Source: a virus
IMG/VR virus record: IMGVR_UViG_3300035670_012130
Span: 42,126 to 106,125 of that record
Direction: 5' to 3' (one strand)
DNA length: 64,000 nucleotides
The notes beneath the pieces are model-generated. The model made no database searches. It had not been told where the DNA came from and saw only the letters and a list, made by a program, of their open reading frames with translations. Made by a program: the position numbers and the translations under genes. Shown here piece by piece: positions 1 through 64,000 of the stretch. How positions within the stretch are numbered: position 1 is the stretch's first letter; each line of letters starts with the position of its first letter.

Positions 1-594
1 GACAAGAACGATGTTCCAATGGTCCTTGAAAAAGCAATTCAAAAATGTGTTAATGACAGACCTGGACCTTGCTGGATTGATATTCCTTCTGATATTCAAA
101 CCCAAGAAATCGATAATAGTTTTTTATTTCCAAATATTGAAACTGAAAAAAAAATTTTAAACAAAACTTATATTGAAGAATTTTTCAGTATTTTAAATAA
201 TAGCAAGAGACCATTGATTTTGTTAGGTTCAGGGATAAATATTTCTGATTGTAAACAAGAAGTAATTGATTTTATTGAATTGAATCAAATTCCAACAGTC
301 AGTACATTTTCTGCAAAAAATATTTTGCCTTTTGATCACAAATTAAGTATTGGCACTATTGGAATAAAAGGAAGTAGAGCTGGAAATTTTGCTTTACAAA
401 ATTGTGATCTGTTAATTGCTTTAGGTTGTTCATTAAATTCATCACATACGGGATATGATAAAAAACTATTCTCACCAAAATCCAAAAAAATCTTGGTAAA
501 TATTGATGAGAATGATTATTTGAAAAATAATGTAGATTTTGATCTATTTATAAAAAAAGACTTAAAAGGCTTCTTAAATGACATCAAGAATTGA
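1..594 (+). CDS. ThDP-dependent enzyme (acetolactate synthase-like), N-terminal/central part; 5'-truncated by the window
   Basis: Frame is open from base 1. RPGPCWIDIPSDIQ matches the ALS-family RPGPVxxDxPxD motif; SKRPLILLGSG, GxxGxRAGNFALQNCDLLIALG and NIDEND match the central domain. Confidence 0.85.
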   Translation, partial: DKNDVPMVLEKAIQKCVNDRPGPCWIDIPSDIQTQEIDNSFLFPNIETEKKILNKTYIEEFFSILNNSKRPLILLGSGINISDCKQEVIDFIELNQIPTVSTFSAKNILPFDHKLSIGTIGIKGSRAGNFALQNCDLLIALGCSLNSSHTGYDKKLFSPKSKKILVNIDENDYLKNNVDFDLFIKKDLKGFLNDIKN

Positions 595-1333
595 CTGGAT
601 TGAAAAGTGTAATTATTGGAAAGAAAAATGGCCTTTGTATACAGATTGTTTCATTGATGACAATGATGGAATAAATTTATATACAATAATTGAGACTATA
701 AATAATTGCTCTAACACCAAAGACATTTTGATGACTGACGCTGGTTCTGCAAATTATGTTTGTTGCCAAAATTTAAAATTAAAAAAAGATCAAAAATTTA
801 TTTTTCCTGCAGCTCAAGGTGATATGGGATTTTGTATACCTGCTTGTGTTGGAGCCCAATTGGCAAATCCTGACCATAATATAATTGCAATTATTGGAGA
901 TGGCAGTTTTCAAACAAATATTCAGGAACTTGCTTCTATAAAAGCAATAAAATCTAATTCTAAAATTGTAGTTTTGAACAATGAAGGCTATCTAAGTATT
1001 AGAAACACACAAAGTAAATTTTTTAATGGAAATGTCTATGGTGAATCTAAAAGTACAGGCTTATGGTTTCCTGATCTTAAAAAAATTGCTACAGCATATG
1101 AATTCGAATATTTCAGAATCGAAAGTAATAAAGATTTAGTTGATATTTTTGAAAACGAACTTCACAGTGAAAAACCAATTATTTTTGACATCAAATGCAA
1201 ATATTCTCAAGATGTAATACCAACTTCAGCTTTAAAAATAGATAAAAATTCAGGTAAAAAAATTCAATGTGGCTTAGATGACATGTATCCTTTCATGAGC
1301 GATGAAGAGCATTCAAAAGAGATGTTATATTGA
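578..1333 (+). CDS. ThDP-dependent enzyme, C-terminal TPP-binding domain
   Basis: GDMGFCIPACVGA and the GDGSFQ...VLNNEGY ThDP/Mg-binding motif; overlaps the upstream ORF by 17 nt in another frame. Confidence 0.9.
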   Translation: MTSRIDWIEKCNYWKEKWPLYTDCFIDDNDGINLYTIIETINNCSNTKDILMTDAGSANYVCCQNLKLKKDQKFIFPAAQGDMGFCIPACVGAQLANPDHNIIAIIGDGSFQTNIQELASIKAIKSNSKIVVLNNEGYLSIRNTQSKFFNGNVYGESKSTGLWFPDLKKIATAYEFEYFRIESNKDLVDIFENELHSEKPIIFDIKCKYSQDVIPTSALKIDKNSGKKIQCGLDDMYPFMSDEEHSKEMLY

Positions 1334-2124
1334 TGAATATACTAATTACTGGTGGAGAAGGCTATGTTGCCTCAAACTTATATAAGAACCTTGAATCAAG
1401 TTATAATTTAACTACAATTTCAAGAAAAGATTTAGATTTGACTATTTCTTCAGAGGTAAATGCTTTTTTTGAAAATAAATTTTTCGACATTGTTTTTCAT
1501 TGTGCTGTATGTGGAGGTAGCAGGTTAAAATTAGATAGTTATTATGAAATGGATAATAATTTGAAAATGTATTATAATCTACATCAATTAAAAGATAAGC
1601 ATTTCAAAAAATTTATCACATTTGGTTCAGGTGCAGAAACACACTCATCTCATACTCCTTATGGATTGAGCAAACATGTAATAGCTCAATCCATCTCTGA
1701 AACTGAGAACTTTTATAATCTTGTAATTTTTGCTCTTTTTGATTCAAGTGAATGGGAATCTAGATTTATAAAAGCAAATATTTTACGTTACATAAATAAA
1801 GATTCTATAATTATTCACCAAGATAAATACATGGATTTTTTTTACATGAATGATTTTATAAAAGTAATAAAATACTATATTGAAAATCAAAGCTGCCCAA
1901 AATCAATTAATTTTTCATACGGTGAATCAACAAAACTTTCAGACATTGCAAAAAAAATCAACAATCTAAATAATTATAAAGTTGATATTTGTATAGAAAA
2001 TCAAGAAATTGCACCAAGCTATTGTGGAGATTATAATTTGGATGCATTGAATATTAATTTCGATGGCTTATACAATGGCATTGAAAAAGTTTTTGATGAA
2101 ATAAATTCTGCAAATTACAAATAA
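1330..2124 (+). CDS. NAD-dependent epimerase/dehydratase (extended SDR)
   Basis: ILITGGEGYVA Rossmann motif, YGLSK catalytic YxxxK, DFFYMND. Confidence 0.88.
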   Translation: MMNILITGGEGYVASNLYKNLESSYNLTTISRKDLDLTISSEVNAFFENKFFDIVFHCAVCGGSRLKLDSYYEMDNNLKMYYNLHQLKDKHFKKFITFGSGAETHSSHTPYGLSKHVIAQSISETENFYNLVIFALFDSSEWESRFIKANILRYINKDSIIIHQDKYMDFFYMNDFIKVIKYYIENQSCPKSINFSYGESTKLSDIAKKINNLNNYKVDICIENQEIAPSYCGDYNLDALNINFDGLYNGIEKVFDEINSANYK

Positions 2125-2134
2125 TAAAAATAAG

Positions 2135-2140
2135 TATAAT
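2135..2140 (+). promoter_or_regulatory. -10 element TATAAT six bases before the ATG (leaderless-type promoter)
   Basis: TATAAT-gtaaat-ATG(2147); no Shine-Dalgarno and no clear -35. Confidence 0.6.
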
Positions 2141-2146
2141 GTAAAT

Positions 2147-2803
2147 ATGTCTAGATTTGATACAGATTTAATTTTCAAGATTGATGAAAAATGGTTTTGG
2201 CGTAAAGATGATTACAATTTGAAGACCTACAATGGCCTTTCAAGTGAGACAGATCTACTCAAAGTTGTTCAACCCTATCTCAAAGGTAAAAAAGTCGTAG
2301 TTCAAGCTGGTGGAAATTGTGGTATGCAAGTTGTTAAATTTGCAGAATTTTTTGATACAGTTTACACTTTTGAACCTGATCCTATTAATTTTCATTGTTT
2401 AGTTAACAATTTGCCATATGATAATGTAATAAAATTCCAGTGTTGTCTGGGCGATTCTCATAAAATGGTTTCAATGACTACTTTGCCCAATGAAATAGGT
2501 GGTTTTTATGTCAATGAAAATTTGGGTACAACTCCTACACTTAGAGTTGATGATTTGAATTTAACTTACTGTGATTTTTTACAGCTTGATGTTGAGGGTT
2601 ATCAACTTTATGCACTTAAAGGTGCTATAAACACAATCAAGAAATTCCATCCAGTTATTAGTGTTGAATTTGATTGGGCTTTTAGATATAATCACAGCAC
2701 ATCTGATATTAGAAATTTTTTAGCAAGCTTAGGCTACGAAAAAGTCGAGTCTTACACAACTGATCATATTTATATTTATAAAAATCTTTCATTTAGTTTA
2801 TGA
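2147..2803 (+). CDS. FkbM-family SAM-dependent methyltransferase
   Basis: VVQAGGNCG motif I, VYTFEPDP, DFLQLDVEGY, ISVEF. Confidence 0.88.
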   Translation: MSRFDTDLIFKIDEKWFWRKDDYNLKTYNGLSSETDLLKVVQPYLKGKKVVVQAGGNCGMQVVKFAEFFDTVYTFEPDPINFHCLVNNLPYDNVIKFQCCLGDSHKMVSMTTLPNEIGGFYVNENLGTTPTLRVDDLNLTYCDFLQLDVEGYQLYALKGAINTIKKFHPVISVEFDWAFRYNHSTSDIRNFLASLGYEKVESYTTDHIYIYKNLSFSL

Positions 2804-3696
2804 AAATATTAATTACAGGTGCTGGTGGTTTTTTAGGATCAAATATTTGCAATTTGCTATCTAAAAAGCATGAAATTTTAGCTATATCTAGAAATTTTGA
2901 AAAACTAAATAGAGAAAGTAATATAATCTGTCATAAATTAGATATGGCAGATTATAATCTTTTAAAAGAACAAGTGCAAAATTTTATTCCAGAAGTAGTA
3001 ATTCATTGCGCATGGATGGGCGGAAATTCTTCTAGAGACATTAATGAACTGTGGCAAGCAGATAACATCATTTACAGCAATGAACTTCTTAAGTTTTGCT
3101 CATCTCTAGGGATTAGACATTTTATAGGATTTGGATCTTCTGCTGAGTATGGAAATCATTTATGCAAACTAAATGAACTCACAGTTTGTAAACCTACAAC
3201 CATGTACGGTATTACTAAGAATTCATTTAGACACATAGCAGAGAATTATTGTGAATCTAATAATATCAATTTCAGTTGGGTAAGACCAGTTTTTACTTAT
3301 GGTCCAAGAGATGTTGAGACAAGACTAATTCCTAAAGCTATTATATCTTTTTTGAAAAACCAAGATCTTGTATTGAATAAATGTTCAGCCGTAGTAGATT
3401 ATTTATTTGTTGAAGATTTTTGTAAAGCCATACAATGCATTGTTGAACAAGAAATAATTGGAGATTTTACCATATCTTCTGATGATGAAATTAATATAAA
3501 AAAATTAGTTGAAATGATTTATGAAAAAATTAATTCTAAATCTAATTTAATTTTTGATGAAAGTAAACCTGATTACAGCCATCAATATGTTTGTGGTTCA
3601 TCAGAAAAATTAAAATCTTTGTCTGATTGGCGCCCGCTGATTTCTTTAGAGAATGGTTTAGATAAAACCATTTCCTACTTTGAAAAGTTCGTATAA
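2800..3696 (+). CDS. NAD-dependent epimerase/dehydratase (nucleotide-sugar reductase/epimerase-like)
   Basis: ILITGAGGFLG, GSSAEYG, YGITK, YGP, DYLFVED; ATGA overlap with the upstream stop. Confidence 0.9.
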   Translation: MKILITGAGGFLGSNICNLLSKKHEILAISRNFEKLNRESNIICHKLDMADYNLLKEQVQNFIPEVVIHCAWMGGNSSRDINELWQADNIIYSNELLKFCSSLGIRHFIGFGSSAEYGNHLCKLNELTVCKPTTMYGITKNSFRHIAENYCESNNINFSWVRPVFTYGPRDVETRLIPKAIISFLKNQDLVLNKCSAVVDYLFVEDFCKAIQCIVEQEIIGDFTISSDDEINIKKLVEMIYEKINSKSNLIFDESKPDYSHQYVCGSSEKLKSLSDWRPLISLENGLDKTISYFEKFV

Positions 3697-3697
3697 T
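3692..3697 (+). promoter_or_regulatory. -10 element TATAAT six bases before the ATG
   Basis: TATAAT-attttt-ATG(3704). Confidence 0.55.
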
Positions 3698-3703
3698 ATT
3701 TTT

Positions 3704-4513
3704 ATGAATAATCTTTTGCTAAATTTTCTAGATGGTAATCGCATACTCGAATCAATTGATGCAGATATATACCTTGCATCATTATCAAAACACAAAACAT
3801 TTAAAAAACTTGTATGTGTTTACAATGTTGATTCCGAGCAAATCAAAAAACTTGAGAAGTATTATGATTATGTAATACCAGTTGAAAAAGGATTAACACC
3901 AATAAACTTTTGCTATTTAGCTTATTATAATTGGCTTTGTGAAAATGGCAAAGATTTCAAGTATGTAATGCATTGCGATATGCGTGATGTTGTAATTCAA
4001 AAAGATCCATTTGAATTTATGGAAAATCATCCAGATAAAGAACTATTTTTAGTTTGTGAAGGAATGAAAATTAAAGAGAATGATTGCAACAAAATGTGGC
4101 ATGACTGGGTTTTAAATACAATAATTTACAATAAAGAAACCTACGATGATTCTTATGTTTTGAATGGAGGAACATATGGTGGGAAAACAAATGCTTTTCT
4201 AAATTACTGTACATTGATACTCACAGCAATGAATAGAAAGTTCCATTATATTATTCCAGATCAAGCTATGTTGGGTTATTTATATAGACAATTAAGTCAA
4301 AATCCAAATGTTATGCTAACTCATCCTATGACAGATACTTTTTGTGCAACTGGCGAGGCAATAAAAAGAGATAACGTTGATGTTTATTTTGACGGTACAA
4401 ATGTCTGCAATCAATTAGGGGAAAAGTATTGTTTATTCCATCAATGGGATAGAACTGAGGTGGCTGAACTGTTAAGAAATAAGTTTAAAAATACTTTGTC
4501 ATTCAGCCTTTAA
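3704..4513 (+). CDS. Putative GT-A-fold glycosyltransferase-like protein (ATG 3704 preferred over TTG 3680)
   Basis: HCDMRDVVIQKDPF acidic motif, LNGGTYGG, DQAMLG, HQWDR are typical of GT-A-like proteins; sugar-cluster context. Confidence 0.65.
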   Translation: MNNLLLNFLDGNRILESIDADIYLASLSKHKTFKKLVCVYNVDSEQIKKLEKYYDYVIPVEKGLTPINFCYLAYYNWLCENGKDFKYVMHCDMRDVVIQKDPFEFMENHPDKELFLVCEGMKIKENDCNKMWHDWVLNTIIYNKETYDDSYVLNGGTYGGKTNAFLNYCTLILTAMNRKFHYIIPDQAMLGYLYRQLSQNPNVMLTHPMTDTFCATGEAIKRDNVDVYFDGTNVCNQLGEKYCLFHQWDRTEVAELLRNKFKNTLSFSL

Positions 4514-5097
4514 CCTAATTCTCGTTCTATATCAATATCAAGATCTGCAGCTGTTTCAGGTTTAGCTTCATTTTTAGTAGCTAAAATAAGTTGAATAGTT
4601 TCAAACTCTTTCATACTCAAGTTAGAAAATTCATCTTTACTCATAGAAACTAAACCTCGTGTCATATAGTCTATTTCAACAACTAGTGGTGGCACGGGGT
4701 AAGTTTCTGTATCATTTGGGTTGTAATATTTTTTTGTCGCAACATAATAAAAGTTAGCTTCATCAGCATTCAAATATAGATAATTCTGATATTCAACCCA
4801 CAACTTTTCTACAATCTGATAGTCTAGCTTTTCTAATAATGAGATTTCGAATTCAGGCATATAATCTATGTTAGTACTTGTGTCATACGCTCTTAATATT
4901 GCTAAATTTAAAATCTCTCTTTTTTCAAATTCAGAATTTTGATAAACTATATTATCTTTTTTTCTAAATGATTTGGCATCTATCAACAAGCCTTCTTTCC
5001 AAGTTATTTCTCTAACTATAAACTTTACAGTATCTATCGTGATGATATGAGTTCTGTTTGATTTAATTTTATCGTAAAATTCAATAAATTCTTTCAT
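4510..5097 (-). CDS. Putative tail assembly chaperone
   Basis: Small acidic protein with FIVREITWKE N-terminal motif and a C-terminal SKDEFSNLSMKEF segment; follows a tube-like gene. Confidence 0.5.
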   Translation of the reverse strand: MKEFIEFYDKIKSNRTHIITIDTVKFIVREITWKEGLLIDAKSFRKKDNIVYQNSEFEKREILNLAILRAYDTSTNIDYMPEFEISLLEKLDYQIVEKLWVEYQNYLYLNADEANFYYVATKKYYNPNDTETYPVPPLVVEIDYMTRGLVSMSKDEFSNLSMKEFETIQLILATKNEAKPETAADLDIDIERELG

Positions 5098-6338
5098 TAT
5101 AAAAATTCTGATACTCTAGTATTTGATAAACCATTAAAAGCTGTAAATTCTGTCAATCTTGCAGTAAAATTATATTCAATAAAATATCCAGAACCAGGAC
5201 TAATTGTTATTGTAGGTTGTTGCCAATCTACATTTTTCATACTGTAGAAAAATACACTTCCAAAGTACAAGGTCAAAGCAGATGCATTTGTTTGAATAAA
5301 TCCATAATTTTGAGGACTAAATAGTTTTAATGATCCAGTAACTCTTCTATTGCTTAATGATGCAAATCTTGGTCCAGCAATATCATAAAATTCGTACAAA
5401 TTATTTCCAAATGAGTAACCAGGATAGGTGAACGTAAAGTCTATAGATTGTTGAATTGACAAAGACATGTTGACGATTTTATGCACTGGCATACTATTTG
5501 AATTGTAGGAATTTTGAACAGCTTTGGCAAAATCTTTAAAAGCATTATTTCCTGTAAATAAGCCTGGATAAAAGGCGCAATCAGAAAGATTTATTGCTCT
5601 ATACTTGTCTTGAAAATTATTTGATTCATCAGTATTTAGTTGATTATCCAATTCGTTTATTGTCTTCATTTTTATATAATTGTTATTTAAAAATGGTCTA
5701 TAAACAGTAATATTATCTGGAGATATGACAGATCTACCTCCGACTAACGAGCATGAAATTTCTACATCACCAAGTTGATTTAAGCCATCTACGCTTATTT
5801 GAAAATTACTTACAAAAGCAGGCCCAAAAGATTTGTGTGTTGGAATACTTGAGCAAAAAAGTAACGGATAAAGCGGTATATAAGAAGCTCTATACATTAT
5901 AATTTCTGCAGAATATTGTTGATTTACATTAGTAGATAATATTGGGTTAAAAGAAAAGTTTCCTGAATATTGATAATTTGTAAATGTTGGATGATTTAAT
6001 GCAGCTAGACCTGAAAAATTTTGAATTGGTTGATATACATTGTCGCCAGCATTATCAGTGAAATTAGAACAATATAATGGTTTATATTCGTTAGAAAATC
6101 TTTTAGTAAAATAAAACCCTTGTGAAGCTCGATTTGACATATTTGCGCTTAGCAAATATAAATCCCATAAATGAGATCTTGAACCAGTGGTGTTTTTGGC
6201 AACTCTGTATCCACCAAATGATTTTAACTGTTGAGTATATAAACCTGTCGATGAAAAAGGAGCCAGTTCGCAAACATATATATTATGTCCTGATGCTGGG
6301 TAAACTCCATTTATGACATTGTTTATAATATCTGGCAT
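5097..6338 (-). CDS. Putative tail tube-like protein (copy 2)
   Basis: Beta-rich; VSNFQISVD, VNMSLSIQQSI, RRVTGSLKL parallel the motifs of the 6725-8197 protein. Confidence 0.5.
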   Translation of the reverse strand: MPDIINNVINGVYPASGHNIYVCELAPFSSTGLYTQQLKSFGGYRVAKNTTGSRSHLWDLYLLSANMSNRASQGFYFTKRFSNEYKPLYCSNFTDNAGDNVYQPIQNFSGLAALNHPTFTNYQYSGNFSFNPILSTNVNQQYSAEIIMYRASYIPLYPLLFCSSIPTHKSFGPAFVSNFQISVDGLNQLGDVEISCSLVGGRSVISPDNITVYRPFLNNNYIKMKTINELDNQLNTDESNNFQDKYRAINLSDCAFYPGLFTGNNAFKDFAKAVQNSYNSNSMPVHKIVNMSLSIQQSIDFTFTYPGYSFGNNLYEFYDIAGPRFASLSNRRVTGSLKLFSPQNYGFIQTNASALTLYFGSVFFYSMKNVDWQQPTITISPGSGYFIEYNFTARLTEFTAFNGLSNTRVSEFL

Positions 6339-6725
6339 TTATTTTCCGCCTGTCATTTCCAACCATTTTTTTGATAAGGCTTTCACTAATTCGTATCTAA
6401 TCATATTTACATTATGGGGATCTGGATAATAAGTTTCTACATTTTCCCCTTCTATAATCTTAATTACAGAAAAGAAATTTGTAATGATGTTTTTGCAAAG
6501 CACTGATGTTCGCAATAAAGGATTACCAGTTACAGAATTGATAATTGTAGCTTCTTCTATAATATTCGACATATCGGAAAAGTTTCTTCCTTTGACATCA
6601 CAAGAAATCAAACATTTTCCGTTCGGATCAATCTTATAACAAAGTATTTCACCATCTTCGTTTTTAATGATGTTACAATTTAATTTTAATTCAAATCTTT
6701 TTCCAGCGTCTACAAAAATACTCAT
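6339..6725 (-). CDS. Hypothetical protein, possible tail assembly chaperone
   Basis: 128 aa, sits directly after a tube-like gene; position-based call only. Confidence 0.35.
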   Translation of the reverse strand: MSIFVDAGKRFELKLNCNIIKNEDGEILCYKIDPNGKCLISCDVKGRNFSDMSNIIEEATIINSVTGNPLLRTSVLCKNIITNFFSVIKIIEGENVETYYPDPHNVNMIRYELVKALSKKWLEMTGGK

Positions 6726-8197
6726 TAATAAATTCCTGTTGATTTCAATACTGGGTCAAATGTATAATTCTGAGTAGCAACTGAAAAATTTACTTTATTT
6801 TTTTGGTATTCCATTCTAGAGTGTTCTTGAGAATCAGTTGACCATACAACTTCAGGTAGTTCTAACTTTATTGGCCCCATATCAAAAGTTATACCGTCAT
6901 TATTGATGCTACTTGGTCCAGACAGAAATTCAACCATCGCCCAAGGTTTAATAGGACCTGTGTATGTAAGTGACCCTGATATTTTACGTCCTTCTGAATA
7001 GTACCCATATGGTAAAGAATTTTTAAAGAAGTTTTGTTTTGAATCACTACTTTTTGAATTTAATGTAAAAATAGGTTTCAAATTATTTTCTATACTTATA
7101 TCCATCTCAGTGACATATATACTATCTAATTTTGATTGTTGAAATCCTCTGAATAACTTTGAGTCAATCATGGTTCCAAGACCAAACAACCCGTATTCTG
7201 GAGCACTTTTATAAACTCTTGTATTGAAACCATTTAATATATAACTTGGTTTTTTCTTAAAATAACTTTCAACGATTGAAGTAAAATTATTATATAGTTG
7301 AACTTGATATGTTCGGTCAACATTCAAAACTTTCAAGTCAATGTAAGCTATTATTTGTTCTCCAGGCTTAAAATTAATAGCAAACTTATCAACAAGACAA
7401 CCACTTAATAATCCTTGTTTCAATGTAAATAACGAAAATGATGCTTCTCTGCCAGTAGATTGAGGATAAGCTGAAATATATGATGTATCTCTATTAAAAG
7501 AAGTATTTATTCCAGCCCCTATGGTAAGTAATCTATTTGTTTTATCAATACCAGTTATTTCGATTAAGTCATAATATGAATTATTGTCAGATTTAATTTT
7601 TGCTTCAAATGGTAAATCTAAACCCATAAATTCAGCTATATTATCAATATACAACTGCGTTGATCCAACTCCTATAACTGAGGAGTTGTCTGTAGTAAAT
7701 CTTCCTATAAATGAAGTTGGTGAACCCTTGAATGCTTGAATACAATAATCAAAAAAAGCAGCAAGAGAAAAATCTAAATATCCCCAACTATCTACTTTAA
7801 AAGGATAGGTAAAACTTACATTATATTCTTTGGGGCCTAATTGAAATGTATTAGGGTTTGCTCCTTCACCAGCATATCTCTGACCAGCATCTGCTTCTTG
7901 CGCTCCACGTATATTAAAGTTGTCAATTGAAAAAAGATAATTTGAATTTATATTACTGAAAGATAAATTAAAATCTGGATCTTCAGAATACTCTCTGGAC
8001 AAAACAAACAAATCATAATAACCTGTTTCAAAAGCTGGAGCGTATAATTGCGAACTAAAGTTATTGTATGCTTCTTTATATAAATACTGGTTCGGAACAG
8101 ATTCTGAGCTTCCAATACTAGAGGCTAATATTGTTTGATCAACAGCAAAAGAATTAACATTTGATTTTATTGAACTTGCACGAATACTTTTTCTCAT
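6725..8197 (-). CDS. Putative tail tube-like protein (copy 1; ATG 8197 preferred over 8221)
   Basis: GCLVDKFAINFKPGE, EMDISIENNLKP, EGRKISGSL are tube-protein-like motifs; carries a small inserted beta domain. Confidence 0.6.
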   Translation of the reverse strand: MRKSIRASSIKSNVNSFAVDQTILASSIGSSESVPNQYLYKEAYNNFSSQLYAPAFETGYYDLFVLSREYSEDPDFNLSFSNINSNYLFSIDNFNIRGAQEADAGQRYAGEGANPNTFQLGPKEYNVSFTYPFKVDSWGYLDFSLAAFFDYCIQAFKGSPTSFIGRFTTDNSSVIGVGSTQLYIDNIAEFMGLDLPFEAKIKSDNNSYYDLIEITGIDKTNRLLTIGAGINTSFNRDTSYISAYPQSTGREASFSLFTLKQGLLSGCLVDKFAINFKPGEQIIAYIDLKVLNVDRTYQVQLYNNFTSIVESYFKKKPSYILNGFNTRVYKSAPEYGLFGLGTMIDSKLFRGFQQSKLDSIYVTEMDISIENNLKPIFTLNSKSSDSKQNFFKNSLPYGYYSEGRKISGSLTYTGPIKPWAMVEFLSGPSSINNDGITFDMGPIKLELPEVVWSTDSQEHSRMEYQKNKVNFSVATQNYTFDPVLKSTGIY

Positions 8198-8204
8198 ATA
8201 AAAC

Positions 8205-10655
8205 CTATGGCGTAGTTTCAATAGTTATAAGATCATAAATATCCCATAAAATTGGACCGTTATTAATTCTTGTTAAGTTTGTACCTGGAGTGACATAAGC
8301 ATCAATGACTCTATCAAATAACTGTAAATCATTTCCTAAGGCGAATCTTTGATTTCTAGAAGTTCCTTTTGGCACTGTAGTCGTTAATGTTGTAGGTTCT
8401 CCATTTTCACCATTTTGTGCGATTACAGTTACTACCAAATCATTCTTTATAGTTTGATCGTCAGTTGTGGCAATTCCAGTGGTTGATCCGTTAAAAACTA
8501 CATTAGAAGTAGATAAATCTTCAACATAAGGGACATATGCTGAAATTCTACTAGGCTGTAAAGCTATTCTGTTGGTTAACTTTATTCCACGTCTTAATAT
8601 TTCGCCTGATATATTGCCATCATCAAGATAACCTCTAAATTTATAAAAAGCGGTTCCACCTGTTCCAGTCCAAGATGTTCCATTATTGATGGATGTTAAT
8701 CCTTGACCAGAACTGCCTGAAATTATTCTGGTATATAAACTTGTGGACCCAAGACCTGTAGTGAAATCTGATGGCTTGTCTATTACTAGCCAGTAGGATG
8801 AACCTTGTTCTAAGTTAGCTCCTGTTCTAAATTTTATAGTATATTCGTTAGTGCCTTGTTGTATATCAGAATTTCTTATAACTGATGCGCTAGTGAGCAT
8901 TCCATTAGGAGTTGGTGTTGAGCCTGTTGCTGAAAATATTGATATAGATATGCCTGTTGTACCTGAGCCTGTTGTTTGACCTCCAGCAGTATACTTAAAT
9001 TTAAGTGTTACTCCTCCGATGAAACAATCTTCATTAGGTGTAATTTTAAAAGCTGTAAGTCCATTATTTAATATCAAATCAGTATCATCTGTAACTGTTG
9101 TCATCGTGTTGTAAGATGGATATTGTATTTCGTTTATATTAGTTAATTTTCTTTCAATTATATCACTACTTAGTTGCGGTTTTTTGTAAACATTATAAAA
9201 AAGTGGATTTGTAATTCCTGCGCCAGTCCAAGTTAACTCTACAAGATAATTGTTTGATGTAAAATTAGATGATACTAAATTACTGTAAACTGGTATACTT
9301 TCTACATACTCATCTGTAGATATATTGTAAACTATTGTCACTCCATAAATTTGAGTGCCCGATGAAAGCGAAGATATATAGTTAGAACAAGGTATGACTT
9401 GATTCGTTAATCCTGTGGCAGCTACTGAATTATCACTTCCTATAGCTGCATTGTAAGTTATCAAGTCTCCTCTAAAAATTGCAAATGTATGTTGAGTATC
9501 AGAACCTATTGTTTGATAGTAAGCTTTTGCGAAATTATATGGTAGCTCAAATCTTTCAAGTCCACTAAATGATGTGCCTTTAGAATAAAATTCAGTTTTT
9601 CTGAAAGGTTGTGTTGCTAAAAGCTCTCTATTTGTCAATCCTGAATTTGAAGATTCCGTGCTCAAGTATCTGTAAACTGCAGAAACAGTATTTCTTATGT
9701 AATCATTTGATTTATATGTTGATAATGCGTCATTTGCTTCATTACAACTTTGAATTATCAAGCTTTTATCAGAAGAATCTCCTAGTATTTGATACGTTGA
9801 TATATCAGTTGGCATATCTACAATCGTTCTGGTCAATCCCGTACCAGAATCTACTACTACTGGGTCTTCAGGGTTTTTAACCATTACTTTACTGATTGGC
9901 AACCAGCTTTGTGGTAATGGAGGAAAATAATCAAATGTATTGACATTTTCTGAACTTTCTAAAACTGGAAAACCAGTTATATATTTTACTCTTGGTTGAA
10001 AAAGAAATGTTACTGGATTGTCTAGATAGTATGTAGCTGGTAATGTTCCAAAAGAAGATCCATTGTAATATGATGGATCTACCACTAAACCTGTGAGATC
10101 ATCAGTAACATTTGAAAAAGTAATTAAGTAATTTCCTACAAAAGCTTGTAGAGGAAATCCAAGATTTACAGCAATTGATGCATCTTTTACTAGCAATATT
10201 GAAGTTCCAGCTAAGCAAGTGTCGCTAACTGTAGTTGCCCAAGTTTGAGTAGCTTTTTGTGCTTCTGAAATAGGCAATCCTAAAGTAACGCCATATTTAT
10301 AACTTGCTCCAAAGCCTCCAGTAGAATAGTTTTTTGACCATTCTTTCCTTAGGGGTATTTTTTGTGGCTGTAAACTAATTACTGATCCATTGTAAGCTAA
10401 TTGTCCACTTCTTACAGTTACATAATAAGGGTCATATGTTATATCATAAGTTGTTTCGCAGCCTAATGGAGCTGTTTCTAAGATTCCAAAATATGGCAAT
10501 CCTGTATTAGCCATAGATAGCAAGTTATTAATTTCAAAAATAGAAGAGCCAGGAGTTTCCACGTCTCCAATGCCATAACTTAAAGCATCGTAAATATTGC
10601 CCACTGTTTTTGTTAATTCAAGAACTATTTCTTCTACTTTTGATGAAATTGCCAT
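8205..10655 (-). CDS. Virion structural protein (tail/baseplate-associated)
   Basis: 816 aa, S/T/G-rich; VTVRSGQLAYNG N-terminal motif and an AFKITP...YWLVI beta-sandwich domain shared with other genes here. Confidence 0.5.
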   Translation of the reverse strand: MAISSKVEEIVLELTKTVGNIYDALSYGIGDVETPGSSIFEINNLLSMANTGLPYFGILETAPLGCETTYDITYDPYYVTVRSGQLAYNGSVISLQPQKIPLRKEWSKNYSTGGFGASYKYGVTLGLPISEAQKATQTWATTVSDTCLAGTSILLVKDASIAVNLGFPLQAFVGNYLITFSNVTDDLTGLVVDPSYYNGSSFGTLPATYYLDNPVTFLFQPRVKYITGFPVLESSENVNTFDYFPPLPQSWLPISKVMVKNPEDPVVVDSGTGLTRTIVDMPTDISTYQILGDSSDKSLIIQSCNEANDALSTYKSNDYIRNTVSAVYRYLSTESSNSGLTNRELLATQPFRKTEFYSKGTSFSGLERFELPYNFAKAYYQTIGSDTQHTFAIFRGDLITYNAAIGSDNSVAATGLTNQVIPCSNYISSLSSGTQIYGVTIVYNISTDEYVESIPVYSNLVSSNFTSNNYLVELTWTGAGITNPLFYNVYKKPQLSSDIIERKLTNINEIQYPSYNTMTTVTDDTDLILNNGLTAFKITPNEDCFIGGVTLKFKYTAGGQTTGSGTTGISISIFSATGSTPTPNGMLTSASVIRNSDIQQGTNEYTIKFRTGANLEQGSSYWLVIDKPSDFTTGLGSTSLYTRIISGSSGQGLTSINNGTSWTGTGGTAFYKFRGYLDDGNISGEILRRGIKLTNRIALQPSRISAYVPYVEDLSTSNVVFNGSTTGIATTDDQTIKNDLVVTVIAQNGENGEPTTLTTTVPKGTSRNQRFALGNDLQLFDRVIDAYVTPGTNLTRINNGPILWDIYDLITIETTP

Positions 10656-10656
10656 T

Positions 10657-11511
10657 TTATATATTTATACTCAACTCTGTTGTTAGATAAGATAAAAGTC
10701 TGGTTGGTAATAAAATGCCCGTGCTTTGCCAATATGATGTAAAATCAGGCTCCCAAGTTGAACTACCAACCCAATTTGAAATAATATCTTTGGTTAAATT
10801 TTTCTGTGTATTATATTGTTCTGAAATTAATGCATAATTTCTTATGATTGATGAAACTACTATTCTTGAAATATTCTCTTCTGTGTAGCCAAAATAACCT
10901 CTTGGCAATCTTTCGTCTATCAATTTGAAAAACACTCTTGAGTTTTTAATTGTCTGATCATAGTAAGAAACATCTGCAATAAATTTATATAATTCTAAAT
11001 CATAAGTTTTATCTGTTGTGAAAGATAATTCTTGTGAAGTTCTAATAATTTCCTCAGCAGTATCGATATCTATGTCCTTACTGATAATCAAAGGGCTGCC
11101 ATTTGGGTCATTTATGGGTCTAGCTAATGAAAAGATTAGTTCTTCTCCATCAACACTGTCCGAGGATAAAAATACTTTTCCAAATATGTATCCATCAGAC
11201 ATTGTGTCAATATTTCCCAATACTTCTTGGACTGTATATCCTTGTTCATTTCCGGTGGGAAGCTCAACATTAGTAGTTGATAAAACTGTTTTAACTAATC
11301 CTTTCCCAAAACTCAAAACATCAAGAACCATATTGTAATTTTGAGATTTTATTGCTGATAGTCCGTAAAGCAATTGCAAATTACGTTCTACAGTATTATA
11401 TGACAAAGCATATTCTTGTGAAGCTAATGCCATATCAACTGTTTTTTCTGTTTGATCAAGAGCAAGCACTAAATTATTCATTGTGACTGCTGACGCATAA
11501 TTCATTGCCAT
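10657..11511 (-). CDS. Hypothetical protein (structural module)
   Basis: 284-aa ORF closely coupled to both neighbours; no recognised motif. Confidence 0.6.
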   Translation of the reverse strand: MAMNYASAVTMNNLVLALDQTEKTVDMALASQEYALSYNTVERNLQLLYGLSAIKSQNYNMVLDVLSFGKGLVKTVLSTTNVELPTGNEQGYTVQEVLGNIDTMSDGYIFGKVFLSSDSVDGEELIFSLARPINDPNGSPLIISKDIDIDTAEEIIRTSQELSFTTDKTYDLELYKFIADVSYYDQTIKNSRVFFKLIDERLPRGYFGYTEENISRIVVSSIIRNYALISEQYNTQKNLTKDIISNWVGSSTWEPDFTSYWQSTGILLPTRLLSYLTTELSINI

Positions 11512-14500
11512 TATTTGTTCCTAATCACAATCTTGTCAGTAATGGGGAAACCATAATATTGATCATTGATTTCTTCCAGAGATTTACCAACAACTAAGTA
11601 TGTTATATTTTCAATTTTTTCACTATCAATAAGTATTGGGCTTACTGATACATCTTGATAGAAAGAATTATCAACTTCTTGCCATGATGACGTACCAGTC
11701 TTTCTCCATTCTAATTTCAAATTGTGTAAATTTTGATAATTGTTAAATTGTAATTCTAATGTTATTGGCTGTGAACTTCCTGTAGCAACGTAAGATGTTG
11801 TGAATGAAGTAGAAGAAGTATTATTCCAATCGCTTATGTATGGATTATCTTCATTATTTATATAAAATTTTACACCACCATTTGTAGTCACTCTAAAGTC
11901 AAAAGTTGCGCCTAATGAGGAAAGGGCTGTAAAATCTCCGACTGAATACCCATTGAAATAATTTGTCTGTCCTAATCCGCCAAAATTATCGAAATCAAGA
12001 TTATGATGAGCTGATGTTAAATCACTCATTTCATTGCTGTCTAATTCGAGATAATTCCAGGAAGATTTCTTATACCATTGAGTAATCCAAGTGGGCGATT
12101 TATCAAGCTTTATATAAGTAGTTTGAAGCTGATTGTCAACATTATATTTAAGATACAAGTGGATATCATTTGCTCTCTTGATAAATCTATTAGTGTTATC
12201 ACCAAAGTAATGAGTATTAGCTGAACCTGACAAATTATTACTTAGATAAACTTTATATAAGCCATTTGTTGAATCATATGTCAAATTAGTTATGGCTGTA
12301 CCGCTTGATAAAACGCTTGAAGTAACTGCTATACCAACCATAACAGAAGGGTCAAAGTTTTCTTCTGGTATATAAAGTAAATTTGTTCCAGAAGTTCCAG
12401 TAGCTCCAACTGCAACCACTCTAGATACAAATGATCTAGGATAAATATAGAGTTGAGATGGAGTAAATAAATTTTGATTATTTACTGTCCAAAATTCATC
12501 TAAATAGTAATCAGTATCGTTTGATCTGGTTTTATTAGGTGCTGGCATAATAAGAGAAGAATAATTAAAATCTCTATTGAATCCAGCATAAATTTCACTA
12601 TCTAACCCGAAGAATTCTACAAATGGTGTGCCTGTAGAAGCAGTCCAAGAATATCCATCGTAAAAAGCCATATTGGATGCAGTTGGAGTGGAGGACTCTT
12701 GTATCTGCAATCTTAGGTCATATTTGATTACATAACTTTGATTATCACTTGTTCCAGCGCTTCCAGATAATGTCATCACGGAAGAAGAACCTATAGAAGC
12801 AATCTCATACCAAGTAGAAATATCACCAGATAAAGTACTACCAAATCCTATAGAAGCATACTTTTGATATTTATTGAAATCAGCCATTGTATCTGTAGAT
12901 GGATTGTAAAGTCCACTTACTGCTGTTCCACTTACACTAACTAATCCAAGTGTTTTAGCATCATAATTAGGTGGATTTGTATTTGATTCAAACACAATCC
13001 AGTATGTTCTGTCTTTTGTAAGTGAATAGTTCACATAAAAATAAACATCATCTAGAACGTTCTTTATAGTTGTATAGAAAACTTTAGAACCAGTAATGAG
13101 CTTTGCATTTGGAAGGCTATTGTAATTGTCCCAAATACTTATTTGAATATAAGCATCAGGATTATTGCAAATAGCTAAACTTTGTAATCTAATTTTTAAA
13201 GATTTTATATCTTGATATTCGTTTGGTGTAATTTTAAAAGCAAATTTATTGTAATTTAAACTCTTATAATTACCCTTAGTAGTTTGGTTTATATTTGTAG
13301 CATCAACTATTGATATTTGTTGTTTGTAGATGTTTTCAAGACTATTGATTGAAGAGTCTGAAGTTGAATATCCGGCAATTGAAACAACGAAAGAATCAGA
13401 CCTTAAATCTAAAATATTTTGCGCTGTGAAAATTTTGTTATCTTTTTCAGCTCCAACTACTTCATCGTAATTAGAAATCCAATGTTTACTTCTGCTGTAT
13501 GCATAATTAGAAACAGTCATACCCATTTCTTTGATAGTGGAGAATGTGTTTGGAAATTGACTAGAATCTGGAGTATAGAAAGATTTAGTTAATTCATAAT
13601 CACTAACACTGTCTTGAATTTCCGCTTCTGTGATATTAGGATTTGTTGATTTTAAGTTAGTTATAAAGTCTGATTTAGTTTGTTTTGTAGAATCTGTAGG
13701 CTGAACTTGCTTTGTTAATATTGCTCTGCTTTCGCCCATTTGCATATTAGGAATGATTGCAGCACTTCCATAAAGTCTGTATTCTTCCATTGAGTTGAAA
13801 GTACCAGGCGCATAATTATCTCTTTCTGTTTGTGTACCTTGCTTAAAATATCCAGAAGTTGTTAAATTTTTGTTTTGTCTGTTCAAATATTCGTCATCTG
13901 TAATTAAGAATTTTGAAGAATTTAACTTTATATTTTTAATTAATTTATCACTATTAGCATTTTGAAACACAATTGAAAAAGCATAATCTTTTGTCAATTT
14001 TGTTCCTGTTGTTTCTTGATCTAATAAATCTGGAATGTTTGACACTTCTTGGTAAAACTCAAATTCTGTATCACTTTCAAAATTGATGTCATTAAGTTTC
14101 ATTCCATTTTCATCATATTTAAAAACGATTTTTGTTGGAGGAGTTGATAGCCAAGAAATCATTGCATTTGCGCCAGATTCTTCAACTTCAATATTGATAG
14201 GTTCAGTTTCTAATGGACTATTTTTAATACCATATGTTTGACTATCTACTGCAGCTTTATAATTTTCCTCAAGAGTCAAATAAGTATCTGTAATGATTGA
14301 AAGCACTTGACCATATAAAATTGTGCCATCAGAGCTATAAAGATAATCGCCCTCAGTTATTTCTTTTGTGAACTTAGAAGAACTACCAATTACAACATTA
14401 TTACCTGAAGATATAGTAATTTTTCCAGAACCTTTTGTTGTTTGATAATTAGATTTTAATGCTGGAGCTATTGGATATTTTAATAAATTATGTAGTAGCT

Positions 14501-16214
14501 TTGTTTTCTTGAAGCTATTGTTCTTGATATCTGCATAGCTACTTGTTCCATATGATTTGAAATTTGAGAATGGAGCAACTAAATCTGCACCTAATTTATC
14601 GTAAATATTTTTGTATTCATCGCTTCTGGTAAATGTAGTCATTGAAATAACATCTTGCAAGGTGTCATTGATCAAATTACTATCACCTATTGGAGGAACA
14701 GCAAAATTATCCGCACTTCTTTTTATGTAAACAATAGATGCGCTGTTCAAATTGTATGTTGTATTTGATTTACTCTTTATTGTCCCAGAAGTTTTGAATG
14801 ATGGATAAGAAAGAATCATCTTAGCAACAATGTCATAATCCTTGTCGATTGTTGGATAATTCTTGAAATCTTCCCAATCTACGGGAACAGATTCTTGAGG
14901 CATAGCTTTTCCAAAAAATAAATAAAAGTCTATGTCCCCGTTTTCATATTGATTCCCAGAAATAATGTTCTTAGTAGCTAATAAAACAGGCAGATACTCA
15001 AAAGAACTCAAAGACACATAGTTTGCTAAAGAATTTGTATCTCCGTATGCACTAAATGTTTCTGGATACAAATATCTAAATGGCTCTACTGTTGTTATGT
15101 AATCACCATCATAATATTTCTGATTAGTCTTGCTTCTTGAAAAAAGATAAATATTAGTATCATTTACACCTGTTTTTTCAAATGCAATATAATTTTGAAT
15201 ATCTTTTTGTAAATAGGTCTTTCTTGGATAAATATTCCAATCAGATGACAAATTACTTGAGTTGAAAGTGATTGCAGTTCCAGAAGTATATGTTGGGTAA
15301 GATGTGAAGAAATTTGTATCGTGAGTATCCCAATAAAAGGCTAAATGATACCAATAATCTGCAGTCCAAGATGCTGGTGTTTTTACTTTAAATAAATAAT
15401 GATCTTTGATTGTGTCTGTTGTTGAACCAGTAGAAGATACTTCAGATACATCATAAGCAAGGTAAGTAAGAGCTAATCCTGCCATACTTCCTCCAAGTGA
15501 GAAAGTGGATCCTATACCTTGTGTTTTTAAGTAAATGTGAGAAGCAATACCAAGATCTTTTGGTGTGTTTGAAAGTGGATTTATAAATTGTGCGCCTTCA
15601 AAATAAGACTTTGGAATTAGGATATGCGCTTCGTTGTTTGATACTGTTCCTGTATTTTTGACAGAAATCCATCTTGAAGAATTAAATAAATTAACTCTTT
15701 GATATAAACTACCATCCCATCTTACAGGATAGTCGTAGTTTGTTCTTTCCGATCCATCCCCAGGCTCAGAATTGATATTATAAATTATGTAAGATGTATT
15801 AGCATTACCAGCAGCATTGTAAGGAGGGACGAAATATTGCCAAGCATTGTAATCCCAAACGCCCCAACCTTCAGTCGATGGTGGGTTGTAATATTGAGGA
15901 GTCCAACCACCAGTATTGGCAAAACTGGCAACTTTTTGATCTACTATATATTGACCACCTTGAAAACCAAATGAAATATTCTCTATAGCATCAAAAGTTT
16001 GATAAGGCTTGGTTGTTAATCCTTGCGGTGTTTTTCCAGCTAAATCATAATCGTGAAAAATTGTTGAGCCTCTAAACTTGACAGCTATTCTTTCATAATC
16101 CAAATAATAACCGTGTTTCAGAGACAAATCACCAACCAAATCTTTGTAGGCATATTTAGCTTTGCCGATTTGATTGATGATAAATTCGAGACCTTTTTTG
16201 GATACGAGACTCAT
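11511..16214 (-). CDS. Large virion protein with C-terminal PA14-like domain
   Basis: 1567 aa; FDFRVTTNGGVKFYINN...DW...LKLEW is PA14-like; fibre-like GKITISSGNNVVIGSSSKF; FAFKITP...YWIVF domain. Confidence 0.6.
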   Translation of the reverse strand: MSLVSKKGLEFIINQIGKAKYAYKDLVGDLSLKHGYYLDYERIAVKFRGSTIFHDYDLAGKTPQGLTTKPYQTFDAIENISFGFQGGQYIVDQKVASFANTGGWTPQYYNPPSTEGWGVWDYNAWQYFVPPYNAAGNANTSYIIYNINSEPGDGSERTNYDYPVRWDGSLYQRVNLFNSSRWISVKNTGTVSNNEAHILIPKSYFEGAQFINPLSNTPKDLGIASHIYLKTQGIGSTFSLGGSMAGLALTYLAYDVSEVSSTGSTTDTIKDHYLFKVKTPASWTADYWYHLAFYWDTHDTNFFTSYPTYTSGTAITFNSSNLSSDWNIYPRKTYLQKDIQNYIAFEKTGVNDTNIYLFSRSKTNQKYYDGDYITTVEPFRYLYPETFSAYGDTNSLANYVSLSSFEYLPVLLATKNIISGNQYENGDIDFYLFFGKAMPQESVPVDWEDFKNYPTIDKDYDIVAKMILSYPSFKTSGTIKSKSNTTYNLNSASIVYIKRSADNFAVPPIGDSNLINDTLQDVISMTTFTRSDEYKNIYDKLGADLVAPFSNFKSYGTSSYADIKNNSFKKTKLLHNLLKYPIAPALKSNYQTTKGSGKITISSGNNVVIGSSSKFTKEITEGDYLYSSDGTILYGQVLSIITDTYLTLEENYKAAVDSQTYGIKNSPLETEPINIEVEESGANAMISWLSTPPTKIVFKYDENGMKLNDINFESDTEFEFYQEVSNIPDLLDQETTGTKLTKDYAFSIVFQNANSDKLIKNIKLNSSKFLITDDEYLNRQNKNLTTSGYFKQGTQTERDNYAPGTFNSMEEYRLYGSAAIIPNMQMGESRAILTKQVQPTDSTKQTKSDFITNLKSTNPNITEAEIQDSVSDYELTKSFYTPDSSQFPNTFSTIKEMGMTVSNYAYSRSKHWISNYDEVVGAEKDNKIFTAQNILDLRSDSFVVSIAGYSTSDSSINSLENIYKQQISIVDATNINQTTKGNYKSLNYNKFAFKITPNEYQDIKSLKIRLQSLAICNNPDAYIQISIWDNYNSLPNAKLITGSKVFYTTIKNVLDDVYFYVNYSLTKDRTYWIVFESNTNPPNYDAKTLGLVSVSGTAVSGLYNPSTDTMADFNKYQKYASIGFGSTLSGDISTWYEIASIGSSSVMTLSGSAGTSDNQSYVIKYDLRLQIQESSTPTASNMAFYDGYSWTASTGTPFVEFFGLDSEIYAGFNRDFNYSSLIMPAPNKTRSNDTDYYLDEFWTVNNQNLFTPSQLYIYPRSFVSRVVAVGATGTSGTNLLYIPEENFDPSVMVGIAVTSSVLSSGTAITNLTYDSTNGLYKVYLSNNLSGSANTHYFGDNTNRFIKRANDIHLYLKYNVDNQLQTTYIKLDKSPTWITQWYKKSSWNYLELDSNEMSDLTSAHHNLDFDNFGGLGQTNYFNGYSVGDFTALSSLGATFDFRVTTNGGVKFYINNEDNPYISDWNNTSSTSFTTSYVATGSSQPITLELQFNNYQNLHNLKLEWRKTGTSSWQEVDNSFYQDVSVSPILIDSEKIENITYLVVGKSLEEINDQYYGFPITDKIVIRNK

Positions 16215-16216
16215 TT

Positions 16217-16993
16217 TTAATATGCAGTTGTTGGTACATTATCTGGACCAAAATAAATTTGTCTAACTAATTCTTTAGCACTAATTGTAATGGTGCCACT
16301 TCTGAAAAGTTGTTTTCCTGTAGCATCATCTGAAGATTTATTGTCATTGCAAAGTACATCGTAAAGCATTCTTACGGGTTCTACATTATCTGCTTGCATT
16401 CTTAAAATGTTATTTTTTGCTTTAGTTGGTAAATTTGCAATAGTTGTGCCAGCTCCAACATCGTTATACATTCTGATAAACGCTTCTGCTGCTTTACCTG
16501 AATCTGGTAAAGATGGGGCTGCCAAGTTTGCTGGATGAGTTTCTGACCAAAGGGTATTAAACTCATTTGTTACTGTTGATGCGTAAGAACTCAATATATC
16601 ATTATGATCTACAGTAAAATGTGCTGGAGAAAGTGTAAACTTTTCGCAAATAGGGCAAATATCAACTACCCATATTCTTCTATGCTTTCTCAATATTGAT
16701 AAAATTATTCTTGTTGCTTCTTGCGTGACTCTCTCGGTAGTTTCTATATTATCAGCACCTACATTAATTTCTATATTAACATTGTGTTCGAATTCTTGTA
16801 ATCCAAAAGATATATCTTTGAGTGGAGAGCTTGCACCTTTAAAAACTATTGATATTGCATTAGGTCTTACAGCAGCTTCTCCAATAAAAAATCCAGTAAC
16901 AGGTCTATCAAAAATTACTGCTTCACCTTTAGCATTTTTAGGCAACTCGTAGAATAAAATGCCTCTTAAGGTATCGTAAACTCGTTCAAGCAT
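16217..16993 (-). CDS. Putative tail completion/terminator-like protein with a CxxC insertion
   Basis: Follows the adaptor gene; PNAISIV...HNVNIEINV...LSILRKH pattern; CPICEK..H...H. Confidence 0.45.
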   Translation of the reverse strand: MLERVYDTLRGILFYELPKNAKGEAVIFDRPVTGFFIGEAAVRPNAISIVFKGASSPLKDISFGLQEFEHNVNIEINVGADNIETTERVTQEATRIILSILRKHRRIWVVDICPICEKFTLSPAHFTVDHNDILSSYASTVTNEFNTLWSETHPANLAAPSLPDSGKAAEAFIRMYNDVGAGTTIANLPTKAKNNILRMQADNVEPVRMLYDVLCNDNKSSDDATGKQLFRSGTITISAKELVRQIYFGPDNVPTTAY

Positions 16994-17002
16994 TTATTTC
17001 AC

Positions 17003-17497
17003 CTATTGACTTTGGCCTTTTGAACGCTTGCCTTCTGTTGGGTTATTTACCACTCCACGTAAGGTAGATCTAACAAATCTATCTCCACGAGTGTTTCTCT
17101 GACCGAATAATCTAATTTCACCATTTTGAATTCTTACAATTTCATTTTGAGCAAAATCAAATCTTACTTTTTGAGCTTCAGAATATTGTGGGTCTGCTCC
17201 TTGAAGTGCTTGCATGTAATACATTTGAGCAGCAAGAATAGCGCAAATTACAGGTACAGGGTGTGGATATGAAACATCACCACCAATATTTACTTGTTTC
17301 AAAGGAACATCATACATAGTGGCAAGATTAGCATCAATTTCAGCTGATGCTTGTTGAATGAAGAAGTCTAAGTTTATATTTGAAGCTGATTCTGGAGTAG
17401 GATTTCTGAAGTTAGGAATAGGATTGTCACCCTCAGTTACAACGTTGGGCGGAAGATATTGCTTGACATCATTTGTTGTGCAGTAAGAACGTGGCAT
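17003..17497 (-). CDS. Head-tail adaptor, Mu gp36/DUF1320-like
   Basis: YCTTNDV, IQQASAEIDANLATMYDVPL, ICAILA, RIQNGEIRL; AGGAG ribosome-binding site. Confidence 0.75.
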   Translation of the reverse strand: MPRSYCTTNDVKQYLPPNVVTEGDNPIPNFRNPTPESASNINLDFFIQQASAEIDANLATMYDVPLKQVNIGGDVSYPHPVPVICAILAAQMYYMQALQGADPQYSEAQKVRFDFAQNEIVRIQNGEIRLFGQRNTRGDRFVRSTLRGVVNNPTEGKRSKGQSQ

Positions 17498-18177
17498 TAT
17501 ACTACTCCTGTGTTTGGCTTTAAATATTTTGGTGTATATTCGACACCTTGATCACCTTGTATCAATCCCATTTCTTGTGCGTCTTGTCTTCGAACTAGAG
17601 TAAAAACATTAGAATTATCAAGATCATTTGCTGAAGTTGCACCTGAGTTTACAAATCTTGGAAAGTCAATATCTACATCTCTGTATCCACCTGATTTAGC
17701 ATTGAAAATTTCAACACCATCAGGAGCAAATTTACTTCCTTGTAATCTGTTTAATGTTTGAGCTAATTTTGAGTTTACATTAGTTGCTAAAACAAAACCA
17801 TTATTATCATGAACAAATCCACAAGCTTTATCAATGGATAAATTTCTAGGCACAGGTTTGGACAGATTATAGATATACAACTCTTCTTTACCAGTACAAA
17901 TATAAGTCTGACCAGAAGCAACAACAATATCCATTTGTTGCTCTTGAGCCATTTGTTTAGCCCTTAATCCGACAACTGGAGTATCAGGTGAAAGAATTCC
18001 AACGATATCCAAACCGTTAATGATAGCTGATGTGAGAATTGATTTGATAGTAGAGTTTAAATAATCTTCGTTTGAAAAAGCTTCTTCTTTGTCAATAAAA
18101 ACGCACAAATCTATCCTTAACACATTTTTTCTTAGAGCTGTGCATTCTTTTGCTATGTGATACCAAGAGCGTTCCAT
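17497..18177 (-). CDS. Degenerate PHP-family phosphoesterase-like protein
   Basis: RIDL..., GLDIVGI, VHDNNGFV, DGVEIFN follow the PHP barrel order, but the His/Asp metal ligands are missing. Confidence 0.6.
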   Translation of the reverse strand: MERSWYHIAKECTALRKNVLRIDLCVFIDKEEAFSNEDYLNSTIKSILTSAIINGLDIVGILSPDTPVVGLRAKQMAQEQQMDIVVASGQTYICTGKEELYIYNLSKPVPRNLSIDKACGFVHDNNGFVLATNVNSKLAQTLNRLQGSKFAPDGVEIFNAKSGGYRDVDIDFPRFVNSGATSANDLDNSNVFTLVRRQDAQEMGLIQGDQGVEYTPKYLKPNTGVV

Positions 18178-18211
18178 AATAAAGAAAATACTAGGTATCG
18201 AGCTTCTTTAC

Positions 18212-18748
18212 CTATCTTTTGTTTCCGCAGTCAGGGCAGAACTTTTCCAATCCAAGGAACTTGAAGCCACATTCAATACAGAATTTTGCTAGTTGTGCTG
18301 TTCCACACTTGAGACAAAATTTAGCATCAAGTGGCAAAACATATAAGCATTCAGAATTAGAACATTCTTTGTGATGCTTTTCAATTCTATTACGTTCAGT
18401 GGTGCCATCCATTTCATCAAGCTCAGAGATTAAGTTTGCAATATTAACTGCGTTGGGGGTAACTGATGGCTGATGTTGTACTTCCTCTTGCATTTCAGGT
18501 TCAGATGGCTTCAATATAGGTTGTTTTTCTGCCCATTTTTGAAATTCTGGGCTATCGAAAAGACTTTGCTTTGGTTCTGCGCTAACATCCCCAAATTCAT
18601 TGATTTTTAGGTCAATTTCACGTTCAGTCATTTCCATCTCATCCCCAAGCACTGTATGTCCAAACTTATTGACTTTTGGCTTGGGGAGATCTTCACGATG
18701 GGGATTGGTGAAAGAATGTCGTAAAGCTTTGATCTGATCGTCGTCCAT
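18212..18748 (-). CDS. Double zinc-ribbon protein
   Basis: C-terminal CSNSEC..CLKC..CIEC..CPDC after an acidic, probably disordered N-terminus. Confidence 0.8.
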   Translation of the reverse strand: MDDDQIKALRHSFTNPHREDLPKPKVNKFGHTVLGDEMEMTEREIDLKINEFGDVSAEPKQSLFDSPEFQKWAEKQPILKPSEPEMQEEVQHQPSVTPNAVNIANLISELDEMDGTTERNRIEKHHKECSNSECLYVLPLDAKFCLKCGTAQLAKFCIECGFKFLGLEKFCPDCGNKR

Positions 18749-18754
18749 AAACTA

Positions 18755-18760
18755 ATTTTA
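18755..18760 (-). promoter_or_regulatory. -10 element TAAAAT six bases before the ATG
   Basis: Minus strand TAAAAT-tagttt-ATG(18748); ATGACA lies 18 nt further upstream. Confidence 0.45.
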
Positions 18761-18764
18761 CAGT

Positions 18765-19220
18765 CTATTGCTTCTTTTTGTCATCTCTTCTTTCGTATTT
18801 GAAGCTAACAACCTCGAATGAATTTGATTCTGGTTCGTCTCCAGCAGCAAATTCTTTAGCGGTGTCTGAATGATTTTCAATTGCTTGTAAGATCTTGCTC
18901 ATCAATTGTGTGTCTGGAATTGGTCCATTGTGCTTAGCCTTAATTTCCACCGCAAAGCTGTGTACTGTTCCATCATCGCTTACTACATTTACGTTTGGAC
19001 GTGGTTTTGCAAATGTTTCTATTTTTGGATGCATTCCGTTGTCGATGGTTGAATTCTCTGATTCCATAGGTGTACTACTTCCCATATCAAAAACAGCATC
19101 GTTAATTTTTTCTCCCATCTCTGGGTTTATTTGTGCTACTTTAGTCCTAATGTCGTCCAAAACTCTTATCACTCTGTTCATTTCTTTCATCCTTCTAGCT
19201 TTCTCTTTTTTTACACCCAT
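18765..19220 (-). CDS. Hypothetical protein
   Basis: 151-aa ORF co-oriented with the module; the true start may be an internal Met. Confidence 0.6.
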   Translation of the reverse strand: MGVKKEKARRMKEMNRVIRVLDDIRTKVAQINPEMGEKINDAVFDMGSSTPMESENSTIDNGMHPKIETFAKPRPNVNVVSDDGTVHSFAVEIKAKHNGPIPDTQLMSKILQAIENHSDTAKEFAAGDEPESNSFEVVSFKYERRDDKKKQ

Positions 19221-19336
19221 TAATAATGGGAATTAATATTTAATATTAAAATGATTATTAACGTTAATCTTTAAAAGAAAATTATTAATTTTAAAATTTT
19301 AAGTTTAATTGTTGCTTTATTAAGCAGCAGAACAAT

Positions 19337-20446
19337 TTATCCTCCAGTACCAATATTCCAGATATATCTGAAAAATCTACTTCTTCCTCCAGGCATGTTA
19401 AATTCTGGTACAACTACTGATCTAATTCCAGGATAAGTAGCAATTGGTAATTTTTCTAACATTTTTTCAAAATCTTCTTTGTACATGGTTGCTGATTGTC
19501 TTATATCATCTGTAATTCTTGCATCTGGATCTTCAATAAGTAGTCTTCTTTGTCTATTTGTAAGACTTGTAAGCAAGCTTCTGAGAATGTAATATGCAGC
19601 ACCGTACACTAATGCAGGATCATAATAGTAAGGAGCTGAGGAAACCGTTTGATATTTACTTGCACCAGGTTGAGAATTTATTGTTTGTAATGCCATGTAC
19701 AAACTGCTATTCATATGGTCATTTGTAATCATTTTTATGCTGTAAGATACTAAAACATTATCATAACTATGAATTTCAACAGGATCACCATTATTATCAA
19801 TAAAATAGATATTTCCCATAAAATCATATTTCACCATTAAACCATCTGGATAGTTGTTTCCATCTGTGTATTGCGACTCATAGCCATCTCTATTTTTGAT
19901 AATTGGATCATATGTGGTATTGATGGTTGAATAAATAGGAACGGTTTCTGACAATTGAATTAATGGATCTCTATCTCCTTGATTAGATGGACCTGAAATT
20001 CTCACTTCTGGTTTTGGTACAGAATTCCAAAAAGAAAATGCTACAGAACCCACACTTCTATTTCTTCTAAAAATAACTTCTTCGTCGTAAATAGGAATGT
20101 TCAAAAGATGCTCTAATTCATATCTTAAACTGCTTTTTACAAGTAATTCATCCCCTAGCATTGGAGATGAAGTATTTAGTACATTTCCGTTCGAATCTAC
20201 TTCTTGAATCCTATAGTAGTCTGAAGGAGACCCATTACCATCAACGCCTTCATTTGTTGGAAATGGCACTGTTGCTATAGTTGTGTAAGTGCCTTCAAAA
20301 TTAGAGCTTTTTTGAATTTTATAAAAGGCAACATTTTGTGCTCCAGATCTTTCCCATTCAATAAAGATTCCTGGATATGATGGCTGAGTATTGTAATAAA
20401 CTAAAGTACTATTAGTAAAAGATTGAGCTGAAAAATCGTTTGCCAT
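19337..20446 (-). CDS. Putative neck/head-tail connector protein with N-terminal FnIII-like domain
   Basis: IEW...YKIQKS...DYYRI FnIII-like start; helical C-terminus LYMALQTINSQP...ALVYGAAYYIL; GGGGAG ribosome-binding site. Confidence 0.5.
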   Translation of the reverse strand: MANDFSAQSFTNSTLVYYNTQPSYPGIFIEWERSGAQNVAFYKIQKSSNFEGTYTTIATVPFPTNEGVDGNGSPSDYYRIQEVDSNGNVLNTSSPMLGDELLVKSSLRYELEHLLNIPIYDEEVIFRRNRSVGSVAFSFWNSVPKPEVRISGPSNQGDRDPLIQLSETVPIYSTINTTYDPIIKNRDGYESQYTDGNNYPDGLMVKYDFMGNIYFIDNNGDPVEIHSYDNVLVSYSIKMITNDHMNSSLYMALQTINSQPGASKYQTVSSAPYYYDPALVYGAAYYILRSLLTSLTNRQRRLLIEDPDARITDDIRQSATMYKEDFEKMLEKLPIATYPGIRSVVVPEFNMPGGRSRFFRYIWNIGTGG

Positions 20447-20457
20447 ATTTTCTCCCC

Positions 20458-20494
20458 AAAAAAATAAAGGCCACCCGACTGGATAGCCTTTATT
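20458..20494 (-). terminator. Rho-independent terminator
   Basis: Inverted repeat AATAAAGGC / GCCTTTATT (20463-20494) running into a T tract on the minus strand, just after the 260-aa gene. Confidence 0.7.
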
Positions 20495-20512
20495 CAGTCT
20501 AGATTAAACTTT

Positions 20513-21295
20513 CTAAACTCTTCTAATTGAGCCCTCTTCTCCATCACCCATATCAGCTTCTAAATCAATTGCATCGGCAATTGCATCATAGCCATCATCA
20601 CCATTATCATCATAATTGAAGTCTGCCCCTGCTACTCTTCTATCACGATTATAATTTGTCATTTCAACTTCTCTGACTGAGGATCCCTTGATTGCATCAC
20701 TTGGAGGTTCTGCTACGAATGCTCTTCCTCTTGTTTCTACGCCAGATACTGAACTATTTGCATCAAGATTTTTTTGTTGAGCTAGCAACTGATTGATAAT
20801 TCCTGGGTTTCTCTGCACTCTTTCAGCAAATTGCTCTACTGATAAGTCTTCACCTTGTAATTCTGCTTGTGTTTGAGCAATATCCAAAGCCATTGCGTAA
20901 GAGAGTGAATCATTAGCATATCCAGCTGTTGTTACGTTATTTTTATTCGAATAAGCTTTTTCGGCATCAATACTTTCAGCTTCAATAGTCTTTCCTTCAA
21001 CATCTACAGTTCGAAGATTGTTAGTGCTTTGTTGTTTGAGTAGCTCTTTTTTGCCCTTAATAGCTGCTCTTTCTTCAATAGAATCAAATTGGTCTGGAGT
21101 TATTTTTCTTAACAAGCCAAGTCTGAGAGAATTTCTTAAGTCTTTTGATGCTTTAACAACTTTAGGATCTTCCCAAGTTAAGTCAATAGCTTGAAGAGGA
21201 CCAAAGTTCAATCTAATATCGCTTACATAATGTGGTCCAAGAGTAACATTTTGCACGATAAATGATTCTGGTTCTTGATTTACACTTTCATTCAT
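20513..21295 (-). CDS. Hypothetical protein with acidic C-terminus
   Basis: 260-aa ORF, compact N-terminal domain and D/G-rich tail. Confidence 0.65.
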   Translation of the reverse strand: MNESVNQEPESFIVQNVTLGPHYVSDIRLNFGPLQAIDLTWEDPKVVKASKDLRNSLRLGLLRKITPDQFDSIEERAAIKGKKELLKQQSTNNLRTVDVEGKTIEAESIDAEKAYSNKNNVTTAGYANDSLSYAMALDIAQTQAELQGEDLSVEQFAERVQRNPGIINQLLAQQKNLDANSSVSGVETRGRAFVAEPPSDAIKGSSVREVEMTNYNRDRRVAGADFNYDDNGDDGYDAIADAIDLEADMGDGEEGSIRRV

Positions 21296-21298
21296 ATT

Positions 21299-21643
21299 TT
21301 AATCCTTTTTATTCACAGGTAAAGATGTTATACCGTCCAATCCTTCTTTTCCGGTCCAATACTCGTTTGATTTAGCTTCTCTTGAATTTGGATCATAAGA
21401 ATTTTTCCTAACAGATTTTTGATCTTTGACAAATTCTGTCATTTGTTTTCTTTTGACTGTGGTGCCAAATTGTTTTTCTTTTGCAGTTAGTCCCTCTTGA
21501 ACATTAAAACTGTTAAAAACTCTTTTAGCTTCTCCTACACCACAAGGGCAAGGAATTTTAGGTTGATATTCACTAAAAGAAAGAGATATTGTGAATGTTT
21601 TAGGTTCAGATGAGCATTCACATAAGTATTCGTATCTAGGCAT
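21299..21643 (-). CDS. FmdB-family zinc-ribbon protein
   Basis: MPRYEYLCEC...F...CPCG...KRVF signature. Confidence 0.85.
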   Translation of the reverse strand: MPRYEYLCECSSEPKTFTISLSFSEYQPKIPCPCGVGEAKRVFNSFNVQEGLTAKEKQFGTTVKRKQMTEFVKDQKSVRKNSYDPNSREAKSNEYWTGKEGLDGITSLPVNKKD

Positions 21644-21721
21644 ATTTTATTTTTAATTGGTTGAGATATACAGGTATTTGTACAATATCTTACGAAATCT
21701 TATAAAAGGAGTACTCAAAAA
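21644..21721. promoter_or_regulatory. Divergent control region between the two structural blocks
   Basis: 78-bp gap at the strand switch; TACAAT at 21681-21686 and AGGAG at 21707-21711 on the plus strand. Confidence 0.55.
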
Positions 21722-21898
21722 ATGAGTTCAGAAATTACAGACGCAGGAACAACCCATCATATGTATTGTGTTAAGTGCAGAACTATGGTTATGGTTTCCG
21801 CTCCTAAAAAAATTGTTATGAAGAGTAGCAGACACGCACTTCAAGGCAAATGTCCTCACTGTTCAACATCTACTTTCAAAATTACAAAAGCAGAATAA
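21722..21898 (+). CDS. Small zinc-ribbon protein, DUF5679-like (58 aa; absent from the ORF track)
   Basis: Manual translation MSSEITDAGTTHHMYCVKCRTMVMVSAPKKIVMKSSRHALQGKCPHCSTSTFKITKAE; YCVKC...GKCPHC; AGGAG 10 nt upstream. Confidence 0.85.
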   Translation: MSSEITDAGTTHHMYCVKCRTMVMVSAPKKIVMKSSRHALQGKCPHCSTSTFKITKAE

Positions 21899-21903
21899 AT
21901 CTT

Positions 21904-24708
21904 ATGAAATTTGTATTCAATGATAGCTTGGCAACTTCTATGTCAGATGATAAAATAGATTCATCTGATGTTCGTTTTGTACCTAGTAGCATAATTATTG
22001 AGAAAAAAATTGTTACTTCAGCAACCATCAATACAATGGATGAATTGTTTGATGCTGTTAAAGGTTTTAAAAGTGAAGCAGAATTAGAAAGATTTATATC
22101 TTCCAATTCTGATGCTCAAGCATTATTGAAAGATCCTAAAAATCTTATTAAGTTTACAAAAAAAATGTCAGGCGCATTTGGTGGAAGCTCTAGTTCTGGT
22201 GCTTCTTCATCTGCCGATAGGATTCAAAGCACATTGCTAGGAGGAGCAGAACAAGTTGGACAACCAGCTGAAGCTTATGCTCCTTTCTTAGAATCTAAAG
22301 ATCAAATTATATCCAGACTTAAAGCATCAATGTCTGAAAAAGAAATTGGTGAAACTTTTGACAGATTAGAAAAGTTAATCCCATTCACTGAAGTTATCGG
22401 TTTACTTGAGTACTTAATACAGAAATCAAGATCTTGTTTTACTAGTGTTTCAGAGCTTATAAACTTTTTCGTTGAATATTATGGACAAAAGTTTCAGTAC
22501 GCTAGAGCTAAGAATATAATTGATTTAGCATGTGAATATCAGAAATTAAATCCTTCAGTTGATATTTTTTCTGTATTGAGAGATGCTGTTGCTGGAAATC
22601 AACCAAAAGTTGGTTTGGGATATTTATCAAAAGATCCTGAGTCTCAGTTGACTTTCAATAACCTTCTTGAATTAGCTCAATCTAATTTACCAGAACAATC
22701 AGAAGAAATTAGAAGAAGATACCAAGCAAGTAGAGATTCTTTGCGCATTCAACAACAAAAAGTCAATATGCAAAGAGCTATTTATGACATGATGAAGACT
22801 GAAGAAATGAATCTTCAGCTTACAAAAATGATCAAATTTTTGGGTCAATCTTTTGAGTTTTTACTGACACAACCAATGTATAGGGCTTTACGTGATATTT
22901 ATTATGACTTATCTGCATCTAAAATATTATTAAATCAAGCTTCAAGTATATTCTTGGGCGATACTTCTCCTGAAACTCAAAATTATTCACCTTTTGAAGA
23001 GCAACAACAAAGAGATGAAACATTTACTTCTATTCCTAACAAAAGACAACAATTCTCTGGATTAGAGCCAAAATTTCTCAAACTTGCAAGCCCTGAAGTT
23101 ACAAGACATATTTTTGCTCAAACAGCACCAACAACTCCTGTAGCAACTCAAGAACAGAAAAATCAAGCTAAAGTTTCATTGCAACAAATATATAATTCCG
23201 TTGGAATCAGCTCTAACAATGTTATAGAAAAGATAAAGAGCGGTTTGAGTGCATTTGGCAAAGATATCCAAGAAAAGTGGAGCCAAGAATTCATTCCAAA
23301 AATTATAGCTATTTATGATGCTATTAAGAATTTGATTAGCAAATTAATTAATTCTATTGGTTCTAAATCTTTCAATGCTGAAACAATATCTCAAGAATTC
23401 AATAAATTAATACAAGCAATTAGTGGCACTAGCCCAAATGCTACATTTGCAGAAACTATGAATTCGCCTTTAGCAACTGGAGTGTTAGGACCAGCTCCAG
23501 CTTTTGGAGCTGCTGGAGCAGCTATGGGTGTTAATTTAGTTTCCCCAAATAATGGAAGCCAAAGAAGATCTAGCTCAAGTTTTTCAAAAATGGCTCAAAG
23601 GACTCCTCAGCAAGGAACAACACGGCCTGGTGATGATAAAACCAAAGCTTATATGTTGAATGCATTAGGAATTATATCTTCAATAGGTACTTTTATTGTT
23701 GGTGCAATATTCGCTAAAGATGTAGTTGCTTCACTATTGAGAGATCCTAAAGAGTGGTCAACAATAGTCACAGGCGTAATAGCTCTTCTGCTTGGTTTTA
23801 AAAATAATGTAATTGAATTATTTATGCAACTTAATCTTGTGGGTGGGAATGCACCTCAAAGTGCTCAGTTTTTTGATAATGCTGGAAATTTGACAGCATT
23901 AGGTGCACAAAGAGCTGCAAACTTCCAGGAAGCTATGATTGCATTAGGAGTTTCTGACCAAGATGCAATGGCTTTGGGTAAGTTTAGGGTTCAAAAGACT
24001 TATCTTATGGAGCAATTATCTACTAAAGAAAGAAATCTTCAAGCTGCTGAAACACAAGCAGTTCAAGTAGGTGGAGGATCTCAGGTTAATACTGTAGGAG
24101 ATTTGCCACAAGATTTTCAAAACAAATTAAAAGATTTTTTAGATTTCACCACTAAAGTTGAAACACAATTCAAAGCAATTTTGAATATTTATAGAAATGC
24201 TATAAACAACAATATGCAAAATTTCAATGAAGTTCAAAAAACTCAAGCTATGGGTGAACTAGCAGAATTTCAAAAAGACTTGATAGAAGTACAGCAAAAA
24301 AAATCTCAATGGTCTAGCATGAAAAATATTGCAGGTCATATGATGAGAAAAAGAATTTTACTCCAAAAGCTCAAGCCTCTTGAAAAACAATTGGATACTA
24401 TGAAAAAATTAGGAATACCTATGGCTAATATCATAGCATCTCCAAACGGAATTCTTTCTCAAGTCAGCAGAATTAGAAATGAAGAACAACAAGCATTAGA
24501 TAAATTACGTAAAGAATATTATGAAAAAATGGAATTGTTGAAAAATCCTGACAAAATTGCACCTTTAGTAAAATTACCTACTGATACTGGAGTGACAAAA
24601 TTGCCGCAAAGTTCTGATCAATCAGAATCTAAGAATTCTCCGTTTGATTTACCTGAAGATTCTCAATTTAATCCTAATGAAGATAATTCTAAACTTGGAG
24701 AAAGATAA
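21904..24708 (+). CDS. Long helical protein with hydrophobic segments (tape-measure-like or ejected internal protein); start moved from 21850 to 21904
   Basis: Q/K/E/L-rich coiled-coil character; hydrophobic stretches ALGIISSIGTFIVGAIFA and TIVTGVIALLLGF; the 21850 ATG falls inside the small upstream gene. Confidence 0.5.
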   Translation: MKFVFNDSLATSMSDDKIDSSDVRFVPSSIIIEKKIVTSATINTMDELFDAVKGFKSEAELERFISSNSDAQALLKDPKNLIKFTKKMSGAFGGSSSSGASSSADRIQSTLLGGAEQVGQPAEAYAPFLESKDQIISRLKASMSEKEIGETFDRLEKLIPFTEVIGLLEYLIQKSRSCFTSVSELINFFVEYYGQKFQYARAKNIIDLACEYQKLNPSVDIFSVLRDAVAGNQPKVGLGYLSKDPESQLTFNNLLELAQSNLPEQSEEIRRRYQASRDSLRIQQQKVNMQRAIYDMMKTEEMNLQLTKMIKFLGQSFEFLLTQPMYRALRDIYYDLSASKILLNQASSIFLGDTSPETQNYSPFEEQQQRDETFTSIPNKRQQFSGLEPKFLKLASPEVTRHIFAQTAPTTPVATQEQKNQAKVSLQQIYNSVGISSNNVIEKIKSGLSAFGKDIQEKWSQEFIPKIIAIYDAIKNLISKLINSIGSKSFNAETISQEFNKLIQAISGTSPNATFAETMNSPLATGVLGPAPAFGAAGAAMGVNLVSPNNGSQRRSSSSFSKMAQRTPQQGTTRPGDDKTKAYMLNALGIISSIGTFIVGAIFAKDVVASLLRDPKEWSTIVTGVIALLLGFKNNVIELFMQLNLVGGNAPQSAQFFDNAGNLTALGAQRAANFQEAMIALGVSDQDAMALGKFRVQKTYLMEQLSTKERNLQAAETQAVQVGGGSQVNTVGDLPQDFQNKLKDFLDFTTKVETQFKAILNIYRNAINNNMQNFNEVQKTQAMGELAEFQKDLIEVQQKKSQWSSMKNIAGHMMRKRILLQKLKPLEKQLDTMKKLGIPMANIIASPNGILSQVSRIRNEEQQALDKLRKEYYEKMELLKNPDKIAPLVKLPTDTGVTKLPQSSDQSESKNSPFDLPEDSQFNPNEDNSKLGER

Positions 24709-25352
24709 TGTTCAAGAAAGTTATTGCACAAGTAAACGATTATATTCCCAAACTTACAAAAGCTGATTTTGATAATAATTTGTCAAAAGTAGAGCAAGAA
24801 ATTCTTGAAATTGAAAAAAAATATAAGTTTGATCAACAAATTGCAACTAATGTAAAATTTGATAATAAAAAATTTACATTAGATCAATTTTTGAAAAAGC
24901 TCAAACAGCAAGCGTTTGCTTTAAAAGATAAGAAAAATACTAGCCAGATGTACGATACATCTCTCTTTCAAAATATTGGGGGTAAAAACGTCGATATTTC
25001 AAGTGATGATGCTCAAGAAGGTTTAAAAAGAGATATTGCAGCTTTAGAAAGACAAATTCAAGAAAGAGAGCAGACATTAGCTGAGATTGACAATTATGTA
25101 GTTACATTATTGTCTGGAGAAATGAGCCAATTGAATATAGCACATACTAATGCAAAATTTGTAAAAATTGCAGACAAGCCATCAGAAGAAGAAGTATTAG
25201 AGCCTGTTGAAGAATATTTTGATAAGCTTTATGACAATACTCCTGGAAGTCCTAATTATGGTAAATTAATGACTCATCCAGAAAAACACAGAGATGAATT
25301 ATCAACTGAAGCTCAGGTGAAAAGTTCTAAACCTAAATTTAAAAAGAAATAA
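24708..25352 (+). CDS. Hypothetical coiled-coil protein
   Basis: TAATG coupling and GGAG ribosome-binding site; LKRDIAALERQIQEREQTLAEI heptads. Confidence 0.65.
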   Translation: MFKKVIAQVNDYIPKLTKADFDNNLSKVEQEILEIEKKYKFDQQIATNVKFDNKKFTLDQFLKKLKQQAFALKDKKNTSQMYDTSLFQNIGGKNVDISSDDAQEGLKRDIAALERQIQEREQTLAEIDNYVVTLLSGEMSQLNIAHTNAKFVKIADKPSEEEVLEPVEEYFDKLYDNTPGSPNYGKLMTHPEKHRDELSTEAQVKSSKPKFKKK

Positions 25353-25359
25353 TCTTCTT

Positions 25360-25365
25360 TACAAT
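25360..25365 (+). promoter_or_regulatory. -10 element TACAAT six bases before the ATG
   Basis: TACAAT-taattt-ATG(25372). Confidence 0.5.
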
Positions 25366-25371
25366 TAATTT

Positions 25372-28300
25372 ATGCCAGATATTGATTTTATCGAATATGA
25401 TAAAATTTCAATTCAGTCAGATGCTTTTATTACATCTGCAGAATTAAATTGTTATTTTCAATATATACCATCTACAAAAGCTATTTCTTACAATATAAAG
25501 AAAGAGCTTCATACTGCTGGTACAACCACAGATCCTAACGATTATAAAATTCCAGATGTATCTGATAAAATTCTTCCAAGAAAACTTTACAGAATAAATC
25601 CTTTTCATTCAAATTATTCTGAAAATTTAGAACTAAATAAAGTCAATGTTGATCCAGATATCATATATCCTACAAAAATAAAAGAGCAAAAGCAAAAAAA
25701 TATCGATTATAGTGTTTTGGGACTAAATTCTGATCAAATAGAATTTATGATGGCTCTTCAAAATTTAAAATCTCTAAAGTCAGACGATTCTATAAAAAAA
25801 CTTGATATTGAACAATTTGAAGCAATTGATGAAATTGTATCTAATGGTTTTTTCCAATTATATCCAAGATATATGGAAATGCTTACTACAGTTGTATCAG
25901 GTGGTTTTAATCAATTTTTTGAAGACACAGAATCTACTGAGACAATAAATGAGAATGAAGCCCTTGTAAATGATGCTATCAAAAAACTCGGCCTCAATCC
26001 TTCTGAAGTTAGAGTAAAAAAAAAATTTGAAGTAAGGTCTGGTAATTCGAAAAAAGATGAAGTTAATGCGTATCTTCAAGATATATCTTTTTCTAACAAT
26101 GTTGCAAACAACACCAGATCTATAAACAATAATTCAGTATCTAATATAAATCAAATTAATTTACAAAACAATAACAAAATCGATATACAAGTTAGATCAT
26201 CTAGGGTTGTAAATAATCTTAATAGCATCAATAGTACAGATTTCAATTTTATTAATAATACAAATAGAACTGTTAGTCAGCTAGTCACAAACGTAAATAA
26301 ATTTTCTGAATCTGCAAAATTAGATTTTGATAATTTATTTAAATCTATGTTAAAGGACTTGAATCTTACTCCGAATATTGAAAACCAGTATTATAAAATT
26401 GTAAACCAACACAGCAAGAATTTGAGCGTAGAATTTAACAGAATTTTAAATCATTCTGAAAAAACTGTTTATGAGACTAATCTTAAGAATTTGTCATCTT
26501 CATACAATTTTTATAGACATATCGAAAATAGATACAGAGAATTTATCCAAAACTTGAATTTTTTCAATGATACGGTTCAGCAAATTAAACAAACTGAAAT
26601 AAACTTAAAGAATACTTATGAAAATATTCATAGGCACAGTGTGACGCATAAAAATAATCATTACAAAAATATTATTAATTTAACCAAAAATGTTAATTAT
26701 GAATACACTGCCAACGATTATGAATTTCAATATGCAGTTTTAAAGACAATAAAAAATAGCAATCAATATGTTGAAAATAAAATCTCAAAAATTAAGAATG
26801 ATTTAAATATTGCTCAACAAAATATTTCTTTTGTTCATCACAGAATGGTTCATATCCAAGAAAAAACAAGTAATTTTGTAGTAAAAGAAATAAAGAATGT
26901 TCTAAATAATACAGACTACATTGATGAATATTCTAATATTATTGTCAATAAAATAAGCAACATATCTAATAATCAGACAGTAAGAGCATTATTATCATTA
27001 GTCACTAATGAAGAACAATTGAGTAGTATTTACACAGTATTGAGGCAAAGCAATATCAATACTTCTAACATTAAGAATTTAGTTGATGTAATAAACTATT
27101 CTAAAAATAATAATTTTGAAATTACTAAAGTTTCAAGTTCCACAGTAGAGAACATCAAAAGTTTAGTAAGTCTTTCGAAAAATATTGTTGATTTAAATAA
27201 CACTGAAAATAAGATAATTCAGAATGTTGATAAGAATATTGTCAACAAATTATCTTCTATAAATGTCGAAGAGTTTAAATCTTTTGTAAATTTATCTGAA
27301 TCAAAATCTTTCACAAAAATAGCGCAAAGTTATAAAAATATTTCAAATGTTATAGAAAATCTAAATACAATTTCTATAAATCCAAAGATATCTTCAATTC
27401 GTGTTGATCAGAATAAAGTAGATAATTTTAATCAAACAATAAATCAATCTAATATTGGTTTTGTTGTTGAAAAGCTATCAAATTTTAACACGGAAAATAT
27501 TACAGAAAAAATTAATTTACTCAAGAATATCAACATCACACAAGATATTAAAAAAACTGAAAATTTTGTAAGAAAAATTACAAGATTGGCAAGATATAAT
27601 AATGTCAATAAAATTACAGAAAACATTGATGAAATAAGCAATTTACAAAGCAATGTCAACACTGCAGAATTTAAGACAGAAATCCAGAACTTAAAAAATC
27701 TTATCAATGTTTCCAAAAATGTAAATATTTCTAATATTGAAAATTTAAAAGTATCTGAATTAAATCTTGTTTCTGATAACATTGAAAAGTTGAGCAAAAT
27801 TAGTCAGATAAATAACCTAACTCAAGAACAAGTAAATGTTGTCAAGCAGATAAGTCAAATAGAAAATATTAACCAGATTAATAAAATTATTAATCTAACA
27901 AAAACCAATGATATTTCTAATATAAAGTTATCTAATGTCAACCAAATCACAGAAGTTGTTCAGAAGATTTCTAATATTGAAAATAAAGATTTACTAAAAG
28001 TTGTAAATCTAACTAAAACTGTTCAAGAAAGAAAAATTTATAATAGAATTTCAAATCTTGTAAAAAATGTTGAGATTCTGGATACTGTAAATGTCACTCA
28101 AGAAACTGCTCAAAATATCTCTAAAATTTCTAATACTAATAATATCAATCAGATTACTAAAGATTTGAATTTGATTTCGCAAAACTATCAGGAATTCAAG
28201 ACAAGTGTTCAGCAAATAAAGAATATTGCTCAAGTTAAAAATGTTGACCAAATAGTAAAGAATTTGAATTATGTAAACAATATAATTCAAGAAAACAATA

Positions 28301-29292
28301 TTGTCAATCGTGTCAGTAAAATTGACCAAAAAGATTTTATCACTGCCATAAACTTGAGTAAAAATTATATTCAATCGTTTAATAGATTTGAAAGTAAAAT
28401 TAGCAGCATCTCTCAAAGACAAAGAATAAGAGAAACTTTACAAGATATCAACATTACAAATAATGAGATAAATAATTCAACTGTTCAAATTACAAATAAA
28501 ACACAAAAAGTTCAATTGCAAGAGTTTATTCAGAATCTTAATTTGTTGGAGACTGAGAAAAATACAACTATCTTAAATCGTTTTAGTTTTGAGAGTAATA
28601 AAAATAATATTTCTAATTTATTTAATGAACTAAACCTGACACAACAAATCAAGCAAGAAAAGCGAACTGAAAGAGAATTTGCCCGTATATCTAAACGATT
28701 AGATAGGATGAATAAAGAAACTATCAAAGTCCAGGGTAATTCGTACAAAGTTGAACAAAATTTCTTCGATATGATGAATTTTTACAATGAGCAGAAAGTA
28801 ACAAAGACAAGTAAAGACAGAAAGGTGAATAATTTCTTTCAATTGTTGGATGTACTAAATGTTCAGAAAACCACTAACGAAAGAAAAGTTACTCAAAAAA
28901 TTCAGAAAATTGAACAAGTTCAAAACCGTATTGTAAATAACACTTCTCAGATCAAGATCGATGTTTACAAAGAAAAGAAAGATAATTATTACAAGGTAGA
29001 TAATCGTCAAACTTTCACCACAAACAATTATCATCAAGAGAAAGAAGAACAGAAAAAAACAGAAAAGATAGTTGAAAACAAAGTAGAGGAGTTGCTTGTC
29101 AAGAAAATTGAAAATGTAACAAATAATTTAGTGACTAATGTAATCACTAAAAATGAATTCAACACTATCAAAAAAGAAATAATCCAAGAAATTTACAACA
29201 TAGAAATGAAGACAGAAGAACGAATCAAAGAGCTGCGTAAAGAAACCCAGCAGACTGTACAAACTATGTTAGAAAGATTCTTAAGAAGTTAA
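25372..29292 (+). CDS. Asn/Ile/Lys-rich low-complexity protein, tape-measure-like
   Basis: 1306 aa, imperfect KISNIEN / NLTK repeats, no Trp; lies upstream of tail-tip-like genes. Confidence 0.45.
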   Translation: MPDIDFIEYDKISIQSDAFITSAELNCYFQYIPSTKAISYNIKKELHTAGTTTDPNDYKIPDVSDKILPRKLYRINPFHSNYSENLELNKVNVDPDIIYPTKIKEQKQKNIDYSVLGLNSDQIEFMMALQNLKSLKSDDSIKKLDIEQFEAIDEIVSNGFFQLYPRYMEMLTTVVSGGFNQFFEDTESTETINENEALVNDAIKKLGLNPSEVRVKKKFEVRSGNSKKDEVNAYLQDISFSNNVANNTRSINNNSVSNINQINLQNNNKIDIQVRSSRVVNNLNSINSTDFNFINNTNRTVSQLVTNVNKFSESAKLDFDNLFKSMLKDLNLTPNIENQYYKIVNQHSKNLSVEFNRILNHSEKTVYETNLKNLSSSYNFYRHIENRYREFIQNLNFFNDTVQQIKQTEINLKNTYENIHRHSVTHKNNHYKNIINLTKNVNYEYTANDYEFQYAVLKTIKNSNQYVENKISKIKNDLNIAQQNISFVHHRMVHIQEKTSNFVVKEIKNVLNNTDYIDEYSNIIVNKISNISNNQTVRALLSLVTNEEQLSSIYTVLRQSNINTSNIKNLVDVINYSKNNNFEITKVSSSTVENIKSLVSLSKNIVDLNNTENKIIQNVDKNIVNKLSSINVEEFKSFVNLSESKSFTKIAQSYKNISNVIENLNTISINPKISSIRVDQNKVDNFNQTINQSNIGFVVEKLSNFNTENITEKINLLKNINITQDIKKTENFVRKITRLARYNNVNKITENIDEISNLQSNVNTAEFKTEIQNLKNLINVSKNVNISNIENLKVSELNLVSDNIEKLSKISQINNLTQEQVNVVKQISQIENINQINKIINLTKTNDISNIKLSNVNQITEVVQKISNIENKDLLKVVNLTKTVQERKIYNRISNLVKNVEILDTVNVTQETAQNISKISNTNNINQITKDLNLISQNYQEFKTSVQQIKNIAQVKNVDQIVKNLNYVNNIIQENNIVNRVSKIDQKDFITAINLSKNYIQSFNRFESKISSISQRQRIRETLQDINITNNEINNSTVQITNKTQKVQLQEFIQNLNLLETEKNTTILNRFSFESNKNNISNLFNELNLTQQIKQEKRTEREFARISKRLDRMNKETIKVQGNSYKVEQNFFDMMNFYNEQKVTKTSKDRKVNNFFQLLDVLNVQKTTNERKVTQKIQKIEQVQNRIVNNTSQIKIDVYKEKKDNYYKVDNRQTFTTNNYHQEKEEQKKTEKIVENKVEELLVKKIENVTNNLVTNVITKNEFNTIKKEIIQEIYNIEMKTEERIKELRKETQQTVQTMLERFLRS

Positions 29293-29294
29293 AA

Positions 29295-32200
29295 ATGGCC
29301 ACTTATAAAATAGATAGATCAAGCAGTTTACAATCAACTGGTAAATTTAAATTTGATTATCAAATTAATGTAATTGGAGATGATTTATTTGCTGGATTTT
29401 CTAATATTTATAATACTATATCAGCTGGAGCATTTCCAAAGTTCACACTAAAAGGTACTACTTTTTCCTTGTATGTTGGCGATACACCACCAAATACTGT
29501 TGGTGGGGATGCTAAGCCAGAAGGACATCCCTGGGCAGACAGAGGAGGATTCTACGGGTTTGGAAATTTTTTAGATAGTGGAAGAAAATTATTAAAAATA
29601 CCAATAACATTTCAAATACAATGTGAAGGCGCTATTTTACTTCCAAATGGCTCTGCTGACAAAGATTATTATGAAACAATAATTTTGTATACTGAACCAT
29701 ATGATTTTATTAATAAACCAAATAAAAGTGCTTCTGGATCTATAGAAGGAGAATTTTTTGTAGGTTTAGGGACAAATGAATTTGTTGACATAGATGAATA
29801 TTATCCTTCAGAAAATTATTTTATAGGATCACCCGTATGTCCTGATAATGAAGATGAATTTTGGAAGAACAAAGATTTAACACAAGAAACTGTTAGACAA
29901 TGGCCTAAATATACGAGTTTGAACTGGTATGAATCAGTAGACCCAAAAACTAAATCATATGTTGGAATAAAAATAAAATTTACTAATCCAAAAGGGCAAT
30001 TAACAACATATACAAAAACTTTTTTGATACAAAATCCTTTATTATTAGATATAGAATCTCAAGATAAAAAATTTATTAATGCTTGGACGACAGTAAGCTC
30101 AAATTCAGGTTATATAAGTATATCAAGTAATATTCCTGTTGATTCTGGAGACCAAGATTTTGTCAAGAAAGAACATTCTCAATGTGATACACAAAATTAT
30201 AATTTGACTGCTTTTCCTGGAGCTTCTGCATCTGATAATCCAAAATGTACAGCCACAATAGATTTAGAGTCTGATCCTCCTAGAAAAGTAACCTTTGAGT
30301 CGAAAACTTTCGATTGGAATAATACACATACTGATCCATTGACTGCATATATAGTTGGTTTTAATTCAGATGGTAAAAACAGAAAAAAGTTTAGAAATAC
30401 AAACAGACTTATACCATTACCTACATATGCGACAATTACAACAAATTCTGGGAATGTTGGATTAATAGAACAAACATACAGATATAATTTTGGATCAATT
30501 CAAGTTAGAGAAGCTGATGGATTGTCAGCTTCTTCTAAAGTAATAGATTTTAATAATCAACAAAAATGGATTTATGGTTTAGTTGACACAGTAAAATCCA
30601 AAGAACCATTAGACGATTTGGAAAGCCCACCAAAAAACTACGATTTTCCTATTAAGTTTGTAAGATCAGCTGATGGCTGTTATGATATTAATGAAACCAA
30701 TAGAGAATTAACTTTAGATAAATATGATTTTCCAGGTTCGGTACCTTTGCCTTTAAGAGGTTGGAAATTCAACTCAATGTCTTTAACACAAAATAAAGAA
30801 TTTATCATTGAAGGCACTGGGAATGTTAGATTTTACAATGGGTCTAAAGGCGAACCTCATTTTTATGGAAATCAAAATCTTTCTGGATATAGATATTTAG
30901 AGATTGAATTAAAATCTTTGGGTCAATTGCAAAGTGGCAATTTGATAATTACAGAAACATCAAAAGGTCCAACATTACAATCAAGTTCAAAAATCGAATC
31001 TACTAAATCTTTTAAAATACAAACAGACTCATCTACATACAAAACATTACGAATTGATCTATGTAATCCTGACAACAAGATAGATAATGTTGATAATCAA
31101 GATTCACCTTACCCAAGACTTAATACATACACTACATCTAAGCCACAAACTACTAGTCCATTTGGATATTTATCTAAAGAAAACAATCCAAAAGACAATT
31201 TTATAATAACCAAGCCTAATATTAATTCTGAATCATTAAATTGGATCACTGATGATATAAAACAAAAAATTAAGAATTCTGGAATTGTGTATCTTACCGA
31301 TTCCAATGATAATACTGTAGATTATTTTGAAGTAAATACAAGTGCATTTCCAAAAACTGGAATTGGTACCAATGTCATATTTGGCAAACCAAGGGTCAAC
31401 AATGGCAAAATTAAATTAGCAAAACCTTGGAATGGAAATATACCAGATATTTCTCGTAAAGAATTATTTGTCTATATAGTAAAAAATGACCTTACAAATG
31501 GCAAAACAATAGATGATTTATTAAATCGAAGTTCTGATGGCACTTATCCTGATGAATTTGAAGTATATGACTTTGACCCAGGTTTACCAGATATTTCAGA
31601 AGTAGTTTCTAAGACAACTTTTGATTTTACCGATGGTGCTGGAATTATTTATATAAATCCAATACCTTCTTATGAAAACAATCAAATAACACCTTATGAT
31701 GGAATTGAAGTTGAAGATAAAACTAAAAACTTAGTAAAATCATACAAAATTGTCGATTATGTAAATGATATTGCAAATACTGGAAAAGCTTATTTTACAG
31801 TACAAATTCCTAATGATTACAATACAAATAACAAGTTTTCTATAGGTTCAACAATAAAATTAAAATTTTTAGATAATTTTTCAGATGACAGATTCAATAG
31901 TATAATTGTGAAATTTAATAAAGTAGAAAAATATCAAAATTTTTACAGAGCACAAATTGAGTATGCTAAGTTAGACAAAAATAGCCCACCTGATTATGAA
32001 GGCATACCAAAACTCAAGAACAATCAAACTTTCATTTTATCAGCAAATGCACCAATCATTACAGTCAAGCCAGTAAGACTAGTAGAAAAAACTTTCCCAA
32101 TTAGTACTATCTTAAATACTAACTTGATTGCAAATTCACCATCTGGTCCCGAAATTAATGCTATTGATGATGCTCCTGAAGATGAAGCTTCTAACGGTCC

Positions 32201-35200
32201 TTATTATGGTATTTCTAGAATATCAAAAATTGAAATTGATAATGAACAATTGGTATTGGGACAGGCAAAATTAATTCGAAATAATTCTTTGAGTAACTTT
32301 GTCGCATCTGGAAACAATAATACTTTTGTTGAAAAAACCAAATACCAAGCTTCAAGCACATCTGAAACTCAGTATTACACAAGAAGATTTTGGCAACAAA
32401 ACACTGATGGAAGGGATGAAGAAGAAGGCGATATAACTTGGCAAAATATTATCACATCTAATTTAGATTACTGGACTTTGTCTCCAAAATCTATATCAGG
32501 TTTGTGTGATGATATTACAAAGATTGATTCTTATGTCAATCCAAGGTGGTTAGATCCAAATAATTCTGAAGCAAAAATTATAAGACATCCAGGATGGCAA
32601 GCTAAAAAATTTGATAAAAGCTATCCTACAGATCCAATTACTGGAAATAGAATATATGGAAATAAGTTAGATCCAGAATATTTAAATTCAGATACAGGCT
32701 ATGCTACTTGGGTTTATGGTAATGGACTTTTAGCATTGCCTAGTGGTAAAAACAGTGGCTCTGGAACTTCATATGTCAATGCAATAAATATTTCTTTTAA
32801 TGATTTACAAACAATTTTAGCACAAACTATCTTCCATAGAATTAATGGAAATTTTCCACCAGGTAAACCAGATTTATTTGGGAATTCTTCTTTAAGAAAT
32901 GAAGATGGAACAGTTCAAGAATCTACATTGCATTTGCGTGGGGGTTTTATTGCAAGAGGACCAGGATATGGACTAATCCTACCTCCTCAAAAAAGTACCG
33001 CTGACAACTTAAGAAAAGCAAACTTAATTGAAGTTTCATCAAAACTAAATAAAGGATCATCTGAATCTGATGCAAAGGGTTATTTTGAAACTGGTTCTGT
33101 TTATGGGAAAAATAAAATTGACCATTATATAGAATTAGAAAAGTCCAAAAACTTTACAACGCCATCGGATTTTAGAAGTTCTACACGAAATTTTTCTCAA
33201 GCAAAAAGAGAACGAGCAGCTTATAAGGGTGGAAAACAAAGTGTTGCTACAAATATTTCTGCTTGTGAATCAGGTTTTGAAAAATCTATAGTAATAGCAT
33301 ATACCATCCCTACTACAAAGCCTGGTGAAGAAAATCAAACAGCAATCATTCAAACTGATTCATTCTTCACTCAACAATATGAAAAGTATCCTGTTGGATA
33401 TAATACAATTACTGGTTCTGGAGTAACAATCAAGGGTGAATTTCCATTTGTATTAGGCTCAGAAACGCATATAAATCAAGCATTTAGAGTAAATACTTTT
33501 TTATTGACTGAAAGAAACTCAAATACAAAAGCTACAAGTTCTCACGATTACGAATCCTTAATTGCTGCAAATACCGATATGAGAAATAAACTTTCTTGGT
33601 ATCCATTTATTGACGGACAATCAAAGATAGATGCAAATTTTTCTACTCTATCGAAAGCTTTTAAGGGAACGAAATATAATTCTTATGCAATTTCAGATCA
33701 AGCCCCTCAATTATTTAATGTAGGTTATGCTGATCCTGGTGCAATTGTTTTTAGATCAATCTCTTTAAGTACCACTAATATTAATGCTCCAGTCACTGAT
33801 AAAACAATTTTTATTGATGGTGTTGCTCCAACATATATTTCTGATTTTAGATTGATAGAACCAATCACATCATCTGGAATTGCATATTCATCATTTCCAA
33901 CAGTGGCACAAATATCTTCTAGAGAATATATTGTCGCTTATTCAATGAATGCAAATCCAAGGCAGATTAATTTTAAGATAATTTCAAATTATCAAGCACA
34001 AAATAAAAATACGCTTTTTGATTTGGATGCTCTTACTGGAAATACTCTGTCTGACCAATATAATATCTATGGATTAACTTCTGATTATGATGAAAGATTA
34101 GGATTACATAGATCAGTATTTTGGTGCAATGGTGGAATTTATTATTTTGAATATGCACTTTCATCTAGTAATTTGGGGCAAAAAAGATCTGATAAATTAC
34201 ATCTAATTAAAGGTAAGTTAGATGAAGCTCTAGTTACAGAATTAAGTAACAGAAACAATATTGTCACTTATTATGATGCTAATAGTGAACTCAACGCTGA
34301 AGTGCCCAAACAAAAACCTGCCTTAATTACTTGCAAAAAACAAGAGTATAATGGAAAAGTTTTTGTAGCTTATGATACGGGCAAATGTTATATAGAAGCA
34401 GTTTTATTTCATCCTTTTTCAAAGATATTAGGTACTAGAAAGTTTGACATTGAATGTGTTAATGATTCAGGTTCAAATTTAAAAGATACAACCCCAATAG
34501 CAGATATTCAAGCAGATCCTACAAGCGGACAATCAGCATTATTAGTAAACTTTTTGTCAACAAATTCGTATGATCCTGGTGGTAGTACTCTTACTTATGC
34601 TTGGAACTTTGGTGATGAAACTCAATCTACTGAAGAAAATCCATCACATACTTTTGTAAATAATACAACAACACCAATTGAATTCAAGGTAACTCTTATC
34701 GTTACGAACACAAGTGGTGTAAGTAGTGATCCAGCTACAATCACAATTACAGTAAATCCAGCTCCAGTAAATAATCTTTCTCCACAAGCTAAATTTTCTG
34801 CAACACCTACTTCTGGGGATGTAATCTTAACTGTTTCATTCTCAGACCAATCTAACCCAGCAAACGATGGTTCTTTCATACAGATATATGAATGGGATTT
34901 TGGAGATGGAAACACAGCAATCAAATTTGATAACGTGCCATTTACCTATGATTACACAAAAGTAGGTTCATTCACTCCAACTCTTTTTGTCAAAGATAAT
35001 TTAGCAAGATTGTCAAGCAAATATTTTGGTCCTACAATCAATGTGAATGGTGTACCTAACAATCCACCATCACCAGATTTTAAGTGGGCTCAAACATCAT
35101 TTACACCAACATTAAAAGTGCAGTTTACGGACACTTCTAGTGATGTTGAAGGTTCTTTAGTTGCTTGGCATTGGGATTTTGGAGATAGTCAAACCGCCGA

Positions 35201-38200
35201 TGTGCAGAATCCAGAGCACATATATGCTTCTGCTGGCACATATCTAGTAGTTCTTACTGTGACAGATTCTGGAGGATTGAAAGAATCAGTTGCAATTCAA
35301 ATTACTGTAGTTCCACCAGGTAATAATCCACCTATAGCTAACTTCTCATTTTCACAACAGAATAGAAAATTGGTTATTGACTTTGTTGATACGTCTTTAG
35401 ATACAGATGGAACAATAACTACTTGGAATTGGAATTTTGGTGATAATTCTACTGACACTGTGCAAAATCCATCTCACACTTATTTGTCAGCTGGAACATA
35501 TCAAGTTACTCTTACGGTCACTGACAATGGCGGAAAATCAGGTTCTATAACAAAAAATGTAATTGTCAATCCATTAATTAATCAATCACCAACTATTTCA
35601 AATATTACAGGTACCCAGACAAGCTTCAAACCTTTAATTGGTAAATTTACTGAAACATCTTCTGACCCTGATGGATTTATAACTAAATGGGATTGGAATT
35701 TTGGAGATGGTCATACATTCTCAACTACAGATTCTGCGCTCAAGAATCCATCAAATACTTATTTATTCCCGGGCACATATACAGTTTCTTTAACAGTTAC
35801 TGATGATGGCTTGCCTGATGGAACAAATAAAAAAACTGCAACTTCATCAATTCAATTTGTTGTTGAACCACCTCCAGCTAATCAACCACCTGTAGCTTTG
35901 TTTACAGTTGATGCTAATAATGTTTTGGCGCCAGCAACAATCTTGTTTACAGATCTGTCTACTGATTCAGACGGGCAAATAATAAGTTGGCTTTGGGAGT
36001 TTGAGTCTGGAAGCACTTTATTCTACAATTCTCAAACATATCAGAAAACCGTATCTCATACTTTCACAAGATCAGGTACTTATCCAATTAGATTGACTGT
36101 AACCGATGATGGCAATTTAAAGAACACATATATTTTAGATGTAGTAGTTAAAAATAATGCTCCGGTTGCAATAATTTCAGCTTTTCCAAATCCAGTATTG
36201 TCTAAAACCCAAGTAAATTTCTTTGGAAATACTTCTTATGATTCTGACGGAAATATCACAAAATATGCTTGGAACTTTGGTGATGGTACAGTTATATCTC
36301 AAGGAAGAACAACTGAATCTCATACATATCTTAAACCAGGAACATATCAAGCTTCACTAACTGTCACTGATAATACAGGCGACAGTTCAACAGCCAATTT
36401 GTTGATCAATGTTGCTAATAGAAATCCTGTAGCGAGAATAACTTACACCACTTTGACTGTAAAAGCACCAGGAAGTCTAACATTCAACGGAGATACTTCC
36501 ACAGACGAAGATGGAATAATAGCTTCTTATAGTTGGAGTGTAGCTGGTTCCGTTGTTGCATCAACTCCTAACACAACAATCAATTTTGCTACAGAAGGGA
36601 CATATGTAGTTTCCCTCACTGTAACTGATGATTTTGGCGCTACTAACACTTCAAGCTTTTCAGTTAGTGTTACCCCACCTGACAATATACTACCACTTGC
36701 TGTTCTTTCAGTAGATAAAAATTCTGGAGTGATAAATGATACATTTGTTTTTAATGTATCGGAATCAAGAGACCCAGACGGTTCTATCATTTTGTATCAA
36801 TTGGATTTTGGTGATGGCACTTCTACACAGTTTGTAAATTCTGCACCAATTTCTCACGTTTATAAAACAGTAGGTTCTTACACAGCTAAATTAACTGTAA
36901 CTGACAATAGGAATGGAATCAGCTTAGAAACTACCAATTCTATCAAAATTATCACTATCAATAATCAACCTCCTGTAGCAAGTTTTTCATATAGTCCTGT
37001 AGGCGCATTTACATTTGATCCTATTACATTCACAGATAATTCAAGTGATCCAGAAAATGCTTTATCTAGATGGTCCTGGGATTATGGCGATGGAACTAAT
37101 TTTACAACCACCGATCCATTGCAAAAAAACCCAACCAAGTCTTACAATAAAGGCAACAGAAATTACACTGTATCTCTTACTGTGTATGATAACTTTGGAT
37201 TATCAAATACAATATCTCAAATTGTAAGCATAAATAATAGAAAACCATTTGCTGTAATTTCAACTAACAGCACCCCAAGAAATAATGTAATTACAGGTAT
37301 TGCTCCATTCACTGTAATATTTGATTCAAATTCTTATGATCTTGATGGCACAGTTGTAAATTATGAATGGTATATAAATGGTTTAGTAGGAACACCTTTT
37401 ACTACCAAATCTTTCACTTATACTTTCAGTACAGCAAGATTCACTCCATATTCTGTGACATTAAGAGTACAAGATGATGATGGTGTTTGGAGTGACTTGA
37501 CCAATATTGGTGTGAAAGTAAATGCTCCAAACGTTCCACCAGTTGCAGTTATATCAGCGAACCCTCAATCAAATACAAGTTTTGCTCCGATTTCTGTAAC
37601 TTTCTCTGCTGCTGGAAGTTATGATCCTGATAATATCGGAGGACCATTAATTTATTCTTGGGATTTTGGAAATGGAAATGTTTCAGATCAAACTATTGCT
37701 GCAACAACTTATAATAATCCAGGAACATACAAAGTTTATCTTACTGTTACAGATAATTTAGGTGCAACAAATACTGCAACTCTTGATTATATTGTCAAAA
37801 ATAATAAACCAGTGGCATTATTGGATACATTACCATCTGGAATAGTATCAATAAGAGTAAACACACCTATAGTTTTTACTTCTTCTGGAAGTTATGATTC
37901 TGATGCAAATCAATTCATCAATGGATATAAATGGCTGAAAGATGGTATCAATCAAAATTCTAATACTCCAACTTTTGAAACATCATTTGATAGTATAGGC
38001 AATCACACAATTACTTTAAGTGTGTTTGATAATTTAGGTTTGGAATCTAATACAGTTAACAAAACTATATTTGTATTCCAAGATCCTGCACCTCCACCAC
38101 CAAATCAAAACCCAATAGCAATACTAGGAAATGAGCCTAGTGTTTCAGGATACATTGAACTTAAGGTAGGAGACAGTTTTACTTTCAATGGCTCTAATTC

Positions 38201-39680
38201 TTATGACCCAGAAGATGGATCAGATATAACATTTGAATGGTCAATTGATGGTGTAAAGTCAGGATACAATTCAACTTTTGTCAATAAATTTAATACAATT
38301 GGAATATTTGCTGTAAGTTTGGTTGTTTATGATACGCAAAAATTATCTTCAACTCCGGCAACTAATTTAGGAAATAGATATTCTGTAAATGTAAATGTTT
38401 CTGCTGCTCAAAATCCTTTAGCAAATAAATTATTCTCATCAGGACAAGCGTTAAATGGAGCGATAGCAAGTGGTTCTAATACACCAAATAGATATGGTTT
38501 TGAACTAGTTGATGATACAAAACAATACACTATAATTGAAAGTGGTCTTTACCATACATTTGCTGTTGATGTAGATGGAAAACTTTATGCAAGTGGGTCA
38601 AATAGTAATGGTCAACTTGGTTTCCCATCAAATATTACTCAATTAAATTCTTTGACTTTAGTACCTTTAGCATCCAAATACAAAGTCATCAAAGTTTCTG
38701 CTGGAGATTATTGCTCGGCTATAATTGTAGAAGATACAACTATTAGCAAAAGAGTTTTATTGGTTTGTGGTTCTAATATAAATGGAATTTTTGGTCAAGC
38801 ATTACCAAAAACAAATATATATAGTTTTCAGCCTATTATTGAAAGAGGTTATAATTTTATCGGACCAAGTTACACATCAAATAATGGCTTACTTGATGTA
38901 TCTTGCAATTCTTATATTCTTGCCTTTACTGATAATAAACAAGTATGGGTAGCTGGAAATCATGGATATACAAACAAAAATGGAATAGTTGATACTGGCT
39001 TTTTCCCTATTAATATAGATCCTAATCCAGATTTGCAACTTGTAAGTACAAATTATCTCAACCCATTCAAATTAGAAGTTGGATTTAATAATGAGTCAGG
39101 TTTTGTAACTGGACTTGGATACGATATTGATAGTCAAATAGTATGGTTCTCAGGATTATCTACTTTGAGAGGTTGGGGATATGCTTATGATATATCAACA
39201 TATGAAAATAGCATTGTAGTGATTACAGCATCACAAGATCCATATTATGATCACGCAATTTACCTGTATTTCTTTTCATCAAGTGAAGTTCCTCAATTTA
39301 ACGTTAGCGCAGGATTAGCATCTGACTTAAATCCTGGTGAAAATTTCTTAAGAGTATCAACGGGTAAATTTGGATATTTAGCTTTATCTGAAAGACTTTT
39401 TTATCCTTATGGTCTTAATGATTTTGGACAACTCGGATATGTTCAATCGGTTTCAAGCTCAAATTCTTTAAATTTACAATATGGTCATGGCTCTGGAATA
39501 GTTCTGCCTAATATGAGTGTAAAAGAAATATCTGATATTTCTGCTGGTGGAAATCATTCAATAATCTTAGCATCTAATGTAAGACCATCATCATATTCAT
39601 TTACAATCACTAAACCAGGTGGATATGCTACAGATCCTCAATATCCAACTGCTTATCCAATTAATCAAATAGCCCAGTAA
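29295..39680 (+). CDS. Giant virion protein with about 14 tandem PKD (Ig-like) domains and C-terminal RCC1-like repeats
   Basis: Repeated PxA...WxFGDG...HTY..G.Y.VxLTVTD; IESGLYHTFAV...GSNSNGQLG, VSAGDYCS, ISAGGNHS. Confidence 0.85.
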   Translation: MATYKIDRSSSLQSTGKFKFDYQINVIGDDLFAGFSNIYNTISAGAFPKFTLKGTTFSLYVGDTPPNTVGGDAKPEGHPWADRGGFYGFGNFLDSGRKLLKIPITFQIQCEGAILLPNGSADKDYYETIILYTEPYDFINKPNKSASGSIEGEFFVGLGTNEFVDIDEYYPSENYFIGSPVCPDNEDEFWKNKDLTQETVRQWPKYTSLNWYESVDPKTKSYVGIKIKFTNPKGQLTTYTKTFLIQNPLLLDIESQDKKFINAWTTVSSNSGYISISSNIPVDSGDQDFVKKEHSQCDTQNYNLTAFPGASASDNPKCTATIDLESDPPRKVTFESKTFDWNNTHTDPLTAYIVGFNSDGKNRKKFRNTNRLIPLPTYATITTNSGNVGLIEQTYRYNFGSIQVREADGLSASSKVIDFNNQQKWIYGLVDTVKSKEPLDDLESPPKNYDFPIKFVRSADGCYDINETNRELTLDKYDFPGSVPLPLRGWKFNSMSLTQNKEFIIEGTGNVRFYNGSKGEPHFYGNQNLSGYRYLEIELKSLGQLQSGNLIITETSKGPTLQSSSKIESTKSFKIQTDSSTYKTLRIDLCNPDNKIDNVDNQDSPYPRLNTYTTSKPQTTSPFGYLSKENNPKDNFIITKPNINSESLNWITDDIKQKIKNSGIVYLTDSNDNTVDYFEVNTSAFPKTGIGTNVIFGKPRVNNGKIKLAKPWNGNIPDISRKELFVYIVKNDLTNGKTIDDLLNRSSDGTYPDEFEVYDFDPGLPDISEVVSKTTFDFTDGAGIIYINPIPSYENNQITPYDGIEVEDKTKNLVKSYKIVDYVNDIANTGKAYFTVQIPNDYNTNNKFSIGSTIKLKFLDNFSDDRFNSIIVKFNKVEKYQNFYRAQIEYAKLDKNSPPDYEGIPKLKNNQTFILSANAPIITVKPVRLVEKTFPISTILNTNLIANSPSGPEINAIDDAPEDEASNGPYYGISRISKIEIDNEQLVLGQAKLIRNNSLSNFVASGNNNTFVEKTKYQASSTSETQYYTRRFWQQNTDGRDEEEGDITWQNIITSNLDYWTLSPKSISGLCDDITKIDSYVNPRWLDPNNSEAKIIRHPGWQAKKFDKSYPTDPITGNRIYGNKLDPEYLNSDTGYATWVYGNGLLALPSGKNSGSGTSYVNAINISFNDLQTILAQTIFHRINGNFPPGKPDLFGNSSLRNEDGTVQESTLHLRGGFIARGPGYGLILPPQKSTADNLRKANLIEVSSKLNKGSSESDAKGYFETGSVYGKNKIDHYIELEKSKNFTTPSDFRSSTRNFSQAKRERAAYKGGKQSVATNISACESGFEKSIVIAYTIPTTKPGEENQTAIIQTDSFFTQQYEKYPVGYNTITGSGVTIKGEFPFVLGSETHINQAFRVNTFLLTERNSNTKATSSHDYESLIAANTDMRNKLSWYPFIDGQSKIDANFSTLSKAFKGTKYNSYAISDQAPQLFNVGYADPGAIVFRSISLSTTNINAPVTDKTIFIDGVAPTYISDFRLIEPITSSGIAYSSFPTVAQISSREYIVAYSMNANPRQINFKIISNYQAQNKNTLFDLDALTGNTLSDQYNIYGLTSDYDERLGLHRSVFWCNGGIYYFEYALSSSNLGQKRSDKLHLIKGKLDEALVTELSNRNNIVTYYDANSELNAEVPKQKPALITCKKQEYNGKVFVAYDTGKCYIEAVLFHPFSKILGTRKFDIECVNDSGSNLKDTTPIADIQADPTSGQSALLVNFLSTNSYDPGGSTLTYAWNFGDETQSTEENPSHTFVNNTTTPIEFKVTLIVTNTSGVSSDPATITITVNPAPVNNLSPQAKFSATPTSGDVILTVSFSDQSNPANDGSFIQIYEWDFGDGNTAIKFDNVPFTYDYTKVGSFTPTLFVKDNLARLSSKYFGPTINVNGVPNNPPSPDFKWAQTSFTPTLKVQFTDTSSDVEGSLVAWHWDFGDSQTADVQNPEHIYASAGTYLVVLTVTDSGGLKESVAIQITVVPPGNNPPIANFSFSQQNRKLVIDFVDTSLDTDGTITTWNWNFGDNSTDTVQNPSHTYLSAGTYQVTLTVTDNGGKSGSITKNVIVNPLINQSPTISNITGTQTSFKPLIGKFTETSSDPDGFITKWDWNFGDGHTFSTTDSALKNPSNTYLFPGTYTVSLTVTDDGLPDGTNKKTATSSIQFVVEPPPANQPPVALFTVDANNVLAPATILFTDLSTDSDGQIISWLWEFESGSTLFYNSQTYQKTVSHTFTRSGTYPIRLTVTDDGNLKNTYILDVVVKNNAPVAIISAFPNPVLSKTQVNFFGNTSYDSDGNITKYAWNFGDGTVISQGRTTESHTYLKPGTYQASLTVTDNTGDSSTANLLINVANRNPVARITYTTLTVKAPGSLTFNGDTSTDEDGIIASYSWSVAGSVVASTPNTTINFATEGTYVVSLTVTDDFGATNTSSFSVSVTPPDNILPLAVLSVDKNSGVINDTFVFNVSESRDPDGSIILYQLDFGDGTSTQFVNSAPISHVYKTVGSYTAKLTVTDNRNGISLETTNSIKIITINNQPPVASFSYSPVGAFTFDPITFTDNSSDPENALSRWSWDYGDGTNFTTTDPLQKNPTKSYNKGNRNYTVSLTVYDNFGLSNTISQIVSINNRKPFAVISTNSTPRNNVITGIAPFTVIFDSNSYDLDGTVVNYEWYINGLVGTPFTTKSFTYTFSTARFTPYSVTLRVQDDDGVWSDLTNIGVKVNAPNVPPVAVISANPQSNTSFAPISVTFSAAGSYDPDNIGGPLIYSWDFGNGNVSDQTIAATTYNNPGTYKVYLTVTDNLGATNTATLDYIVKNNKPVALLDTLPSGIVSIRVNTPIVFTSSGSYDSDANQFINGYKWLKDGINQNSNTPTFETSFDSIGNHTITLSVFDNLGLESNTVNKTIFVFQDPAPPPPNQNPIAILGNEPSVSGYIELKVGDSFTFNGSNSYDPEDGSDITFEWSIDGVKSGYNSTFVNKFNTIGIFAVSLVVYDTQKLSSTPATNLGNRYSVNVNVSAAQNPLANKLFSSGQALNGAIASGSNTPNRYGFELVDDTKQYTIIESGLYHTFAVDVDGKLYASGSNSNGQLGFPSNITQLNSLTLVPLASKYKVIKVSAGDYCSAIIVEDTTISKRVLLVCGSNINGIFGQALPKTNIYSFQPIIERGYNFIGPSYTSNNGLLDVSCNSYILAFTDNKQVWVAGNHGYTNKNGIVDTGFFPINIDPNPDLQLVSTNYLNPFKLEVGFNNESGFVTGLGYDIDSQIVWFSGLSTLRGWGYAYDISTYENSIVVITASQDPYYDHAIYLYFFSSSEVPQFNVSAGLASDLNPGENFLRVSTGKFGYLALSERLFYPYGLNDFGQLGYVQSVSSSNSLNLQYGHGSGIVLPNMSVKEISDISAGGNHSIILASNVRPSSYSFTITKPGGYATDPQYPTAYPINQIAQ
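34485..38405 (+). repeat. Tandem PKD-domain array (about 14 diverged copies)
   Basis: Cores counted by eye: YAWNFGD, YEWDFGD, WHWDFGD, WNWNFGD, WDWNFGD, WLWEFES, YAWNFGD, YSWSVAG, YQLDFGD, WSWDYGD, YEWYING, YSWDFGN, YKWLKDG, FEWSIDG. Confidence 0.85.
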
Positions 39681-39703
39681 AGGTGTAAACCCTTTTTATT
39701 TTT
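39679..39703 (+). terminator. Possible weak intrinsic terminator
   Basis: AAAGG-tgtaaac-CCTTT followed by a T-rich tract directly after the stop codon. Confidence 0.4.
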
Positions 39704-39709
39704 TATAAT
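39704..39709 (+). promoter_or_regulatory. -10 element TATAAT six bases before the ATG
   Basis: TATAAT-attaat-ATG(39716); no Shine-Dalgarno. Confidence 0.6.
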
Positions 39710-39715
39710 ATTAAT

Positions 39716-42598
39716 ATGAACCTTTCCCCAGACCCAAGACAACTAAAAACAAAAGTCACTTTGAGTATTATGAATGCTCCTGAAAGTGGATTTTTTTCTG
39801 GGGAATATACTGCTAGTACTGCTACAAAGTCACAAGACAACTTAAATGTTTTGAATTATGATTTTGAACCAACTTATACTTATGCAGATGGCACAACAGA
39901 ACCAAAATATAGTAGCAGATTAAAGGTAATTTCTTCTTTACAAAATGCTAGAATTCCAGAGATCAATACAGCTATAAGTGCATCATCTTGTACATTTGCA
40001 TTTGGTGCTATTGTTCCCGGAGAAGTGGATCCTGTGCTAAATAAGTTGAAAGGTCCAGCAGAAGGATATAACCCAAATTTTGTTGATAGTCCAATTCAAG
40101 GTAGTGTGCAGTCACAACCTGAAAAATTTGATGATTTTACTCAACACGTACCTAAAATTCCATTTACTAATAATGGAAATGTATTAACTACTTACAATAT
40201 TTGGCATTTAGTTGATGGTGCCAGGGATGCATATAAATATATAGGACCAGCTATCTCTGGAGTAAATACTGGCACTCTAAGAACTGTTAAAGATCCTGTC
40301 AATGGTGCGCAAGTTGAAGTTACTTCTGAGAAAACGAATACAACAATCAAAAGAATTTTTCCTACTTCTTATGACGCTGTTTATCAAAATGATGCTGTAA
40401 TTTACAATCCTGATGGTACTTCAGAGCCTATAAAAGCAAGAGGAAACTATGGCAATAATGGTTTTCATATTAACTTTTCAGCAAGCAATATGCAACAAAA
40501 TTCTTCAGCCATAAAAATCGCAATAAGACCACAAGTTGCAAATAATAATTATATCAATGATTTTTTTATTGAATTTAAAATAGATAGCAAGCCTGTTTTA
40601 AAAATATTTGATCCATATAGCCAGTCTTACATAGTTCAAACAGATTTGATAGCTCCTGTTTTAGACAAGACTAATATGAATTCTTATGACGTGTATGTAC
40701 ATTTTGTTGGGCCAAATCTGTTAGTTGGTTTTAGTCCAGACATTACAAGATGGAATACAGTTATCAATTTAAGTGGCAGAGAAGTGTTTTGCCCACCTTT
40801 AACTGATATTTTTATATCCTTGTCAAATACTAATGTGAAGTTCAGATATTCTGCAATAATTTTTAATAATTTCAATAATAATCAGCCCAAAAATTCAACT
40901 AAAAATTATATAACAGCAGAATTTAAATATTCAAAGAAAAAAATTCCAACAATCTCAACATTTCTAGAAAAAGTTCAAGATTCTTTCGAAAAATCATCAT
41001 ATAGAATAAATGGCTTTCCACAAAACACTGGATATAATTCTGCCAACCCATTAGATAAAAATATTTCATATTTTGCAGATTTGCGCTTAAATCAAGCCCA
41101 ATTTGCAAAAATAACTGAATATACAACACCACCTCTGACAAGTGCAGATCCTGATAAACAAACCCTTTATTTCAAAATTAGATATAATTGTACGATTGAA
41201 GGTCCAGCATTTTTACAAATTGAAATTCCACATCCAGGAGTATTAGCAACGGTATTTCCTGATTTGGGAAGTGGCAGTGCAAACGCAGGTGATTATAAAT
41301 TTATCAATCCTCAGCTGAATCAATTGTTTTACGATGTGGGAGACATAACATCTTGGGTCGAAAGTTGGTCTGTAAACTGCACAGCAGAGCTTTCCAATTT
41401 ATCAAAAATTAGTAAAACTGCAAACATTGTCTTAAAAAATATTGATTCTTTAGAAGGTCAAAAGTTTATCAACGCAATTGAAAATAACTTGTTGTGTGTA
41501 TCTATAGACGCAGGTTATGTACAGGGTAATTTGTATCCATACTTTCAAGGTTTTATCACAAGCACATCATATTCTAGGAAAGGTAACGATAGTACATTTA
41601 CCTTAACTTGCCAAGATATAGCATCTTTTGTTTTAGAGAATTTATATTTTGATAAAAATATGATGATAGCTGGTATGAGACATGACTTAGCAATTGATTC
41701 TATAATGGCTACTTCAGGATTTTGGTCATACTATATAAGAAATAATTCTGATTTACAAAATGGAGGTTCAATTTATGGAATTGATTTAAGATTGAATAGT
41801 AATTCAACAAATAATCAAGATCTTATAAAATTAAATCCTCTTGATAAGATTTATGAAAAATTAGGTAAGCTTTTAGAAAGATTGAATAATCCTTATTCTC
41901 TTCCAACATTCAGATGGGCGGAAAGATATGGGTTTAAATTAGAATGTAGAAACAACTATATAGATAATGATTTGAAATTTACTGGATTAAATGCAGCTGG
42001 CACAGCTTACATTTTTAACAGTAACGCATCAAACACAAATAATTATATAAATAATTTTCAATCAGATATACACGGCTTACTTGTTGATGATTACACAATT
42101 AAAACAGATGTTAAAGGCCTTGCTGCAGGAGTTAGAGTTTTTGGCACAGCTATGACTGGTTTTTTAGCTGACGAAAGATATTCTCCAGGATCTGTATCTA
42201 TTCAAAATTTACCAATCCAATCTCAAATAGATTTATTGGGATATTTGCAAAATGCTCCATTCAATTCAGCACAAGCTCCTTATGTTGGGTTCAAGAAATA
42301 TTTGATGTGGTCTATGCAAAGAAATGAAATTCCTGATCAGCAAGTGCTAAAGAGAGTTACAGATAGTATAGAGTTAGTTTCTAAAACACCAATAAGTTCA
42401 ATTAATTTCCAGTGCTATGTTGCTAAGCCCCTAAGTTTTCACGGTAAATTTTTGATTAATGTTTTCCAAGGGCAGACAGTTAATTCAACTGATCAATATG
42501 TATATACAAATGTTGATTACAGTTATAATAAATCCAACAATCTTATCACAGCAAGCGTTCAGGGAACTAACATGCCAATATCATTAGGAGGAGTATAA
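39716..42598 (+). CDS. Putative baseplate hub/tail-tip protein
   Basis: VESWSVN...ANIVLKN...VSIDAGY...YFQGFIT...FTLTCQD is a hub-like beta pattern. Confidence 0.55.
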   Translation: MNLSPDPRQLKTKVTLSIMNAPESGFFSGEYTASTATKSQDNLNVLNYDFEPTYTYADGTTEPKYSSRLKVISSLQNARIPEINTAISASSCTFAFGAIVPGEVDPVLNKLKGPAEGYNPNFVDSPIQGSVQSQPEKFDDFTQHVPKIPFTNNGNVLTTYNIWHLVDGARDAYKYIGPAISGVNTGTLRTVKDPVNGAQVEVTSEKTNTTIKRIFPTSYDAVYQNDAVIYNPDGTSEPIKARGNYGNNGFHINFSASNMQQNSSAIKIAIRPQVANNNYINDFFIEFKIDSKPVLKIFDPYSQSYIVQTDLIAPVLDKTNMNSYDVYVHFVGPNLLVGFSPDITRWNTVINLSGREVFCPPLTDIFISLSNTNVKFRYSAIIFNNFNNNQPKNSTKNYITAEFKYSKKKIPTISTFLEKVQDSFEKSSYRINGFPQNTGYNSANPLDKNISYFADLRLNQAQFAKITEYTTPPLTSADPDKQTLYFKIRYNCTIEGPAFLQIEIPHPGVLATVFPDLGSGSANAGDYKFINPQLNQLFYDVGDITSWVESWSVNCTAELSNLSKISKTANIVLKNIDSLEGQKFINAIENNLLCVSIDAGYVQGNLYPYFQGFITSTSYSRKGNDSTFTLTCQDIASFVLENLYFDKNMMIAGMRHDLAIDSIMATSGFWSYYIRNNSDLQNGGSIYGIDLRLNSNSTNNQDLIKLNPLDKIYEKLGKLLERLNNPYSLPTFRWAERYGFKLECRNNYIDNDLKFTGLNAAGTAYIFNSNASNTNNYINNFQSDIHGLLVDDYTIKTDVKGLAAGVRVFGTAMTGFLADERYSPGSVSIQNLPIQSQIDLLGYLQNAPFNSAQAPYVGFKKYLMWSMQRNEIPDQQVLKRVTDSIELVSKTPISSINFQCYVAKPLSFHGKFLINVFQGQTVNSTDQYVYTNVDYSYNKSNNLITASVQGTNMPISLGGV

Positions 42599-42599
42599 A

Positions 42600-42827
42600 A
42601 TGCCTTTATTTCAATCTCTTTCATTTGTAATAAATGATCAAATTAGACAAAATACAATAAATATGCAAAGTGGTTTGACTTTAAGATCTAATGTCACGCA
42701 AGCTTTACAAGTCATTAATGTTAATAAAAATAATATAATAGAAGAACAAGATGTTTTACGCTGGGGATATGCTAACTGGGGCGTAGAAAAAGTAACATCA
42801 GAATATAAACCACAAGAAATTAAATAA
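42600..42827 (+). CDS. Small hypothetical protein
   Basis: AGGAGGAG ribosome-binding site; TAATG coupling to the next gene. Confidence 0.7.
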   Translation: MPLFQSLSFVINDQIRQNTINMQSGLTLRSNVTQALQVINVNKNNIIEEQDVLRWGYANWGVEKVTSEYKPQEIK

Positions 42828-45800
42828 TGGGAAATACACCAATTTATGGGTTTGGATATATTGAACCAAACCAAGACCTTTCAGAAAATATTGATTTAGA
42901 TGAGCTTCGCTTTAAGGCCATTGAAAATCAAATGTATAATCTTTATCAAATTTTTAAGAATGGCATTATTGAAGAAGATCCATTAGTTCCATCTTGGCGT
43001 ATTCAAACTTTCTCAAATGAATTTAAATTAACAAAAATTACAATCACTTCTGGAAAAGGCTTTGTTTCTTATAAAGCTGCAAACACAACAGCATCTAAAG
43101 ATATATCTTTACCAACAATTCCTACAACAGTTGGAACTTCAAAAGTTTATGTTTATGCATACGAAAATGCAAACACAGCTATAAATGGTGATGTTGATTT
43201 TGTCGCATCATTGACTCAAATAAATGACACAGTAAATTATATTTCATTAGGTTATCTTGAAATTGATGTTGCCAACAATCTTATAAGTTTATTTGAAACA
43301 ACTAGACAGGATATAACTTTATTTTCTTCTCTTTCATATTTGATAAAAAATCATAAACATATTGGTGGAACTGGTAATCCTTCTCCAATTGATTTATCTT
43401 TAGAAGTAAAAAATCAATTAACAAGTGAAAATATAAATTCTGTTGATGCTGCAAAAATTACAACAGGTATTTTGGATTCAGCAAGACTTCCAACAATCAA
43501 CCATAGTAATTTAGAGAATAAAGGCAATCTTACTCATGATCAATTAGAAACAGCTTTGTTGGCTGTCGTTAATAATGATGCTAATGACAAGATGTCTGAT
43601 CTTTCTATAGCAAATAGATTACAGATGTTGGTTGCTTTGAAAAAATCTGGTGGAGTAGGATTTACATTTATTGATTCAACACAAATCAATACTCTTACAT
43701 ATGTTCCAGGCATTTTTCCAAACACTTCGACAAATTCTTCTACTGGTAATTCTGCCAATTTTGCTCAAACTACATCAGTTCCAAGTCAATATACATTGGC
43801 AACAATATACGATACAGATCCAAATACATCAGGCTCAGGAATTAGTGGATCTGTTACTTCAAGCAGTTTTGTAGGAGATAAATCTTTTGTAGTTCAGAAT
43901 GATTTCTTGCAAGCAAAAACAGTAGCATCTTCTCTTGGATCTACAAATAATACATTCTTTAGCAATATTAGTATTTCAGGCTCAGCAACAACAGGAAGTT
44001 TCACGATTGACACTCCTTTGAATTACCTGACCCTTTCACAGCCAGTATCGAGTATTTTCGACACAACTGGATCTTGGGATACTGGATTAGTTTTCACAAC
44101 CACTTATGTTTCTAATAAAGTCAAGGTTGATACAAGTTTATATGCATACACTTTATTCAATCAACCAGTTTCATTAGACTTTGATTCTAAAGTTGGGTTT
44201 GGTTTCTCTGCAGGTCTTGGAGAAACAGGAGCAGCTTTAGGTAAAATTTATATGTTCTTGGTTGTTGGAAATGGAAGTACAGATCCTAATTTACAATATG
44301 ATCAAAAGATTGATTTTGCTCCTAATACTGGCACTGGCTCATCTGCAATTTACATATCCCCAGCCACTAACGTAAAGATATTTGATGATACTACTTATGG
44401 ATTTACAGGTTCAACTGCAACTTATTCCTCTGTAAACTTATCGGATTTTGGTGATAGTAGCTTAAAATCTTCTGTGTTAGGATTTGGTTTTTACTTTTCA
44501 ACAGATCAGGGTTGGAATGCTGAAAAGCAAACCAAGTTTGAATTACTTACTCCAACAGATGCACAAATCAATACTTTAGGCAACAATGATAGTCTAGTTC
44601 TTGCTAGACGCAACCCAACCGATCAAACATCAGCTGTATTTACGTGGAATGATCAATACAGATATAAGAATGCTAATTTCTTATTAAGATTTGATTCTGG
44701 AGATTCAAATACTCAATACAATCAAATTCAATATGACATAAATATACCTTCTGGCACTAAATATACTGTTCAAAGCAGATCAAATGTAAGTTCTGATTTA
44801 TTTTATAATTTGAAAACTCTTTCTGAGACAGATGTAATTATTGCAACACCCAATACAAACTCAAGCACTGGTAGATATTTTGATGTTTTATTTTCTTTGT
44901 ATGCAAATGAATTACAAAGTTTAGCTCCTACCGTAAATAGCTTGAGAGTAAATTATTCAACAGTAGGAAGTGCTACAACTAGATCTTATGATAGAAATTT
45001 CACTGACACTACTATTTCAAAGTTCGGTTGGGTAAGTGATGTTTATTACAATAAAAACGCTGGATATGGAGTTACAAACCCAGATGATACAAATTATTTA
45101 AAAATTTATGATACTTCCAATGTTGGAAATTGGGTTTACTTAAGAAACAACAACTTAATATCAGCATCAAGTAATGTTCTAGAGACAACTGTAGAAGATG
45201 GGATAGATTCTGGTACATTAAGAAATTATCTTACTCCAAATCAAATATTTTTAAAGTCTACAAATTATGGATTAGATACTCCTACTGATTATCAAACTTT
45301 GTCTACAGGGGGCAATATAATTTGCGACAGTAAAAATGACAGAATTATAATCACTGATATAGATGGAGTTTTTACAAAAGTAATTCAAGGCAATATACGA
45401 CTTAAGCTTACATCAAAAGATTTTGTTGCACTTTCTGCTTCTTTCAACCCTAACACAAGGAAGATTTATATTGCTTTTTCGCAAAATATATCATTTGTAG
45501 ATCTTACAAAAATTTACATCACATATGATAATATTTCTGTAAGAGGAGATGACACTAGACTCTCTAGTGAGTACCTTGAACCAATATTTGATTTTTCTGC
45601 TACTTATGTGTTTACTATCAAAGACACAGTAGAAGGTATTACCTTAAATACAGCTATTAGCAATGCTCTTACTAAAAAAGTTAGACTAGATAATGGATGT
45701 TTTACAAATGCAGGTAATTCTATAAATACCAACACATCACTATCGGCAACTGTACCAACTTCATCAGTATCTTCAGTAAACAGAACTCAACAATATGTTT

Positions 45801-46492
45801 CTGGTATTAGCACGTCCATTACAGGCACATCAACAGTTACAACAGGCCTACCTACAACTACAGCAACTGTAAATTCTGTATCAGATTATAATGGTGATGG
45901 TATAGTTTCCACATCTACTATGTATGGACCTAATTCACAAGTAGATAACATAATTTTGGATATGTGGCAAGGACCTATATATTTTGCCAATATTTACAAT
46001 CCAGTTTCAGTTCAATATGATGATACAAATTCACTCATTGTAATTGCTCAACCACATTCAAAATCAGTATTATGTTATTCGAACGATACAGATTTGACAC
46101 TAAAATGGGCAATTACATCAGATATTGTTAACTATTATGATAACAAACTTGGCTCTGCATATTTGCTTCCTAACGGAAATGTTCTTTTGGGTAGTCCAGC
46201 ATTAGATTCAACAGACACTGGTAAATTACAAGTTTACAATATTTCTAATGGATATATTGAAACAAAGCTTACATTTAACAATGATGTAGTAAAAGCTCTT
46301 CCTGGACCATCTACAGATTATTCTGATTTTTATGTATTGACTGATGATGTCATAAATTATGGCGAAAATTCAAGATTACATCTAGTAAATAATTCTGGAA
46401 CAATATTATCAACTTGGGGTGACAATAACGAGCTATTTCACCCTAAAGGTATGCGTATTATTTCAAATGACAATATTTTAGTATCGGAATAA
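42827..46492 (+). CDS. Tail fibre/baseplate-associated protein with C-terminal NHL-like propeller repeats
   Basis: HKHIGG..PSPIDL and DAAKITTGIL motifs; ICDSKNDRII, YNPVSV, LFHPKGM repeats; S/T-rich tract. Confidence 0.55.
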   Translation: MGNTPIYGFGYIEPNQDLSENIDLDELRFKAIENQMYNLYQIFKNGIIEEDPLVPSWRIQTFSNEFKLTKITITSGKGFVSYKAANTTASKDISLPTIPTTVGTSKVYVYAYENANTAINGDVDFVASLTQINDTVNYISLGYLEIDVANNLISLFETTRQDITLFSSLSYLIKNHKHIGGTGNPSPIDLSLEVKNQLTSENINSVDAAKITTGILDSARLPTINHSNLENKGNLTHDQLETALLAVVNNDANDKMSDLSIANRLQMLVALKKSGGVGFTFIDSTQINTLTYVPGIFPNTSTNSSTGNSANFAQTTSVPSQYTLATIYDTDPNTSGSGISGSVTSSSFVGDKSFVVQNDFLQAKTVASSLGSTNNTFFSNISISGSATTGSFTIDTPLNYLTLSQPVSSIFDTTGSWDTGLVFTTTYVSNKVKVDTSLYAYTLFNQPVSLDFDSKVGFGFSAGLGETGAALGKIYMFLVVGNGSTDPNLQYDQKIDFAPNTGTGSSAIYISPATNVKIFDDTTYGFTGSTATYSSVNLSDFGDSSLKSSVLGFGFYFSTDQGWNAEKQTKFELLTPTDAQINTLGNNDSLVLARRNPTDQTSAVFTWNDQYRYKNANFLLRFDSGDSNTQYNQIQYDINIPSGTKYTVQSRSNVSSDLFYNLKTLSETDVIIATPNTNSSTGRYFDVLFSLYANELQSLAPTVNSLRVNYSTVGSATTRSYDRNFTDTTISKFGWVSDVYYNKNAGYGVTNPDDTNYLKIYDTSNVGNWVYLRNNNLISASSNVLETTVEDGIDSGTLRNYLTPNQIFLKSTNYGLDTPTDYQTLSTGGNIICDSKNDRIIITDIDGVFTKVIQGNIRLKLTSKDFVALSASFNPNTRKIYIAFSQNISFVDLTKIYITYDNISVRGDDTRLSSEYLEPIFDFSATYVFTIKDTVEGITLNTAISNALTKKVRLDNGCFTNAGNSINTNTSLSATVPTSSVSSVNRTQQYVSGISTSITGTSTVTTGLPTTTATVNSVSDYNGDGIVSTSTMYGPNSQVDNIILDMWQGPIYFANIYNPVSVQYDDTNSLIVIAQPHSKSVLCYSNDTDLTLKWAITSDIVNYYDNKLGSAYLLPNGNVLLGSPALDSTDTGKLQVYNISNGYIETKLTFNNDVVKALPGPSTDYSDFYVLTDDVINYGENSRLHLVNNSGTILSTWGDNNELFHPKGMRIISNDNILVSE

Positions 46493-46495
46493 ATT

Positions 46496-47461
46496 ATGAA
46501 TTTACAAATTGAAAACAATATACCAAAAGTAAATATAATTGATGATGAGAATGTTTTATCATTCGAGTTTACATCATATGATAAAAACTATCTCATAAAT
46601 CAAAATGATAACAACATAAGATTATTGCTTAAAAAACAAACTGTTGCAAACTTAAATATTTTAGAAAATTTTATCGAAATAAATTTTGAAAAAGTAATTT
46701 CATATATTCAATTTGTATCTATTAAGTTCAAGTTTGATTCTATTGTAGAAATTGACCCAAATTATATAATTTTTTCAAGAGGCGATAAAGATTATGTAAT
46801 AGATTTTCAAAACACGAAATATAGTTTTGAATCAAATGATACTTTGCTTGTTATTCTTGACAGACCTGACAATAGTTTAAAAATTTCAGAATTGAACTTT
46901 TTTGCAAAAAATTTCAGTGCTCAAAACTTTGAGGCTTTAAATACTAGCAATCCATTTGTAATAGATGACACTTGTAAAATGCCTGAATTTTCAATTGGAA
47001 GTTATGATGATTCTTCATTATCTATTCCAAGACCAGTAAGGCAAGGAAACCCTGTTATTTCCACTGTTCCAGCATTAATAAACTCAAACTCTTCAACAGA
47101 TGATATTGAATATTATAATAATGGAAATGGAGCAGTTTCAAAAACAATTTATTTTAAGATAATTTGCAATACAATTATTGAAAGTACATTATCAGCTGGG
47201 GATCTTTCACCAAGTTTGCAACTAAAAGTCTATCTTCCCAATGGATTAGACACAGTTAAAGCACCAGTGTATGCTGATATGTATTTTGTTTCTGCTGACA
47301 TTACAAATGATATTTCAGTATATTCTGCTTCATATACTTTCTATAAACAGGGCAGATATAACAATATTGATTATGTAGATGGATTTATGTATTTTGATGT
47401 ACATTGCCCATTAACTGTACAAAAATCAATACCTTTCCAGTTTGATTTTCAACTTTTATAG
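46496..47461 (+). CDS. Hypothetical protein
   Basis: 321-aa ORF three bases after the upstream stop; beta-rich composition. Confidence 0.6.
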   Translation: MNLQIENNIPKVNIIDDENVLSFEFTSYDKNYLINQNDNNIRLLLKKQTVANLNILENFIEINFEKVISYIQFVSIKFKFDSIVEIDPNYIIFSRGDKDYVIDFQNTKYSFESNDTLLVILDRPDNSLKISELNFFAKNFSAQNFEALNTSNPFVIDDTCKMPEFSIGSYDDSSLSIPRPVRQGNPVISTVPALINSNSSTDDIEYYNNGNGAVSKTIYFKIICNTIIESTLSAGDLSPSLQLKVYLPNGLDTVKAPVYADMYFVSADITNDISVYSASYTFYKQGRYNNIDYVDGFMYFDVHCPLTVQKSIPFQFDFQLL

Positions 47462-47518
47462 GGGTCGCATCGGCTGGCAAAGAATATTTTAATATTCCCT
47501 GTTTAGCGGTGGTTAAAA

Positions 47519-50500
47519 GTGCCATATAACGTTTCAATAATTTTACCCAACAATCTTACAAGTGGATATCTACAATCTGAATTTATAAATCTGGGAGAAC
47601 CTTATTCTAGTAATTCATATTCTAAAGATCCAACCCTTGACGATAATCAAAATACTCTTACTTTTAGTTTTGAAGTAAGAGATAGTGGCACTCGTGAGCT
47701 TACTTACTTACGAAGAATAAAAACTCTTTATCTTTCAAATGATCCAGAATTTGATCCAACTTCAACCATAGCTATTACAAACTGGCCTTCAAGTTCCTAT
47801 GTTTATGATCCAGATTTTGATTATGAATATACATTAAATCCACTTTACTTTTTTGATAGCACATTAACTCAAGGCACCATGGCAACTCCAGTGGCAGGTA
47901 CTGGATTATTTAAAGTATATAATTGGCCACTTAGTGCTTCAGGTGGTCTTTCTACAGTTTATATGAAAGCTGTCTTGGAAGGACCTAATAGTTCAGATAT
48001 AGAGTATCCTATGGGTTATGGAATTTTTGATCAAATTAGATGGGAAGGTCAAATTCCAGTAAATCCTGATTTTCCAGAAATTCCAAGCGCAAAATCTGGA
48101 TATGTTGGTAAAAATACTTTACTTTCTTTCGTAAGTGGTAATCAAGTAGCAGCACAAACGGAATCTTCAGGAATTGGCAGATATATTGCTAGTGTTTATG
48201 AAATTTCTAACACTGGTGGAACATACGATGCTTATTCCGCACATAACAATGTCAAAAGAACACTTATACCGTCAGCATCGATAGCATCTACTACTTTATC
48301 TACATACAGATATTATGATGGAAATTATTCGTCATCATCACTTTCTTTAGGCGCAAATATTGGTCTTACAAGTGCTAGTTATGGGAAAGGTGCATTTTTC
48401 TATAGCAAAACAAAATTAACACCAAACACAAATAATACTGACTTTTACACACAAGCTGGTTTTTCATTTACAACTTCTGGAGTTGCTGTAACTTCACAAG
48501 CGTTTATGAAGTTGTATGCTGCCCCAGATACAAGTGCCAATGGAAATGAAATTGTTTGTAGAATCGATATTCCAAACAACTCCAACCCAACTACATATCT
48601 CTACACAAGAATTAATGGTACAGATAGCGTAAGCAAACAAACTACAACATTGCCACATAGTGTATTACCATTATTACAATCTGGTGGCGTTATGGAAATG
48701 TATTACTCATCAATGGGTACTACAAATCTTTGTATGGTAGAAGCTTATTACACACCATATTTAGATCAATCTTTAGCATCAAAGAAAAGTTATTTGCTGG
48801 GTAATGCAATACTTACTTCTTTTGGCAGTTCATCTGTTGGTAGCGCTTTCGGTTATCAAATTTCACAAGCTACAGGTTCTACTTTTTCTGGTGGATTAGT
48901 TGTTGAAGAATTATTTTTAGCTCAAGGTAAATCAAAACTATCTATTGATATTGGAGACTGTACTAATGATGATATAGCAATCATTAATTCTCCAGTAACA
49001 GAAATAGAATATGGATGGAGTGATTCTGTAAATGAAGACTTTATTGTTCTCACTGATGCTCCTTCTGCGCTAGCGTTCACAACAAATATCACTTCTGAAT
49101 TGTATGAGATAGATAAATTAGATAGTACAGGCTTATATACAGTTCCTTTACATTATGAACTTCAACTATACAAACCGTCTCTGAGCAATAGATGTAGATT
49201 TGAGTTAGCTTTTAAACACGGATCTGATGACATGTATGTTGCTTTTAGCTCGGTATCTTCATTCAGATCTCACACTCAAAACAACCTTACTGTAAATTGG
49301 GACAGACCTTTTGGAGTAAGATGTGATGATGGTTTTGCTTATTCTGATGCTCCACTCAATGCTCCAACTATTTTAGTAAAGTTTAGCGGGGAAAAGAACG
49401 AAATTTCAGTTGCTTACAGAACTGAAGATAACAAATTAAGAAGACAAGTTTTAAGATCTTACCAACCACAAACTGAAGTTACTAAATTTTTATTTGAAAT
49501 AACAGATCAACTACCAACTTCTTACACTGGTAGATATAAAAATAAAACCGCCACTGGGACATATTTATTAGTCAAAGAAATTACTGGAAGCGGAATCAAT
49601 GTGGTTGGTGTTACTGATATGCTTTTGCCTATCAATTCCAACACTTCTAATTTAGGATATTTTGTAGGATTTGGAGTTAGAAAAAGCTCATATGACAGTG
49701 ATGGTTCAACTTATTTCCAAGATTTAAAATGGTCAGGAATTCCTAATGTTTACAAAGAGCAATTTGATAATGATAGTACTATTAAGACTACACTTTTGTC
49801 AGATGAAGGTTTTACAAATAGCAAACATTATCTCGGGCAAAAATTATTAAGTGGACTTACTGACTTAATTGATTATCAATACGAAACAGCAAACACATTA
49901 CCAAAACTAACACTTGATGCACAACATTATAGTTTCACTGCATTACCAAACTCTCCAACCTATTCATCAAATCGTTTGACTGCTGGAACTGCTGGCACAT
50001 TACTTTTGAATGAAAATTATGTAACATCAACTACAGATTATATTCTTGTAGCTGGTCAAGCAACAACATCTCAAAATGGTGTTTATTATCAAACGAGAGT
50101 TGGAACTGCTTCAACTACCTGGAGATTAGAAAGAGTGCCTGAAATGGACTCAAGTGAAGAAATCTTTTCAGGTATGGTAGTAAGAACACCAATGGATTAT
50201 GATTATGCAAGTACAAAATGGTATTTGACAACACCAGATCCAATTGTTCTTGGCACTTCTAATTTGTCTTTTTCTGCAACACAACCAGTTGTAGAACAAA
50301 TTTCACTAGCAACAACTGGCACAAATATTTCTATTGCCAACATTACTTCATTAACTATTGACGGCACTTCACTTTCCTCTTTAGCAGTTGGTAGCAAAAT
50401 TTTAGTCAAAGATCAAATAGAAAATACCGAAAATGGTGTTTATATAAAATCAGTATCCGGATTTGCTATAACCACAACAGACTATAATGTGCCTTTAAGA

Positions 50501-51871
50501 ATTACTGGCGGAACAATCAATGCTAATACAAATTGGTACAAGTCCGAAGTCACTTTCAATGGTAATTTAGTTGATAGATTTGTAAGCACCACATTCTTCA
50601 AATCTATAACAGTTGGAGAAATATCAAGCTTTGTATCATCGACAAAGCCAAAGTTATTTGAATTCAAATTACATTGGAATGGAAACGATAAATCTTTCCC
50701 AATGGAAGAACTAAAAATAAGATTCTTTGGTAATATTGGGTCATTACCAGATTACAACAATCCATTAACATCTTGGAAATCTGTTTCTTACAATCCTTTC
50801 GTTGCAGGTTTCACTAATAGTCCAAATAATAATTTGGTTCAAGTTAAATTAGAGGACTCAGATTGGAATAGTAATGTATCTCAATCTGATATTGTTTGGG
50901 TAGCAATTACAGTTCCATTTAATTCAGCACTTGGAAGAGCTAATGGCATAGAACTTTCTGATGTAGATTATATCCAAAATGGTGAATTTTCAGGATATAG
51001 AAGAGCAAATAATCTATGGCATAAACTTCACACAAGATATGAAGAAAAAGCAGCAAATGCCACACAAAACAATGCTATTCAATATAGAGTTAGAGCTTTG
51101 TCTCACGGAAATATCTCAAGCTATCCAACTACATTGAGCACTCCATCAAGAATAGATATCAACGCCCCATCATATCTTGGGGATGTGCCTAACATTTTAG
51201 TTGCCACAGAATCTACTTTGAGAATGGTGCAATTATCAATACAAGCAGAAGATAGTGATTCTGGAATTCTAGCGTTTAGAGTTGGAAAAGAAATAGACAA
51301 TTCTTTTATCAATTACACACCTTGGCTTCCTTGGGGCAAATTTATAGTTAGCGGTGAGAATGAATATTATTTATATCTCTATGGTCATTTAAACTACTAT
51401 GCTTTAGGTCCACAAAACACAGCTTTTCAAAATCAAAATATTGGATTTTCTGGTCAAAGAAAAATCTGGGTTCAATTGATGGACTATATGGGCAATGTTT
51501 CTGAATCAAACCCTATTAGTTTTGTTGCTACTTCTCAAGCTTTAGTAGATACACAAGAGCCTTTTGGAACTGTTGCTTTCTTTGATCCTAAAACAAATCA
51601 AGAAACCACAATATCTAACTTGCCCGAATCTTGGATGAAAATTGATGGTTTTGATTTAGTCACTGGTATTAAGGATTTTCAAATAAGAAGATTGTTAGAC
51701 TCTGGAAATGGCTCTTGGTCAGAATGGATACCTTATTCTCCATATGTAAAGGTTAATTTTACAGGCGAAAGTGATGGAGTTAAGAAAGTTGAAATTAAAT
51801 TCAGAGACTTTGGAAATAATATAACTCAACCTGAAGTTAAGTGGAATGCAATTAGGAGACCAAAAGTATAA
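47519..51871 (+). CDS. Large virion/fibre protein with Ig-like repeats
   Basis: GTG start; two LVxxQ...xNGVY fibre modules; two D..SG/TG...W.P[WY]...G.[RK]K.....D..[GN]N Ig-like units. Confidence 0.6.
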   Translation: MPYNVSIILPNNLTSGYLQSEFINLGEPYSSNSYSKDPTLDDNQNTLTFSFEVRDSGTRELTYLRRIKTLYLSNDPEFDPTSTIAITNWPSSSYVYDPDFDYEYTLNPLYFFDSTLTQGTMATPVAGTGLFKVYNWPLSASGGLSTVYMKAVLEGPNSSDIEYPMGYGIFDQIRWEGQIPVNPDFPEIPSAKSGYVGKNTLLSFVSGNQVAAQTESSGIGRYIASVYEISNTGGTYDAYSAHNNVKRTLIPSASIASTTLSTYRYYDGNYSSSSLSLGANIGLTSASYGKGAFFYSKTKLTPNTNNTDFYTQAGFSFTTSGVAVTSQAFMKLYAAPDTSANGNEIVCRIDIPNNSNPTTYLYTRINGTDSVSKQTTTLPHSVLPLLQSGGVMEMYYSSMGTTNLCMVEAYYTPYLDQSLASKKSYLLGNAILTSFGSSSVGSAFGYQISQATGSTFSGGLVVEELFLAQGKSKLSIDIGDCTNDDIAIINSPVTEIEYGWSDSVNEDFIVLTDAPSALAFTTNITSELYEIDKLDSTGLYTVPLHYELQLYKPSLSNRCRFELAFKHGSDDMYVAFSSVSSFRSHTQNNLTVNWDRPFGVRCDDGFAYSDAPLNAPTILVKFSGEKNEISVAYRTEDNKLRRQVLRSYQPQTEVTKFLFEITDQLPTSYTGRYKNKTATGTYLLVKEITGSGINVVGVTDMLLPINSNTSNLGYFVGFGVRKSSYDSDGSTYFQDLKWSGIPNVYKEQFDNDSTIKTTLLSDEGFTNSKHYLGQKLLSGLTDLIDYQYETANTLPKLTLDAQHYSFTALPNSPTYSSNRLTAGTAGTLLLNENYVTSTTDYILVAGQATTSQNGVYYQTRVGTASTTWRLERVPEMDSSEEIFSGMVVRTPMDYDYASTKWYLTTPDPIVLGTSNLSFSATQPVVEQISLATTGTNISIANITSLTIDGTSLSSLAVGSKILVKDQIENTENGVYIKSVSGFAITTTDYNVPLRITGGTINANTNWYKSEVTFNGNLVDRFVSTTFFKSITVGEISSFVSSTKPKLFEFKLHWNGNDKSFPMEELKIRFFGNIGSLPDYNNPLTSWKSVSYNPFVAGFTNSPNNNLVQVKLEDSDWNSNVSQSDIVWVAITVPFNSALGRANGIELSDVDYIQNGEFSGYRRANNLWHKLHTRYEEKAANATQNNAIQYRVRALSHGNISSYPTTLSTPSRIDINAPSYLGDVPNILVATESTLRMVQLSIQAEDSDSGILAFRVGKEIDNSFINYTPWLPWGKFIVSGENEYYLYLYGHLNYYALGPQNTAFQNQNIGFSGQRKIWVQLMDYMGNVSESNPISFVATSQALVDTQEPFGTVAFFDPKTNQETTISNLPESWMKIDGFDLVTGIKDFQIRRLLDSGNGSWSEWIPYSPYVKVNFTGESDGVKKVEIKFRDFGNNITQPEVKWNAIRRPKV

Positions 51872-54837
51872 TGGTGCCAACAATTTTTACAGCTAGTTGT
51901 TCTTGGAAAGGTCCTAACGATAGCGAAAAAATATTATACTTTTCTGGTATCACAAAGAAAAGATTTACTAACATATCTTTAGTTGATAGTTTAGATCCTG
52001 CTTATGCTGCTGGAACTGCTTTTAAATTAGTTGGCACCAATCCAGAAGATTTAGGAAGAGTCTATAAAGTAAATTCACAAGATGAACTTACTGTAAACTC
52101 TTCTGTAAATTATGGCGTTGATGATTACAAGAACTATCTTATTTTTGAAACTCCAATCACTGCTTCAACTATCAATGTGGTTTTAGAAAAATATTATGCT
52201 TCAATTCACACAGCTAATCTTGTGTCATTTGAGAAGATAATTGATTTTTCTAATCAAGGTGAAAGAGCAATCACATCAATGGTTGCTTCTGATGATGGTA
52301 TTTATTTAGCTGGTGTGTCAGGAAAAATTTGGTTCTATAATGGTGAATATATTAGTGGGCCAATTTTTATTCTTCAAGAAAACAGTGTAAATTTATCTGC
52401 TTCTACGATGATTACACACAAATTTGAACACGAAACTGAGCCTTATTTGTATGTTGCTTCTGACCAACTACCAAGATTGTTTAGAGCAAAATTAAGTACA
52501 GCATATAGTGGCAGTCAATGGGAACAGGTATATCCTTTTGGAGAATTAGCTGCAGCATCTGGTGGAATTCTTTCAATGGTTTCTGCTTATAATAAATTGT
52601 TTTTGGGAAGCTTTAATAAAAAAGTACACAGATATTCCAGAACTCTCACACTCTCATTATCAGAACCAACAAATTTAATCACAGAAGAAGTGATTGTCAA
52701 AGAAACTGAAACTGAAACTTTAGAAACTTCAACAATTATTTCGAACAACATCACTGATTATGAAGCTTCTGATTTTGGGATTAGATGTTTAGCAGTGGGC
52801 AAGAATCAAGTTTTAGCTGGTATTGATAAGAAGCCAGAAGTTTGGGCATACAGTGAAATACCATTATCAAACCCAGAAACTGATGAAAGTTGGACTTCGA
52901 TCGTATTTGACGAATTGTTTATGAACGATCCAGCTCCAGCACAGTTTTATTCATATGATAGCAACACCTTGTCAAGAAATGATGATAATGTTGGTATTGC
53001 TAGATTTCCAAAAGAAAACAATCATCAACAATATAATGAATTTCTTGTCATCAAGGGTAATACAGTTTCTTCCACTGGTGCTACTGCTTATGGCTCAAGA
53101 CTTTATGAAATTTCTGAAGGTTCTGATTGGGAACAACTCTTACGTGAAAATTTACCAAGTCAAGATTTTATCAATGTAAAATGTGCATCTTGGGAAGCGA
53201 TATCAAGTTGGAATAATTTTACTTCTCTTGATGGACATGATTTGGTAATTAATGACTTGTTCTTACTTAAAGATCAAACAGTATCTGGTACTAATGGAAT
53301 TTACAATGGTATTTATGTTTACAATGGAGTTAACAACACTCCGTCGTTAGTAAATATTACTCAGTATATTGTTTCAGGAAGTTCAGTTTTAGGATTTTAT
53401 ATAGAAACAGGATATATAAATACAGGCAATAGATATTTATTGAATTATTCTAACTATTTATCATCTGGTAATTTTGTAGTGAATAAGCCTAGCTACACTT
53501 TTGAAGCTAAAGTTATAAACTTAAATACAAGTCAAGCAGCAACATCTTCTGATTTGCGAAACGAAACAACCTTAAATAGTTTAGAACAAATTCCCATAAA
53601 TTCTCTCGCTGGTTATCAAGGTTTTCAAATAGCAGATCTTTATGGTCAATATTCTATAGAATTCAATTCCACAACATTGAAATTATCTAGTGGTATGAAT
53701 TCTGTGGAAAAAACTTTGACAACTACAGGTTTAGTGGCGGATTGGCAATTTTACTCTGTCAATAATGGAACAATTTCTTCAGACGAACAATCTTGGACAA
53801 TTGGTAAATTCATTACAGAACTAACAGCAACAACAGAAACTAATTATGATATTTTCAATGACCCTTATGATAAATATGTCTTGAAAATAACTCCAGCATT
53901 AACTGGTAATCCTTGTATTGTAATTGATAATTTAAGTTTAGAAGTAAATTTAAATTCTGTAATTATAATTAGATTTAAAGCAAAACCAAAAGCAAAAACA
54001 CTGTGTCTTGGAAAAATTAAAGCTTATTGGGCATATGAAGGCGGTATTTTCAATATTAGTGCAGAAACAGCAATGCACACATCTAATGAGTATATCCAAT
54101 ATAAAATTTCACCAATTTGGAAAGGCACTATTGGAAAATTACAAATAGAATTCTCAGATTTACCAGAATATAATGATAGACCTGATGAGATTGTAATTGA
54201 CTTGATACAAATTCAATCAAACGAAGATGTATTTGATATCAATAATAAACTTTCTAAAATTAGATGGATCGTAGAAGACAGAGATATAAAAATTTATCTA
54301 GGCCAGCAAAAGAATCCATTTATTGAAAAGAAAAACTTCATATCTTTAGATACCTACAGTTCAAAATATTTAGATGCTACAGCCAATTCTTACGATTATG
54401 ATCATCCATATATTCAATTTGGAAAGTTGAATAATGATGCTGGTGATTCTTTAGTCGGCTATTCAGATATCTCTTTCATTATTGGCGAAACATATGAGCC
54501 TACAAATGCTAAGGTAATTGATTTTAATCAATCTGTAGTACTTCCTTCTACAGGTGGAGTCAGGTTATTCACTTACCACGATGGAACATTATATTGTGCT
54601 ACTGATGGATTTATAAGCGACAAAATTTCTGAAAATCCTAACGATAGACAAAGTAAGATTTTCTATTACAACTCAAATGCAGAAAGTTGGTTCTTGGAAG
54701 ATATTACTTTTGAGAGAAAAAAAGTATTTGACAATGCTGGTAATTATACTTTGTATGGCGTTATAAGACCATTGACAGCAATTAGTTATAAGGGCAAATT
54801 GTTCTTGAGCGGACACTACGGAAATATTAAACCATAA
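51871..54837 (+). CDS. Virion protein with an interrupted beta-propeller and a fibre module
   Basis: [49 protein letters not shown] blades; [14 protein letters not shown]. Confidence 0.55.
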
Positions 54838-56354
54838 TGAGCGAAGATTTAAGAAATACATTCATAGCTTTCAGTGGTGCTAGTCCTGGAATTTCAACAA
54901 GTTTAACAAATCTATCTTACACCTCATTTGATGGAAAAAGGATTTACTTAAACTTTGAAGACATAGATAGCACTGGTCTTGAACCTGCCACTGGATTACA
55001 ATTAAGATTTTCTGTAACAAAAAAATTTGGAGCCATTGCGGCTACTGTAACTCCATCATCTACCTTTATTGATGCTAGTTCACCTAAGACTTTGCAGTTG
55101 ATTTTAGCAGATTCAGACAGAATTGTAGATTATTCGTATAATGGTAGTGGAGTAGCCTTAACTGCTCAAACAGTTTTTGTTTCTTATGACGCAACTGGAT
55201 TTGGCAGTACAGTTACAAAATTATCTGACAACGATACACAAAAATCATATGTAACATCATTTACAGGTGTTGGGATTACAAATCTAACTAAAGAGGCTAA
55301 TCCTCCTGTATACAATTATTCAACCACAAGTACAGACGGAACAAAAGTCTATGTTTATTACACAGAGGCTACTCCACCCCTTTTACCAACTACAAGTATA
55401 AGCGGTTTCGCTGTAAGTCAAAATAGTTCAGGCATTGCAATTTCGAATGCTTATGTTTTAGATCCCACAAGTGCTACAAATGGCAAAGTTATTGTTCTTG
55501 AATTGAACTCAAGACTAGGTGTAAACGATGGTACAAATCCAGTTACTTTAACTTACACACAACCAGCGTCAGATTTTTACAAGATTAAAGATAGTACTGG
55601 AACTGGTTTGACATATGCAGTATCGTTTGCTGGTAGTGCTGTTACTAACCTTACAAGCACAACATTTTTACCAAGAATTACGCAAGCATATACCGGAACT
55701 GGAGTTTCTGGAAATATTATATATGTTCGAATGTCTACTACTACAACACCAGAATCTCCATCTGGATTAGGGGTATCATATTCAGGAGTTGCTAAAACAA
55801 TTTCAAGTATCGGAGCTTCTGCTTTATTATTCAGTGGATTAGCAACAACAGTATATCTTCTTACGATGTCTTCATATTTTGATCCAGAAGATGTTATTAC
55901 TGTAAATTACACTCAACCAGAATCCAATTTTATTACAGATACAACTACAAATGAAAATAAAGTTGCAAGTTTAATAGCCCCTATCAAAGCTACGAACAAT
56001 TTGACTGACACTATTGCTCCGACTTTAGATGCTGCAAATAGTTATATTGACAAAAATGGGCAAGATATTTACCTAAAATTTACAGAAAATAATTCAAGAC
56101 CTATGTTGCCAGCTACAGGAATATTAACTTTTGATGTATCTATAGATGGTCAATACACTCCTATAAAATCAGCAACTGGTTTGGGAATTACTTTTTCTAC
56201 AGATGTGAAATTATCTCTTTACAATAAAATAAATTTTAACAGCATAGTAAAAGTTGGTTATAGTGGGGACGGCGGAGCTGCAGCATTGAAAGATAGTTCT
56301 AATAACTTTGTTGCAAATTTTGAACCGCTTTTGATATCAAATTATGGCGTATGA
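54837..56354 (+). CDS. SwmB-repeat-like (Ig-like) adhesin protein, about 4 repeats
   Basis: Repeats DGKRIYLNF / DGTKVYVYY / GNIIYVRM / NGQDIYLKF, each ending VxVxY...D...N.V..F....N. Confidence 0.65.
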
Positions 56355-59300
56355 TAACTACGGTTTTTTCGATCCTAAATATTGGAATGAAGCACTAAAC
56401 AATCGCACTTCTATAGGATACGAAATTGAGGATGAAACAACAGATATCTTTGTCAAATCTGAATTCTATCCTAATGCCAGTGTTATTTATGATACTGTTC
56501 CACCCAAAGGCATTTTGATATTAAACAGAAAAGCAGACGATGTTGATCCTGGTATAAAAGTCCATTATTTTTCTGGTACTGGATATTCTTCAATAACTAC
56601 AGAATACACAGATACAACATCTTCATATTCATTTATTCAAACTGTAAATGCTTTTAAAATAGTATCTGATAAAGATCAAAACATATCAACAATTTATATC
56701 AATCTTAAAAAAACTGGAAATATAGTTAATCTTGGCGATAGAATAAATGTTGCAATATACACTCATGATGCTACAAATGATGCACCTTCAACATTACTAG
56801 GTTCTTTTTCAAGTATCCAATTTAATGATTTGACAACGTCTTTTGATTCATATTCATTTTCAAATACAGGTTTGACTTTAACTGCAGATACTACTTATTG
56901 GATTTATATCACTTTAGATAATTTACCAATGTCCACTATTGGCTCAGCTACAATTGATATTGCTAATTTTTCCAATAATAATTCTGAATTCGCTTACTAT
57001 GATTCTGATAATTTGACATGGATTAGAATAGCTAATACTTCACCATATTATAAAATCACTGCATTTAATACAACATCAGCAGAACTTTCTTCTAAAGACT
57101 ATTTACTTGATATATTTGAAGTACCATTGAAAGAAGTATCTGTTTATGGCGGTAGTTCTGATCTTTCTAAATATGAAGTTATTGGAAATGATCAAGCTAA
57201 TTATGTTTACAAAAAGTTTAATCCTGTTTATAGTGATCCTACAAATTCTGCTAACAATATTTATCCAACAGTCACAAATTTAATTGTTGGAGCTACTGCT
57301 AAAAATACTAAAACATATATCCTTCAAGTTAAAAAAACTCAAACTTCAGAATGGGAAGATATTGTTGAAAATATTGCTGATCCAGAAACAACAGATTACT
57401 TAAGCTTTACTTTTACAACTCCACTGTCTCTTTATGCAGCTAGAATTGCTTATCATGGAGATTATTTCACTATAGATCAAAGAGGAGACATTACTCTTGC
57501 GGCTTATGATCAATTTTCAGATGTTGTTTCAGCTCAAGTTTCAAGGTTTTCAGACTTCAGAGACGCTACTTCTTTTCCAAACGCTGATTCAAAAGGGTTT
57601 ATAGATTTTTCAGCTGGCGAAACAACTTATACCAATATTGACTTAACAAATGCTGCTTATTTGTGGTCGAAAAAGACCGGAAATGCTTCATCTGAAATAA
57701 CTGCTATTGCTTCGTTCAATGACAAGATATTAATTGCAGCAAATCATAAAATGTTTGTTTACAAGAGTGGTGAAGTTTATGAAATATTAAATGAATCTCT
57801 TGTAGGAGAAAAGTATCAAATCACTTGTATCCACGTATTTAATGGCAGAGCTTATGCTGCAACCAATTATGGCTTAGTATTCACATCTTTTAATGGTGAA
57901 TTTTGGAGTGTTATAAACGCAAAAGATCCTTTATCTACCACAAATTATAAGTTGTTAAAACCTATTATTTCTATGACATCTTTGGGAAACAATCTTTTCT
58001 TTGGATCTACTAAAGGTTCTACTAGTTCGTGCTCTGTTTATCAATACAATGGTAAAGCAATCACAGAACTCAAAACTTTCTCTTCTTTTGATCAAGTTTC
58101 TGCTATTACTGCTAAAGAATTTACTCTGTATGTTGGTGTTGGAGGAGCTTATGGTAGTGGAGCATCAGCAATTTATAAATATTACAACGCTGAATGGGTG
58201 CAAACATTATCGTCCAACTTTGACAATGTTGAATGTATAGCTAAATCTTCTACTAGAAATTCTGTTTTGGTAGGGTTTAGGGGTGGTCAAATTTGGGAGT
58301 TATCTTTTACAAATGCAACAGCTAATTCTTGGGCTAAACTTTATGACACATATGCTGATCATATTTTTAGTATATACGATGATACAAATGCTAATTATAT
58401 TTATGTTAGCACTGACAATGGAACTTATGGATATTTTAAGTCAATAAATGGTTTCAAGAAAATTGTTTCCTATTCATATGATACTAATTTATTAAACTCG
58501 ACTTGGAGATCTTACACTGGTTCTGGTATTACTTGGACTGATCTTGGGGACATTGAAAGTTATAATTTTATTGCTTATAGAGGACAAACAGAAGCGATAA
58601 ATTATACAGGAGCTATAGGTAGTTCATTTATTCCACCCACCGGATTTACAAATAGTTCTATCACTTATGAAGGTGCAGTTTTAGCTTCAAAAGATGGTGC
58701 TCTATCATTTAGAATTGATAGCAGTGTTGGATATAATTTGTTTGTAAACGATACTTTGCAAATAAGTAATTACAATCAATCGACAACATTATCAACACTT
58801 TACTCTGCAAATGCTTTTAACGTACTTGAGGGTGATATATTAAAAATAAAGCTTCAAACTACTAATAATGTTGGTTCTGGAACTACTTTTCAATTTTTAT
58901 GGCAAAAGAATACTGGAGAATCATTTGAAGCGATTCCATCCTCACAATTTTATGGTTCAAGTAAGATAAAATCAGTATCAGCAATTGGAAATACATTCTA
59001 TGGTGCTGGCATGGATGGTAGCGTTTACGAATTTACCACTACACCATATGAAAATAATGATAGATATATTTATGCTAGATTTAAAGATCAAGCTGGGAAT
59101 ATTCAAGGCGTATCTCTACCAGCACATTCAAACGGTTTCCCTGTAATCAATGACAGAATGATTCAAGTGGCTAATACTGCTAACAATACTAGTTCTTTTA
59201 TTCAATACACGAATACCACTATTGTTTCTAACTCCAATACTACAATTAATCCTGTAACTGGCAATACACAAAATAATCAAACCAATAACCCCACACAAGG

Positions 59301-60192
59301 ACAAGTAAATGCTGGGACTGGATCGACAACAACAACGAATACTAATACTAATAACCAGAATTTATCTACAACTAATAATTCAGGCGTTATCTATCAAATT
59401 CAAAAGAATGCTGACAACTCGCTATCTAGGAAGGGGATTTATGTTCCCCCTTCAAGAGCTTACCCAGTTTACGCTCCTGACCGTAAAATCAGAGAGTATG
59501 GCATTTATGAAGTTCAGCCAATATATGTACCAACACTTATCACTTGGACACAGATTGTTGCCTTAATTCTTAACAAGTATCCATCAACTCCAGATACAAC
59601 TTTGGATAACGGAACTCAAGTAAAGATTTATGTAAAGACTGGAAACACAAGAGCAGAATGTATAGCAGCTTCTTATGGTGATGCTCAATCATTATCAAGT
59701 ATCAATGATAGTTTAGCTCCAACAACTGCGCAATCTTTGGCTGTAGATCTTTCAGCATATTCTGGTAAATGGTTGCAATATAAGGTTGAACTTATCACAG
59801 CAACTCCTAACATCACTCCAGAATTGCTATCATTGACTCTTTCATATACATCATCGTCAGGCAGTTATTTCTTCACTAGAATGTTTGATACTACTAATTA
59901 TGACACTGATGCTCCAATGATCAAAAGAGGTTTACTTACTTCTAACGAATTAAAAAACAATGGTAGCATCGTGTACGGATATACAACATCTGATGACACT
60001 AATGAAACATTCAATTTTGCTAACTTCACAGTAATTGATCCGAACCAAACCTTTGAATTACCAGAAGCATCCAGCAAAATCAGATTCGGAATTTTCCTTA
60101 CAAGCGTAGGATCAACTCCATCTATGGTGTATGATTTTGCCGTACAACTTGATATAGGAGATGCTAGCATTAAATTTAATCCAACTCCGTAG
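56344..60192 (+). CDS. Multidomain virion protein (beta-sandwich, beta-propeller, PA14-like, N/T/Q-rich linker)
   Basis: AFKIVS...YWIYI domain; [11 protein letters not shown] and [12 protein letters not shown] blades; [25 protein letters not shown]14-like domain. Confidence 0.6.
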
Positions 60193-60198
60193 GTAGTA

Positions 60199-63100
60199 AT
60201 GGCTAATCGTACATCAATTTACAAGTTTTTATATTCACAATTTGGCGATATTTGGTATCCAGGTTATGACTATGAAAATATGCTTACAGCTGAATCTAAT
60301 TTTTCAGGCATATACTCTTTTTTTGGTCCTGGAGTTATTAATGGCTGGGATGTATCTAAATTAGCAGACAATAGAGCTGATCAAATTTTACTTCTTGATG
60401 GATACAATACAAGCGCCACAAGTGAATATGGACAGAAATTATCATTACTAGATCTTGATTTCACTGTATCTTGTTCAGCAGCCACCACCACAAATATCAC
60501 TCTTTCTGGCGCACAAACAATAGATGGAGTTTCTGTTGTTGCTGGTGATCTTGTATTAGTGAAAGATCAATCTACAGCATCACAAAATGGAATATATACT
60601 GTAGATTCTTCAACTTGGACTAGACATTCAAGCCTTAATACAACATCTGATTATTCTGATAATTTTGTTGTCTATGTAAGTTCTGGATCAACAAATGAAA
60701 AAACACTTTGGATTGGCGCAGTTTCATCAACAAATTTTACTCTAGGCTCATCAAATCTTTATTTTCAAGATGCTTTCAAACAATGTATCAAAGTTAGCAC
60801 AGGCAATGGAATTATCGATAAATATGCTGCTAAAACTGAAAAACCACGCTATTTTAGACAAACGATAGCAAACACTTTTTATGCTTGGGCTGAATCTGGA
60901 ATATCAACATTATCAGACGAAATTTGTAATATCTCTTTTCCAACAATCCCAGATTCTAAATACAACACCTATTCAAATGCTGTATATTTAGCCACTGTCA
61001 TTTACAAAGCAGATACAACCTACACTGATTTCAATACTGTTTCAGAAATCGTCTATGAAGAAAGAAGAAATCAAATTAATGAATCTTCTGGAGAATTTCA
61101 AAGACAACTTCAATTATCTTATTTGAAACATAAACATCTTGGTGAAATAAACACACCAGCAAAGATAGATCTTGCAAATTACTTAGTATTAACAGCTTCT
61201 TCTAACGATGGAAGTTCTAGTTATGACAACACTTCTATTTTTATATTAAAGAATGCTGATGGTGCCTTATTTAGTGACACTCTTTCTTCATACGGCACAC
61301 CAATTGTAAAACTTGATGGAACTACTTTGTCTAGTCTTGATTACACAATAAGCGAATCAAGTAGCCCATATAAGATTTATCTAAACCAAAGCATCAAGTC
61401 AACATCCAAACTTGAAGTATATTTGCCATACGCTGTTGATAAAACTTTAATTGCAGTAGATGCTAATCAACAAATCTTATCTACAGCCCTTACATTCAAC
61501 ACATATATAAAGTTAAGTGATGGAACAATTTACCAATATACTGATGCTACTGGTTTGACCACTGACCTTTACACATTATTCGCTTGGACAGATTTTCAAT
61601 ATGATACTGCTGAAGTTTATTTAACAGAAACATTGATAGATCAAACACACTATACAATCAATCCTTATTCTGGTTGTATTTTGCTTAAGAATACAATTCC
61701 AAATTATGCTCAATACACTTTTCTTGATTTGTCTGTTGTAATAAAAGCACGTAAAACTGAAATCAAGAACGATCTTACAAATGATTACATTAAGAATTTA
61801 TCTGCCAACAGCATATCTACAGGCAAGATATCAATAAATAATTTAAAGATTAATCATTACAGCGAGAATAGATATAAGCAACCTTTGACTTTTACTCCTG
61901 ATAAATACTTAACTACTGGAATTGGTAAGTCATATTTATATCCCCAAAACACAAATTCTTACATTCAATACAACGATAATATTAGCGCTTTCTACAAGAG
62001 TGCAAACATTATCACTAGTTTGAACTTGATTTATGCTGCGTCTTCAAGAGGATTGTTCAGCTTCAATTTAGGCAGCAATACAGCACAAACAACTAACTGG
62101 CAAAATGATTATGGAAAAATTCTATCGCTTCAAGATAACATAATTTATCCAACAAATGAGAATTATTTTAAAAATGTTTATGCTTTCACTTCATTAGGCA
62201 AAGTTTATTACAACAATACAAGCAATGTTTGGGAAGATCTAAAATTACCGATAGATGCTAGTGGAATTGCAAAAACATTAGTTGGTTTTAAGATTTCTTC
62301 TGATAAGTTAGCTGATGGAACATATCAAACTTATCAATATGGTTTGACATCAGATAAAGCTTACTATGCTATTATTCCTGACAATACAGCATATCAAAAC
62401 TGGGATTGGAATGAAATTTCTACCTTCTACAATTCTTCTGGTGTGGCGATAACAAATATTTACAATCTTTCTGGAATTGAAGAATTATCAACGCAAAAGA
62501 TCACATATGTAGCTGGCGAGACTGATGATATTACAATCCAAAGAGCGTTGTATATTGGAGCAATCGGCACTAGTACTAAAGGTTTGTACTATGGAGATTT
62601 CAGCCAATTATCACAAATATTTGACGAGCCAGTAAAGGGAATTTATTGGATTAAAGATGGCGCATACAAAAATAATATTATCTGGTGGAATGATTATCAG
62701 GCATTTATCACTCACACAGCAAAATATTATGAAGATGCTACAGGTAAATATTGGTCTCTTCCATTCTCACAATCAACAACATCTTTCTCAAATGCTTTAT
62801 GCGCCACTACAGAAGATATAGACCTCACTGGAACACAAACTATCGATGGTATTGCTGTTAGTGCTGGCAATATTGTTCTTGTCAAAAATCAAACCAACAA
62901 AGCAGAAAATGGAATTTATGTTGCATCTGCTGGAAGTTGGACAAGATCTACCGAACTTGATGTAAATGCTGAATTTATTAATTGGAAAACAGTATATGTA
63001 TCAAGCGGAACTATAAATGGCGACAGTACTTGGTATCTTGTAGTTGAAGATGCATTTGACTTTGGTACTTCTGATGTTGTTTGGGAAGTTCAGAGATTAA

Positions 63101-64000
63101 AAATTTATCAAAACTCAACACCTTCTGGAGCTGGTGCAAGTAGTATTATCAATTGTGTTGTTCAAAGAAATTCAACATCATTCCCAGCAGATTACTTCAT
63201 TGGACACTCTAATGGTATTGCAAGAGTTCAAGAATCATCATTGGGAACATCTGTAGCCTATAGTGAACTTTTCTGGGAGCCTGTTTTCCAAGGTTCAGCA
63301 AATACACTTTACAGTTTTGATGATGGTAGTAATTTTGGTAAGTTATATGCTGGAACAACTAATGGAATCTTTGTCAGCACTGAACTTTTATGGCAAGATG
63401 TAAACGTATCTAGCACAGTTTCTTTGAATTATAGATGGAAGAGACCTAACGATACATTTTCTGAAAATGAAACAGAATTCGCAGTATTTGATAAAGATTA
63501 CAACCAAATTACCAACTTTACTTTGAACTATCCTTATCAGATGGTGGCTATGGGATCTTCTTATGTTCCTGGTGATCAAGTTTACTACGAGAAGAGTTTC
63601 AATACATTTACCACTGATCCTTGGAATGATACACAAACAGATAGCACTAGACTTTTTACTTATATAAACAATGAGCCTAGCACTATTCCATTTTACTCCA
63701 ACCCATCAGAAGGCAAAATTACTTTCACACAGTCAGTGTTAAAGAGTGATATTGATAATGCAAAGATATCTATAGTAAATGATTTCCCAACAATATCTGA
63801 TGCTGGAACAAAGCCTCATTCTTCAACTTATGTACCATTATATAAGACGAAAACCCCTATTGCATTACTAGCGAAGGCAAACTCTAATACTGATACTAAA
63901 ATCTATGTAAATCAAAGAATTAGCAATTATTCTTTGATTGAATTGAAGGCTGGTAATAAGTACGAGATAGCAGTGGTCAAATCTGTTGACAATACTGTTT
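60199..64000 (+). CDS. Tail fibre-like protein, 3'-truncated by the window (absent from the ORF track)
   Basis: Manual translation from ATG 60199: MANRTSIYKFLYSQFGDIWYPGYDYENM...; AATTTNITLSGAQTIDGVSVVAGDLVLVKDQSTASQNGIY and a second copy near 62800; appears open to the window end. Confidence 0.8.
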   Translation, partial: MANRTSIYKFLYSQFGDIWYPGYDYENMLTAESNFSGIYSFFGPGVINGWDVSKLADNRADQILLLDGYNTSATSEYGQKLSLLDLDFTVSCSAATTTNITLSGAQTIDGVSVVAGDLVLVKDQSTASQNGIYTVDSSTWTRHSSLNTTSDYSDNFVVYVSSGSTNEKTLWIGAVSSTNFTLGSSNLYFQDAFKQCIKVSTGNGIIDKYAAKTEKPRYFRQTIANTFYAWAESGISTLSDEICNISFPTIPDSKYNTYSNAVYLATVIYKADTTYTDFNTVSEIVYEERRNQINESSGEFQRQLQLSYLKHKHLGEINTPAKIDLANYLVLTASSNDGSSSYDNTSIFILKNADGALFSDTLSSYGTPIVKLDGTTLSSLDYTISESSSPYKIYLNQSIKSTSKLEVYLPYAVDKTLIAVDANQQILSTALTFNTYIKLSDGTIYQYTDATGLTTDLYTLFAWTDFQYDTAEVYLTETLIDQTHYTINPYSGCILLKNTIPNYAQYTFLDLSVVIKARKTEIKNDLTNDYIKNLSANSISTGKISINNLKINHYSENRYKQPLTFTPDKYLTTGIGKSYLYPQNTNSYIQYNDNISAFYKSANIITSLNLIYAASSRGLFSFNLGSNTAQTTNWQNDYGKILSLQDNIIYPTNENYFKNVYAFTSLGKVYYNNTSNVWEDLKLPIDASGIAKTLVGFKISSDKLADGTYQTYQYGLTSDKAYYAIIPDNTAYQNWDWNEISTFYNSSGVAITNIYNLSGIEELSTQKITYVAGETDDITIQRALYIGAIGTSTKGLYYGDFSQLSQIFDEPVKGIYWIKDGAYKNNIIWWNDYQAFITHTAKYYEDATGKYWSLPFSQSTTSFSNALCATTEDIDLTGTQTIDGIAVSAGNIVLVKNQTNKAENGIYVASAGSWTRSTELDVNAEFINWKTVYVSSGTINGDSTWYLVVEDAFDFGTSDVVWEVQRLKIYQNSTPSGAGASSIINCVVQRNSTSFPADYFIGHSNGIARVQESSLGTSVAYSELFWEPVFQGSANTLYSFDDGSNFGKLYAGTTNGIFVSTELLWQDVNVSSTVSLNYRWKRPNDTFSENETEFAVFDKDYNQITNFTLNYPYQMVAMGSSYVPGDQVYYEKSFNTFTTDPWNDTQTDSTRLFTYINNEPSTIPFYSNPSEGKITFTQSVLKSDIDNAKISIVNDFPTISDAGTKPHSSTYVPLYKTKTPIALLAKANSNTDTKIYVNQRISNYSLIELKAGNKYEIAVVKSVDNTV

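Follow-up and report, generated by a model that had tools for sequence, protein, structure and literature searches.

Why should two enzymes of unrelated fold, encoded in one sugar-gene island of a phage, end in the same short peptide? The question is raised by a stretch of 64,000 nucleotides (the window) in a 106-kb contig that belongs to a lineage of uncultured freshwater jumbo phages, the polymerase of which shows at most ~35% identity to known phage polymerases. A first-pass annotation of the window had noticed that an FkbM-type methyltransferase and a GT-A-like protein share their last residues and had proposed a docking tag; the peptides and coordinates that it gave proved to be exact, and the tail is conserved in the homologue clusters of both enzymes. 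We propose that the tail is a portable, selected C-terminal docking peptide of the form [L/M]-x-F-x-[I/L]-COOH on the glycan-finishing enzymes of one lineage, an explanation that we consider probable, though only just.

Two enzymes and their C-terminal tails

The first tailed gene (2147-2803, plus strand) encodes a SAM methyltransferase of 218 aa that ends ...YIYKNLSFSL, with the stop codon at 2801-2803. It belongs to the FkbM family as defined by Pfam profile PF05050 (E 4.5e-13; 50.1 bits against a curated cut-off of 22.7), and its AlphaFold model (pLDDT 91.8) has a class I SAM-methyltransferase fold with the FkbM methyltransferase 2py6 as the top PDB match. The second (3704-4513, plus strand) is the final gene of the sugar island and encodes a GT-A-like transferase ending ...KFKNTLSFSL, which is 269 aa long when counted from the ATG used by its homologues. 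No Pfam family, GT families included, attains its cut-off with this ORF, and a comparison with phage records gave no match. The AlphaFold model of the transferase (pLDDT 90.5) was matched best by Foldseek to BoGT6a (4cj8), alpha-1,3-GalT and glycogenin, with probability 1.0 and TM ~0.5, and its similarity to 4cj8, 1o7o and 3u2w places it among GT-A folds. The modelled fold thus resembles the retaining GT6/GT8 enzymes, and the protein is a putative glycosyltransferase. In an alignment of 45 sequences the invariant residues include D92, D95 and H246-Q-W-D-R-T251; D92-x-x-D95, invariant throughout, may be the counterpart of a DxD-type metal/donor motif.

In both proteins the tail is a 7-residue extension past the last structural element. 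In the methyltransferase K-N-L-S-F-S-L (2780-2800, plus strand) follows the final beta-strand, at residues 206-211, and in the transferase N-T-L-S-F-S-L (4490-4510, plus strand) follows the final helix, at residues 254-262. AlphaFold assigns low pLDDT and no secondary structure to this last block of the methyltransferase, and the transferase tail is likewise without secondary structure, its residues 267-269 having pLDDT <50. Distant FkbM homologues lack the tail and end directly past D-x-I-[YF]-x-x, ~7 residues sooner; transferase relatives of 27-34% identity retain HQWDRT and the helix and also end 6-7 residues sooner. Since the distant relatives of both folds are tail-less, the tail is an add-on to a complete enzyme. 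Two GT-like paralogues in the same island are without it too, and one of them has the catalytic motifs, including HQWD. The clade of tailed transferases is missing from 185,579 cellular species genomes, in which only three distant, tail-less relatives were found.

Selection on the peptide and its distribution

Among 120 clusters of transferase homologues (42-91% identity), 114 carry [L/M]-x-F-x-[I/L]-COOH exactly at the C-terminus, with F in all 114, L or M at -5 in 112 and I or L at -1 in 110; the conserved positions -5, -3 and -1 have the periodicity of a strand. Only 30 columns of the 45-sequence alignment are invariant, and the tail Phe, F267, occupies one of them. The methyltransferase tail is kept in 42 clusters of close homologues, where both the Phe and the terminal I/L are present in 42/42. 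The two genes of this contig differ in four of the five LSFSL codons, and the tail-coding DNA is identical at 9/15 positions, which bears out the earlier statement that the match lies at the protein level and is not a DNA duplication. Across homologues, four codons from both Leu families encode Leu -5, both Ser families serve for Ser -2, and each of the two Phe codons is in use; codon choice thus varies even across codon families, which shows that what is selected in these unrelated enzymes is the peptide itself.

These data bear on one alternative, namely that the tail has no function and is a chance match or the remnant of a small duplication or recombination joint between cassettes. Locus gene maps show that the sugar island is made of swappable cassettes, and the K-N codons preceding the motif (AAA AAT) are identical in both genes of this genome. 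Against it, identity in the tail-coding DNA goes no further than the 9/15 positions given above, the peptide has been retained in proteins of 42-92% identity as its codons drifted across codon families, and the motif occurs in only ~0.4% of background ORFs. In the 106-kb contig the two tailed genes are the only 2 of 79 ending [LMFIV]-x-F-x-[LIFVM], where 0.33 would be expected, and the chance that any two among 79 proteins have an identical C-terminal pentapeptide is ~0.004 by a rough hand estimate made with no program. From these sequence comparisons, absence of function appears effectively refuted, and we give it next to no credence.

A third family probably arrived at the same end. In related phages, a 298-aa FkbM-type methyltransferase has 22 close homologues with the end PL[LIV]-x-F-x-[LIFM]-COOH, and in bacterial and other-phage homologues the corresponding segment reads PLLEC-x-P... 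and the chain continues. As judged from these alignments, the 298-aa family seems to have converted the ancestral ...PLLEC-x-P... end into the tail motif by convergence. Few close members of this family were found in IMG/VR. The motif arises here from the existing last strand, and constraints of the fold could account for it in this family.

All C-termini were then scanned in two whole, near-complete relatives, G001 (411 genes) and G002 (334 genes). Motif-type ends were found in 5/411 and 2/334 genes, with 1.7 and 1.25 expected. Neither genome has a further sugar enzyme or a replisome protein with the tail, and no other gene family clearly carries the tag. The first-pass annotation had envisaged a general phage zip code recruiting transferases; with no further clear tag family in the two relatives and with the GT-like paralogues of the island tail-less, a genome-wide zip code was rejected. 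A conserved beta-rich protein of 315-320 aa, without Pfam or PHROG match, ends x-D-F-S-[IL].

Gene neighbourhood

Between the two tailed genes lies a gene (2800-3696, plus strand) for an extended SDR (NAD-dependent epimerase/reductase; PF01370, E 2.2e-38) without the tail, and gene maps place an SDR of this kind upstream of the tailed transferase in nearly all relatives. The tail is likewise lacking from the precursor enzymes, i.e., SDRs, ThDP enzymes, aldolases and DHQ-synthase-like, NeuB-like and aminotransferase enzymes, in keeping with the earlier observation that the nucleotide-sugar enzymes of this gene cluster are tail-less. Both tailed genes are preceded by TATAAT-N6-ATG, at 2135-2149 for the methyltransferase (TATAAT 2135-2140) and at 3692-3706 for the transferase (TATAAT 3692-3697, overlapping the SDR stop codon; both plus strand), and the methyltransferase signal is kept as (A)GTATAAT-N6-ATG in close relatives. 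This signal had been described as peculiar to the two genes within the visible cluster; it is present at both and conserved in close relatives but not unique to them, as 5/79 genes in this contig and 23/411 and 8/334 in two relatives have it.

Downstream, a convergent gene (4510-5097, minus strand) for a 195-aa protein, possibly a tail-assembly chaperone, is the last of a conserved virion-like operon (4510-16214 and beyond) and adjoins the tailed transferase in 19/19 IMG/VR loci. The protein has no Pfam match and no PHROG match; its language-model neighbours include tail-assembly-chaperone families at 0.84-0.86, a lead only. It is a candidate partner of the tail by position only.

For all ten distinct tailed FkbM genes with known context, a tailed transferase follows 0-1 gene downstream; this is not so for 77 of 78 untailed FkbM genes. 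With phylogenetic correction the pairing comprises only two independent contrasts and is not significant. At loci L140 and L141 the transferase is replaced by another protein and the FkbM tail has decayed to L-Q-G-N-I. At locus L134 a tailed transferase stands beside an FkbM protein ending L-T-S-V-L, and this replacement of the Phe indicates that the methyltransferase tail is dispensable at least sometimes. Decay is also seen at loci of the L138 type, and the tail has variants such as LRFSL, LKFFL and MTFKI.

What the tail may do

A conserved and flexible C-terminus could serve the enzyme that bears it, and the structural matches of the transferase suggest how. In the retaining GT-A enzymes of family GT6, such as alpha-1,3-GalT and GTA/GTB, the flexible C-terminus is a catalytic lid (cf. 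PDB 2jcj), so an intramolecular role is conceivable for the transferase alone; the methyltransferase tail would then be an analogous substrate clamp acting on the same glycan. The transferase shares its general fold with these enzymes, the structures that match it best come from GT6/GT8 retaining enzymes, among them the entry of a C-terminally truncated alpha-1,3-GalT mutant, its tail resembles GT6 tails in being disordered in the apo model, and basic residues precede it. A lid, however, is intrinsic to its family, with a C-terminal segment conserved family-wide for catalysis, while the tail is clade-specific: it is missing in the relatives of 27-34% identity and in the paralogue with all catalytic motifs, and hence is no inherent part of the catalytic machinery of this fold. 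The L-x-F-x-L tail is hydrophobic, in contrast to the polar and basic tails of GT6 enzymes, and it is present on methyltransferases too, where it leaves the final antiparallel strand, a strand that in class I methyltransferases points, as topology suggests, away from the SAM site. Active-site chemistry would explain poorly why three families converge on the same pentapeptide, and we consider the lid distinctly unlikely. A peripheral membrane anchor also seems unlikely to us; on this view a basic stretch and a hydrophobic end would keep both enzymes on the inner membrane to remodel a host glycan linked to lipid (LPS, O-antigen or capsule). An R/K-rich segment does stand ahead of the transferase tail (...IRNKFKNTLSFSL), Lys is found in the FkbM protein, the soluble precursor enzymes are tail-less, and peripheral glycosyltransferases such as LgtC have basic/aromatic C-termini. 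But the hydrophobic residues number only three, and the 7-residue extension has strand periodicity, whereas amphipathic helices of the MinD/FtsA type have 8-15 residues and helical periodicity. Membrane insertion tolerates L/I/F/W swaps, yet the Phe is invariant and the motif stands in exact register with the carboxylate in 114/120 clusters; the GT-like paralogues lack the tail, and no flippase, polymerase or other membrane partner was found in any island.

Two further explanations were weighed. The first-pass annotation had named the replication clamp as one possible platform: as a beta-clamp peptide of the QLxLxL type, the tail would tether both enzymes so that nascent DNA receives sugar and methyl groups. 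A beta clamp is indeed encoded in the lineage (in this contig at G000:C1:804-1961), L-x-F-x-L-COOH spaces its hydrophobic residues as hexapeptide beta motifs do, for example QLVLGL of Pol IV, and an Ogg-like DNA glycosylase of G001 ends QLHFDF. The clamp C-terminal peptides of other systems (QL[S/D]LF / QLxLxL; T4/RB69 gp43, gp55 and gp33) are similar in being very short, hydrophobic and flexible, in being common to unrelated enzymes of one phage and in their L-x-hydrophobic-x-L spacing. No gp45-type clamp or PolB was found in this contig and relatives. The differences weigh more heavily. Gln, the first residue of the beta motif, is present at -6 in 0/156 tails, and no replisome gene of G001 or G002 has the tail. 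The probable clamp clients of the lineage have another end in common, [D/E]-x-L-[F/L]-D, with LLSDELFD in DnaE Pol III alpha and DFLFD/DFLLD in the sigma factor whose gene lies next to that of the clamp, and this disfavours the clamp. The tail carriers are enzymes of a nucleotide-sugar island, mostly against virion genes and not DNA-modification genes, and no 5mC or hydroxymethylase genes were seen in the neighbourhoods examined. Phage DNA glycosyltransferases are reported to have JGT/TarP-like or T4 BGT-like folds (bioRxiv 10.1101/2023.12.21.572611), unlike the GT6/GT8-like fold predicted here. Clamp docking was therefore rejected as the main reading, and we judge it very unlikely. The tail might instead be a degron, its partly nonpolar C-terminus marking both enzymes for proteases of the ClpXP, FtsH or Lon type and thereby timing their activity; it is exposed and flexible, and nonpolar C-terminal pentapeptides reportedly destabilise cytoplasmic proteins in E. 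coli. This we consider highly improbable: there is no obvious reason to destabilise the finishing enzymes alone, known degrons have small terminal residues (LAA) and can vary, whereas the tail keeps an invariant Phe, and a protease signal gives no reason to expect the FkbM tail to be lost along with the tailed transferase.

A docking peptide accommodates these observations better, and the earlier idea stands in so far as the tail is a flexible, strictly C-terminal and selected add-on like a short linear docking motif; it falls as a general zip code. That the tail binds a partner, and which one, we infer. The carriers are the GT-A-like transferase that acts last and, of the FkbM-type methyltransferases, the one that a given sugar island supplies. 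The tail may bind as an extended strand with Leu, Phe and Ile/Leu on one face and the free carboxylate read by a receptor, and the two enzymes would be kept at one shared site, where a sugar, once transferred, would be methylated with no release in between. The preferred receptor would be the enzymes themselves or one island complex, and tail-to-groove or tail-to-tail pairing is conceivable, as the motif is nearly palindromic around the Phe; a glycosylation target or virion assembly factor would be the next choice and a host factor the third. A virion-assembly platform is possible and fits the gene neighbourhood. More specifically, the pentapeptide could be an address that recruits the terminal transferase and the methyltransferase of the swappable island to one phage-specific receptor, either a glycosylated virion protein or an assembly factor, for instance the chaperone-like protein encoded alongside, in which case new tailoring enzymes would become functional by acquiring the tag; this narrower proposal is tentative and, in our estimate, somewhat doubtful.

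Known systems offer partial parallels for a docking peptide. Class II PDZ ligands (hydrophobic-x-hydrophobic-COOH) have the same exact C-terminal register and strand-like periodicity, with hydrophobic residues at 0 and -2 (and -4); the tails agree, with I/L last in 110/114 and 42/42 and F in all. The PDZ domains PF13180 and PF17820 gave no match above cut-off in five phage records of the lineage (G000, G001, G002, G003 and G005), and a phage-encoded PDZ receptor was rejected; a PDZ protein of the host, or a receptor of another type, is conceivable. In glycogenin (GT8), a retaining GT-A enzyme of similar fold, a conserved C-terminal peptide apart from the core reportedly recruits the next pathway enzyme, glycogen synthase; that peptide is helical and ~33 residues long, whereas the tag here has 5-7 residues and both partners carry the same one.

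If the tail is a docking peptide, its 5-7 residues could be used to fish out the receptor, a handle on an uncultured phage system, and the receptor would reveal what the large, strain-variable sugar islands decorate (virion, host envelope or DNA), a question shared by many aquatic jumbo phages. Modular glycan pathways would then recruit tailoring enzymes by tagging complete folds, and such a rule of tag addition would be searchable in other phages and usable for annotation. If it is a lid or a membrane anchor, the tail is an ordinary enzyme feature. To our knowledge, no shared enzyme tag has been described for the cassettes of mycobacteriophages Che8, Corndog and Myrna. These are virion glycosylation cassettes, and the glycans are reported on proteins of the capsid and the tail tube (Freeman et al. 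2023, cited in PMC12619734); their enzymes belong to other families, and glycosyltransferase and O-methyltransferase genes stand near virion genes, as they do here.

A conserved C-terminal tail on two unrelated folds

The IMG/VR record is 106,125 bp long (32.7% G+C), and the window is its right-hand 64 kb. Near the window's start lie genes for a 218-aa FkbM-family methyltransferase (2147-2803, C-terminus YIYKNLSFSL) and a 269-aa protein assigned to no Pfam family (3704-4513, C-terminus KFKNTLSFSL), with an extended SDR (NAD-dependent epimerase/reductase) between them (2800-3696). Upstream, and in part beyond the window, is a nucleotide-sugar enzyme island of about 14 kb encoding SDRs, a DegT-type aminotransferase, ThDP enzymes and two paralogues of the 269-aa protein that lack the tail. 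Downstream, on the opposite strand, is a virion-like operon of large proteins, for which no database match was found. Positions 21850-63999 hold a series of very large plus-strand ORFs (952, 1306, 3461, 960, 1221, 1450, 988, 1282, and >1267 aa).

The end [LMFIV]-x-F-x-[LIFVM] is carried by just these two of the contig's 79 genes (0.33 expected), and conservation was the decisive test of the tail being more than chance. In the 269-aa protein the motif forms the exact C-terminus in 114 of the best 120 homologue clusters (42-91% identity), where Phe is never replaced (114/114), position -5 is Leu or Met in 112/114, and the last residue is Ile or Leu in 110/114; in an alignment of 45 sequences, F267 belongs to the 30 columns that show no variation. 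Among the FkbM clusters listed, 42 end in L-[ST]-F-x-[LI], i.e., nearly all those above about 60% identity plus one clade at 52-55%, and remoter clusters end about 7 residues sooner, right behind the last strand (D-x-I-[YF]-x-x). Codon choice at these positions is free and extends to both Leu and both Ser families, so selection acts on the peptide rather than the DNA. The first-pass annotation's view of a match at protein level is thus borne out, and the tail is kept in related phages, one of the points on which it had staked its proposal.

Both proteins were modeled with confidence by AlphaFold (pLDDT 90.5 for the 269-aa protein and 91.8 for the methyltransferase), the last residues of both excepted; the tails follow the last helix (254-262) and the last strand (206-211), respectively, and have no predicted secondary structure. 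The 269-aa protein is predicted to adopt a GT-A fold, with retaining GT6/GT8 enzymes as its nearest matches, and the structure closest to the methyltransferase is FkbM 2py6. Transferase relatives in other phages (27-34% identity) still have the invariant HQWDRT and the final helix but end 6-7 residues sooner, as does the in-cluster paralogue retaining HQWD. The two paralogues are translationally coupled (L003:8811-9599 and L003:9596-10309; G000:C1:38811-40309 on this contig; 32% and 23% identity to the tailed transferase), and the second has lost the HQWD region as well. The tail is thus an addition to complete folds, and within one phage lineage two unrelated folds have gained the same 7-residue extension.

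Related loci without the 218-aa enzyme encode a different, 298-aa FkbM-type methyltransferase (L010:5438-6334; homologues P0241-P0265) ending PLVQFTL, and the 22 homologue clusters nearest to it end PL[LIV]-x-F-x-[LIFM]-COOH; in L020 this protein runs on for three more residues (LLEFIFEKN). Its homologues in bacteria, and copies from unrelated phages, read PLLEC-x-P before the chain continues; in the phage clade this became PL[LIV]-x-F-x-[LI]-COOH when Cys was replaced by Phe and a strand already present was cut short. This family is a weaker case than the other two, but it points in the same direction.

Genomic context of the tailed enzymes

The tailed transferase is the last sugar-island gene in 19/19 IMG/VR loci, where it converges on one operon (195, ~413, 128, ~498, 816, and 284 aa plus a giant protein), while the rest of the island differs between phages; three metagenome contigs from this lineage differ in that other genes adjoin the island. 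No member of the tailed clade was found in 185,579 cellular species genomes. Upstream of the tailed transferase in the L013, L018, L020 and L022 islands the precursor enzymes differ (HpcH-type aldolase, DHQ-synthase-like, acetaldehyde dehydrogenase with HMGL-like aldolase, ketopantoate hydroxymethyltransferase, NeuB-like and ThDP enzymes), which suggests that one conserved transferase receives strain-specific branched or higher-carbon sugars. Precursor enzymes lack the tail in every island, as the first-pass annotation had noted for the nucleotide-sugar enzymes here.

All ten distinct tailed FkbM genes with readable surroundings lie 0-1 gene upstream of a tailed transferase, a position not occupied by 77 of 78 untailed ones. 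At L140 and L141 an unrelated 270-aa protein ending FIEYWKNIIK, in one or two copies (L140:4580-5392; L141:6672-7484 and 9354-10169), replaces the transferase, and the FkbM tail there has degenerated to L-Q-G-N-I; at L138 and L143 the FkbM enzyme has no tail, nor does a tailed transferase come behind it. At L134 the tailed transferase is present, yet the FkbM tail reads L-T-S-V-L. Tail state changes at least three times with good support on the FkbM tree (tail columns left out), but where context is known just two contrasts are independent, which does not establish the association statistically.

Possible roles of the tail

Conserved positions -5, -3 and -1 alternate with polar residues, in exact register to the carboxylate. 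Such a pattern marks a peptide that forms a strand and is recognized together with its free end, rather than an amphipathic helix. It is borne by those enzymes that should work last, the sugar being transferred and then methylated. The best-supported reading, which we favor by a modest degree, is a docking tag that would gather these finishing enzymes at one site: on these enzymes themselves, on a virion acceptor or assembly factor, or on a host protein. Such a tag would work like clamp-binding tails or PDZ ligands, and may be likened to the recruiting peptide of glycogenin; a search of five of the lineage's records detected no PDZ domain. To our knowledge, a shared enzyme tag has been described for neither phage virion glycosylation nor phage DNA glycosylation. 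Virion glycosylation with glycosyltransferases and methyltransferases is already known (Freeman et al. 2023, as cited in PMC12619734), and DNA glycosylation is known with other GT folds (bioRxiv 10.1101/2023.12.21.572611).

A peripheral membrane anchor is an unlikely role for the tail, and a GT6-type catalytic lid, of which the tail did not come out as a member when tested, is slightly more so. Recruitment to the beta clamp, one of two platforms proposed in the first-pass annotation, has in its favor that the lineage encodes a beta clamp and that an Ogg-like DNA glycosylase of one near-complete relative, G001, ends QLHFDF, which fits the hexapeptide type of beta-clamp motif well (L211:7183-7857; Pfam Ogg-HhH, E 2e-5, under the curated cut-off; no orthologue found in this contig or in the second relative, G002). 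However, the tail did not come out as a beta motif, the Gln typical of such motifs occurs in 0/156 tails, and the polymerase and clamp-adjacent sigma factor share a different end, so that the clamp is improbable as the platform. A degron is more doubtful still, and absence of any function is scarcely credible.

The relatives (G001, 358 kb, and G002, 316 kb; CheckV completeness 89% and 88%) have the strict motif on 5/411 and 2/334 genes (1.7 and 1.25 expected). Only two families carry the motif in both, the transferase and a conserved beta-rich protein of 315-320 aa ending [FI]-D-F-S-[IL]-COOH (L218:17966-18928 in G001, L229:2875-3822 in G002; no family match). None of the replisome genes has it in either relative, and the idea of a genome-wide zip-code is not supported.

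Clamp locus and TATAAT signal

The lineage's polymerase is DnaE-type and ends LLSDELFD in the relatives. The clamp gene is followed by an unknown 333-aa gene and a 188-aa sigma factor gene (Sigma70_r4, E 1.8e-10) at L001:804-3538 (same contig, ~39 kb upstream of the window), G001 64302-67036 and G002 112663-115355; the sigma factor ends LGKDFLFD here and DFLFD or DFLLD in orthologues. The common [D/E]-x-L-[F/L]-D-COOH is likely these phages' clamp motif, and the sugar-enzyme tail differs from it. This sharing resembles the T4 gp43/gp55 arrangement and suggests clamp-activated late transcription, T4-like yet on a bacterial-type beta clamp.

The signal (A)GTATAAT-N6-ATG precedes 5/79 genes of this contig, 23/411 of G001 and 8/334 of G002, and is conserved in close relatives. 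Both tailed genes do have their own copy, as first annotated, but it is not confined to them: genes with the signal include that of the sigma factor. Within the window it lies at 2135-2149, at 3692-3706 and in the 39716 region. The spacing would put the transcript start at the ATG, suggesting that the mRNAs are leaderless and come from a -10-only promoter resembling the late ones of T4.
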